Below are positions 1 to 64,000 of a stretch of DNA of 64,000 nucleotides, piece by piece. Under the pieces are notes generated by a model. That model did no database searches, was not told the DNA's origin, and saw nothing but the letters and a program-made list of their open reading frames with translations. Position 1 is the first letter of the stretch. Every line of letters starts with the position of its first letter. Origin of the DNA: the human T2T-CHM13v2.0 reference genome, Homo sapiens; assembly GCF_009914755.1 (NCBI RefSeq), contig NC_060939.1; one strand, given 5' to 3'. Position numbers and translations under genes: made by a program.

Positions 1-240
1 TGGGAGCATCTCCCCCAGGAGGTGCTGAGGTTCAGGACATCTTCAGAACCACACAGCGCTTAGCTAACAGAGAACATATCATGCCCCATCATGTAACATG
101 GCTTCAACCTAGATAGGTCTGTTGCGTTTACTGCATTTGATGCTTGTTTAACTTGCTGCACATGTGTATTGAATATCTGCAGTATTTTTGAATTACAATA
201 TCATTTGAATAAAAATCCCTTTTAAATAAATATTTAAATC

Positions 241-416
241 TTAGCTGGGCATTGTGGTTGTGGCGTGTTCCTGTAGTCCCAGCTACTCAGGAGGCTGAGG
301 TGGGAGGATCGCTTGAGCCCAGGAGTTTGAGGCTACAGTGAGCTGTGATTGTGCCACTGCCCTCCAGTCTGGCACCTGAGTGAGACCCTGTCTCAAAATT
401 AATTAAATTAAATTAA
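241..416 (+). mobile_element. Alu right monomer (FRAM/AluJ-like)
   Basis: CCTGTAGTCCCAGCTACTCAGGAGGCTGAGGTGGGAGGATCGCTTGAGCCCAGGAG; A-rich tail; approximate AAATATTTA target-site duplication (TSD). Confidence 0.9.
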
Positions 417-1139
417 AATATTTACATAAAATTATTTCCTTAATTTTTTTCTTTTAAAGGAGGGTTATTTTTCTTTTTAAATTATTTGTTTTGAAAATTA
501 AAATTTCATTTTTAAAATTTAGCAACAGTGTGTATGGGGTGGTCATGGCTGGTGTAGGTTTTTAAAAATTTCCACGGGCTCCTTGCTCCTGAAGAAGTGA
601 GTGAAAGTTTGTGGGGGTTTCTGCCTTCTGCAGACATCTCACGGGTCGTGTGGATGAGGTGATAGTGCTGGACCCTCCTCCTTAGTCCTGTGGGATGTCA
701 TACAGGGATGCATTGCTTTGACTGATGGAGCCCAGTCCCACAGAGGAGAACTGCCCTCCTCTGCTGCGGTGTGGGAGAAGGGGAGGTGAGGCATAGCCAG
801 GCCTTGGAAGGTGACGATTCTGGGCAGGTAGCAGGTGCCAGGCAGAGTGAGTGACTGAAAAAGCTGGTGAAACAACCCAGCCGTTTGGAAACACCAGATT
901 TTTCAAGGGGCCTGCTTTCTCACTTACAAAAGACCTCATAGGGCAGTGTGGATTTGATGAAATAAGACTGATAAAAGTTGTAACATGAATGTCTAGTACT
1001 TAATTAATTTTAGATAAATGGTATGAGTTATATGAGAGCAAATATATTGAGTTGTTGAAATTATTGAGAATCATTTAGCTAAAAATTAGATTTTGCTAAA
1101 ATCTGTCTTCAAAAATCAGCCAAAATATGTGTTGGATAT

Positions 1140-1806
<667 letters not shown>

Positions 1807-2582
1807 GATCTCCAGGAACCTGATGACATGTGGATGCAGTCTCTTTCTCTCTTTCTTTTTAAAATAAAATAAATATATAAATGTAAATATATTTAGGAAA
1901 CTTTTAATCCCAAGACAATATGGTATATTCTTTACATGGAGGAAACAAGTTGGACTAGAAGGGAGAATGTTGCTGAATCATGTGGTCTTTTTATGAATAA
2001 TTACTTTCTACATATATACTTATTCCATTTCCAAATGGAAGCAATGTGCAAAGATAAATAGATAGGTCTAGTATAAGGTGGTTTTCATTCTCTAAAGGTT
2101 ACGTATCATTTTGTTACGAATGTATAAGACATAACATAAAACATTATCTACAAAACTTTTCTTTTAAGGAAAGTACCCAGAAAACCTTTCTTAGCTTAAA
2201 TTTTTTTTTATGTTGGCTTTAAGTAATATCAAATTTGGGCAAATGTTATAATTAAGGGATAACTCTGGCTCCTAACACTAGGATTTCTAATCTAGCATCA
2301 GTAGTTGCCTTGAATTAAAATAACCACAGACCTATTTGGATAAATATTGTGGTTATCATGATCTGATTATCAAGCAGTAACTTGCGAGGACCTGCCATGG
2401 AAGAAAATTTCTCCTGTTTGTATAAATATTGAAAGGCAGCACCATAACAAAAACAGTGTGACCTGAATGGAAGAACACGTTAAGTAGCGTTGTGATTTGC
2501 AAATGTTTCTTGTGCTTGATGATTGCGTGTGTTGCATGTGTGTTCATATTTGAATAAATGTACACATGTACATACTCCTATC

Positions 2583-2862
<280 letters not shown>

Positions 2863-3222
2863 TAAAACCCCCTCATAGAGACTCTTCTCCTTGTGAGTCC
2901 TTGCCCCTCTAACCCTCGGGCTTAGTGCTCCTGCCACTCTCTTCCAGCCCCAGCTCTGCAAAGCCCCTCTCAGGTGGCCTTGCTTGACCACATTTTCTCT
3001 CCTGGTGCCTCCAAGAACAGTCATCTGTTTCCTAGACCTGACCTGGTGTGGCTGCAGCCACACTGTCCTCTGTAACATTTCTAGATGCCATCTGATGCAG
3101 AACACCCCTGAATGGCATGCTTATTCTGAGAGATCTTCTCAAAATTCTACCCCAACTCTACCAGGAAAGGAAAGGCTGTGTATTTTAAGAGATAGAAAGG
3201 AGCCCTCACTGCTGTAACATGG

Positions 3223-3586
3223 TGTATTAGTCCGTTTTCACGCTGCTGGTAAAGACGTACTGGAGACTAGGCAAATTAAAAAAGAAAGAGGTTTATTGGA
3301 ATTACGGTCTCACATGGCTGGGGAGGCCTCACAATCATGGCAGAGGGTGAAAGGCACATTTCACATGGTGGCAGCAAGAGAGAGAATGAGAGCAAAGTAA
3401 AACAAGATTCCCCTTATCAAACCATCAGATCTCATGAGACTTATTCACTACCATGAGAACAGTATGGGGGAAACTGCCCCCATGATTCAATTATCTCCCA
3501 CTGGGTCCCTTTCACAACACATGGGAATTATGGGAGCCACAATTGAAGATGAGATTTGGGTGGGGACACAGAGCCAAACCATAACG
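3223..3586 (-). mobile_element. THE1 (MaLR) solo LTR
   Basis: TGTATTAGTCCGTTTTCACGCTGCT ... GAGATTTGGGTGGGGACACAGAGCCAAACCATA; 5-bp TSD CATGG (3218-3222) / CATGA (3587-3591). Confidence 0.92.
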
Positions 3587-4376
3587 CATGACTACACATA
3601 AGTAGATGTCCAATACCAGACATGCAGAGAGAAGGTAGAGACAGGAGTGACTCCACTGTCACTGTCTGTGTTTCTACTTATTTTTCCTCCCATTAACTCT
3701 ACAGAACACTTCTTCAGATAATTGGCCAAGGAGTTTCCACCTCCTTATTTTCTAACTCTTATTGTGGCTGTGTGGTCCTCTGGACTGGTGGCCTGTCTTG
3801 CCTGCAGTTTCTTTCACACGTGGAAGTGCTGCTCTAGATTCTGTTTTAATCTCACTGCTTTCAAAAGGACCTCGCGCCCTCCTAGGAGCAGGTGCCCTGG
3901 AAGGGGCTTCTCTGATAACCCCATTTTGGTAGATCCCTGTTCCTAGGGCTCACAGCCACTTGTTTGTTTCCAGTGTGGCTGATGGGTCCACAGGGCTGTC
4001 TGCCTCTGTTGACCTCTGGCCTCCCACTAGTCCTGTGGCTACATGGTCAGAGCTGAGTATACCATGTACAATGATTGGATTACTTATTACTCAGCCACTG
4101 GTATAAAAAGGCCAGGCAAAGAACTACAGTAAAATTCCAGGACACAGCACACGCATCTCAGACACAAAATATAAGTATTTTCCAACATCCCATATTGGCA
4201 GAAGTTAAATGCTCTGTCAGCCTGTGTACCTGCCCTGTACTGCCCACAGAGGTCTAGCATGTGGGTCTTGTCACCTTCTTGGTACTAAGAATGCCTTAAA
4301 ATATTCAAATCAGTGATCTGTAAAGTTTTCATGATCCCAGCAATGACCTAAAAATGGAAGAGTTTTAAGTGAGAAG

Positions 4377-4380
<4 letters not shown>

Positions 4381-4453
<73 letters not shown>

Positions 4454-4460
4454 CAGAGAG
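4381..4460. repeat. Compound (CA)n(GA)n microsatellite
   Basis: Directly visible. Confidence 0.98.
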
Positions 4461-4525
4461 AAGCTGCTGTGGCTCTTGAAGAGGGCAGGGGCTGTGGAAG
4501 CTGTCACCTGGGGCTGTACCATGAA

Positions 4526-5000
4526 CGGGGGATTCTTTTAACGCGAAGCCATCGGCGACTGGCCCCGGAGGCTGAGGACCCCGAGACAGGCCCTGCCCTG
4601 GGCGGATGTCAAGCAAGGGAGACCCACTGTTTGCCCCGAGGAGAAAGGACACAGAGTTTAGTCAAATGGTCGGAATAACTAGCGACAATGCATACAAAGG
4701 AATATTCAACACGCGACCTGGGTGATGTGGGCTGTTGAAGTGACTGGACTCAGGTGATGCGGCTGCGGGAGGTGGTGAGCGATGCTGGAAGCTGCGTCCC
4801 GGCCACCCAGATACCCTGGGAGTGCGTGGCGCTCCGGGGAGGCTGCTCCTCCGCGTGGCCAGGAACAGGCCAAGGACCAAAACCAGATGACAGCTGGCAT
4901 GAAACCGCGGGGCTGGGCACATCCCCTGTTCCTCACATGCATCCCAGAAGCCCCCAGATTTCCTCCGCAATCCCGGCTGCGTGCCCTTCCAGGTCGGGGG
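4526..5000. promoter_or_regulatory. CpG-rich island-like segment
   Basis: About 29 CpGs in about 480 bp of non-repeat GC-rich sequence, against a CpG-depleted background. Confidence 0.5.
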
Positions 5001-5894
5001 CCCCCACCTCACCTGGGCCTTGCAGAGCAGCATGACCCCTGAGTCCCAAATGAGACCATCTCTGTTTTATCAATGACAGATAAAGTACCTTCTTAAATTT
5101 TCAGAGTACTGTCGCAGCCAGATGGGCAGCTGCCCCCGGTTACGACATCTGCTTCATAAGGTTCTGTGCTCACCACTGGATGCACTGTAGCTTTTCTTGT
5201 TTTCTTGGCCCCTGGTTGAATTAAGTAGGACCTGCTGTGCCCTGAGCCCCTCAACAGTGTGACAGAGTGTGAGTTCAGCCATGCAGAAGGGATGAGTGAG
5301 TAAATGTATTAAAGAGAGAATGTGATTTAAAAAGATATCACCTTATGAAAATCATTCCAATTCCTTCAACCCAAGCTGCAAAACCTTTTACCAGACACCG
5401 TGGGGGAGGAATGGCAAAAAGAAATCAATGATACTTCACTTAGCTACATCCAGAAGGAAGTTTCTTCATAATTCAATTAGGTGCATTAAGATAATTACAT
5501 TATCATAATGTGTGGAGGTGGAGTGGGTTGGGTGTGCAGGGGCAGGAAAGAGCTGGCAGCCTCAGTTCAGGGCAGCCTGGAGAAGGCACTGAAGTCTATG
5601 GGGTGGGGCTGAGTCAGCACGCACAGGTGGGAGGGGAATGTCAGCATTGCGTCTGTGTGTCCTCCATCCTCCTGTCTGTTCTTTTCCCTCCTCTCCAAAG
5701 CCCCCTCACCAGCCCCCACCAGGTGCTCTGTCGCCTCTGCTGGACTGGCCAGCCACGTGTGAGTTCAGGAACTGTGATGCCTGTGCACCTGCCACACTCC
5801 CCTCACCGAAACCCCTAGAGGAGCACCATCAGCTCCTCCCTTGAAAGCTCCTCCCTGCTACCTGGAGAGTAAGCTCTGATCACCTCCAGACCCA

Positions 5895-6370
5895 TGCTGT
5901 CCAGCGCCACATGCTAGTCACAGGAGGCTGCTTACATTTAATCAAGTTAAAGGTAAATAAAGTCAAGCATTCACTTCCTCAGCAGCACTGGCTGCATTCC
6001 AAGTGCTAACCAGTCATGTGTTTTATGTGCACATTTCTAGCCTTGCAGGAAGCGCTGCTTTTTTTTGAAAAGGAGTCTCCCTCTGTTGTCCAGGCTGGAG
6101 TGGTGCGATCTTGGCTCACTGCAACCTCTGCCTCCTGGGCTCAAGCGATTCTCCTGCCTCAGCCTCCCTAGTAGCTGAGATTATAGTCGTGTGCCACCAT
6201 GCCCAGCTAATTTTTGTATTTCTAGTAGAGACGGGGTTTCACCATGTTGGCCAGGCTAGTCCCGAACTCCTGACCTCAAGTGATCCGCCCACCTTGGCCT
6301 CCCAGAGTGCTGGGATCACAGGCGTGAGCCACCGCGACTAGCCTCAGGAAGCACTACTTTAGACAGTGCC
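5895..6370. mobile_element. MER3-like hAT-Charlie DNA transposon, split by an Alu
   Basis: GCTGTCCA...CTAGTCACA...TTCCTCAGCAGCACTGGCTGCATTCCAAGTGCT...GACAGTG. Confidence 0.6.
6059..6343 (-). mobile_element. AluS
   Basis: Antisense Alu; TSD CAGGAAGCGCTGCTT / CAGGAAGCACTACTT. Confidence 0.95.
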
Positions 6371-9300
6371 CGTGACAAGAGTTAAATATCTCACACATTT
6401 TCTTAGTCAATTAAGTCGGAGGTGGGAAGAGTGCAGAGGCTGAGGCCACCAGGGTGGCAAGGAGAGGACGTGGACGGCAGCTGCTCCTCCTGGGCAGCAC
6501 CCGCTGGGTGCAGCGCTTCTCTGTGTTGTTCCTTCCTCCCTGTCTTGCCTTCAGGAGGCCCAGGGAGAACTGGATCTTCAGCCACACTTTACAAACTGGT
6601 CGCCATCACAGTGCAGTCCACACTTGCAGGTCGCAGAGAACACACCACTGATTTTCCCACGCTGATAGCTCTGACGTGAATCGACTGCCACGCCTGCTGC
6701 CTGGCTCATTCTATTATCCGTGGACTAGTGACTGGGAAGGTCAACCTTGTTGTTCTGATTCTGCTTGGCTGTTTTCTAAAGTTCCCCTAAGAGAGAATGT
6801 CTTTCCTCGGCCCAGATTTCCTCTGCTGTGAGGTCTTGAACTTAGTTCCTGCCTCTCTTGTCCTCAGCGGTGCCTGTTTCATTTCAGCTTCTGCTTCCAG
6901 ATCCTTCCTTCACAACAGATCCCAAGCAACAGACACCTGATTTCCAAGGTGATGGTCAGCCAGGGTTTTCCCAGACAGGTTGGAAGAAGGGAAACACTCC
7001 TTCAGATATCTTCTGCTCAGAGACGCAAAGGGAGCCCAGGAAACTTGGACAGTGTAGAATACATGGAGAGTCCAATCTCCCTTGGACACACGTATTTGCA
7101 TTTTTGTTTTATTTCATTGGCCATTTTATTTACAAAGTGTATTCTTCATACATATAAGTAGTACCATTTTGACTTGAAATCTACAGATGAATTACAGTGC
7201 ATTTTAAAGAAATCCTAATCAAATATTAAATATTATGTAGTGCACCCTAAGTTCATTTGAATGGGCTTTTCTTCACAATGCAAGCATTTGGGTGAGGTTT
7301 TGGTTTATTTTCTTCTAAAAAAAGTAACTGTGTAGCCTTTATGTCTACACAGTGCACAAGTAGAGTTGGTTCTGTAGGGGGAAATGCAGGTTCACCTGAG
7401 GGCACGCAGGGTTCAGATGGAAAACAAAACCAGGACAGAGGGGGCTGGAGGCTTTCTCTGCTGGGTCCTACCCCCTCTCTCTGCCTCTGCCGCCTCTGAT
7501 AGCCCGGGCCTGCGTCCTTGCCACAGTCAGATGTGGCTCCTCAGCATAGCTGTGCAGTAAGAGCCCTGTGAGCCTGCGGGGACTTACCTGCTGGGCCCTG
7601 GGGGCTGAAATGATGCATGCAGATTCAGTGCAGATGTGCCCGCTGGAAAAAGATGGCCCTGAGGGGATCTGTCATTATTTGTTAAAATGAGACTTGACAT
7701 CTCCCTCACCCTCCCTAGTGCCTGACTCAGCTTTTTGTGAAATCGGGGGACACGAGGGTGATTGTTTGTGAAATCGGGGGACATAAGGATGATGCCTGAG
7801 AGACGGGGGGTGGCCGTGGGCTGGCCTGGCCTCCTCACCAGCCCTCCTTCTCACCGATGTGTCCCTCTGTGTCCATGATGCCCTGTCCGAGGAGTTGCAG
7901 TCAGAACTGGCCCCCGGTGTCTGGCTCCCGAGGTCCTCCCCTGCTCCCAGACCCCAGGCTGGGCAGTCCTTCTGTGTCAGCACTACCTCCCCATCTCTAA
8001 GCAGGACGTCCTGTATGTGGGTGGCTGTGTGGATGCCATGCCAGGAGCCACACAATGTCCTGTGAAGGTTCAAGGCTCAGCATAGAGGAGACCAGATTGT
8101 CCAGGTCGGTCAGAACATGATGCATCCGCCCCACCCCAGCCAGGGGATACTAGCGCCGTCTGTTAAACCCGCTGGTCCTCTGAGGAATTTCTACAGCTTC
8201 CTTAAACCTCAGGTTTCTGAATTACAGCAGAAATTGAAGACATCTGTGGGGCCTCCTGGGGCCGACTTCCCTTTTGGCTGGGAATTTGACTTAGTGAGAG
8301 AGGGCACCTCCCACCTGCAGGTCTGACCCCAGGCAGAATATTGTATCTGGAAGAGATTTCTGAGATAATTCAACCTCATCATCTTATGGATAAAGAAACT
8401 CAGGATCCAAAAGGTCCGTGTCTGGAGGATTTTGTTATAAATAATTGCACAGCACACTGTCTAGTGATTTAAAATTCTAAACTGTAATCCATTTGTTAGT
8501 CTCCAACACCGGCTTTGTTGTAATCTGGCCATGTGTCTTCAAGGGCTGTGACAGCTTACTTGAGGTCCATTTGCTTTGACCAAAAAAGAGCCTTGGCCCC
8601 GACACCAGCCCAGGTCTCAGATGGTTTTGAGGTCACTGCTCCGGGCTGCGCCTTGCACGTTTAGACACCACGCCGAATCGATACTGCCTATGGCAGGCTC
8701 ACAGAACGAACACGGAACAGTTCTGGGTGTCACTCATGTAGTCACCGGGCTGCTGGACCCACTGCTGGAGTGTGTGTCTGTCTCTCAGGAAGGGACTCCC
8801 TAAGAAGGCACCGCAAAGGCTGGACGCATCAAATCATAGGCCCATCTTTTTCACATGGGAGGGTTTGGGTGTTTAGGGAATGGATTGACTCATGCAAGAA
8901 TGGCCAGAGCAGCTCCACACCCCAGCCCTGGGATGCTGGGAGGGGCCTGAGGCTGGATTGCAGGGTCATGGTGGCTGCCACCCCTTTCCTGTCCCCTCTC
9001 CTTCTGCCTTAGCGTGGAGGCTGCTTGCTCTTCCCTCCCCAAGCTGTCCACTCAGCTGGCCCATTTGTCTCCTTATGGCTTTGAGAATCTGACTGCCACA
9101 GGAGAACTCCCCACCTGGGGAAATTCACCTGAGGGTTTCCTGTCCCTGGGAGTATTGATGCCTTCTACTGTAAGTTATGAAATGCATTTTAAAGGCAAGA
9201 GCCTCCCTCTGGCTTAAGCATCCTCTGGGAAGCTGGACACAGGGGCAGAGCGGCTGCATCAGGCTCTGAGAGTTCAGGCGCCCACAGCCCTTTCCCATTC

Positions 9301-10066
9301 CGCAGGAGCTTCCCTCGATGGAAAAGGCAGAATTCTCTTCTTGATCTCCCTGGCAAGTCGGGGGCTCAGGCCTTCATCTGCCACTGTGCCAGCCGGGTTG
9401 TCTTTTGCAATATAATGGAATGGGAAGGAATAATTTCCATTTTACCATGAGCTGAGTTTTGGTTCCTTTATTTTCAGCTTCTCGCAGTAGCTCAATTTCA
9501 CATTAAGGAGAGGAATGAATGACTGGCTGGTGATATTTTAAATTTCCTGGTTTAAATAGAGTCATCCTCAGAGGTTATGTCGCTTTCCAATTGACATTTC
9601 TTCCCCATAACGAAAGAAGTGACCTGATCTCATGCTTGAAATTAATTGTCCAAATTACTGACTATAATAACCTTGCTTTGAAGAGTCTCTGAGTTTCTTT
9701 GGAGAACTTGTTTTTCTGTAGTTTTTGGATTCTTCAAATAGCTGCAGAAACCCAGCCCTGGAATGCACTGGCGACAATGCAGGTCCCTGGCCTTCAGCGG
9801 CTCCACACACTAACAGGCGCCCCTGGAGATATGCCAGGTGGGGATGCAGGCTGGGGAGGAAAGAACCAGGCTGCGAGGTTTCCAGAGGGAGGGAGGCAGG
9901 GCCAGGGAGAGGCCAGGGACTCTCGAGAAGGCGCAGGGGAGAGATGCCGTCAGATGGAGCATGTCACACAGGAGGGTTCTCGCCTGTTCTTCTGAGTACG
10001 CTACTGTGTTGTTTAGTTAAGGGAGTTGCATTTTCTAGTTTGTATGGATCTTCTCTGTGGTTGCTT

Positions 10067-10410
10067 GTCTTAGTCTTTTGGGCTGCAGTAACAACATACT
10101 ACAAATGGGGTATCTTATACACAACAGAAACTCATCTCTCACAGTTTTGGAAGCAGGGAAGTGCAAGATCAAGGTGCTGGCAGATTCAGTGCGTGATGAG
10201 GGCCCACCTCCTGGTTTATAGGTGGCCGTTTTCTCACTCTAACCTCACATGGTGGAAAGGACAAGGCCGCTCTCAGGGGCCTCTTTCATAAGAGTGCAGA
10301 TCCCATTTGTGAGAGCTCCCAAAGGCCCTTCCTTCTTCTAAAATAATCACTTTGGGAGATAGATTTCAATGTATGAATTTGGGGGGGACACAAACACCCA
10401 GGTCATAGCA
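10067..10410 (-). mobile_element. MLT1A0-like MaLR LTR
   Basis: TGTCTTAGTC...TCTCACAGTTTTGGAAGCAGGGAAGTGCAAGATCAAGGTGCTGGCAGATTC...GGGGGACACAAAC...CATAGCA. Confidence 0.85.
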
Positions 10411-11539
10411 CTGCTCTGTGGAAATAGAGCACAGTTGGGTAGGCACAAAGTCAGGGAGCAGGGAGACAAATAGTTAGAGCTTTATTGAGAGAGAGAGAGA
10501 CAGACACAGACAGACAGACAGACAGACATGGAATGAGAGGTGAGGTGCCTGGGGTGCTCTGAGACAGAATTGGGAGGTGCACCCACAGCCGGCCCTGATA
10601 CCCCCTGCACCAGATGCCTCCCACGGCCACTCTGGGCTCTGATCCCTCTGCTCAGGCCTTTGCAGTTTGTCCAGGCCCAGCCCCTGCAAAGATCCTGGCT
10701 CTACATAGACTCCTTCCTGCTCCCAGGGCTGCCTGACAGCGGCTGCCTCCTGTGGGCTTCACTGTTGATGCCAAGCAGGCAACAAGTTGCACTCCTCCCC
10801 ACAGGGCTCATCCTCAGGCAAACCTGGGGTGGCGGGAGCAGGAGCCTGTGGATCCACCCTTCTGCCTCTTACCCCCTGGGCTGGATTCCTCCTCGAGAAT
10901 GTCCTGTGAAATCAAGAGTCCCAAGCTCCAAACACCAAGGGTGGTACAGTCAGTGCCGTGGGATGATTCTCTAACAGACTTTCCTGGCAGGTAGAACCCT
11001 TGCCACGTGCCAATTCTATAGGACCCAGACCATGGCAGTGATCAGAGTTGTTAGGATTCTCAGATCTTGTTTCACTCTTAGTTTACTCAGGGACAAAACG
11101 GAACTAAATAGGTGTTTGGGTGCTGCCTGTTCTCACAGTTACCATTCTGTTTCAGACCATTCCTTTTACCGATATCTTTTCAAATGGCAGCTTGTATTCC
11201 ATTTTCATCTTTCCTTTTTTTTTGGAAATGTATTGATGATCTGTCCTCACTCTTTTAAATCCTGGTACTTATTCAGCTCCAGGAAGCACCTTATGTATTT
11301 TATCACATGCATCCTCCCAGACCTTGGAAATGCTGATTTCTGAACTTCAGCTCACAGGAGCAGGGGATGATACATCTGCTGAGGGCAGAGCCAGGCTGGT
11401 AGCCAGGTCTGCTGCCTTCAGGGTGGGCAGGTTCTGGGGATGCACAGCACCTTTCTTCCAAATTGGCTTTGAAGATGCCAAAGCTCCCTAGAAACGGGAA
11501 GAGCATGTGTTTAGTGACTTTTTACCCATTGTTAGTGAG

Positions 11540-11781
11540 TGTGGAAGGCAGAATAATGACCCTCTCTCTCCACCAAAGATGTTCACTTCTTAATTCCCAG
11601 AACCTGTGTCTATGTTATTTTACATGGCAAAAGAGATTTTGCAAATGTGATTGAGTTATGGATTTTGGGATGGGGAGGTTATACTGGATTCTTCACGTGG
11701 GCCCAATCCAATCACCAGGGTCTTTGTAAGAGGGAGGCAAGAGGGTCAGAGTAGATGTGACCTAGAAAGAAAGGACAGAGG
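11540..11781 (+). mobile_element. MLT1D-like LTR, 5' half only
   Basis: TGTGGAAGGCAGAATAATG...TTACATGGCAAAAGAGATTTTGCAAATGTGATT. Confidence 0.8.
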
Positions 11782-12448
<667 letters not shown>

Positions 12449-12475
12449 CTTTGAAGGGCCCTTAGGTCCATGTCA

Positions 12476-13256
12476 TATTGTGAATACTGCTGCAAAGCAC
12501 GGGACTGCAGACGTCTCCTGGACATACTGATGTCATTTCTTTGGACAGATACCCAGCAGTGGGATTGCTGGATCATTTGGCAGTTCAATTTTTGATTTTG
12601 TGAGGAACCTCCATGCTGTTTTTTTCTAATGGCTATACTAATTTACATTCCCATCAACAATGCACTAGGGTTCCCTTTTTACCACATCCTTGCCAAGAAT
12701 TATCTTTTGTCATTTTGATCATAATCATTCTAACTGTGAAGTGATGCCTCGTTGTGGTTTTAATTTGCATTTCTTCGATGATTAGTGGTATGGATCATTT
12801 TTTAATAAACCTGTTGGCCATTTTTTTTTTGAGAGGTGTCTCTTTAGGTCCTTTGTCCTTTTTAAAATCAGTTTATTTTCTTGCTATTGAATTGGGTTCC
12901 TTGTATGTTTAGGGTATTAATCCCTTATCGAATGTACAATTTGCAAATATTTTCCCACATTCTATAGGTTGTCTCTTTGTTGATTGTATCCTTTAGTTGG
13001 GTGCAGTCTCATTTTTCTGGTTTTGCCTTTATTGTCTGTGCTTTTGGGATCATTTTCAAAAAAATCACTGCCCAGACCAATGTCATGGAGCTTTTTCCCT
13101 GTTTTCTCCTAGAAGTTCTATAGTTTCAGGTTTTACATTGAAGTCTTTAAGATATTTCTGAGTTGATTTTCATTTATAGTATAAGGGTCCATCTAGTTTT
13201 ATTCTTTGCATGGGGATATTTAGTTTTCCCAGCACCATTTATTGAAGAAGCTGTAC
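12476..13256 (-). mobile_element. L1 (L1MA/PB-type) ORF2 3' fragment
   Basis: ATACCCAGCAGTGGGATTGCTGGATCA...GTTTTAATTTGCATTTC...CCCAGCACCATTTATTGAA. Confidence 0.9.
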
Positions 13257-13296
13257 CTACCATTTCCAGTTCTGGAAAACTGAGAGGATTTTGTAA

Positions 13297-13575
<279 letters not shown>

Positions 13576-14224
13576 TGAGGTCTTTCTTATTTTAGTTAAT
13601 AAAGTTATAAGGCTTCATAGTTCAAAAGGGAAAATGCTATTTATATTTAAAGAACAATCAAGTGATTTGTGGATTCCCCACAGCTTCCTTGGAAACGCCC
13701 TGCTGTCCTTGCTAATGGGTAATGACGGGCTGAGGGGTGGCCATGGCCTCACGAGGGCATTGTAAGGGAAAATTGCAATTTCTGAGGGCAGCCTAAGTGG
13801 GGAGGTGACCTCAGGCACCCATGGTTAGTGGGTGCAAACAGGATTAGGCATATAAAGCTATACCTTATTACCTTATTTCAGTATCATGGTAATTTTAATG
13901 CCCAACATAAACAATAGTAATGAAAGCATGATATTTTAAAAAGTGCCTGCACCATTCACCTCTGTCTCTCCTCCCCCTCTAGTTTCCAGGTTCACCTTGT
14001 TCGCAGCCTGAGAAATGGCTCCTCTGTAACTCCTGGTTCTGAGTGACCCATGCAGCATGCGGGACCATTTTCCAGAGTCTCTGCACCCTCTGCATAGCTG
14101 AGTGTGAGCCGTGGGGCACACACTGCACCCTCCTGGCCTTCTCGGGTTACACTGCCAGCCTGATGCTTCCTTTGGCTTGCTCTGAGACCAAAGCAAAAGA
14201 AGACTCTTTTGCTTAGCACTTTCT

Positions 14225-14900
14225 TTGCCCTTTTATTTCTAGTTGACATGTAATTACTGTACATATTTACAGGATACAGAGTGATATTCCCATACATGCA
14301 TACAGTATGCAATGATCGAATCAGGGTAATTAGCATATCCACCACCTCAAATATTTATCATATCTTTGTAGTAGGAACATTCACAATCCTCTCTTCCAGC
14401 TTTTTGAAAATGTACAGTAAGTTATAGTTAACCGTATTCACCCTACAGTGCTGCGGAACACTGGAACTCATTCCTCTTATCTGGCCATAGTTTTGTATCC
14501 AATAGCCAACCTCTTCTCTCCGCAGCCTCCTCCAACACGCCTTCCCAGCCTCTAATACTCAGTTTACATCCTACTTCTGTGAGCTCACATTTCCTTTTAG
14601 CCTCCACATTTACATGAAAACATGTGGTATTTATCTGAGCCTGACATTTTGCTTAACATAATGAACTCCAGACTCATCCATGTTGCTGCAAATGATAGGG
14701 TTTTATTCTTTTTTATGGCTGAATGGTATTCCATGTATACACCACATTTTCTTTATTCGTCTGTTTGGTCACTTAAGTTGATTCTGTCTTGACTATTGTG
14801 AATAGTGCTGCAGTAACCATGGGGCTGCAGTATCTCTTTGATGTACTGATTTCCCTTCCTTTGGTTAAAGGAAGTAGTGGCATTGCTGGGTCATGTGGTG
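14225..14900 (-). mobile_element. L1MA 3' end
   Basis: AATCAGGGTAATTAGCATATCC...CATCCATGTTGCTGCAAATGA...GAATAGTGCTGCAGTAA. Confidence 0.88.
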
Positions 14901-15710
14901 ACTACTCAGCCTATCAGGAGGCTTTAGCTTCCTGACATCTGCCACTCACTCCCCTGCCAGTTTGGAGGTGCAGCTTTGTGCCATTGGGCTCCGTCCTTCT
15001 CTGTCTTGGGGATGTCCTTTGGTAGGGTGAGCAGAGCGGAGGCTTTCTGCAGAGCCTCCTTGTTTCTACTTATTGTAGTCAGGACATAGCTTTACAGGCT
15101 CTCCTGTTGTCTCAAAGCCTTGAGAATGTGTCTACTTGAGATGCAAAGAAATCATTATTTCCTTACTTTTACTAATTCCAGGGCAGCAAGGTCCTACTCT
15201 CTTAGAGTTCCCAGCTCCTCCACACCCTTCCATTGGTAGTAAGAGTTAAGTTGAGAAGAGCTCTTGGCCTTCTGGGGGTTAACTTGTCAGTAAGTCTCTT
15301 CACTTAGCAGATAGAGAGGGAAGGTGCATATTCATCCCTCTTTCCACCATCCTTTCCATTGAATGAGGTATTAAATGGCACTTCATTTACAATGGAGACA
15401 AGATATTATGTGAAATATCTTGGAAGGTGGAAGGCAGGTGGAGTAGGGAATCCACATATGGGGAAGATCAAACGCCAAATTCAATGGCTAGAAAAACAGA
15501 AATTTGTACCACAACACCTGTCTGTGAAATTTTGCGACCCCAGGGATCAAATTCAGCTGTGAATGGAAAGAGAATTAGATAGATTGAGAATCTTCCTCAG
15601 TGACACTGGATGTTGTAAGACAAAGGGCCTGGGAAGATGTGTTGAAACTTCTCCAGAAAAATAATGTTGTGTCCTAATTTCCATCCTCGGGACTCCTGTC
15701 TATCATGTGT

Positions 15711-16079
15711 TGTCTTAGTCTGCCCGGGCTGCTATAACTAAGTACCACAGACAGTGGGGCTTAAACAATGGAAATGTATTTTCTCCATTCTGGAGGCTGG
15801 GAATCCAGGATCAAGGTGTGGGCAGGGCTGGTTTCCCCTGAGGCCTCTCTCCTTGGCTTGCAGATGCTGCTTGCTGTGTCCTCACATGGCCTTTTCTTAC
15901 TCAGGCAGTCCCCATCTATTTTTTCGAATGAGGACATCAGTCCTGTTGGATTAGGGCCCACTCTTACTACCTCATTTAACCTTAATCACCTTGTTAAAGG
16001 CTCTATCTCTAAACACAGTCACATGGGGGCATAGGACTTCAGCGTATGAATTTTAGGGGACAAAATTCAGTCTATAACA
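15711..16079 (-). mobile_element. MLT1A/B-like MaLR LTR
   Basis: TGTCTTAGTC...TTCTGGAGGCTGGGAATCCAGGATCAAGGTG...CTCATTTAACCTTAATCACC...CAGTCTATAACA. Confidence 0.85.
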
Positions 16080-16110
16080 TGGTGCACGGTAAAATAAAGA
16101 CACCTGTAAA

Positions 16111-16310
16111 CAGTAGGTCTTTATCTGCGAGTTCTGCATTCCAAGGATTCAACCAATCGTAAATAAAAAATATTTAAATTGTGCTGGAGGATGTGCATAG
16201 GTTAGATGCAAACACCATGCCATTTTATCTCAGGGACTTGAGCATCTGTAGATTTTGGTGTCTGTGGGGTCCTGGAACCCATCCACCACATATACTGAGG
16301 GATGATTGTA
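16111..16310. mobile_element. MER2 (TcMar-Tigger) DNA transposon
   Basis: GGATTCAACCAATCG...GAGGATGTGCATAGGTTAGATGCAAACAC...GGGACTTGAGCATC...GGTCCTGGAACC. Confidence 0.8.
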
Positions 16311-17144
16311 TGTTCAAGGACTCAGACAGTTGGCCTCCTTCCAGCAAAATGGCATGATAAATCAAATGTCAAGAAAGACACTGGATCCAGGAAACAGGAA
16401 GGCCAACATAGGGGCCTGATGAAGGGGCCCCAGGTGTTGCTGGGTGGCAGGCTGGAGAACCTGTCCTAATGAGCTGATGTGGTCGGGAGCAGGAGTGAGG
16501 CTCTGGGAAGAGGCAGGTGTGCACTGAGAGGTATGACACGGGGCAGCACAGGACAGAAAGAGGAAATCACGGGGAAACGCACAGGATGCATGGAAATACA
16601 AGGACACAATGGTATTCTACAGTAGTATTCTACCTGTTTTGTGGGTTTAAAAAAGTATACATTGTATAGTCACAATCATGATAATTATTTATTGATTTTC
16701 AACTTTAAAAACAAATACGCAAACTTTAATTATGTTTATAAATGACAGAAATTAGGATCTGAGGAATGGGAGGAAAGGATGGAAGCAAAGGTCAGCTTAT
16801 TCTATTGCACTAGGAATCAAGGTGTCTCTAGAAGAAGAAAATGGTTGGAGGTAGATTATTTAAAGTTACAAAGGTAACCAATATAACTAATAGTCTTATA
16901 TCCATATTGGGAGGACTGGTTTGATGTATTGGAGTCTAAAATTGATAAATCAAGATGTATTTTAATGAGAAGGTATTACCTAGAGATCTGCAGTTAACTG
17001 TCAGGACTGGAAAGAGTGGAAAGAATGAATCTCTCCCCAGTCCCCCCAGTGCCACTGTCTCTGCTCAAGATGGAGGGATTCGGGTTGGTGAGATGGGCAG
17101 GGGTGCTGTTAATCCCCATCACACACCCTTACGTACTACAGTAT

Positions 17145-17200
17145 TCATATATATACATATATATATGTATATATATATTTTTAATATATGTGTATGTAAT
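17145..17200. repeat. (TA)n-rich microsatellite
   Basis: Directly visible. Confidence 0.85.
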
Positions 17201-19293
17201 TGAATATGAAGGTGTGTAATTAAATATGTAAAATATTTTTAAAACATATGAAATATATTTGATATTCATCAAACTGACATTTTTGTTGACAAAGACTTAT
17301 GAGTAAAAACTATCCCTTTCCTTTCTTCTTCATATAAACCTTCCCTGGCGTATTTCCATCTGTGGGAGCAACTTCTTACCTTGCAAGATTATTGAAAAGT
17401 TTATTTCAACCCAAACAAAGGATGCTATTACATTGTTACACTTCTATTAGAATAAAAATGCCTCCACTCTCTATATTTATATCTGAGAGTTTAGGCCAAT
17501 AATAATGTTTCTTCCGTTATTTTCCCTGTAAGCCTCTGGGTTCCATTTTGGCTGCATCTTATGTATGCCCAAAACCTCTTCACTAAATGGTTTTACTCTT
17601 TATGGTTTCTTTCTCCCTCTCTTCCAACGAATCCCCAAGGAAAGATTCCATCATGCCTTCCAGCCAGCCATGCTCTCTCAAATTCTTTCCCTTCTAGACT
17701 TCCTTCATTAGAGCAGAAGTCAATGATAAACATCCTGCATCTGGGCATCCTTGCTAAGGCGATGGCAGGAGACCATGTGTCCCTGAAGGAGAAGGAAAGG
17801 TCACGTGCACCAGGCAAGGGGAGCTGAGTGCCTCGGTCTTTAATGGGCCCTCCCGCGCATTTGCGTCTGTTTGCTGTTTTGAGGTCTAAGCTGGAGGTAG
17901 TCTGTGGACTCTTCTACCCAGTAATCCTGGGTGTCTTTAAACAAGATCCCTCTCCACATTGCTGATGGTAAGAGTGCTATGTCCAAAGCAAGAATGCAAC
18001 AGGATGTGTAGAGCTCATCACCACTGAGGGCCTTAGTGATTCCTTTCTCCATCTCTACTTCCCTTCTTCAGTGAACAGTTTCTTCTCAGGACCCAGTTCT
18101 GCAGCGTCAGAGGTTGATACCTGGGTCACCTTTCTCATTGCCGCCCCTACCCCATCTGAGTATTGAGGAAGCTCACACATTTCCGTCACATGTTTGTCAT
18201 TCTTACTCATTTGAAGTGGGACGATGTCCTTACCTGGTGTAGATATTGTCTTCGACTATTGGAGAACTTTGTAGGGAAGCGTATGTAGAATCAGAAAACA
18301 ATTACATGACTTAGAAGAAATCTATTGAATTAAGGTTCTTTTTAAAATTTGCAAATGATTTTGAGAAAATGGAGTCCACGTAATTATATGCCTTGTCTCT
18401 GTTTCTTTATTCTGCTTAGTGCCACTTTCCGCACAAAATAAATACATTTTTTTAAATCAGCAAATAATTTTGAGATAACAGAGAGTGCACTAACTTATAT
18501 GTTTCCTCTTTCTTTCTTCACCATGCCTAGTGCTATTTTCTGCAAGAGAGAAACACATATTTTCTCCACTGATTACTATATTGATTTGGCACAGGTGAGA
18601 GCTACTGGTTTTGAATCAACCGAACTCTCATTCCCATTGTAGCCCAGGATAAATATTAAATAAATTCCACTTTGGAAAGGGAACCATCAAAACCCACTTA
18701 GGTCAATGCCAGGGGCTGTCACAGATAATGCAGAACGCTAGTGCCGCATCAGCAGTCATGACAAGGTGACAGTGACCGTAAACTTCTCGGAAAGAAATCG
18801 ATGAGAAATTTACCACTAGGGCTTATACGGAGAAACAAAGGTGATTTAAATTTAGCACAGAAATGTGGCGTTACAGCCAGAATCTTGTTTTCCAGAGTTT
18901 AGTGATCCATTGATCTCAACCCCTGTGGTCAGTCATCTGTAAACTGTTAAGTCCTGAGAAAATTAACCTGCAATATGTAATGCTGTTTTCTGCTGAAGTC
19001 ACCAGGTCCTAATTTCCTCTAGCTGTTCCTTCTATGACAGAAACGACTGATACTAGGATATTTCCCCACATTAAGAGGTTTGAACTTGTCAAACACTTTC
19101 TCAAACAAGCAGATGAGACCTGTGATTAGCCATTTTAGGAGCAGATAGGAGCGTCCGATGCACAGATGGAACCCAAAATATTTAAAACCTTTGTTTTCTT
19201 TCCATCTATCTGTGGGAAAATTTTTAAACTTCAATTTATAAACCCCAAATGCTATGCCTGACTCATCTCTGCAAAGTTAATGGTATTCAATTA

Positions 19294-19576
<283 letters not shown>

Positions 19577-19812
19577 GTGCTGGAAAAGAGAAGCACAGGA
19601 TGCTTTGAGAACATATACCGGGGAGACGTGCCAGATATAGTAGGGGATGGGAAGGGCCGCTCCCTTGAGCTGAGAGACTGTTGGGCAAGGGAGGGGCACA
19701 GAGGAGAGGGCAGGATTCAAATCAGAAGTAACAGCAGAGGGAGGATCTAGAAGCCAGAAGAAACAGACAGCGGCCTCTGGAGAAACTGGAGAAATGGTTA
19801 GAGAGTGTGAGA

Positions 19813-20402
19813 TTAGCCCAAATACTAAACATAAAATAAAAGTACCATATCCCTTAGCATCCATCCTTTTCAAAAAATAAAAATAAAAAAAAATCAAACT
19901 CTAAAAATCCACCTAACCAAATTAGTCCTAAAAACCCAATTACCCTAAACTAAATGCTTCCCCACTGCCTTATTAAAAATCAAAACTGCCCCTCAAAAAT
20001 ATTAGTTTATCCCCTTATAAAATACTATATGAACTGCCTTATTTACATTGTACTACTAATGTCCCTACATTTAAAACCAAACATCAGTTCCTCAAAACCT
20101 ATAGTCTACTTTCTTTTCTCTTAAAACAAAGTATCCTAACACAAACACTACCCCTAAAGCTCCCAGCACATCAACACCAACCTAAAAATCACATCCTCGT
20201 CAAAAAATTTATAAAAAACCCTCAAACCAGCTTAAAAAAAAAAAACCTTATGAATACTCCTAACTACTAAAACTACAATCCAAACAACAACAAAAAAGTA
20301 AACTCACCACACCTAAGTCAAAAAACCACCACCATCACCTTCAAAATTATAAGCCATTATTCCAAAGTCAAGCCCTACCAAATTAAAACAAAAAAATCTT
20401 AA
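19813..20402 (+). pseudogene. HERV-I/HERVIP10-like pol (integrase C-terminal half), G-to-A hypermutated
   Basis: Translates [66 protein letters not shown]. This matches the gammaretroviral integrase pattern WEYHxPWHPxSSG..NQTLK..LPWTK.LP.ALLRIRTAP..GLSPYEMLYG with W>stop, E>K, R>K, G>S/E and M>I changes. Confidence 0.88.
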
Positions 20403-20903
20403 TTCTTAATTCTTTTATACCTTTTATATCGTCTCTCCCTCTTTCCTCACTCTATTACTAATTCACTATTAATATAACTGAATCTAACTCACCCCAAACC
20501 ATTATTCTTAATACTTATCTTTTATACCTTATAAAAATTTAAAAAAACAAAAACAACCAACTTCTTCAAATAAATATCTCTACCCTATTCCTCTAGTTTC
20601 TACAATTAACCCTAGTTCTCACCATTATAATCATCTACAACCAAAACACCGTTCCTTTACTCCCACAGCCTAACAACCTTATAATAATTAAAACTACATC
20701 CTTTAAACCACCCCATACCAAAGTTAAACCTCTACAAAAAAGTTTACATCAATCTAAAGCCCCTCCTCCATTTTACCAAAAAACCCACTCTCCCTAATTG
20801 CCAATCTCACCAATACAAACCTATCCTTATTTCTATTACTACCTCTACCTCCGCTGACCCTAAGCCTGCCCCCAGTCACTTCTATAGTATAAAAGCCAAT
20901 GTC
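20403..20903 (+). pseudogene. HERV-I-like env 5' portion, hypermutated and 3'-deleted
   Basis: Follows the pol end; same G depletion; ATTAATATAACTGAATCTAACTCACCCCAAACCATT (INxTxSxSPQTI-like) and TATAGTATAAAAGCCAATGTC (edited YGMGADV-like). Confidence 0.65.
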
Positions 20904-21091
20904 AGTTGAAAATGAAACGCAAAAACAAGTCATATTAAAAATAAAAACTTCTACTCTCCTTTGTTCTAAATACTCTCATAACAACCAGCCGTACAAAAAA
21001 CACCCGTCTATGCAAAAATAAATTTATTTTAATAAAAATCCTTTATCTAAATACTCATTTTTCCTTAAAACTCTAAGCCTTATTTCTAACA
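20904..21091 (+). mobile_element. LTR10-like 3' LTR, distal (R-U5) part only
   Basis: ATAAAAACTTCTACTCTCCTTTGTTC, an AATAAA signal and the ...CTTATTTCTAACA terminal CA; G depletion stops exactly here. Confidence 0.75.
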
Positions 21092-21496
21092 GACAGCAAA
21101 GGGTGGGTACCTGAGATACAGCAATAGAGACAGGTGGAAGACGACCCAGGTTCCCTGGGCTTCACATCGGAGCGAAGGGAAGCGCCGAAAGCATTAGGCA
21201 GGGAGTTACATGAACAGACACAGGTCTTCAAGGACCATGCTGGTCCCAACTAGGAAATATGATTTGAGTGAGCACTTCCATTCCAGCTACCAGTCCTTTA
21301 TCAAGTATGGACGTTGCAAATACTTTCTCTCAGTCTGCAGCTTGCCTTTTCATTCTCTCAGCTGTGTCTTTTAAAAGCAGAAGTTTTCAATTTTGATGAA
21401 GTCCAGTTTACCAATTGTTTTCTTTTCATGGATCATGCTTTTGGTGTTTTATCTAAAAACTCATCACCAAATGCAAGGTCAAGAAGATTTTCTCCT

Positions 21497-21800
<304 letters not shown>

Positions 21801-22720
21801 TGATTTTTTTTTCTGGAAGTTTTAGTTTTCAATTTTACATTTACATCAATCATTCATTTTGAGATAATATTTGTATGCAATATGAAGTATGGATTGGAAT
21901 TCTTTTTTTTTTCTGCTTATGGATATCCCATCTTTCAGTACTTTGTGCTGAAGATTATCTTCTGCATTGGTTTTTACCTTTGTCAAAAAATTGGTTTTAT
22001 GGACTTTGTTCTGTTCCATTGATCAATCTGTTTGTCTTTATCACACTGTCTGGATTACTGTAGCTTTCTAATAAACCTTGAAATCAGATTTTGATCCTGC
22101 ACATTTGTTCTTCTCTTTCAAAGTTACTTTGACTGTTTTAGGTGCTTTGCATTCCTACAAAAATTTTAGAAATAGCCTGTCAATTTCTAAAAAATGTCCT
22201 GCTGGGATTTTGATTAGGAATGCATCAAATCTATCATTTGGGAGAATTAGCTCTCAATATTGAGTCTTCTGACATACAAACACAGTCTATTCCTCCATTT
22301 ATTCCAGTCTTTTAAAATTTCTCCCAGTAATGCTATGTGGTTTCAATGTACATATGTTTTACATCTTCTGCCAGATTTATGCTCATGTATTTTACATTTT
22401 TGATGGTATTGTAAATGGTATTTTTTATTTGAACTTCTAATTGTTTGTGGCTAGTATATAGACATACAATTTATTTTTGTATATTGATATTGTATCCTGA
22501 AACTTTGCTAATACCTTTCTTTATAGTTTGCATAAGTAATTATATCATCTATGAATAACTACACTTGTACTTCTTCCTGCCCAATCTATATGTCTTCTAT
22601 TTCTTTATTTTTTCATGTGTTATTACATTGGCTAGAACCTTCAATATAAAAGTTTAACAGATGGAGAGCAGATATCCTTATATTGTTCCTGATCTTAGGG
22701 GGAAAACATCTAGTCTTTTA

Positions 22721-23023
22721 CTTTTTTTTTTTTTTTTTTTGAGACAGAGTTTTGCTCTTGTCGCCCAGGCTGGAGTGCAATGGCGCGATCTTGGCCCGCT
22801 GCAACCTCCTCCTCCTGGGTTCAAGCAATTCTCTTGCCTCAGCCTCCCAAGTAGCTGAGATTACAGGCATGCCCCACCATGCCTGGCTAATTTTTGTATT
22901 TTTAGTAGTGACAGGGTTTCACCATGTTGGCCAGGCTGGTCATGAACTGCCAACCTCAGATGATCTGCCTGCCTCAGCCTCCCAAAGTGTTGGGATTACA
23001 GGCATGAGCCACTGCACCTGGCC
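22721..23023 (-). mobile_element. AluS (Sq/Sx-like)
   Basis: Antisense Alu; TSD TCTTTTAC. Confidence 0.95.
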
Positions 23024-23038
23024 ATCTTTTACCTTTAG

Positions 23039-23270
<232 letters not shown>

Positions 23271-24789
23271 AGCTCAAGGAATTTATAGATGCCATTTATC
23301 TGATTAAGGAAGTTCTCTTCTATTTCTAGCTTACTGAGAGTTTTTTTTAACACAAAAATAGATGAATTTTGACAAATTATTTTTCTGCATCTATTGATAT
23401 GATTATATGCTTTCCTTTTTTAGTTTATTAATATGATTACTTAAATTATTGCAGTGAATTACATTAATTGATGAGCAGATCCTAGGCCAACCTTACATTC
23501 CTGCATTAAACCTCACTTGATCATGATGCATCTTCCTTTTTATGTGTTGTTGGATTCAATATACTATTTTTTAAAAAATTGCTTCTATCCCCAGTGAGGT
23601 ATATTGCTCTGTAGTTTTCTTTTCTTGCAATGTCATTTTCTGATTTTGATATCAGGGTAATCCTGGCCTCATATAATGAGTTGGGATGTAGTCCCTCCTT
23701 TGTAGTTTTCTGGAAGGTGTGTAGAGAGTAGGTTTTATTTTTTACTGATATTGTTAGTACATTCACTAGTGAAGTCATCTTGACATGGAGTTTTTTTATG
23801 GGAAGAATTTTTACTGAAATTTCAATTTTAACATAGATATAAAGATACTCAGATTATCTATTTCTTCAGTGCAATTTGGCCATGTGTGTTTTTTAAGGAA
23901 TATGTCCATGTCACTTCAGATACCAATTTATTGTCATAAAGTTCTTTAAAATATCCTCTTATTCTCCTCTTAATAAAAGTAGAATCTATGGTAATGTCAC
24001 CTCTTCTGGTTTTTGATACAACTAATTTGTCTTCTCTTTTTCCTGCTCAGTCTGGATATAGATTTGTCAATTTTATTAATCTCAAATAACCAGCTTTTAG
24101 TTCAATTGATTTTCTCAATTTTTTTTATTTCATTAATTTTTACTCTGATTTTTATATTTCCTTTCTTCTATTTTTTGGAGGCAGATGTGGTATCAATTTG
24201 CTTTTCTTTTTCCAGTTTCTTAAGGTGAAAGCTGAGGTGATTGATTTAAGGTCTATCTTTAATATTGCCTTTAGTGCAATATATTTTCTACTAGTTCTGG
24301 TTTAGATACATTCTGCATGTTTTGCTATGTTGTATTTTTCAAATTCATTTCAAATATTTTATCTCTGTGCAGTTCTGTCTTCTAACACTCTGTCTTGCAA
24401 ACTCTACCCAACTTGGCCTTCCCATACTCTCAGCTTCATTTCTTCACCTCAAGGAGTCCTCTTGGCTTCCCCCTGGGTGTTCCTTTCTCACACTAAGACC
24501 CAGAAACTCTTCTAAGCCAGTTAGCTGGGACAATCATAGGGGTCACCTCCTTTGATTTTCATTTCTCAGGGATTACTGAACCTCGTACACTGTTGCCCAG
24601 GGTCTGTCTTGCAAATCTCTTGTTTCATTTATCTTGTTCATTTTTTGTAGTTATTTCAGGCAGGAGGGTATATCTAATCCTTCTTCCTTCATCTTGGCCA
24701 GAAGCATGAATCACATCCTTCACTTCTGCCAGTGTCCAGCAGGCATGCCTCTCAGCTGGACTACTGCATCGCCTCTCCACTGCCCCCTA

Positions 24790-25345
24790 ACCAATCTGTC
24801 ATCCTCCTGCCAGGTCAGTTGGCCTCACCCAGAACTCCTCAGTGGTATCCGTGATTTCAGTGTAATATCTACACAACTTTAATTTGTAACCAATACTTTT
24901 TTAAAAGTTTCTATTGGTCTACTTTATCCTGTACCTCCCTTAGGCCCCCTGGACCTGCCCACCACCACCTGATTCACTAATTTCAAGTGACATGTTGTTC
25001 TTATTACCCTGTGCTTTCTGTGTGTGCTGTTCTTTTCCTAGCATGGCCTCTAATTCCAGGTTTTCCCAGAAAGTTCCTATCCTAATTTCAAGCATCAGCT
25101 CAAAGTTGTATCCTCTAACCATCACTTCCCCACATTGTGTTCTCGCTCTTGTGTTTGCACTGCATTTTCTACATATCTCCCTCCCAGCAAGTTTCATATT
25201 TTAAATGAATTTTCACACATCTGTGTGACTACAAGACTCTAAAGCCCTTGAAAGCAAACCACAGCATTTATATTTCATCTTTTGTGTCTCAGGCCCTGCG
25301 TAGTCCTGACATTAATAGGTGACATGAGTACATTTATGGGCTAAA
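24790..25345 (+). mobile_element. L2 3' end
   Basis: GCATCAGCTCAAAGTTG...AGACTCTAAAGCCCTTGAAAGCA...CCTGACATTAATAGGTG. Confidence 0.6.
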
Positions 25346-26107
25346 ACATAAGTCAGCTTGAAATCGGCCTGAGGATCATGTATCAAAAGGCATCACTGGG
25401 TCAGCAGGAGTGGTGATGGGCAGCCGAATGATCTTTCATTGTTAATTTTCATATATATATATCCATATCTGTCTATCTATCTACATGTCTGTTACAAATA
25501 TATATGCCTATATTAAGTTTTAAGAATCTTGGGAAATATTTTACTAATATAAACTAATATTAACTATAATATTCACTAATATTAGCTATGTTATTGAAAC
25601 ATTGAAATTTGAATACTTCTGCTATGTCCTCTTATAGAGAAGTGATTCCCTTTCTACCCAAAATTCAAAGAAATTCAAGTCCATTGCAAAAGGGAAGTCA
25701 GGAATAGATAATGAGTGTTCTAGATAGAATCCAAAATAGCAGGGTGTAGAGTAATATAAAAATGGTGACAATAATAATACAACTCTTAGAAAAAGGAATC
25801 AAGTTTTTCTCCATTAATATTATGAATGATGTGTGTTTGGGCTTAGGATCTAGAAATGTCTCTGTTGCAGGAGAGAAAAGCCATGAAGAGGAGGTGTGTA
25901 GATGTCTGATAATTGATTTTTGTGTGTGTGCCTTATGTCTTTAAAATACGAACGTTGGTGTTGGTGTGGAGCTTGACCGTGCCAGTTTGTTTAGTAGAGT
26001 CCCTCAACAGCTGGTCGTGTGGCCCTGTTTGTTCGACTCAGAAATCATAGCCAGACAGATGGAGAGGAAAAGTTCTATTGAAAGATAGTAAGTGAAGTAA
26101 GCCCTGC

Positions 26108-26512
26108 ACAGAAATATTAATACTGCCTGATGTCACTCATATGTGGAGTCTGTACAAGTTGATTTCACAGAAGTTGAGAGAAGAATCGTGGTTATCAGAG
26201 GCTAGGGAGGGCAGGGAGAAATTGGAGAGGTTGTTCCACGGGTACAAAGTTACAGTTAGAAGGAATAAGTTCTGGTGTTCTGTGACCCAGTGGGGTGACT
26301 ACAGCAAATAACAATGGAGTGCGTATTTCAAGAGTGTTAGAGATGTAACTCTAAGAGTTATCACCAAAAAGAAATGGCTAAAGTGATAGATATGGTCACG
26401 ATCCTGATTTGATCATTATACAGCTTATACGTGCACTGAAAGATCACCCTTACCTCATAAATGTGTAACATTATTTCATGTCAATCATAAATGAAAATGT
26501 AATTTTTAAAAA
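26108..26512 (+). mobile_element. L1MA/MB 3' end
   Basis: TCACTCATATGTGGAGTCT...GGGTACAAAGTTACAGTTAG...CTGATTTGATCATTATACA. Confidence 0.85.
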
Positions 26513-27075
26513 GGTGATGCACCATGATTCACTATCCAGGACCAAACATTATAAGGGGAATGGATTAACTCAGGCCATTCTTTGGGGGAATGGGTGGCCA
26601 GGAAGAAACAGTAGAGGAAATTCAACGGATGAATTCAAGGTCCTGGGTGGTGAGGATTGTTATTTGTTGTGATTTTACAATAACTTTAAGGACTGAGATA
26701 TGGAAGCCTGAGCAGAGAGGTGAAGCGCTAACCCTACAGGAGTTTAGCTCTCTGTCCCTCTGTCCTCCCATGCCAGGAGGTCCTGCAGACAACAAGGAGT
26801 ACCCGAGAGGACAAGGGAGAAAGGCTGTTCCACAAGTGAGTGCTCCCTGCACTTGCCCTGCACGCTGAAAGGGCTTGTCCCGACATCCTGACCCATTCTC
26901 CAGCCCTGCGACAGACCTTTGAGGTGTGTGTGGCTCTTCCACCAGAACTGCCTCCGCGGGTGCCTCTCGCTGCCACCCGCACTCTGTCCTCCTCGTGCTC
27001 ACTGCTTTCCACGGGTCTTACGCAGGGAGCTGCGCAAGCTGGTATGCCAGGTGCTGCAGATGAATGAGGCCTAGA

Positions 27076-27146
27076 CCACGCCCTCGGAGCTCAGGCCATG
27101 CCCTCAGAGCAACAGGCCACGCCCCGGAGCCCCCAGGCCACGCCCT
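27076..27146. promoter_or_regulatory. Four-copy GC-box (CCACGCCC, KLF/SP-type) tandem array next to CpG-rich DNA
   Basis: CCACGCCC x3 plus CCATGCCC at about 20-21-bp spacing; CpG-rich 26850-27050; CCAAT at about 27349. Confidence 0.5.
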
Positions 27147-28516
27147 TTAGGAGATCTCCCCAGAAGCTGGGGTGAGGGGTACAGAAGAGGATGGCTGCTG
27201 GGTATGCAACCTAGAGTCAGTCAGTCACAAACATGGCAGGAAAATAAGCTGTCTGTAAGTACCTACTCTTACAGCCTCCCCTGGGAACCGTGTGGGAGCA
27301 GGTGTGTGGTGGCTGGCACAGCGCCAGAGGGACCTCCTGCACCAAGAGCCAATGCACCTTAGATCAGGAGAGAGGAGAGCGGTCAGGGACGCATAGGCAG
27401 GTGATGGGGAGGTCTGGAGGAAGCTTTGCTGTTAAAACTTGTCTTTTCCATCATGCTAACTACTGTTGAGGTTCACATCTAACTTAAACTGGGGTGGCTT
27501 AATTGCATAAGTATCCCCTGGGAGCTTGTGCATTCTGGGGCCCTGGGTGGTTCTAGTTAACCAGTTTCCCCAGAGGTGACTATTCCGCTTCCCTCTGACT
27601 CTCCTTGAGGGGAGTCTCAGGCCCCGCCTGGTGCACAGGCAGTTTGTTCAGTGGCACTCACAAGAGGGAAGTGGGGAGCAGCTGCTGGCATGGGCCAGAT
27701 ACAGTCAGGTGTCAGATGCCCTGGGCAGGGTTTCCATCCAGACTGTCCTCAGAGGCTAGTGGATTTCTTCCCTCTTTCTTATACTGTATTCATTCCCCGT
27801 GGGTAACTAGGTGTTTCCTTGACAAAAGGAGTTTTAGCTATTCTCACAAGGGTGAGCTTTAAGGTTCATGGAAGTTGCATCTGTGCTGAGGTGGCCTCGT
27901 CTCTTGGGCACCCAGAGTATTTAGGTTCCACTGTCACAAAGACTCAGTCATCACTGGGCCAGGGTTGGAACCCCCAGACGGGGTTGTGTCATATTGCTAA
28001 GTGACATACAGTTTGGGCTCTGTGAGATACCTGAGTGGGCTTTATGTTGTCATTGATCTTAGAGCCATGGTATGTCTGTAACAGTATAGTACAGTGGTAT
28101 TTTCAAAGACCTCTGCAAAGAGGTGTCTATGACTGCACCTACTCTAAGTTGTTCCAAAGAGTGTTTTTGTATTTTTTTGAAAGTCTGACTGCTAAGTCAG
28201 GGCTGAATCATCCACACCAAGACAAGAGTTAAAGACTAATTAGAGTGGCTACAGCCCACAGTGCACCATTCCAGCCACCTCTGAAGGGAGCAGAACACTG
28301 GTGGGGGTGTGCTTTGCTCTCATTCAGAAAGAAGAGTGCTTCAAAAAGGCATTGCTTGTTTTATTTTTTTCCTTCAAGAAAGTAACAGAAAAAAACCCTG
28401 GCTGCTCAGAGATTCAAAATAGAATCAGGACAAGTAGACATTATGAGTTTTAATAATGAGCTAATAGAAAAGTGTTTTCACTAAAATATTTTACCATTGA
28501 AACATATACCCTACAA

Positions 28517-28713
28517 CAGGCATTGAAAGATTCTGTCATATAAAGGGTCATAGAGTAAATATTTGGTCTGTTGCCGCCACTCATCCCTGCACTTGTGCAA
28601 AAGCAACCATCGACTACACATAAACAAATGAATGTGGCTCTGTTCCAATAAAACTTTATTTACCAAAATAGGTGGTGGGCTAGATTTGGCCATAGTTTGT
28701 TGACTCTTATTCT
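28517..28713. mobile_element. MER58A (hAT-Charlie)
   Basis: GTAAATATTT...CATAAACAAATGAATGTGGCTCTGTTCCAATAAAACTTTATTTAC...GATTTGGCCATAGTTTG. Confidence 0.85.
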
Positions 28714-29421
28714 ACAATGATAAAAAAAAATACAAGGAGTAAAAATGATAGAGAAATGTGTCCTCTAAGCCCAAAGTAGAATTGTCTCGGGATTCTATCT
28801 GATACATGAAAGATGCTGCATTTTTTGGAGTAACTGTATACAGTTTATTTCAATCATGTGTCTAATACATTTTTCTTTTGGATTATAAATTTTGTCAATA
28901 AGGTTCAGGCTACAGCAAAGAAACTGAACAGTCAAGGGCTTAAAAAACATAGAAGTTTATTTTTATTATTTCATGTAATGGCCCTGCTTTGAGCCATCAG
29001 GTCAGTGGAGTGACTCTGCTCTTGTAAATCAGAAATCCAGGTTTCTAACTTGTTTTGATCCATCACTACCAAGACATTAACATGTTCTGCATGGTTGAAA
29101 CCAGGTCGAGTCTGTCTTCAGTAGGTAGCAAGAACAAAGGGAGCACAGAAGAGGAAGCTGATGGCTCAAGGCGCAGAAGTCGTATGAGCTATTCTCAGTC
29201 CACTGGCAAGAAATGGTTAGTCTTATGCTGTGTTGCATGGGAGATAAGGAAGTACAGTCACCTGAACATAAGACAGGTAACAGGATTATCTGCCTAGTCA
29301 GCTGCTGTATATCAGTGCCTGGTGCAGTGCCTGGTTCATAGTATCAGTATAATACACATTTGAATGACTGAAACATTTTCCCGAGTATAATCCTAATCAC
29401 ATTTCCCAGACTTTCTTATCT

Positions 29422-29860
29422 GGTATATCTATTATCTATTGTTGCATAATACATTGCACCCAAACTTAGCTTAAAACAACAAATGGGATCTTGCCATGTC
29501 TGGGGTTCAGGAATTCATGAGTAGCCTAGCTAGGTGGTTCTAGCTCATGGATTCTGAAGAGGTTATAGTCAAGCTCCTTTCTAAAGGTTCAGCTGAAGGA
29601 GGATCTCCTCCCAAGCTTGCGCATGTGGTTGTTGGTGTGAGACCTCAGCTCCTTACCGTGTGGATCCTTCCATAGGCTGCCTGAGCTTCCTGACAACATG
29701 ACGGTCATGATGCTCTGGAGAAAGAGACATAAGCATTCCAGGAGGACACAGCCTTCACTTATGTATTGTATAGGATCAAGGACAGAGTAGTGACTGGAAG
29801 TGACAATCCATGTGCCATTGCATGGTCCGACTGCTTGTCCTGCTGCTGAGCTACCCAAAG
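29422..29860 (-). mobile_element. MLT1F/G/H-like LTR
   Basis: GCTTAAAACAAC...CAGGAATTC...GCCTAGCTAGGTGGTTCTAGCTCA...CTTCCATAGGCTGCCTGAG. Confidence 0.65.
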
Positions 29861-29879
29861 ACTGTGGTATTTGCTTTTC

Positions 29880-30287
29880 TGTCTTAGTTTGTTTAGTGTT
29901 GCTGTAACACGACACCTGAGGCTGGGTAATTTATAAAGAAAAGAGGCTTGTTGAGCTTCCACAGGCTGAGAAGTTCGAGGGTATGGTCCTGGCTTTTGGC
30001 AGGAGCTTTTGTGTCTTGTCATAACATGGCAGGGAAGGTCAAAGGGGAAGTGGACAGGTACAAAGAGGCACCAAATCCAAGGGCTGTCCTGCTTTGCAAC
30101 AACCCACTCTCTCAAGAACCAGTCCAGCCTCACCACAGCAAGAACTCACTCACTACCATGAGAACTGTACCAAGCCCAGTGGCCCAAACACCTCCTATGG
30201 GCCCCACCTTTCCATACCACCACACTGGGGATCAAATTTCAACACGAGTTTTGGTGGAGACCAACAAACCATATCCAAACCATAGCA
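29880..30287 (-). mobile_element. MSTB/MSTC-like LTR
   Basis: TGTCTTAGTTTGTTTAGTGTTGCTGTAAC...GGGATCAAATTTCAACACGAGTTTTGG...CCAAACCATAGCA. Confidence 0.85.
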
Positions 30288-33200
30288 ACCCTCAAGACTC
30301 ACCCACTCCTCCATGGAGCACTTCTACCCTCATCTGATTTACCATCCTTCCTACTTATATAACACAGACATTATACATGCATAGTGCTTTGCTTACTTTT
30401 AATGCCCAAACAATTATTATATCATCCTACCTAAAATGACACTGCAATGAGTCATGACAAGTAATAGCATTTTCATTAAAAAATAAATTAGTCTTAAGGC
30501 ACCACCTTATGAGAGATTTTTTTAATTTAAATATTGTGCATTTTCCACCAGTTCTTAAGTTAGTAAAGTGTTTTTGGTAGACATAAAGACCAACGCCATA
30601 GAAATGCCGAGAGTTTCTAAACTGAAGTCTAGTGAGGGCAAGAGGATAGAATTAGAGCTGCAATAACCTGAACTTGGAGCCACAGCGTGCTGCCTGAGCA
30701 TAGTGAATTTGCTTAACCATGACCTCTAGGATTTAAGCAACAATAAAATGTAAGGATTTTACCCATGATGAGGGGCATTAATGAACTCAGCCATGCATGT
30801 GACAGTCTCAAATGTTAAGTAGATTTGCAGTCTATGCATTTTAAAAGTCCCCAGGTTGTCAAGTAACCTTGAGCTTTTGGTGAATACCTAAGTATCATTG
30901 TTTAAAATTTCGTGGTTCTTTCTATATGTACCTGCTATCCCTTTGAATTATATATGTAGTTTTATCCCATTCTGGCAGGGGGTAAGACCAGCTTTCATAT
31001 AGCAAATACTTTAAATATTGTAAAATAACAATATTTTTAGTATCTTAAACATTTTGTTGAGATAGAGCTTTTAAACTGGTCCTACTCAGTCAGGACCTAT
31101 GGGAATTGAATGGAGAAAATGGTGTTTAATGAGCAGTGTCCAGGAAAGTTCATCCCCCTCTTGGGATATACGTGTCTCAGACTGCATCAGCCAGATCAGC
31201 CAGTTCAGTTCCCCCAAAGACTGGACTGAATTTCTGATGGTTCCCAGTGCTCATCACTCTTCCTCTGTCTGTTTTGGCATAGGAGAAAATGTATCTTCTT
31301 GTTAAGAACAGACAAATGATCAGTTGTCCTCAGTGTGTGGCCAGGTTTCGCATTCCTTTTCCTATGACAAAAGGAAACTAATCATTTAAATTAAAATCAC
31401 CAAGAGAAATGTAAACATTAGCCCCTGATTTCTGTGACTGCAGGTCCGATGGGGAGGCTTATGGCATTATTTAATGGTGAGAGCAAATGACAATGAGCAC
31501 AAGGAGGTGGGAGAAAGTAGGGGGCTCTGAGATTGGAGTGGCAGAGAGATCCTGTTGGGCAATAATGACCTTCTGCAGGTTTCTGTTGACTGCACATCAG
31601 TCTCTGCATCTGCAAAAAATATGCATGATCCTGCAGGACCACAGGACTTGTGGGAACAAATAAGAACCCGCAAATGAGAACGAGCAGAGGCTGTTCATTC
31701 AGAGTTGCTTTAGTAAGGGAGATCAGCCACCATCCCTTGCATTTGGCAGAGACTTAAGAGCAGGCAGGGTGGGAAGGCTCTGTGGTAGAAGGGAAGGCTT
31801 TGGGTAGGCCTTCCCTTGAGGAAGCTGGCACAGGCTAACAAAAAGCCAGGCATTCTTTGTGATGGATTTGGGGAACATATTTGGCTTTTTCAGGTTGGTT
31901 CTGAGTTGGAAATGACAGCACAAATTAGGGAAGCTTCAGTTATTGACAGATCCCGAATATGCTGTGCCAATGGTGCAAATGTGGTGGTTTAGTTTCCCAG
32001 GCTGTTTGCTGCAGAGGTTTCCCAGGCTGTTGGCTGCAGAACTCAGAGTTCTGTGGTCTGGCCATTGTCCGTTGTCTGTTCTTTCAGACTAGAATATTTC
32101 ATGGATTAAATGAGATGCTGCCAAGCACCCAGAACAGCACTTCATGCACAGTAAAGCTTCAGTGTACTGTATGATAATTTTAAATTATTAAGAAATAAAT
32201 AAGGCTGGGCCGAGTTACTAAGAGAGTTGGGAATGGGAATGATTAGCTTTTTTTTTTAAGGAATTTTGTTTTATAGTTCACTAATCATAAAGGAACAAGA
32301 GTGGCGTGGTGCAGGTCTGTGTTGCCTTCTTGCTCATAGCATCTCAAAACAGGAAATGCCTGGTCCACACAATGCATTAAAGGGTAAGGAAAACATTTGG
32401 ACAAAGCAAAGTCGAAGCAGGCTCCAAATTTGGATTGTGAGACACGTATTTTATGTAGCTTGTGTAGCTATCATTCCATGCCATTGGGATCACATGTTTT
32501 ATGAGGGTAGTACAAACACTTCTATTCTATATCACTTCTTCCCAGCTAAAATAGAAACAGGAGTTTGATTGATTGGCTATCTGGGAGAAGTTTGTGGTTT
32601 GTTTAGATGAAAGTAAAGGAAGAAAAAAATCAGAACTTGGTAACTAATAAGATGCTCAAGAAGGGAAAGCCAGAGTGAGATAGAGGTCTGCAGCCAGGGG
32701 CTGACATCCTTGCCTGTGGCAGGGAAGGAGGAGAGAATCTGCTGGGAAGGTTGGTGATGAGGGCAGGTCCATGTATAGGCTGGCAACAGAGAGACATCTT
32801 GCAAACAACTTCATTTTATTTTCCTGATGAAATCCAGAAAGGCAGTTCTTTGAGAAAGGGGCAAATAAAATGAACATTACAGAAGAGGATTTCTATGAGC
32901 GGTCATGCAAAAAGTGTGACAGATGGTCACCTGCTGTTTTCCAGCCTTCTCTCCCTTATCCACTTTGTTCATTGTTTACCTGCTCCCTAATAACTATGTA
33001 ACATTGCAGGGTATAGACATTTGAGTACAAACTAGTTTATATTGTTTAATTATGAAGACAGAGCTTGTAATTAGTTACCTTAAATTCTTTGATGACTTCT
33101 GAGAATCAATGATGCCTAACTGGAGGAGATTGATAGCCATAATTAGTGGAATCAGTATAAAAATATTCCCAGACGTTCATTGTTCCAGGACATAAAACTC

Positions 33201-33673
33201 ATAATTATATAATGAGCTATTGATAAACTGACATTGGTGACATTGGTGACTGCAATGGATTCAGCCTTTTTCTCTACTTTTTCTCCTTATTCTCTGCTTC
33301 ACAACAGTACCTATAAAGATTACAAAAGACTTTGACCTTAATTCTAACTACTGTAATTCTGAATAACTGCAATTAAATCTGCTACTGTTCAACAATAAAA
33401 AAGGAAGAAATTTAGAGGCCATTAAACCATTATCTTTTATTTCTTTAACTTTAAATTTTTATATTATTATAGTTTAAGAGGAATTTGAAAAAATAGTACT
33501 GAAAGGTCTAGGTACTATTTACCCCACTTCCCTCAGGGACCACATCTATCATAATAACTATAGTAACAATAGCCAAACCAGAACACTGGCATTGGCACAA
33601 TTCACAAACCTCATTCAGATTTCACCAGCTTTATACACACGCATCTGTGTGTGTCTGTATATAGCTCGATGCA

Positions 33674-33966
<293 letters not shown>

Positions 33967-35933
33967 TCGGTGCATTTTTACTATATGTCTGGTGCCTGTA
34001 ACCACCACTACAGAGGAGACACAGAACTGTCTTGTCACCACAAGGATCTCAGGAAGAATATGTTCTTGTCTGTTCCTTTACAGCCACACCCATGCCACCC
34101 CCCATCCCTAATCCCGGACACCACTAATGTGTGCTCCAAGAGTGGGTTTTGAATTGAATTGTATATTAGGTATTGCTCTGAGATTGCCTTTCCTCACTCA
34201 GCATAATTCCCTTGACATCTCTCCAACTTATGTGTATCAATAGTTTGTTCCTTTTTAATCCTGAAGAGTATTGCCTGGTATGCATGCCCAACAGTTTGTT
34301 TAACCACTCACTCCTTTAAGGCCATTGGTGTTATTTTGGATATTGTGATTATGAGAAAGCTGCTGTGTATAGGTTTTTGTATGGGCATAAGTTTTCATTT
34401 CTCTGACATAAAAGCCAAGAGTGTAATTTCTGTGTAATATGGTAAGCGTATGTTGAGTTTTGTATGTTTGCTTTTGTTTTGTTTTGTTTTGTTTTTTGCA
34501 GTAACTACCAAGCTGTTTCCCAGAGTGGCTGGATCATTTTACATTCCCAGTAGCAATGCAGGAGAAATCTGAGTTCTGTGCCTCCTCTCCAGCCTGTGCT
34601 GTTACGTTCTGTTTCCTTTCTAAGTTTATGGCTTTAATTTGCCTTTCCGGAACTAAGGTTAATGAAGTTGTATGCTTATTTGCCATCAGTATCTCCTCTT
34701 TTGTGAAATGTCAGTTAGTTTCTTCTGCTCATTTTCTAAGTGAATTGTTTTTGTATAGTTGGGTTTTGAGAGTTCCTTATATATTCTAGATATGTGGTCT
34801 TTGTCAACTATTTTCTCTTAGTTTGTAGACTGTCTTTTCTTCCTCTTAACAGGGTTTTGGAGAGCAAAGATTTTAAATTTTGAAGTCCTGATTTATTGAT
34901 TTTTTTCCTTTTATGCATTGTGTTTTGGATTTCATGTAGAATAGCTCTTCACCTTGCTAAACATCTTGAAGATTTTCTCTTAGGTTTTCTTCTCAAAGTT
35001 TCATAGTTTTACATTTTGCTTTTAAGTCCATGATCAATTTTGAATTAATTTTTGTGTAAAGTATGAGACTTAGTTTTAGGTTCATTTTTTTCCCTATGGA
35101 TATCCAAGTGCTCCAGCACCATAAATTGAAAAGATTCTCTTTCTTCAAACGAATTGCTTTTGCACTTTTGCTGAAAGTCAGGTGGTTATCCTTTCATGGG
35201 TCTATTTCTGGATTCTCTACTCTGTTTTATTGATCGATGTTTCTCTTCTTCTGCTAGTACCACACGGTCTTGATTACTGTAGTTGTATGTATAAATCTTA
35301 TAGTCAGGTAAAGTAATAAACTACTACTTATTCTTCTCTTTAAAAAATTTTTTTAGCTACTCTGATTTCTTTGCCTTTCTATATGAATTTAGAATACATT
35401 TTTATAGCTATGGGATTTGGGTAGATATTATATTAAACTAACAGGTTAGCGTTATGATTAGAGCAGTGACATCTGAAATATTGAATCTTCCAATCCATGA
35501 AAAAAGGATGTCTTTCTGTTTATATCTTTGATTTTTAAAATTCGTGTTTTTTACTTTCAGCATATAGATCCTATATAGATTTTGACATTTTTAAAGCTAT
35601 ATATTTCATATTTTACAGTGATTGGAAACTGTAACAGGTTTGTTATTTATATTGCATTCCTGAAATGAAATTCCTTTGGTAGAACTAGTGATTTTTTTTA
35701 ATTAGTTCATTTTTTTCCCCTACTGATTTTTTTCCATTACTTCTTTCTTTCTAATTTCATTGATTTCTGCTGTGATTTTTATATTTTCTTTGGAAAAATT
35801 TTGCTATTCTTTTTTCTTAAGGTAGGAGCTTAGATTATTGATATGTTTTTCTTTCCTCTTTTAAAAAATGTTTTTATTTTTAAATAAAATGAATACAAAA
35901 GTTTAAAATGTTTTAAAAACTATTTTAAAATTT

Positions 35934-36052
35934 AAGCCTATAGCACCTGGTGTTTCCAGGCAGTCTCCTATTCAAGTGCTGACCAGACCAGGCCCTGCTT
36001 AGCTTCTGAGATCAGACTAGATTGGAAATGTTCAGGGTGGTATGGCCATAGA
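35934..36052 (-). pseudogene. 5S rRNA pseudogene (RNA5SP-type), near full length
   Basis: Reverse complement of 5S: AAGCCTATAGCACCTGG...CCCTGCTTAGCTTCTGAGATCAGAC...TTCAGGGTGGTATGGCCATAGA; CpG-decayed; AT-rich tail at 35855-35933; inserted in L1. Confidence 0.95.
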
Positions 36053-38934
36053 ATCTTGTTTTTTAGTGTGAACATTTTGTGCTACACTGTTCCCTCTCAG
36101 CACTGAGTTAGCTGCATCTCACACAGTTTGATATGTTTTTTATGTTTTATATTTATTTTCATTCAGTTGAATGTATTTTATTTTCTTTGACTTCTACTTT
36201 GACCCATAAGTTATTTAGAAGTATGTTTTATAATTTCCAAATGTTAGCAAACTTTCTTGTAATCTTTCTGTAATTACATTTCAGTTTGAATCTGTTAGGA
36301 TCAGAAAACAAACTGTATGGTTTCAATTCTTTTAAATTTGTTGAGGTTTGTTTTAGTGTCTAGGATACGGTTTATGTGGGTAAATGTTTGATGACTGCAA
36401 GAAAATAATATCTTTTGTTGGTGATGGTAAATTCTACAAATGCCAATTTAAGCCCATTCATTAAATATATTGTCTAACCCTTTTATATTCTCACTCATGT
36501 TTTGACTAATTTTTCTGTCAAAGTTGAGAGAGGGGTGTTAAAGCCTCCAACTATAACAGTGGATGTGTCTATTTCTCTTTTCAGTTTTATCAGTTTTTGT
36601 TTCATATATTTGAATCTGTGCTGTTTATGTATATACCTTAAGATTGCTGTGTCTTCTGGATAGTTTGACTATTTTATTCTTAGGTAATGTTCCCCTCTGA
36701 CCTTGGTAATTCTCTTTGCTCTGAAATCTACTTTATCTTATGCTTTTCTGTTGATTAATGCTTGCATGATATATCCTTATCATCCTTTTACTTTCACCCT
36801 ACCTATATTATTAAATTTCATGGAGTTTCTTGTAGACATCATGCTTTTAAATGCATTCTACCAATATCTTGTATTTGGTGTATTCAGATCATTATATTTA
36901 ATGTAGCTATGTATGTGCTAAGCCTTCCCTCTGCTATTTTATCACTTGTTTTTTTCTTTTTCCCACCTTTGCCTGTTTTTCCAGATTAAAAATAAATAGA
37001 CTTCATCTTTTCAGGACAATTTTAGATATACAGAAAAATTGAAAGGATAGCATCTCTCTGTTTTTTATTTGTTTCATTTTCCTGTGGTTAATTTTTTTTT
37101 TTTTACAGTTACACTTTGATTTACCTATAGTTTTTAGGGGGTATATCTTTTTGTATAGTTTTTTAAATGGTTTCTCTGGGTGATACATGATACATATACA
37201 ACTTTTCAAAATCTGTTGGTACTTTGTATTTTTCGGACACTGTACTTTTCCTACTTTGATTTAAATATAGAAATATTACTTTAATTAGGATAAATTTGAA
37301 TTTATTCCTTTCTTTTATAATATGTTTGTCTTAAATATATCCTCTACATACATAGGGTAATACAGCAGACAATATTATAATTTTTAATAAATATATTTTT
37401 TAAAAAACTGAAGAGGAAATAATAATCTATTATATTTACCCATATTTTCACTCTTTCTACTGTTCTTAATTTTTGTGTTCTAAATTTTTTACTTTTATTA
37501 TTCCCTTTCTGTTTGATAAATTTTATTAAGCTGGCAAGAAATTTTCTCACTATTCCTTCATTTGCAAATGTTTTGTTTTGACCTTCATTCCTAAAGACAT
37601 TATTTGCTGTGCACAGAATTCTGGGTATGGGCATTTATCTTCTGTTAGCATTGGAAATGCTATACCTTTTCCTTCTGGCCTTCGTGTTTCTGATGAGAAA
37701 CCTGTTATCATCCAAATCATTGCTCCCCATGAGTGTTTGTTTCTCTTCAGCTGCTTTCAATATTCTCCCTTGGTTTTGGTTTTCAGAAGCTTGATTTTAA
37801 TGTGTCTTGGTATGGATTACTTTGGGGTTAGCCTGTTTGGGGTTTGCTCAGCTTCTTTAACTGTAGGTTAATGTCTGTTGCCTAAATTCGGAAGTTTAAT
37901 TGAGTAACTTTCTGTTTTATTTTCTTTCTTCTCTCCTTTCTTGACTCTAATGATGTGAATGTCATATCTTTTGTCACAGAGGCCACAAGTCCCCGAGGCC
38001 CTGCTCTTCTTATTTCCCCAGTATCTTTCCTCTGTCGTTAACATTGGGTAATTTCTCTTGCTCTAGCTTCAGTTTACTGATTGCTTCCTCTCTCGCATCC
38101 ATTCTTCTATTAAGCCCATTTAGTAAGGTTTTAAAGTAGTAGTTACTGTCTTTTTCAGTTCTAACATTTCCATTTGGTTCTACTTTGTATCATAGGTTTT
38201 TTTGTGTATGCGATTTTTCATTTTTTCATTTGTGTCCATAGAGTTCTTAACTGCTCACTGGAGCAATTAAATATTTCCTCTACATACATGCTTTATAATT
38301 CTTGTCAGATCATTCTAATGTCTTGTCATCTGGTTGTTGGCTTCTGTTGATTATGTTTTTCCATTCAAGTTGAGATAGCATGAGTTAGCATCTACCTGGT
38401 TTGGTAGCATGAGTGATTTTCAATTTTATCCTGAGTATTATGCGATGAAACTGGATCTTCTACCTCATCAGTCCTCTGCTAAAATCGTGCTAGGTGGACA
38501 CCCCCCCAGCCTCACTGGCCCCAGGTAGGGAGGGGCATTCCTAACAGAAGGTGGTGGAGACGGTTCAGGCTACCCTTGGCTCCCTCTGACACCTGAGAAA
38601 GTCCTGCTATTCTCAAGTATGTAGATGATCTATCTTAAGTATATAGATGACACTCCACTGCAAGGGAGCAGGGTGCTTTGTTGTGCTGAGTTACAGTGGA
38701 AATTCAGGCTGCGCATTCACCCCCAACCCACGTCATCCTCTTGGCAAGGTGGAGGGCTTTTCCTACTGCTGGATGGAGCTCCAAGTCCAAGATTCCCACT
38801 TGGTCTCTGCCAGCACCATGAAGGGGTTGGGGCACTTTGTCACTGCCAAGCATTTGTTGATGGTGTTGGGGTGGGGCATGAATTTTCTTCTGGTATTTTG
38901 ATGGAGTAGGATGTCTACTAGAAAAAGTTGTCTA

Positions 38935-39249
<315 letters not shown>

Positions 39250-40869
39250 CTATTTTTTCCCATTCCTTTGGTGGGAGATCAGTCTTCGCTCAGGGACTGT
39301 ATTGTCTGTGCCCAGGAGCATCTCCAGTTTACAGGCTTCCCCAGCACTCTGAGGCATATGAGGCATAAAGGAAATTCAGGAGACTCACAGCCATGTTGGT
39401 TTTTGAGTCCTTGGATCTCTAGCCCATCTGCTTTCTTCTTCTTACCTTTCAGGGTCGTCTTTCACAAATTATGAGTGTAATATCCAGAGTTTTAGCTATA
39501 CTTCATAGGGGATATAAAAATAGATAAGTCTATTTCATCTTCTCCAGAATTAAAAGTTCTCAGTCTCTTTTCTAAGAGAGGAAAACTCAGAGACTTAGAT
39601 GTAGAGACTTAGACTTTCTTCTTTGCCCAAAGAACTCACCTCATCTGTAACCTGGGGTGCAAGGGGGGAGGCAGAGTACAGGCTCTGTAACCAAGGACTG
39701 AGAGAGAGGAAAACTCAGAGATGTAGAATTAGAAGTAGAGACTTATATTAGACTTCAACTGAGAATTAAAAGTTTGTGGCCTGATAAAATAAATGACAAA
39801 CTAAGCAGTACAGGTATTCTCTTCCTTTCTATTAACAACTGGGGCTTATTATAAAAGGTAAGTTACTTTATTTGATGTTACGAATCACAGAAAAAATATT
39901 TAGAAGCCAATTTAGGATGTGCTTCATTGGGAATTAAATTTGTTTGTAAAAGTCTAAGACTTAATTTTAAAAATTCCCCAAATATTTGCCAAGTGACCCT
40001 TGATATCAGTGGCATGAAAAAATAGAAACAGGATTTGATAGATAAGAAAAATAAAAGTATCATCTATATACGTAAGAATACCACGACATTTTCTGTGTGT
40101 AACCTACATTTCTGTGTCTCACACACTCTCTCTCTCACACACACTGTCCACAGAACCAGAGGAAATGGCATCTTCACCCCTTTTTTATTGTTGAAAGAGC
40201 CTGGAAACTAGCAAGAGTTCAAGACCAAGAGAAAGCTGTGGGCACTTGGATAAGTCTAAAAATCCTCAGAGTCCAGATAAGCAAGATTTGACAAGAGTTT
40301 CCATGGAGACAGAACATAACTTATTACTGGCCTATAAACTAGATAATTTGACCAGCGATCTGCAGACAGGACTGTTGCTTCTTTCCTCAACTTTGCTCCA
40401 GGCCATAATGATGAAAGCAAAAACACTTGTATCTGTGTTTCTAACAGCTTTGAGGAGAGAGGCTGCTCAAGAGAGAAATCAACCTATGGAAATTATATAC
40501 ATATTTTCTTTCCTCTTTTGGAGGTGAGAAACAGGAAAGAAACTTGTTGAAAGCAGAGATTAGATCTAGCTAGAGATGAATCCCAGGCTTTTAGTCTAAT
40601 GCCTGTATTATTTCCTTAAATTTGTTCTGAGGGTTTCTTTTACTTTGGATATAATAAAGAGTGTTTCCACTGGAGCCTAAGAACTATGGGTCGTAGTTGC
40701 CTTGGAGATTTTGTGATGGGTGTATCTCAGAGCAGATCAACCTGCTCCTTCCTACCCAGCTCAGCTGGTGTAGTTTCCAGAATTTTAGACTGAAGTTTTT
40801 CTATAATATGTTTTGTATAATGTGGTAGCTGCAGTTTGCATCTTCCCTAGATAAATTTGCTGAGCTTTC

Positions 40870-40871
<2 letters not shown>

Positions 40872-40910
<39 letters not shown>
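40872..40910. repeat. (TG)n microsatellite
   Basis: Directly visible. Confidence 0.98.
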
Positions 40911-40916
<6 letters not shown>

Positions 40917-43315
40917 TCTTTGCCCAAAAAAGTCACCTTATCTGTAATCTTGGGTCCAAGGGGGAGGTAGAGGACCAGCTCTCTGCCCAAGGACCGAGAG
41001 AGAGGAAAAGTCATTCAACTCCCCTGAACCTCATTGTTCCACCAGAAAAATGGAATTACAATGTCCCCACAAAAATTTTGTCAGAATTTAGTGAACATTT
41101 TTTAAGTATCTGAAATTGTATATCATGTTTGAATTATCATAGACATTCAATAAAAGTTATAACAAATAGAAAAATAAATATAGTAGTTATTACTGAGTGG
41201 GTAATATAAAACATCAAGTGATGTAGAAGAGATGTCAAGTCTGTTAGCATAAGCTGTTAATATTAGGATGACAGAGGCACTGCCATTAGACACTGAGCTA
41301 TTCCAGCTTTTTTCATGGTCCTGTTTCTGACTACAGAATCTTTATCTTCTTGAGTAAAATTAAGGCCTATGGTGGGGAAATGGATCCCATTGTCTCTGAC
41401 ATCCACAAGGCAGACTGGCTCACACTGGGCAGGAAGTGAACTGTGTCAGCAGACCTCCACCTTACTTCTGCTCAAGTAGCAGTTCCTTCGTCTCTGTTGC
41501 TGCTCTCGACATATGATGACCAATGAGAGTGCATCTCACTCACCTCTCTATCAATGACACAGTGCTTGGCCCATCGTAGGATCTTCGTAAATATTTGATG
41601 AATTAATTAGGTTGGGATCTTACTTAGAAATAATCCATTAAAAACTAAGTAATCATGGGGATCGATCACAGAACATGAAATTAATCTTATACTTTATACA
41701 CCAGGCAAAAGTGCAAATGAAATGAGCTGTGCATTCAACTTTCATTCACTCATCAAGCATTTTCTGAATTCTTCCATGGAAATGAACTGATATGTACGGA
41801 TATGTACTGATACGTATGGAGCATCAACCCTTTACATGCAGGGCACTGTTTGACTTGCTTTAGGATTTACAAAGTTAAATGAGGTAGCCACTTCTCTCCA
41901 GCATAAAGCAGGTGATGATGGTTCAGTTTGGAAGGTCCTGGAATCTGGGCCATTTTCTTTTTCCACGGCTGACTCCTTTGTCTCTTCCACTTTCCACTTG
42001 GAAAGCTTCAAACAGTTTCATCTTCTTCCTTCAAGGAGTGATACAGGGACTTCTTGAGACTGTGACTTGGGATAGGGATACAGACAAAGGAAGTCGGTCA
42101 AATGTGGAGAGAAAGCAACAATGGAAGAGAAGGGAATGGTAGCGAAAGGAGAGTAGTGTTAGAATTAAATCTTCCCAATAATTAGAGAAATCAAATATAA
42201 ACAAACTTACATAGAAATGGTACAATTTGTATTTATAGTGTTTGGGAAAATGGACAAGAAGCATCAATAATTCAGTCTAGAGAGCTCAAGTGCTTTTAGA
42301 AAAGAAGTTTTGAATTACTACTAATAAATATAAAATCTCACATCAAGTAGTAGAAATATAAGGAGTACCTTGGTGAAGAACAGAAACATGTTATAATTCT
42401 GATGAGTGGACCAATTACCTATGGCAGGGAGAGCCCCTCCTTTTTAGACGTGTCCCTGCAAGTCTTAGTTCCACGCCTGCTCTGGGCTGCCCTACTCTCT
42501 CCCTCCAGATCCTTCCACAGTGTCGGTCTAGAACTGGGCGTGTAATAGGCAACTGAAGTGATCCGTGGCTCCATGATATAAAGCTCCATGGCACTGTATG
42601 CTGCGGTTGTTAAGTGGAGTGTTCTAGAAATAACATTTAAATCTTGTTGGTTGATGGTTTTGTCCAGTTATTCCATACCTTCATTTTTCTACTTAGTAGT
42701 TCTATCCTTTTCGAAAATGAGGTGTTGAAGCCCCCAGTTACCATTGTGAATGTGCCTATGTATCCTTCAGCACATTTTCTGTGTATATTTTGCACCCCTG
42801 TTGCTTACATAAAATGTACATGGGAAGAATTATTATTCAGAAAATATTAAAAAGTCCTTTAAATCACCTAAGGAAACAAAATGACAGAACATCAGAAAAA
42901 TGGGCCAAAGGTATGGACCAGGGATTTGGAGAAGAGTTAAACTGAATCAAAAAGAAAAAAGAAACCCATTACTAAACAGTGATCCAGTATTCAGAGATTA
43001 ATGGTGAAATAATAATTGATTTATTAGATTGCAAATCCTAAAAATCTGACAATACCAAATATTGGGTGAGGATATGCAAAAATAGGAACTCGTATATCTT
43101 CCTGAAAGAAATGAAAATTGGCAAATTACTTTGGAGCATAATGTGATATACTTCTATACCTTATAATTATACCATTTTAACTAAATATTTCATTGTGAAT
43201 GAGTCTTAATGTTTACTATGAATGAAGGAAGGTTTTTCTTGAGCTATTGAGGATCTCTGACAGCCTTTCTCCTTTATAATTTCTGATGTTGAGTTAACCT
43301 GAACTCTTGGAATAA

Positions 43316-43645
<330 letters not shown>

Positions 43646-43714
43646 AATTTGTTGTGTCTTATACACTGTTAGTTTTGATAAAAGTATTTTATTTAGGAAT
43701 TTTGCCTTTTTATC

Positions 43715-43786
43715 TGTGGAAGACAGAATAATGGGCCCCCAGACATGTCTACTTCTCAATCTCTGGAAACAGTGAATATGTTACAT
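43715..43786 (+). mobile_element. MLT1 LTR 5' end fragment
   Basis: TGTGGAAGACAGAATAATGGGCCCCC...GTGAATATGTTAC. Confidence 0.7.
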
Positions 43787-44345
<559 letters not shown>

Positions 44346-45049
44346 AGAGGAAAAAGTTAAAATATTAATGGTCTTATTTATCCAGTTATGTACCAGTTCT
44401 GAAGCTCGTCCAAATTTCCACATAATGTGATTTTCCTTGAGCCTGAAGAACCTTCATCATTTCCTGTAGTGCAAGTCTCTTGGCAATGAATTCTTTTAGT
44501 TGTCTTCTCTGAAAGGCCTTTGTTTTACACTAACTTTAGAAGGATGTATTCACTGCGTATAGAATTCTTGGTTAAGAGTTTTCTTTCTGCACTTGAAAAA
44601 TGTTCCAACATCTTCTTCCATAACTTTGAGGTGAAATCAGTATTCAGTGAAATCATTACTCCTCTGTATATATATAATGTCTTTTATTTGTTACTGTGTT
44701 TGAGATTTTATCTGTGGTTTTCACCTGTTTGATTATGATATACCTAGACAAGATCTTCTTCATATTTGTCTTGCTTAGGTTTCCTGTGCATCTTAAATCT
44801 GTAACTTTTTTCCTTGATCCATTTAGGTTTGTATTTGTACATTATTTCTTCAATTGCTTTCCGCCCATTCTATGCCTCTACTCTTTTTTTTTTCTGAGAA
44901 TCCAGTTACACAAATGTTTAAATCTAACAAGTCCCTAAGCCTCTGTATATTTTTATTTTTATTTTTTTATTCTTCAAACTGGATGATCTGTCTTTGAGTT
45001 TCTGGCACTTTACCTTGTCATCTATATTATTCTGTTAAGTTGCCCTATA

Positions 45050-46615
45050 ATGAATGTGGAATATGACAAAATAATCTTAACTATTTACAAATGAAACAAT
45101 CTCAGTGATGGGGGCAGGGGAAAACCTGCTGTCCTAGCTATCTGCAAATGAGTGGCATCTGTAAGACTCAAGACAAAGAATCTAGGACTGTACATAAGCA
45201 CTGTGCTCTAATTGATCAAGTTGTATCCATGGAGCTATGGTCTAACAATTCTGATACCACTGTACAGTATACAAGAATTAAGTGAATGAATGGAAGATGG
45301 TGGGATCTGGGTTTCCCACAGTTGGAATGAGAGTTTACAGATAAACAAGGGGAGGAGGCTGGAATTATGTATGTGTTAATGATTTATAGTTGGAGACATC
45401 AGTATGAGCCCACATGTAGCCTAATATAGATATAGATGATTACGTATAGAAATATTTATAGATATGTGTATATACGTGGACTAATACACACACATCATTT
45501 CCTTGTTTTGGCCGGGGATAATGAGACTCCAGTGGTAACAAGCATACCTAGTACCCAGATATTGTTTTATAATCCCAATCTCTAATAAAAGGAACCAGAG
45601 CCCCTTGGAGAAAGAGCTGATTCTGTCACTGGAGAAGGAAATATATCAGAAGACTCTTCAATACCTTCTAGTGCCAGAAAGCAAGGACATGCTAAAACAA
45701 AACAAAACAGAAAATGCACTGATGGAGGTATGTCGGAGCCAGCTGAGAGACCTCCCTTCAAAAAGCTTGAAGATTTTCAGCCATAAAATACATAAAGTAA
45801 TATTGGATTATAAGCCAAAATATAAAATAAATATTGACGAACAGATATAAATAAAAGATTGAATAAGACATTAGAAGAAGCAAATCTTATATACAGAAAA
45901 ATTTCAAATGATTTATGTAGGTATTTCCTGCTACGAGATAGAGCTTAACTGCCCCATCCACACACACAATTGAGTGTGGGCTCAGTAAAATGATTTTCTT
46001 TTAAAGAATGGAATATGTGAAAGGGGCAAGAAAGTGACTTTACAGTGGAGAAAGCTGGCAAATATGATCTTATCCAGATGATCAAGGGTGACATCAGCAG
46101 GGCTAAATCATGGTGACCACTTGTACTCTTGCTATGATACGATGAGAGCACCACTGCACCTCTGTGTATCCCCCCAGGACCATAACACCAATCTAATCAC
46201 TAGGGAAACAACAGAAAGATCACAGTTTAAGGACATTCTACAAAAGTCCTGACTAGTACCCCTCAAAACTGTCAAGGTCATCAAGAACAAAGAAAATCTA
46301 AGAAACTGTCACAACCAAGAGGAGCCTAAGGGGGACATGATGGCTAAATGTGATCTGGTGTCCTGGGCGAAATCCAAAAGTGAAAACAATATTAGGGAAA
46401 AACTAAGGAAATCTGAATAAAGTATACACTGTAGTTAATCATACTAGTGTAAAAATACTGGCCCATCAATTGTAACACATATACCATACTAATGTAATAT
46501 GTCAATAATACGAAAAAGTAGGTGTGGAATATTTAACTGTTTAGCACCACTGCAATTTTTCTGTAAATCTAAAACTCTTATAAAAGTTTGTTTAATATTA
46601 AGAAAATAAATAATA
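45050..46615 (+). mobile_element. L1MC/MD 3' region
   Basis: CTTTACAGTGGAGAAAGCTGGCAA...CTCAAAACTGTCAAGGTCATCAAG...TTTTCTGTAAATCTAAAACT. Confidence 0.8.
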
Positions 46616-47612
46616 AGTCATGGAAAATGCATTTGGAGTTTACTGAATTGTACAATGAATTATAAGTGCCCCAATAACAACGGAAGTGCTCATATTTTCT
46701 TGTAACACCTCTTTCAGTAATTATAGAAACGATCATATTCACAGATAATTTTATACAAGGAGTGTGTGTGAATTCTTTGCCAAGTTGCTTGTACTAAACA
46801 TTTCCAAGATGTTCAGCAACATTTCATAACTGAGTATTCTAAAGTTAGACATAACTCATACTTATGAAAGTAGATCAATGGTTAATGGCTTTGGATTTGG
46901 GGATAAATATGGCTTTCTATGTAACTTTAGATATCACTTATATTTTAAGAATGTTATTTTAAATTCACTGTAGGTTGTTCTTGAGTCATCATGCTTTGTA
47001 TGTTAATATCTGCCCTGTGCTTGGATGAAATATTAGCGTAACCTTGGCTTTTGTGCTAAACATTAATCATTATAATCATTCCCATCTATGATCACTCCCC
47101 ATATAACTGAGTCCCACCAAAATCCATCAAAGTGGCAGCAGATGTGCTTATTTTAAAACAGTAGTTTCTATTTAATTTCAAGATGAAAAGCTGAACTATA
47201 CAGTCCACTTCACAAGTTTCTTATTTAATGAAAACAGTTTAAAGAAAATGAGTATCTTGTCTTTTTAGAGTTCATGTTCCAAATTTTGTCAAAATCATTG
47301 AACTTCTTTAAAGTGAATTGAAGAACAAACATCTGCGTCCTCAGTGGCAGAGTGGAAACTGTGAACCCACATGGTTTGACTACACACATATGTGTCTACA
47401 CACTGTTGGATCAGCTCTCCAATAGAGAGAAGAGCCTAGTGTTTTTCTTCTATGTTCAATAAATTTGGGTATTGATCAGATGTATGTGTGTGAGAGAGAA
47501 AGGGTATGGCGGTGCCTCTCCACATAACTGACTCTGCAAGTGTCATTGGGACATTTGTATGCAAGGATAGAACAGGTTACCTCCCCATAATTGTTGCTAA
47601 ATAATAACCCAC

Positions 47613-48060
47613 TGTTCAACTCCCACTTATGAGTGAGAACATGTGGTGTTTGGTTTTCTGTTCTTGTATTAGTTTGCTGAGAATGATGGTTTCCAGCTTC
47701 ATCCATGTCCCTGCAAAGGACATGAACTCATCCTTTTTTAATGCTGCATAGTATTCCATGGTGTATATGTGCCACATTTTCTTTATCCAGTCTATCATTG
47801 ATGGGCATTTGGATTGGTTTCAAGTCTTTGCTATTGTGAATAGTGCACATGGACACAGGGAGGGGAACATCGCACACCAGGGCCTGTCGGGGGGTGGGGG
47901 GCTAGGGGAGGGATAGCATTAGGAGAAATACCTAATATAGGCAACAGGTTGATGGGTGCAGCAAACCACCATGGCACGTGTATACCTATGTAACAAAACT
48001 GCATGTTCTGCACATGTACCCCAGAACCTAAAGTATGATAAAAAAAAAATGAAAAAAAAA
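47613..48060 (+). mobile_element. L1PA (PA7/8-like) 3' end with 5' inversion
   Basis: 47613-47846 antisense, 47847-48060 sense plus poly(A). Confidence 0.93.
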
Positions 48061-49017
48061 TCCTTCCCCTAATTCAGATATTCTGAATATAGCAACTTGT
48101 TTTTATGTATCATTCTGGAAATTTTCTATTTTAATTATGTATAACCACATATTATGTACATATATGTAATCATACTATAGATGATACAAAAATAGAATTG
48201 TACCATAATTTTTTTCTGGAACTTTCTCTATTCAAATAAAGTATAATGGGCATCTTTCTCTATTAGCATAAAACAAAACAAAACAAAAAATAATAATAAT
48301 TCACTTGAGTTAGCTGAAATGAGGACTGTGTCTGAGCAGACAGATGGGGGAGAAGCAACAATGTGAAAAGCAACTTTTCCGAAGTTGTTACTATAGCTAC
48401 CAGGATGCAGACTATTTCTATCACAGCAGCAAACAGAAGAGATTTCAGATAAAGGACAAAAGGAAAAGAAATCAGGACTATTTCCATAGCAACTGGGAGA
48501 TCTGCTGATCGTGGGTAGACTACACTTTTCTCTACCTAACGATATTGATATTAGTCATTAATAATATTACAGGAGGAGATATATAGAAAGCCCTAATCCT
48601 GAACTAATAGCTTAAAGCATAAGATAGGGAAACTGCATTCATTGAAAATGCCACGAAGGTTCCTGGGGCGATGCCGTGAACTTGCATGCCTGACACCTTT
48701 AAAGGCTGAGGGATTACTGACTGCTACTACTAATGTTGCAATTTGTTTGTTGTGAAATTCAGAGGAAATTTCCTTAGTTTGTTTCTACCAAAGATGATGG
48801 TGGATGAGTGTGAGATGTAGAGTAAGTAGAAATTGGAGAAGTGATATAAATAGAATTAGATTTAGAATTAATGGAGGGAATCTGAATGGAATTGCAACAT
48901 TATATAACAAAGATCTGATAAAAAAGAAAAAATATAATTGATGCAGCTGTGTTTATTGGGAGTAAATGCTGGGGGGAATGCAGAGAGAACAATTAGAGGT
49001 TAAGAATTGAGAGCTGG

Positions 49018-49324
49018 GGCCAGGCATGGTGGCTCACGCCTGTAATCCCAGCACTTTGAGGGATCACTTGAGGCCAGGAGTTGGAGACCAGCCTGGCCAA
49101 CATGGCGAAACCCTGTCTACTAAAAATACAAAAAAAAATTAGCCAGGTGTGGTAGCGTATGCCTGTAATCCCAGCTACTTGGGAGGCTGAAGCAAGAGAA
49201 TTGCTTGAACCTGGAAGGCACAGAGGTTGCAGTGAGCCAGGATCATGCCACTGTACTCCAGCCTGGGCAACAGAGTGAGATTCTGTCTCAAAAAAAACAA
49301 ACAAAAAAAAAAACAGAACAAAAC
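49018..49324 (+). mobile_element. AluS with left-arm deletion
   Basis: CTTTGAG joined to GGATCAC; TSD GAGAGCTGG. Confidence 0.93.
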
Positions 49325-49582
49325 TGGAGAGCTGGAAGGCACTTTAGGGATTATGCATATTCAACTTGCAAATGAAATGTTAAGAGGTATTCATTTGTGC
49401 ACATATTTATTGATTATCTACTACAGGCCAGATACTACTTTCCATTCTTGGGAAATACACATCAGTGATCTAAACAGACAGGAATCCCTATGTCCAGGGA
49501 GCTACATTCTCAAGGGAAATCATAGGCCATAAAAAGTAAAGATTATAAATAAGAAAAGTATAAGGTATGTCTGTGCATGTGA

Positions 49583-50127
<545 letters not shown>

Positions 50128-50187
50128 TCTTTTCCCAGTCTTGGACAATGGTTCACCAATGTCATTTCTTGCTCATTTGTTCCAGTG

Positions 50188-50365
50188 CAGTGGTTCTTAC
50201 GGGGTTGTCTTTGGACTCAGCAGCACTGGAATTACCAGGAAGCTTGTTAGAAAGCAGATTCTCAGGCTGTAGCTGGGACTTCCATAATCTAGCACTGTGG
50301 AGGGTGAGGCACAGCAGCCTGTCTTAACACGCCCTCAGGTCATTCTGAGAATCACGTCTGTAAAC
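50188..50365. mobile_element. MER5A (hAT-Charlie)
   Basis: CAGTGGTTCTT...GCTTGTTAGAAAGCAGATTCTCAGGC...CAGGTCATTCTGA. Confidence 0.8.
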
Positions 50366-51019
50366 CAGGGGCGCATTCTTTTCAGTGACCCCTCTCACTT
50401 CTGACTGTTGTCTGTAGAATCTTTCAGAAACCAGTCCCAATTTGCCAACCGCTATTCTAGGCCTCCTACACCCTGATCTGGATGTTTGTAAGAAGAAAAG
50501 GTGCAACAGAATTTATTCCGGAATGGAGAAGACACACCCTCAGCGCGCCCTCGTCAGAACCCAGAATGGTCAGAATAGCTGGCCAAAGAGGAAGGAGACC
50601 TGGCCAGGTGCAATTCTCGAAGGACAAATGAAGCACTGGTCAGATTCCGGGGCATCAGTTCACCCAATCTTGAGAAAATTCTGGGGGAAAAGAGTTCCAT
50701 TCATGGTGAATGAAAGAAGAAGCTTTCTAGAACTAATCTGAAAGCAAAGTGTCCCTAAAGAGAAACCCATCAAAAGTCACTGCTGGATTTTCACCCAAAG
50801 TGAGGCAGAGTAAGTTTTAAAATTAAATTTTATTATTTCGCCTTCCTTTCCAGTTCTTAATGTTAGAATGGTACTCCAGCTTGGAGTGGGAAAGTACATG
50901 GTTGCCTTGCATCTTCCTACTTCTCTCACTTTAATTGGTGTAAAGCCTTATTTAACTGTCTTTAGATTTTAAGATTTGCTAGACCTCAACTCTCCTGTAA
51001 CCATTTCAAAAGCACGGGC

Positions 51020-53887
51020 TGGGCTTCTGCTTCTGATAATGGCGAACGAGGGAGATCAGAACAAGGGACCCAGTGAAGGTAACCACAAGGGCTGGACAAA
51101 CTGTCAAAATCCTGCTTGAGATGAGAGATGGCTGTGAAAACTTTTGGAACAAAGATTCAAGTGATAAAAAAAATTCACCATGGGTAGCCAGGCAGTTAGG
51201 GCCATGCTATTTTAAGAGCATCTTCAGACTTTGAAAATAAGCTGTTAACAATATGCGGAGACTCTCAGCAGAAGTTCTAGGCAGGCCTACAGGCATGGGG
51301 GACAAAAATTAGAGTGCAAGCCCCTCCCAGAGGGGGTCTGGTAAAGTCTGCAAACTTCAGGTTGTAACTCTCAGAGTCTACAGCCAAGGAGTAAAAGTGG
51401 AATAGAAATAGATGCACCCTGAGTCCCACTCCTAAAAGGGGGAAAGGGTAAGTGTGATCTAGGCCACTTCAAAGGAGCTGGGGTGGGGACAGTAGCATTC
51501 TGCTTTTCCCAGAATGCCTCTCTCTGCTCTATGAGCTGGCAATGGGGGAAATGGTAGCCCTTGATCTTCTAGCCTTGCCTTTCCTGGTGTGGAACCTTCG
51601 TCCTACAAGTGAATTGTGGCAGGGGTCAGTGGGGCCCTCATTCTTGGTCTTCCGTGCCAGGAGTAGAGCTCTTGCCCTTGGTGAGCAGGACCTGGGTGGA
51701 GAAGGAGCCTCTGTCCTCTCAGCTGCACCTGACTTGAAGACCTGCCTTATGAGAAATACTAAAGGACATTCTTCAGGCTGAAAGCAAGTGACCCTAGACA
51801 GTAATTTAAATCCACATGAAAAAGGCAAAGGCATGAGTAATGTGATTATGTAATTATGAAATACAGGATACTTGCATATTTCTTTTTCTTTTAACTGACT
51901 TAAAAAGAAGTTGCATAAACAATATGTGTAGAATTGTGTTATGGTTATAACATATAGAAATGTCATATACAATAAGACAAGGAAGTGGCTGGGAACAACT
52001 GTATTTGAGTAGGATTATTGACACTGGGTGCTAACTTGAGTAACTTTCATTTATTCCATAGGAATAAATGAAAAGAATCAGAAATGGTAAGCAAGATGGT
52101 TAATATAATAAATTCTATACGTATAAATAGTCATGTGCTACATAATGATGTGCTACATAATGATGTTTCAGTCAACAGTGGACCACATATGTGACGGTGG
52201 TCCCATAAGATTATAATGGAAATGAAAAATTCCTATCGCCTAGTGATAGCATAGTCATTGTAATGTTGTAGCTCAAAGCATTACACGGTGTTGGTGGTGA
52301 TGCTGGTGCAAACAAACCTACTGCACTGCTATAAAAGTATAGCTCGGGCAATTATGCACAGTACCTGAGACTTCATAATAATAATAAATGACTATGTTAC
52401 TAGTTTATATATTTGCTTTACTATACTTTTTATCTTTTTTGTAAAATGTACTCCTTCTACTTTTTTTTTTTTTAATTTCATTATAAGACAGTCTCAGGCA
52501 GGTCCAGGTATCCAGAAGAAGGCGCTGTTATCGTAGGAGATGACGGCTCCATGTGTGCTATTGCCCCTGAAAACCTTCCAGTGGGACAAGGTGTGGAGTT
52601 GGAAGACAGTGATATGGAAAATCCTGACCCTGTGTAGGCCTAGGCTAATGTATGTGTTTGTGTCTTAGTTTTTAACAAACAAGTTTAAAAGGTAAAAAAG
52701 ATTTAAAAATTTTAAAATAAAAGAAAGCTTATAGAATAAGGATGTAGAGAAATAAATCGTTTTTGTATAGTAGTACATATGTTTGCATTTTAAGCTAGAT
52801 ATAACAAAAGAGTCAAAAAGTCAAAAGAAAGTTTATAAAGTAAAAGTGTTACAATTAGCTAAGGTTAATTATTGAATAAATAAAAATATATTTTATACAT
52901 TTAGTGTAGCCTCTAAGTGTACAGTGTTTCTAAAGTCTACAGTAGCGTACTGGGATGTCCTGGCCTTCACATTCACTCAGCATTCATTCACTGACTCACC
53001 CAGGGCTACTTCCAGTTCTGCAAGCACCATTTGTGGTAAATGACCTATACAGGTGTAGCATTTTTTATCTTTTATACTATATTTTTACCATACATTTTTT
53101 ATGTTTACATATACAAATACTTAACATTGTGTTACAATTCCTTAGAATATTCAGGACAGGAACATGCAATGCAAGTTTGTAAGCTAGGAGCAACAGGCTA
53201 TATATACCACATAACCTAGGTTTGTAGAAGGCTATACCATTCTATGTTTGTGTAAGTACACTCTATGATGTTCACACAACAACAGATTTGAACAATGCAT
53301 TTCTTAGAATGTTAAGCAATGTATGACTATATAGTTGCTTTCCTTTCTTCTTTCAGAGATTTAAAAACATAGATTATATAAAATAATAATTGTAACAATG
53401 TGTTGAGTTTGTAACATATGTAAGTTTTATACTATAACAATAATAGCACAGAAAATTGGGGAGGGAGAATAGTGTTATATAGGAGTAAAGTTCTATATTC
53501 CACTTGAATAAATTGGAATAAATTTAAAATATATTTTAAAGGGTAACATGTATATTGAAATCCCAAAACAACTACTAATAATATAATTTTTTTAATAAAA
53601 ATCATTATAGATCCTCAAACGTTACATCAGAAAATATCCACTTAATCCAAAAGAAGTAAGTAAAGGAGCAAAAGAATAAAAACATACGAATGATGTAAAA
53701 AGCAAATGGTAGATGTATATTGAACCCTATGAATAACAAATGTGAATGAATTAAACAATCCAGTCAAAGGCAGAGATTATCAGACTGAATAAAAATAAAA
53801 AGACCCTCTAAGATGTTGTCTGTAGCAGGCACACATTAGATTCAGGAATCTAGGCTGAAAGTAAAGGATGAAGAAAGATATACCATG
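51020..53887 (+). mobile_element. Old L1M 5'/ORF1/endonuclease fragments, split by Tigger3
   Basis: ACTAAAGGACATTCTTCAGGCTGAAAG; CAATCCAGTCAAAGGCAGAGATTATCAGACTG; GGCTGAAAGTAAAGGATGAAGAAAGATATACCATG. Confidence 0.7.
52128..53329. mobile_element. Tigger3-family (Tigger3b-like) DNA transposon
   Basis: Termini TAGTCATGTGCTACATAA / TTAAGCAATGTATGACTA; internal GACGGTGGTCCCATAAGATTATAATGGA and CCTTCCAGTGGGACAAG. Confidence 0.88.
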
Positions 53888-54265
53888 TGTAAACCAGAGA
53901 GTATCTGAAGCAGGTCTCAATCAGTTTAGAAGTTTATTTTGCCAAAATCAAGGACGTGCCTGGGAGAAAGGTTTATGCCTTTCTCCAAAGATGATTTTGA
54001 GGGCTTCAGCATTTGAAAAGGAAAAGTGGGCTGGAGGGGAAAGAGGGAGGTTGTAGTAATCCATATGTCGCAAGAGAAAAGGAGCAGGTAGGGGAATAGT
54101 CAATTATGTATTCGTTGGGTACTCAGTAAATCAGCACGTTACATAAGATAAGGTGAGCATAGCATGGCTAACTGTGGGGATATTTAACCTTTTATTTGTA
54201 GGTACTTGCTTAGAAACAAACGGAAAGGTAGCTTCTTGCATGACTCAATTTTAAGCTTAATTTTT
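53888..54265 (-). mobile_element. MER4-family ERV1 LTR, truncated
   Basis: GGTCTCAATCAGTTTAGAAGTTTATTTTGCCAA...TTCTTGCATGACTCA. Confidence 0.75.
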
Positions 54266-54269
54266 AAGT

Positions 54270-54466
54270 TTAATTTTTTTTTTATATTTCCAATCCTTTA
54301 TTTTTCTTAATTATACCTTAAGTTCTGGGGTACATCTGCAGAATGTGCAGGTTTGTTACATAAGTATATATGTGCCATGGTGGTTTGCTGCACCCATCAA
54401 CCTGTCATCTACATTAGGTATTTCTCCTAATGCTATCCCGCCCCTAGCCCCCCACCCCCCAACAGG
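54270..54466 (-). mobile_element. L1PA 3' end
   Basis: TTAAGTTCTGGGGTACA...GTGCCATGGTGGTTTGCTGCACCCATCAAC. Confidence 0.92.
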
Positions 54467-54613
54467 GGTCAGGTTCCTGACCATATAATTAATATGTTCA
54501 AGATCAATGTTTTTTATCCAGCAGCAAAAAATAAGTTCCTGTTCTGGGTTAAATGAACAACAACAACAAAAAATGCTTCATTTTTATCTCCCATTGTGTA
54601 AGACATAAAACAT

Positions 54614-54928
<315 letters not shown>

Positions 54929-55991
54929 CCATGGCCCATGGCCATAATGCCTGGAAAAGCTATTTGAAGACACTAAAAATAAAACAATAGGTGGATTGCT
55001 GAAGAACACCAGAAATTGAAGTACTGCCAAATCATCAATGAATTTACATTATTTCTCCTTCATTACTTCTTGATTTGAACTCAACACAACTTGAAATCTG
55101 AAAGTTGGCACTGTTTTGCAAGCAGTGAGAGTTCTAATGTAAGCCCTCTAGTTCTGGATGGGGAGTTGGAACCGAACACTCCTAATCCTTAGAGGATGTT
55201 TAAATCTCCCATTTCCTCCATTCTCTCAAAGTTGAGTCCCCAGGGAATCAATTCCACTCAGGTGATGGCTGTTGCTGCATCTGGAGCCCAGAAACACGAA
55301 ACTCTGAGACAGAGGGACCTCCTCTCCAGTAAGTGGGGCTGCATTCCTAGGACTGCATGCTGGCTTTTCTCTCTGCGTCTTTCCTCACTTGAGAAAGGAT
55401 ATGGGAGTGTGTGACAGAGAGGGGGTAACCAGAGCCCCAAGTTTCTAGCCAGAGGCCCAAAAAACACATGCCAGAGAATAAAAAAGTACTAGGTAGCTTG
55501 CAGAAAGAAAAGAGGTCAAGAAAATGACTCCATAAAAATTGTTTATATATTCCAGGTTTGTCTTGGCTTGTGTATGTCTAGATCTAGTTATACTTAGCAT
55601 ATCAAAGACTTTGAGAGCTAACATTGATAGACAGCTGCCTAGGTTCCAGAAACATGTGGAATAAATCTGAGGAGCACACAAATCTTTCAAACTCTTACAT
55701 ACAGCTTCTATTGGAACCACAGAACACCATTGAACCTGCAGTGTGAACCAGATCAGTTAGTTGTTGGCTGAAAACGAAAATATCAACATTTTCTACAGAA
55801 TTTAAGAAAAACAGTCTTATGATGTTAACATTTAAAATGTGAAGAATACAATCCAAAATTACTTGGCATATGGAGACCCATGGACATTTCAACTCCTATG
55901 AGAACAGACTCAACAGACACCCATGCCATTATGAAGTATATGTTGGAATTATCTTACAAAGAATGAAGGCACGTATTTTTAAAAACATGCA

Positions 55992-56304
<313 letters not shown>

Positions 56305-56333
56305 CACCTGGATTATTATTTCAACAAATGTTA

Positions 56334-56648
<315 letters not shown>

Positions 56649-59295
56649 TCAAGTTAAGTGAACTTTAAGATGGATAAGTAGCAATTATCAAAAGTGACAA
56701 CAGAGAGAAAAATATTGAAGAAAAAAGAACAGAGGTAGAGGAACCTAAGGGAAAATGACAACATCTAAAGTTCTTGTCATCGAAGAAGGATAAGCGAATG
56801 TGATGCTAAAGAAAATTGAGGTAATTATAGTTGAAAACTCCCAGACTATATATAATTTAGTTTTGCTTTATTTTGACCTGTGTGTTGTTTTCTTGGGACT
56901 TGCTTTCTAAAGTCACATTTTGTTTCTAGGGTTTATCTATATTATCATATCACTGTAGCTATAGTTTATTCTATTTCACTGCTGAATAATATCTGTGAAT
57001 ATACTACAGTTTATCTGGTTTCCTGCTAATGAAACACTTTGGTTATTTCTAGTTTTTCCTATTACTAAAAAAGCATAATTCAGGAAAATAACTGTCAGGG
57101 GAAGAAGGGGAATGGCACAAGGGAAAACATAGGTAAATGGAAGTTAGAAATACTGGTGCTTGAGTTCTTAATTGTTCATTATATCATTATGCTTTATAAC
57201 TTAATGTTACATATATATGTGTGTGAGTGTGTGTGTGTATATATTATTTCATATGTATCACAATTTATTTAAAAATATAAAACAGTTAAAAACAAAACAA
57301 AAACAAACAAAGAAGAAAACTCCCAAACTTTGGTAGATGACTAAAACCTAAAGATTTAGAAGCTAAGCAAACCTCAATAGGGTGATTCCATATTACATTT
57401 TTTACAAAAAATATAAAAGCAGTCAGATAAAAATGACACATAACCTATAGTGGAACAGTGATTCAATAATGGTGGCTTTCTCATCAGAAACCATGGAGGC
57501 CAGAAAGAAGAGGCATGGCATTTTTCAAGTGCTGAGAGGAAAGAGCTGCCAATCTAGACTTCTACATTCAGTAAGAATATCCTTCAGGGATAAAGGCACT
57601 CTCAGATGAAGGTAAACTAGGAATCTGACCATCCTTAAAAATTACACAAGGAAGCTGTTAAAACAGAAAGAATGATACCAGAAGGAAACTTGGAGCATCA
57701 GAAATGAAGGAAAAGTGAGAGAAATGGTAGATGTATTAGAAAATAGGATATTCTTTTATACTGAAATTCTTCAAAATATGTTTGATATATAAAAGGAAAA
57801 AATACATAAAAGTGTCTGATAGAATTCTCCATGTATGTATAAGACAGCTATAGAATAAAGTGGAGAGGGTAACGGAATCTATAAGATATTAGCTATACAT
57901 TCCAAATGAAGTGGCAGAATACTCACTCTAAGCAGATTGTGAAGAGTTGACTTGTTTTATCAGAAAAGTAAACTTCAGAGCATAGAAAATTACCAGGGAC
58001 AGTTACACTACATAATGAGAAATAGGATAAATTTACCAAGAAGATATGAGTTCTAAATACATATGCATCAAACAACAGAGATGCAACATACATGAAGCAA
58101 AACCAGACAAAACTGAAAACAGAAATAGATATATCCACAGTTAAAGTTGGTGACTTCAACATCCACACCTCAGTAATATATGAATCTACTAGGTAGAAAA
58201 TCAACAAAGATATAGAAAAATCAGTCAGTGCCATGAACCAACCAGATTTAACTGATTTTACAGAACATTCTACCTAAAAACAGCAGAAGGCACAAGTGCC
58301 CATAGTTCATTCATAACAAAAATATATTCTGGGTCATAAAACAAACTCCAAAGTTTAAATCATTTGGAATTATTCAGAGTATCATCTCAGATCATAATGC
58401 AATTAAACTAGAAATCAATATCAGAAACACAACAGAAAAATATCGAAACCCATGGAAATTAAACAACATACCTTTAAATATGCCGTGGACCAAAGAGGAA
58501 GTCTCAAGGGAAATTAGAAAATATTTTGAAATGAGTAAAAATAAAAAATATGGCATAATGAAGATTGTAGAACTCAGCTAAAAGACTGCTTAGAGAGAAA
58601 TTTATAGTATTAAGTGCTTATATTAGAAAAGAAGAAAGACCTCAGATCACTAACCTAAGCTTCCACCTTTAGAACTGGAAAGCAAAGAGTAAAACAGACT
58701 CAAATCAAGCCAAATTAAGGAAATAATAAAGTAAAAATCAATGAAATTGAAAACCAAGAACAGTAGATGAAATTAGTGAAATCAAATCTAATTCTGTGAA
58801 AATATTTGTAAATGCATTCAAGACTGACAAAGTTAAAAAAAAAAAAGACACAAATTACCAATATCAGGAATTGAAAAGAAATGGGACTACAAGGCCTTCC
58901 AGGATAATAAGGGAGTACTAGAAACACCTCTATGGGAATAACTTCAACAACTTAGATGTAATGGACCAATTCTTCCAGGAACACAAACTATCAAAGCCTA
59001 CTCAAGATGAAATAGATCATAAGAATGGTCTTATGACCATTAAAGTGATTGATTTCATAGTTTAAAAAAATGTTTTAAAAACCTACCCCAAAATCTGAAA
59101 AATAAACTTCCAGGCCTAAATATGGTTTCACTGGTTAATTGAATAAAATATTTAAAGAAATTAGACTAATTCCATAGAACCTTTTCTAGAAAATGGAAGA
59201 AAAGGAAACGTATCCCAACTCATTTTATGAGGCTGGCATCAACCTGACACCAAAATCTGACAAGAAAAAAGAAAACTACGCAATATATTTCATGG

Positions 59296-59441
59296 ATGTG
59301 TATATATATATATCCATGTGTGTGGATATGTATATCCACTATATATATATCCGTGTGTGTATATATATATATACACACACATCTATGTATATACATATAT
59401 CTATTTGTGTGTGTGTGTGTGTATATATGTATATACACACA
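59296..59441. repeat. Mixed (TA)/(TG)/(CA) microsatellite within L1
   Basis: Directly visible. Confidence 0.9.
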
Positions 59442-60016
59442 AATACAAACTATATTAACAAAGTGATTCCAGCAATATATAAAAAGCATAATACAAAGCA
59501 CCAAGTGGAATTTAAACTAGGAATACAAGACTAGTTCAGTACTCTGAAAATAATTAATGTAATTGACCATATTAATAACCTAAAGAAGGAAAGCTGCGCG
59601 GTCATAGAAATTTAAACAGAAAAAACATTTGACAAAATACATCATCTATTCATGATAAAAACTCGCAGCAAACTAGAGTAGAACGGAACATCCTCAAAAA
59701 TTCACATCTAGGAAAATCTTATAGCTAAGAATATACTTAATTGTGCAGCATTGAAAGCTTTTCTCTTAAGCTTAGTGGCAAACTCAACATTCCTGTTAAC
59801 CTAGTAGAAGATCTGGTCAGTGGAAAAGGCAAGAAGAAAATAAAAAGTGTACAAATTGGAGAGGAAGACATGAAAGTGCCATTTGTGGAAGATATGACAC
59901 TTTATATAAAAATCACAAGAAATCTACAAAAAGTCTCCCAAAACTAATAAATGAAGTTAGTAAATCACAGGATACAAGATCAGCACTCATTATTAATCAG
60001 GTATATTTATTTTTTT

Positions 60017-60457
60017 AAAAAAATCAATTTATTATCTTATAGTTGTGAAGGTCATAAGTTCAAAATGGGTCTTACTAGACTCAAGTCAGTGTGTCAGTGG
60101 AGCAGAATTCGTTCTAGAATGGATGCTTGAAGAGGTTCTGGAGGCTCAAAGAGAGAATTCATTCCTAGGCATTTTCTGCCTCTTAAAGCCACCCACATTC
60201 CCCCATCCATGACTGCATGACTCTGACCTCTGCTTTCATTGTAAAATCTCCTTCTCTGCCTCTGATCTTACTGTTTTTCTCTTACATGGGCCTCAGTGAT
60301 TACATTGGGCCCACCCAGATAATTCAAGGTAATCTTCCCATCTCATGGTCTTCAACTTAATGATATCCAAAGTACTATTTGCCAAGTGATATAATGTATT
60401 CAGATTCCAGGGATTAGGACACAGACATCTTTAGGGACTATTATTCTGTCTACCACA
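60017..60457 (-). mobile_element. MLT1D-like LTR ending just after its AATAAA (no U5)
   Basis: GATTACATTGGGCCCACCCAGATAAT...CCAGGGATTAGGAC...ATTATTCTGTCTACCACA; TTTATT at 60028-60033. Confidence 0.82.
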
Positions 60458-61070
60458 AGTTGAAAGAGTTCTTTACATATTCTGATATTATGGATACTGG
60501 AACCTGACAAGGTGTATGATTTGCATTTTTTTCTCCCATTCTGTGGGTTATTTCACTTATTGTATATCCTTTGATACACCAAAAGTTAGAATTTTCGTAA
60601 AGCCTAATTTATCTATTTCTTCCTTTGGTGGCTTTACTTTAGGTGTCACAACTATGAGAATTTTATAGTACTATCTCTGACTTTTAGGTTTTTAATACAT
60701 TTTGAGTTAACTTTCCATATGGTGTAAGGCAACAGTCCAGTATCATTCCAATGTCTCTGCATCATTAGTTGAAGAGACGATTTTTCTCCATTGAATTATT
60801 TTGGTACTCTAATCAAGTATATTTCTATACAGTAGAACGCAGACTGGAAAACAGAAAAATTTTAAAACATCATTTAAAATAACTCCAGAATTGAAATATT
60901 TAGGTATAAATGTAACAAAATGTGTACAGTGTAAGTTTATAGGAAACTAAAACTCTAATAAAAGATATTTGAAAAATAAAGAAATAGAGAGTCATACTGT
61001 CTTCAAGGAATAGAAGACCCAACGTGGTAAACATGTCAACATGTAAATTCTCCATAAATTTATATATGGA

Positions 61071-64000
61071 TTGTGTGTGTGTGGTCTGTGTGTTTTTTAT
61101 ATATATATAAACATATATAAACATATATATAATATAAACCTATGTTTATATATAAACATAATATAAACCTACGTGTTTATATATAAACATATATATAATA
61201 TAAACCTACATGTTTATATATAAACATATATATAATATAAACCTACATGTTTATATATAAACATATATAATATAAACCTACATGTTTATATATAAACATA
61301 TATAATATAAACCTATATGTTTATATATAAACATATATAATATAAACCTATATGTTTATATATAAACATATATAATATAAACCTATATGTTTATATATAA
61401 ACATATATAATATAAACCTATATGTTTATATATAAACATATATAATATAAACCTATATGTTTATATATAAACATATATAATATAAACCTATATGTTTATA
61501 TATAAACATATATAATATAAACCTATATGTTTATATATAAACATATAATATAAACCTATATGTTTATATATAAACATATATAATATAAACCTATATGTTT
61601 ATATATAAACATATATAATATAAACCTATATGTTTATATATAAACATATAATATAAACATATTTATAATATAAACATATGTAATATAAACATATGTTCTA
61701 TATATAAACATATAATATAAACATGTCTATATGTAAACATATATAACATAAACATGTCTATATATAAACATATATATAATATAAACATGTCTATATATAA
61801 ACATAAAATATAAACATGTCTACATATAAACATATATAATATAAACATGTCTACATGTAAACATATATATAATATAAACATGTCTACATGTAAACATATA
61901 ATACGAACATATGTCTACATATAAACATAAACATGTCTATATATAAACATATATATAATATAAACATATGTCTATATATAAACATATATAATATAAACAT
62001 AAACATATAATATAAACATATATAATATAAACATATGTTTATATATAAACATATATAATATAAACATATATTTATATATAAACATATATATGAACATGTT
62101 TATATATAAACATATACAATATAAACATGTTTATATATAAACATATACAATATAAACATGTTTATATATAAACATATACAATATAAACATGTTTATATAT
62201 AAACATATACAATATAAACATGTTTATATATAAACATACAATATAAACATGTTTATATATAAACATACAATATAAACATGTTTATATATAAACATACAAT
62301 ATAAACATGTTTATATATAAACATACAATATAAACATGTTTATATATAAACATACAATATAAACATGTTTATATATAAACATACAATATAAACATGTTTA
62401 TATATAAACATACAATATAAACATGTTTATATATAAACATACAATATAAACATGTTTATATATAAACATACAATATAAACATGTTTATATATAAACATAT
62501 AGAATATAAACATGTTTATATATAAACATATAGAATATAAACATGTTTATATATAAACATATATAAACATGTTTATATATAAACATATATAAACATGTTT
62601 ATATATAAACATGTATAAAATAAACATGTTTATATATAAACATATATAATATAAACATGTTTATATATAAACATATAATATAAACATGTTTATATATAAA
62701 CATAATATAAACATGTTTATACATATATAAACATATAAAAACATGTTTATACATAATATATAAACATGTTTATATTATAATACAAACATGTTTATATATA
62801 ACCATGTTTATATTATATGTTTATATATAACCATGTTCATATTATATGTTTATATATAACCATAGGTTTATATATGTTTATATATAACCATAGGTTTATA
62901 TATGTTTATATATAACCATAGGTTTATATATGTTTATATATAACCATAGGTTTATATATGTTTATATATAACCATAGGTTTATATATGTTTATATATAAC
63001 CATAGGTTTATATATGTTTATATATAACCATAGGTTTATATATGTTTATATATAACCATAGGTTTATATATGTTTATATATAAACATAGGTTTATATATG
63101 TTTATATATAAACATAGGTTTATATATGTTTATATATAAACATATAGGTTTATATATTTATATATAAACATATAGGTTTATATATTTATATATAAACAGG
63201 TTTATAGGTTTATATATTTATATATAAACATAGGTTTATAGGTTTATATATTTATATATAAACAGGTTTATAGGTTTATATATTTATATATAAACATAGG
63301 TTTATAGGTTTATATATTTATATATAAACATAGGTTTATAGGTTTATATATTTATATATAAACAGGTTTATAGGTTTATTTATATATAAACATAGGTTTA
63401 TAGGTTTATATATTTATATATAAACATAGGTTTATAGGTTTATATATTTATATATAAACATAGGTTTATGTTTATATATTTATATATAAACCTATAGGTT
63501 TATATATAAATATATAATCATAGGTTTATATATAAACATATAAAATAAACATATGTTTATATATAAACATATATATAAAATAAACATAAACATATATAAA
63601 ATAAACATAAACATATATAAAATAAACATGTTTATATATAAATATATATAAAATAAACATGTTTATATATAAATATATATAAATGTATATGTTTATATAT
63701 AAAATATATATAAAATAAACATGTTTATATATAAACATATGCTTGTATATAAACATATATGTAAAATAAACATGTTTATATATAAACATATATAAAATAA
63801 ACATATACGTTTATAATAAACGTATATATAAAATAAACATGTTTATATGTAAATGTATATAATATAAACATATATAAACATATATGTTTATACATCCAAA
63901 CATATATAAGCATATATGTTTATACATCCAAACATATATAAACATATATGTTTATATAGCCAAACTTATATAAACATATGTTTATATATCCAAACATATA
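61071..64000. repeat. AT-rich minisatellite/VNTR with 28-35-bp variant units, running off the window end
   Basis: 35-mer AAACATATATAATATAAACCTATATGTTTATATAT, then 29-mer AAACATACAATATAAACATGTTTATATAT, then 28-mer AACCATAGGTTTATATATGTTTATATAT. Confidence 0.97.

What the first reader, a model, noticed from the sequence alone, without database searches (positions are those of the whole stretch)
19813..21091. Fossil of antiviral editing: extremely G-to-A hypermutated HERV-I-like provirus
Seen: about 55 G in about 1,280 nt (about 4%), zero GG and only about 6 GA (all in TGA). Nearly all surviving Gs are GC or GT, and the depletion starts and stops sharply at the element ends while the flanks are G-rich. 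The ORF track misses it, but conceptual translation gives an integrase with Trp codons converted to TAA/TAG (19837, 19855, 19946) and E>K, R>K/Q, G>S/E and M>I changes, each reachable by G>A. Established: APOBEC3 deaminases edit minus-strand cDNA, giving plus-strand GG>AG (A3G) and GA>AA (A3F/D/H-type) changes. Inference: loss of both GG and GA, extending through the LTR U5, records near-saturating editing by one or more ancestral primate APOBEC3s. It preserves their target preference and shows that a lethally edited genome still reached the germ line.
Basis: partly seen in the sequence, partly recalled or inferred. Interest (0 to 1): 0.9.

Follow-up and report, generated by a model that had tools for sequence, protein, structure and literature searches.

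The report
Hyper-edited fossil retrovirus fragment
A 1.3-kb piece of an ancient retrovirus in a GABRG3 intron has had about three quarters of its G bases turned into A on one strand only, the mark of the host's antiviral DNA-editing enzymes; the kind of fossil is well known, but this one is unusually thoroughly edited.

Summary
Window 19813-21091 has 54 G in 1279 nt (4.2%; window 20%). It has no GG and 6 GA, all of them in TGA.

It is a fragment, not a provirus: integrase C-terminal part, envelope N-terminal part, then the last ~197 nt of an LTR. It belongs to an old gamma-like ERV family with a proline-tRNA primer site, most likely HERV-IP.

Against 24 natural paralogues, a median 75% of their G sites read A here. 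The reverse change is 4%, and C>T and T>C are 20-21%. The paralogues themselves hold 9.5-17.6% G.

Editing starts at the first homologous base and stops at the LTR's terminal CA. GG and GA sites are ~90% edited. GC and GT sites are also ~60% edited, and the LTR is hit as hard as the body.

Best reading: APOBEC3-type deamination of minus-strand cDNA before germ-line integration (confidence 0.88).

This is a new, extreme member of a known kind. Interest 0.4.

The parts
19813..21091 (+). Whole hyper-edited ERV fragment; the viral plus strand is the window's + strand
   Evidence: Composition. Homology to 40 other genomic places. G>A against paralogues.
19813..20420 (+). Remnant of the C-terminal part of a gamma-type integrase (end coordinate approximate). 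It includes the stretch homologous to the MLV integrase C-terminal domain, at about 20180-20330.
   Evidence: Translations of the element and of L002. Pfam MLVIN_C on L002 nt 1865-2014, inside the homologous part. The element itself gives 0 Pfam families in 3 frames. Homology starts at 19813.
20400..20899 (+). Remnant of the N-terminal part of the envelope (surface subunit); start coordinate approximate
   Evidence: Alignment to the chr11 provirus up to its position ~10697. Translation.
20895..20900 (+). Junction of an internal deletion of ~1.75 kb (rest of env plus the 5' part of the LTR), lying on a 5-6 nt microhomology shared by env and the LTR's CCAAT-box region
   Evidence: Alignments to the chr11 env and to solo LTRs L031 and L030.
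20895..21091 (+). Last ~197 nt of the LTR (end of U3, R, U5), ending on the terminal CA
   Evidence: Alignments to solo LTRs L031 and L030 and to the chr11 3' LTR, all ending at the same terminus.
19578..19812 (.). 5' flank: G-rich and single-copy in the genome; no editing
21092..21285 (.). 3' flank: single-copy and G-rich. A common interspersed repeat starts at about 21288.

Best explanation
This is a dead fragment of an old gamma-like endogenous retrovirus. The family uses a proline-tRNA primer site and is most likely HERV-IP.

While its minus-strand cDNA was single-stranded during reverse transcription, host AID/APOBEC-type cytidine deaminases converted C to U almost to saturation. The likeliest agents are several APOBEC3 paralogues of an ancestral anthropoid primate. 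Copying of that strand fixed the changes as G-to-A on the viral plus strand, and the edited DNA was then joined to germ-line DNA.

Shown: the strand-specific G>A excess, its context bias, and its exact coincidence with the element's ends. Inferred: the enzyme family, the timing before integration, and the age of roughly 20-40 million years. The fragment has no function today.
For: - **Strand specificity.** Against 24 natural paralogues, the median fraction of paralogue G read as A here is 0.75 (range 0.72-0.83). The controls are A>G 0.04, C>T 0.20 and T>C 0.21. Against the closest paralogue L002: 122/159 versus C>T 33/287, Fisher p 1e-44.
- **LTR tail.** Against a closer relative, L031 (92.7% identical at non-G sites): G>A 31/40, A>G 3/52, C>T 3/42, T>C 2/56.
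- **Context.** GA 0.89, GG 0.90, GC 0.57, GT 0.65 (medians). GR 71/77 versus GY 51/82 for L002, p 9e-6.
- **Outlier in its family.** The other 24 copies show 0.22-0.49 by the same measure.
- **Boundaries.** Homology and G depletion both begin at 19813 and end at the LTR's terminal CA at 21091. The flanks are G-rich.
- **Retroviral identity.** The paralogue carries RNase_H, Integrase_H2C2, MLVIN_C and TLV_coat.
- **Literature.** Strand-biased GG and GA editing of human ERVs, and hypermutated copies, are described (passages read).
Against: - GC and GT sites are edited at about 60%. In hypermutated HIV-1 these contexts are disfavoured (passage).
- The LTR is edited as much as the body (78% against 77%), and there is no gradient (65-89% per 200-nt bin for L002). 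The HIV-1 single-strand-time model predicts a lightly edited LTR.
- These points argue for saturation, several enzymes or an unusually long single-stranded state, rather than against deamination.
- No enzyme can be named from sequence alone.
- The closest body paralogue is only 86% identical at non-G sites. G>A is therefore only 47% of all mismatches there.
- No primate orthologue or second human assembly could be examined.
Confidence: 0.88

Rival explanations
1. The deamination was done by a non-APOBEC3 member of the family (AID or APOBEC1), or mainly by one enzyme of relaxed specificity, rather than by the GG- and GA-preferring APOBEC3s.
For: GC and GT sites are edited at 57-65% (medians). 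Against the close LTR relative, GC is 8/10 and GT 4/7. Reviews give APOBEC3DE a GC context or a GA/GT context, so even within APOBEC3 the contexts vary.
Against: GG and GA are still preferred (p 9e-6), as reported for primate ERVs. At saturation, secondary contexts are expected to fill in. That AID or APOBEC1 are packaged into such virions is not supported by anything read here.
Confidence: 0.06
2. The G-to-A changes came from reverse-transcriptase misincorporation under a skewed dNTP pool. This is the pre-APOBEC explanation of hypermutation, recalled and not read here.
For: It would also be strand-specific and confined to the element.
Against: About 77% of all G sites changed, 153/199, in all four contexts and uniformly along 1.28 kb. 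I know of no report of misincorporation at that level in vivo (recalled).
Confidence: 0.03
3. A strand-asymmetric mutation process acted after integration (transcription-linked or kataegis-like), or there is an error in the assembly.
For: The element lies in sense orientation in a long GABRG3 intron (hub annotation). No reads or second assembly were available.
Against: The change stops within a base or two of both ends of the retroviral homology. The flanks are G-rich and unedited. No other long non-repetitive stretch of the 64 kb is G-poor without being C-poor.
Confidence: 0.02
4. The family or its source element is itself this G-poor.
For: The family is A-rich and G-poor for a human sequence: L002 is 32% A and 17.6% G over 4085 nt. 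Vargiu et al. report over 31% A for HERVIP.
Against: The 30 matched segments hold 9.5-17.6% G against 4.2% here. No second copy resembles the element: the best hit is 73% identical.
Confidence: 0.01

Closest known systems
Ultra-edited ERVs of Knisbacher and Levanon 2016 (PMC4866542; section 'Ultra-Edited Elements' read, other passages)
   Same: Clustered, strand-specific G>A relative to an unedited relative. GG and GA are preferred in primates. The paper reports 44 such elements in human, and up to 234 edited sites in primates and rodents.
   Different: Here about 153 G>A fall in about 1250 aligned nt, roughly 12 per 100 nt. Their record is 392 in 4304 bp, about 9 per 100, a ratio I computed. 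All four dinucleotide contexts are hit. G>A is the majority of mismatches only against the close LTR relative, not against the distant body paralogue (47%). Their supplementary lists could not be read, so I cannot say whether this locus is among the 44.
APOBEC3G-hypermutated HERV-K(HML-2) proviruses (Esnault et al. 2008, PMC2531183, passages read; Lee et al. 2008 recalled, not read)
   Same: Germ-line proviruses with a strand-specific G>A excess and no clear gradient along the sequence.
   Different: Those two proviruses have over 70% of their G>A in the GG context and are full-length class II elements. This is a class I fragment with GG and GA both ~90% edited and GC and GT ~60%.
G-to-A hypermutated HIV-1 genomes (Suspene et al. 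2006, PMC1635257, abstract and passages read)
   Same: Editing of minus-strand cDNA. The same product/substrate measure, (AA+AG)/(GA+GG), applies.
   Different: The ratio here is 62 against 2.25 in the paralogue, 27.5-fold. In that paper's figure legend, the group of three sequences with the highest ratio is set off at a maximum above 2. There is no gradient here, and the LTR is as edited as the body. HIV-1 shows gradients, and that paper's model predicts a lightly edited LTR.
HERV-IP (Repbase HERVIP10F/FH with LTR10F, as tabulated by Vargiu et al. 2016, PMC4724089, passages read)
   Same: - Gamma-like pol and env.
- Proline-type primer site in paralogues.
- A-rich: 32% in L002.
- Old LTR pairs: 80% identity in the chr11 provirus, against 10-19% divergence reported.
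- The env is 68% identical to an intact 674-codon env frame on chr14. I take that frame to be envP(b)/ERVPb1 from a recalled location; the paper groups that env with HERVIP env.
   Different: No curated consensus was available, so membership is indirect. The element itself lacks the primer site and most of the LTR.

Membership tests
APOBEC-hypermutated (ultra-edited) endogenous retrovirus | G>A far exceeds C>T and A>G on the viral plus strand | tested here: met
   L002: 122/159 against 33/287 and 9/310. The same holds for all 24 paralogues. LTR: 31/40 against 3/42 and 3/52.
APOBEC-hypermutated (ultra-edited) endogenous retrovirus | At least 25 G>A, and G>A the majority of mismatches to an unedited relative (criterion read) | tested here: inconclusive
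   The count is met: 122 in the body and 31 in the LTR. The share is 47% against L002 and 37-38% against L006 and L004, because the family is old. Against the close LTR relative L031, G>A (31) far outnumbers the counted transitions (A>G 3, C>T 3, T>C 2).
APOBEC-hypermutated (ultra-edited) endogenous retrovirus | Dinucleotide preference GG and/or GA, as in primates | tested here: met
   GR 71/77 against GY 51/82, p 9e-6. GY editing is nevertheless unusually high.
APOBEC-hypermutated (ultra-edited) endogenous retrovirus | Editing confined to the retroelement, hence before integration | tested here: met
   Depletion and homology share both ends.
HERV-IP (HERVIP10F/FH, LTR10-type LTR) | Best match to the curated Dfam/Repbase consensus of internal part and LTR | not testable with these tools
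   No repeat library was on hand. Vargiu's locus table is an .xls file that cannot be read here.
HERV-IP (HERVIP10F/FH, LTR10-type LTR) | Gamma-like pol and env | tested here: met
   Tested on the paralogue only: RNase_H, Integrase_H2C2, MLVIN_C, TLV_coat. The element itself gives no Pfam match.
HERV-IP (HERVIP10F/FH, LTR10-type LTR) | Proline-type primer binding site | tested here: met
   Tested on paralogues only. In 11 leader loci, 2 carry the exact nine-mer TGGGGGCTC that the ZNF506 paper gives for PBS-Pro. Seven more carry a degenerate version of it. One has a different site and one lacks the site. That paper lists HERVIP10FH among the PBS-Pro subfamilies. Other PBS-Pro families are not excluded.
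HERV-IP (HERVIP10F/FH, LTR10-type LTR) | A content above 31% and LTR divergence 10-19% (Vargiu et al.) | tested here: inconclusive
   L002 is 32.2% A. The chr11 LTR pair is 80% identical over 451 nt, just outside the reported range.

The most novel reading that the evidence does not exclude
The fragment may be a captured abortive reverse-transcription intermediate, not the remnant of a full provirus that later lost its 5' part.

A minus-strand cDNA that stopped inside integrase would, read in plus sense, be 5'-truncated yet keep an intact U5 end. If it stayed single-stranded over its whole length, that would explain the uniform editing of about 77% in all four contexts, LTR included. It would then have been joined to germ-line DNA by integrase at the U5 end only, with host end-joining at the other.

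If true, this would be a germ-line record that APOBEC-stalled intermediates can still be inserted.
Probability: 0.12. Interest if true: 0.6.

Novelty: new member of a known kind. Interest (0 to 1): 0.4.

Why it matters
It is a clean, easily checked example of how far antiviral DNA editing can go in a copy that still became part of the human germ line. About three of every four G bases are gone, and every tryptophan codon checked has become a stop.

The integrase and envelope coding is no longer recognisable to protein-family models. Elements edited this heavily in old families can therefore slip through screens that need high identity to a consensus or a source copy, so published counts of edited ERVs may be underestimates. 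The authors of one such screen say as much (passage on the unmasked scope of editing).

The equal editing of the LTR and of GC and GT sites is a small puzzle for models built on HIV-1.

Tried and rejected
- **Paralogous empty site.** Both immediate flanks are single-copy, so no target-site duplication or pre-insertion state could be read. The last four bases before the element and the first four after it agree at 3 of 4 positions. That is about a 5% chance event (my arithmetic), and I draw nothing from it.
- **'All six GA are in TGA' as an enzyme signature.** Rejected. In L002 context, TGA sites were edited 15 of 17 times. The four of the six that align to paralogues have mixed origins: paralogues read mostly G at 20031, T at 20252, A at 20480, and both G and A at 20856. 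The coincidence stays unexplained.
- **Closer source element.** A search with the closest solo LTR found only a small subfamily, and the query LTR's nearest copy is 88% identical to it. It gave no better body relative than L002.
- **Editing gradient.** None found.
- **Pfam on the element itself.** Nothing in three frames.
- **Papers and supplements.** Anwar et al. 2013 is not held. Knisbacher's supplements could not be searched: the call covered only 307 characters. Vargiu's locus table is unreadable.
- **Primer-site identity.** I did not test it against tRNA genes directly. It rests on a nine-mer printed in a paper and on recall.

Full report
**Observation**

Window 19813-21091 (1279 nt) holds 54 G (4.2%), against 20.0% for the window. 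It has no GG, 6 GA (all in TGA), 22 GC and 26 GT. Blocks of 10 nt just outside both ends hold 2-6 G; those inside hold 0-1. GC skew falls to between -0.5 and -0.9 across the stretch and returns to about 0 on both sides. The binomial probability is 6e-61 at the window's G frequency. No other long non-repetitive stretch of the window is G-poor without being C-poor.

**What the sequence is**

A search of the window's own genome gave 40 other places.
- The best is on contig C11 (locus L002): 73% identical over element positions 1-1088.
- Positions 1115-1279 match other places at 79-82%.

L002 lies in a provirus of about 8.1 kb whose two LTRs are 80% identical over 451 nt. Read with X at stops, L002 gives Pfam RNase_H, Integrase_H2C2, MLVIN_C and TLV_coat. 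The MLVIN_C match lies inside the part homologous to the element. The element itself gives no Pfam family in its three forward frames.

Side-by-side translation shows that the element covers the C-terminal part of integrase and the N-terminal part of the envelope surface subunit. At about 20895-20900 the env sequence is joined to the CCAAT-box region of the LTR, over a 5-6 nt microhomology. This removes about 1.75 kb. The last ~197 nt are LTR. They end on the same terminal CA as two solo LTRs (L030, L031) and the chr11 3' LTR.

At the 5' end, homology begins at 19813, in mid-integrase. The paralogues' upstream sequence is replaced by unrelated, G-rich, single-copy DNA. The 3' flank is also single-copy for about 190 nt. 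So this is a 5'-truncated, internally deleted fragment, not a provirus.

**Family**

I examined 11 paralogous leader loci for the primer site that follows the LTR end.
- 2 carry the exact nine-mer TGGGGGCTC, which the ZNF506 paper gives as the conserved start of proline-type primer sites (passage).
- 7 more carry a degenerate version of it.
- 1 has a different site, which I recall as isoleucine-type.
- 1 (the chr11 provirus itself) has lost that part.

The ZNF506 paper lists HERVIP10FH among PBS-Pro subfamilies. Vargiu et al. describe HERVIP as having more than 31% A and LTR divergence of 10-19%, about 30-40 million years old. They group the ERVPB1 envelope with HERVIP env (passages).

L002 is 32% A. 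Its env transmembrane region matches 150 places. One is an uninterrupted 674-codon frame on C14 at 68% identity. I take that frame to be envP(b)/ERVPb1, from a recalled chromosomal location.

It was not tested against a curated consensus, and other proline-primed families are not excluded.

**The editing**

Medians over the 24 paralogues:

| Change (paralogue base to element base) | Median fraction | Range |
|---|---|---|
| G>A | 0.75 | 0.72-0.83 |
| A>G | 0.04 | 0.03-0.05 |
| C>T | 0.20 | 0.11-0.23 |
| T>C | 0.21 | 0.10-0.29 |

Two closest relatives:

| Comparison | G>A | A>G | C>T | T>C |
|---|---|---|---|---|
| Body vs L002 | 122/159 | 9/310 | 33/287 | 43/304 |
| LTR tail vs L031 (92.7% identical at non-G sites) | 31/40 | 3/52 | 3/42 | 2/56 |

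For L002, G>A against C>T gives Fisher p 1e-44. Together, about 153 of 199 G sites (77%) are changed, roughly 12 changes per 100 aligned nt.

The matched paralogue segments hold 9.5-17.6% G, so the family is not intrinsically this G-poor. By the same measure the other copies score 0.22-0.49. The element is a clear outlier.

The ratio (AA+AG)/(GA+GG) is 62 in the body, against 2.25 in L002.

**Context and distribution**

G>A fraction by the paralogue's 3' neighbour:

| Context | Median over 24 paralogues | LTR vs L031 |
|---|---|---|
| GA | 0.89 | 9/10 |
| GG | 0.90 | 10/13 |
| GC | 0.57 | 8/10 |
| GT | 0.65 | 4/7 |

For L002, GR is 71/77 against GY 51/82 (p 9e-6). The 5' neighbour matters little (0.74-0.80). 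For L002, editing is 65-89% in each 200-nt bin except the short last one (8/13), with no gradient.

Two features therefore depart from the HIV-1 picture. GC and GT sites are more than half edited, and the LTR is as edited as the body. Suspene et al. report GC and AC as disfavoured, and their model predicts a lightly edited LTR (passages). Esnault et al. likewise saw no clear gradient in the two hypermutated HERV-K proviruses.

**Mechanism**

The best explanation is deamination of minus-strand cDNA by APOBEC3-type enzymes before integration, close to saturation.
- Shown: strand specificity, context bias, and confinement to the element.
- Inferred: the enzyme family and the involvement of several paralogues. 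Reviews assign CC to A3G, TC to A3F and A3B, and GC or GA/GT to A3DE.

Because editing happens in the infected cell, and the integrase protein arrives ready-made in the virion, a genetically dead cDNA can still be inserted (established knowledge).

The exact CA terminus at 21091 fits integrase processing of the U5 end. In nine of the eleven leader loci examined, 2-4 further bases lie between the LTR's CA and the primer site, and they are absent here.

How the 5' end arose cannot be decided here. It may be a later genomic deletion, or the capture of a truncated cDNA.

**Age (inference only)**

- The LTR tail differs from L031 at 7.3% of non-G sites.
- At most 6 GA stand among about 273 sites that would read GA after an A>G change.
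- Both figures fit a few tens of millions of years, in line with the 30-40 million years given for HERVIP.

**Rivals**

- An intrinsically G-poor family is excluded.
- Mutation after integration, or an assembly error, is made unlikely by the exact match of the boundaries. It was not tested on reads or other genomes.
- Misincorporation under a skewed dNTP pool, or AID/APOBEC1, cannot be excluded from sequence alone. Both are less likely.

**What is known**

- Strand-biased GG and GA editing of human ERVs, and hypermutated copies, are described by Ito et al. (passages).
- Knisbacher and Levanon define ultra-edited elements and count 44 in human (section read).
- Esnault et al. describe two A3G-hypermutated HERV-K proviruses (passages).

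I could not read the supplementary locus lists. I therefore cannot say whether this locus has been listed, and I made no claim-of-absence search beyond.

**Verdict**

The finding is real and correctly interpreted in its core. It is a new and extreme member of a known kind, not a new phenomenon. Interest 0.4.

Noticed in passing
window 61098-64000: AT-rich minisatellite of about 2.8 kb, with units of about 29-35 nt and 82-90% matches. It explains the masked blocks at 61-64 kb and the low G and C there.
   Followed up: partly
L025 (G000:C17:47927143-47929599), match at about 956-1472: Another copy of the family with only 9.5% G. Its median G>A against the other copies is 0.49, where most score 0.22-0.42. 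It may be a second, less heavily edited copy.
   Followed up: partly
G000:C14:86854860-86855477 (- strand): An env-like frame of 674 codons without stops, 68% identical to the env transmembrane region of the chr11 provirus. Probably the known intact envP(b)/ERVPb1 gene; the identification is recalled, not tested.
   Followed up: no
L042 (G000:C16:77879861-77883287): One copy of the family carries a different primer binding site after the LTR end, isoleucine-type by recall. Nine others carry the proline type. This may be why the family name combines I and P.
   Followed up: no
24 paralogous copies (loci L002-L028): Even the ordinary copies show more G>A (0.22-0.42 of G sites) than C>T (about 0.2) against each other. 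This is a mild family-wide strand bias. The copies were found with the A-rich query, which may bias the figure.
   Followed up: partly
window 20031, 20252, 20480, 20856, 20908, 20914: All six surviving GA dinucleotides are preceded by T, although TAA makes up only about a quarter of the NAA sites. Their origins are mixed, and TGA sites were not generally spared (15/17 edited). Unexplained; the numbers are small.
   Followed up: yes
window 21018-21023: The element has AATAAA in the LTR tail where the solo LTRs L031 and L030 have AGTAAA. The element lies in sense orientation in a GABRG3 intron. There is no evidence that this site is used.
   Followed up: no
L009/L032 (G000:C11, about 106227497-106227920): The 5' LTR of the closest paralogous provirus lacks its U5 end and primer site. 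Its LTR pair is only 80% identical.
   Followed up: partly
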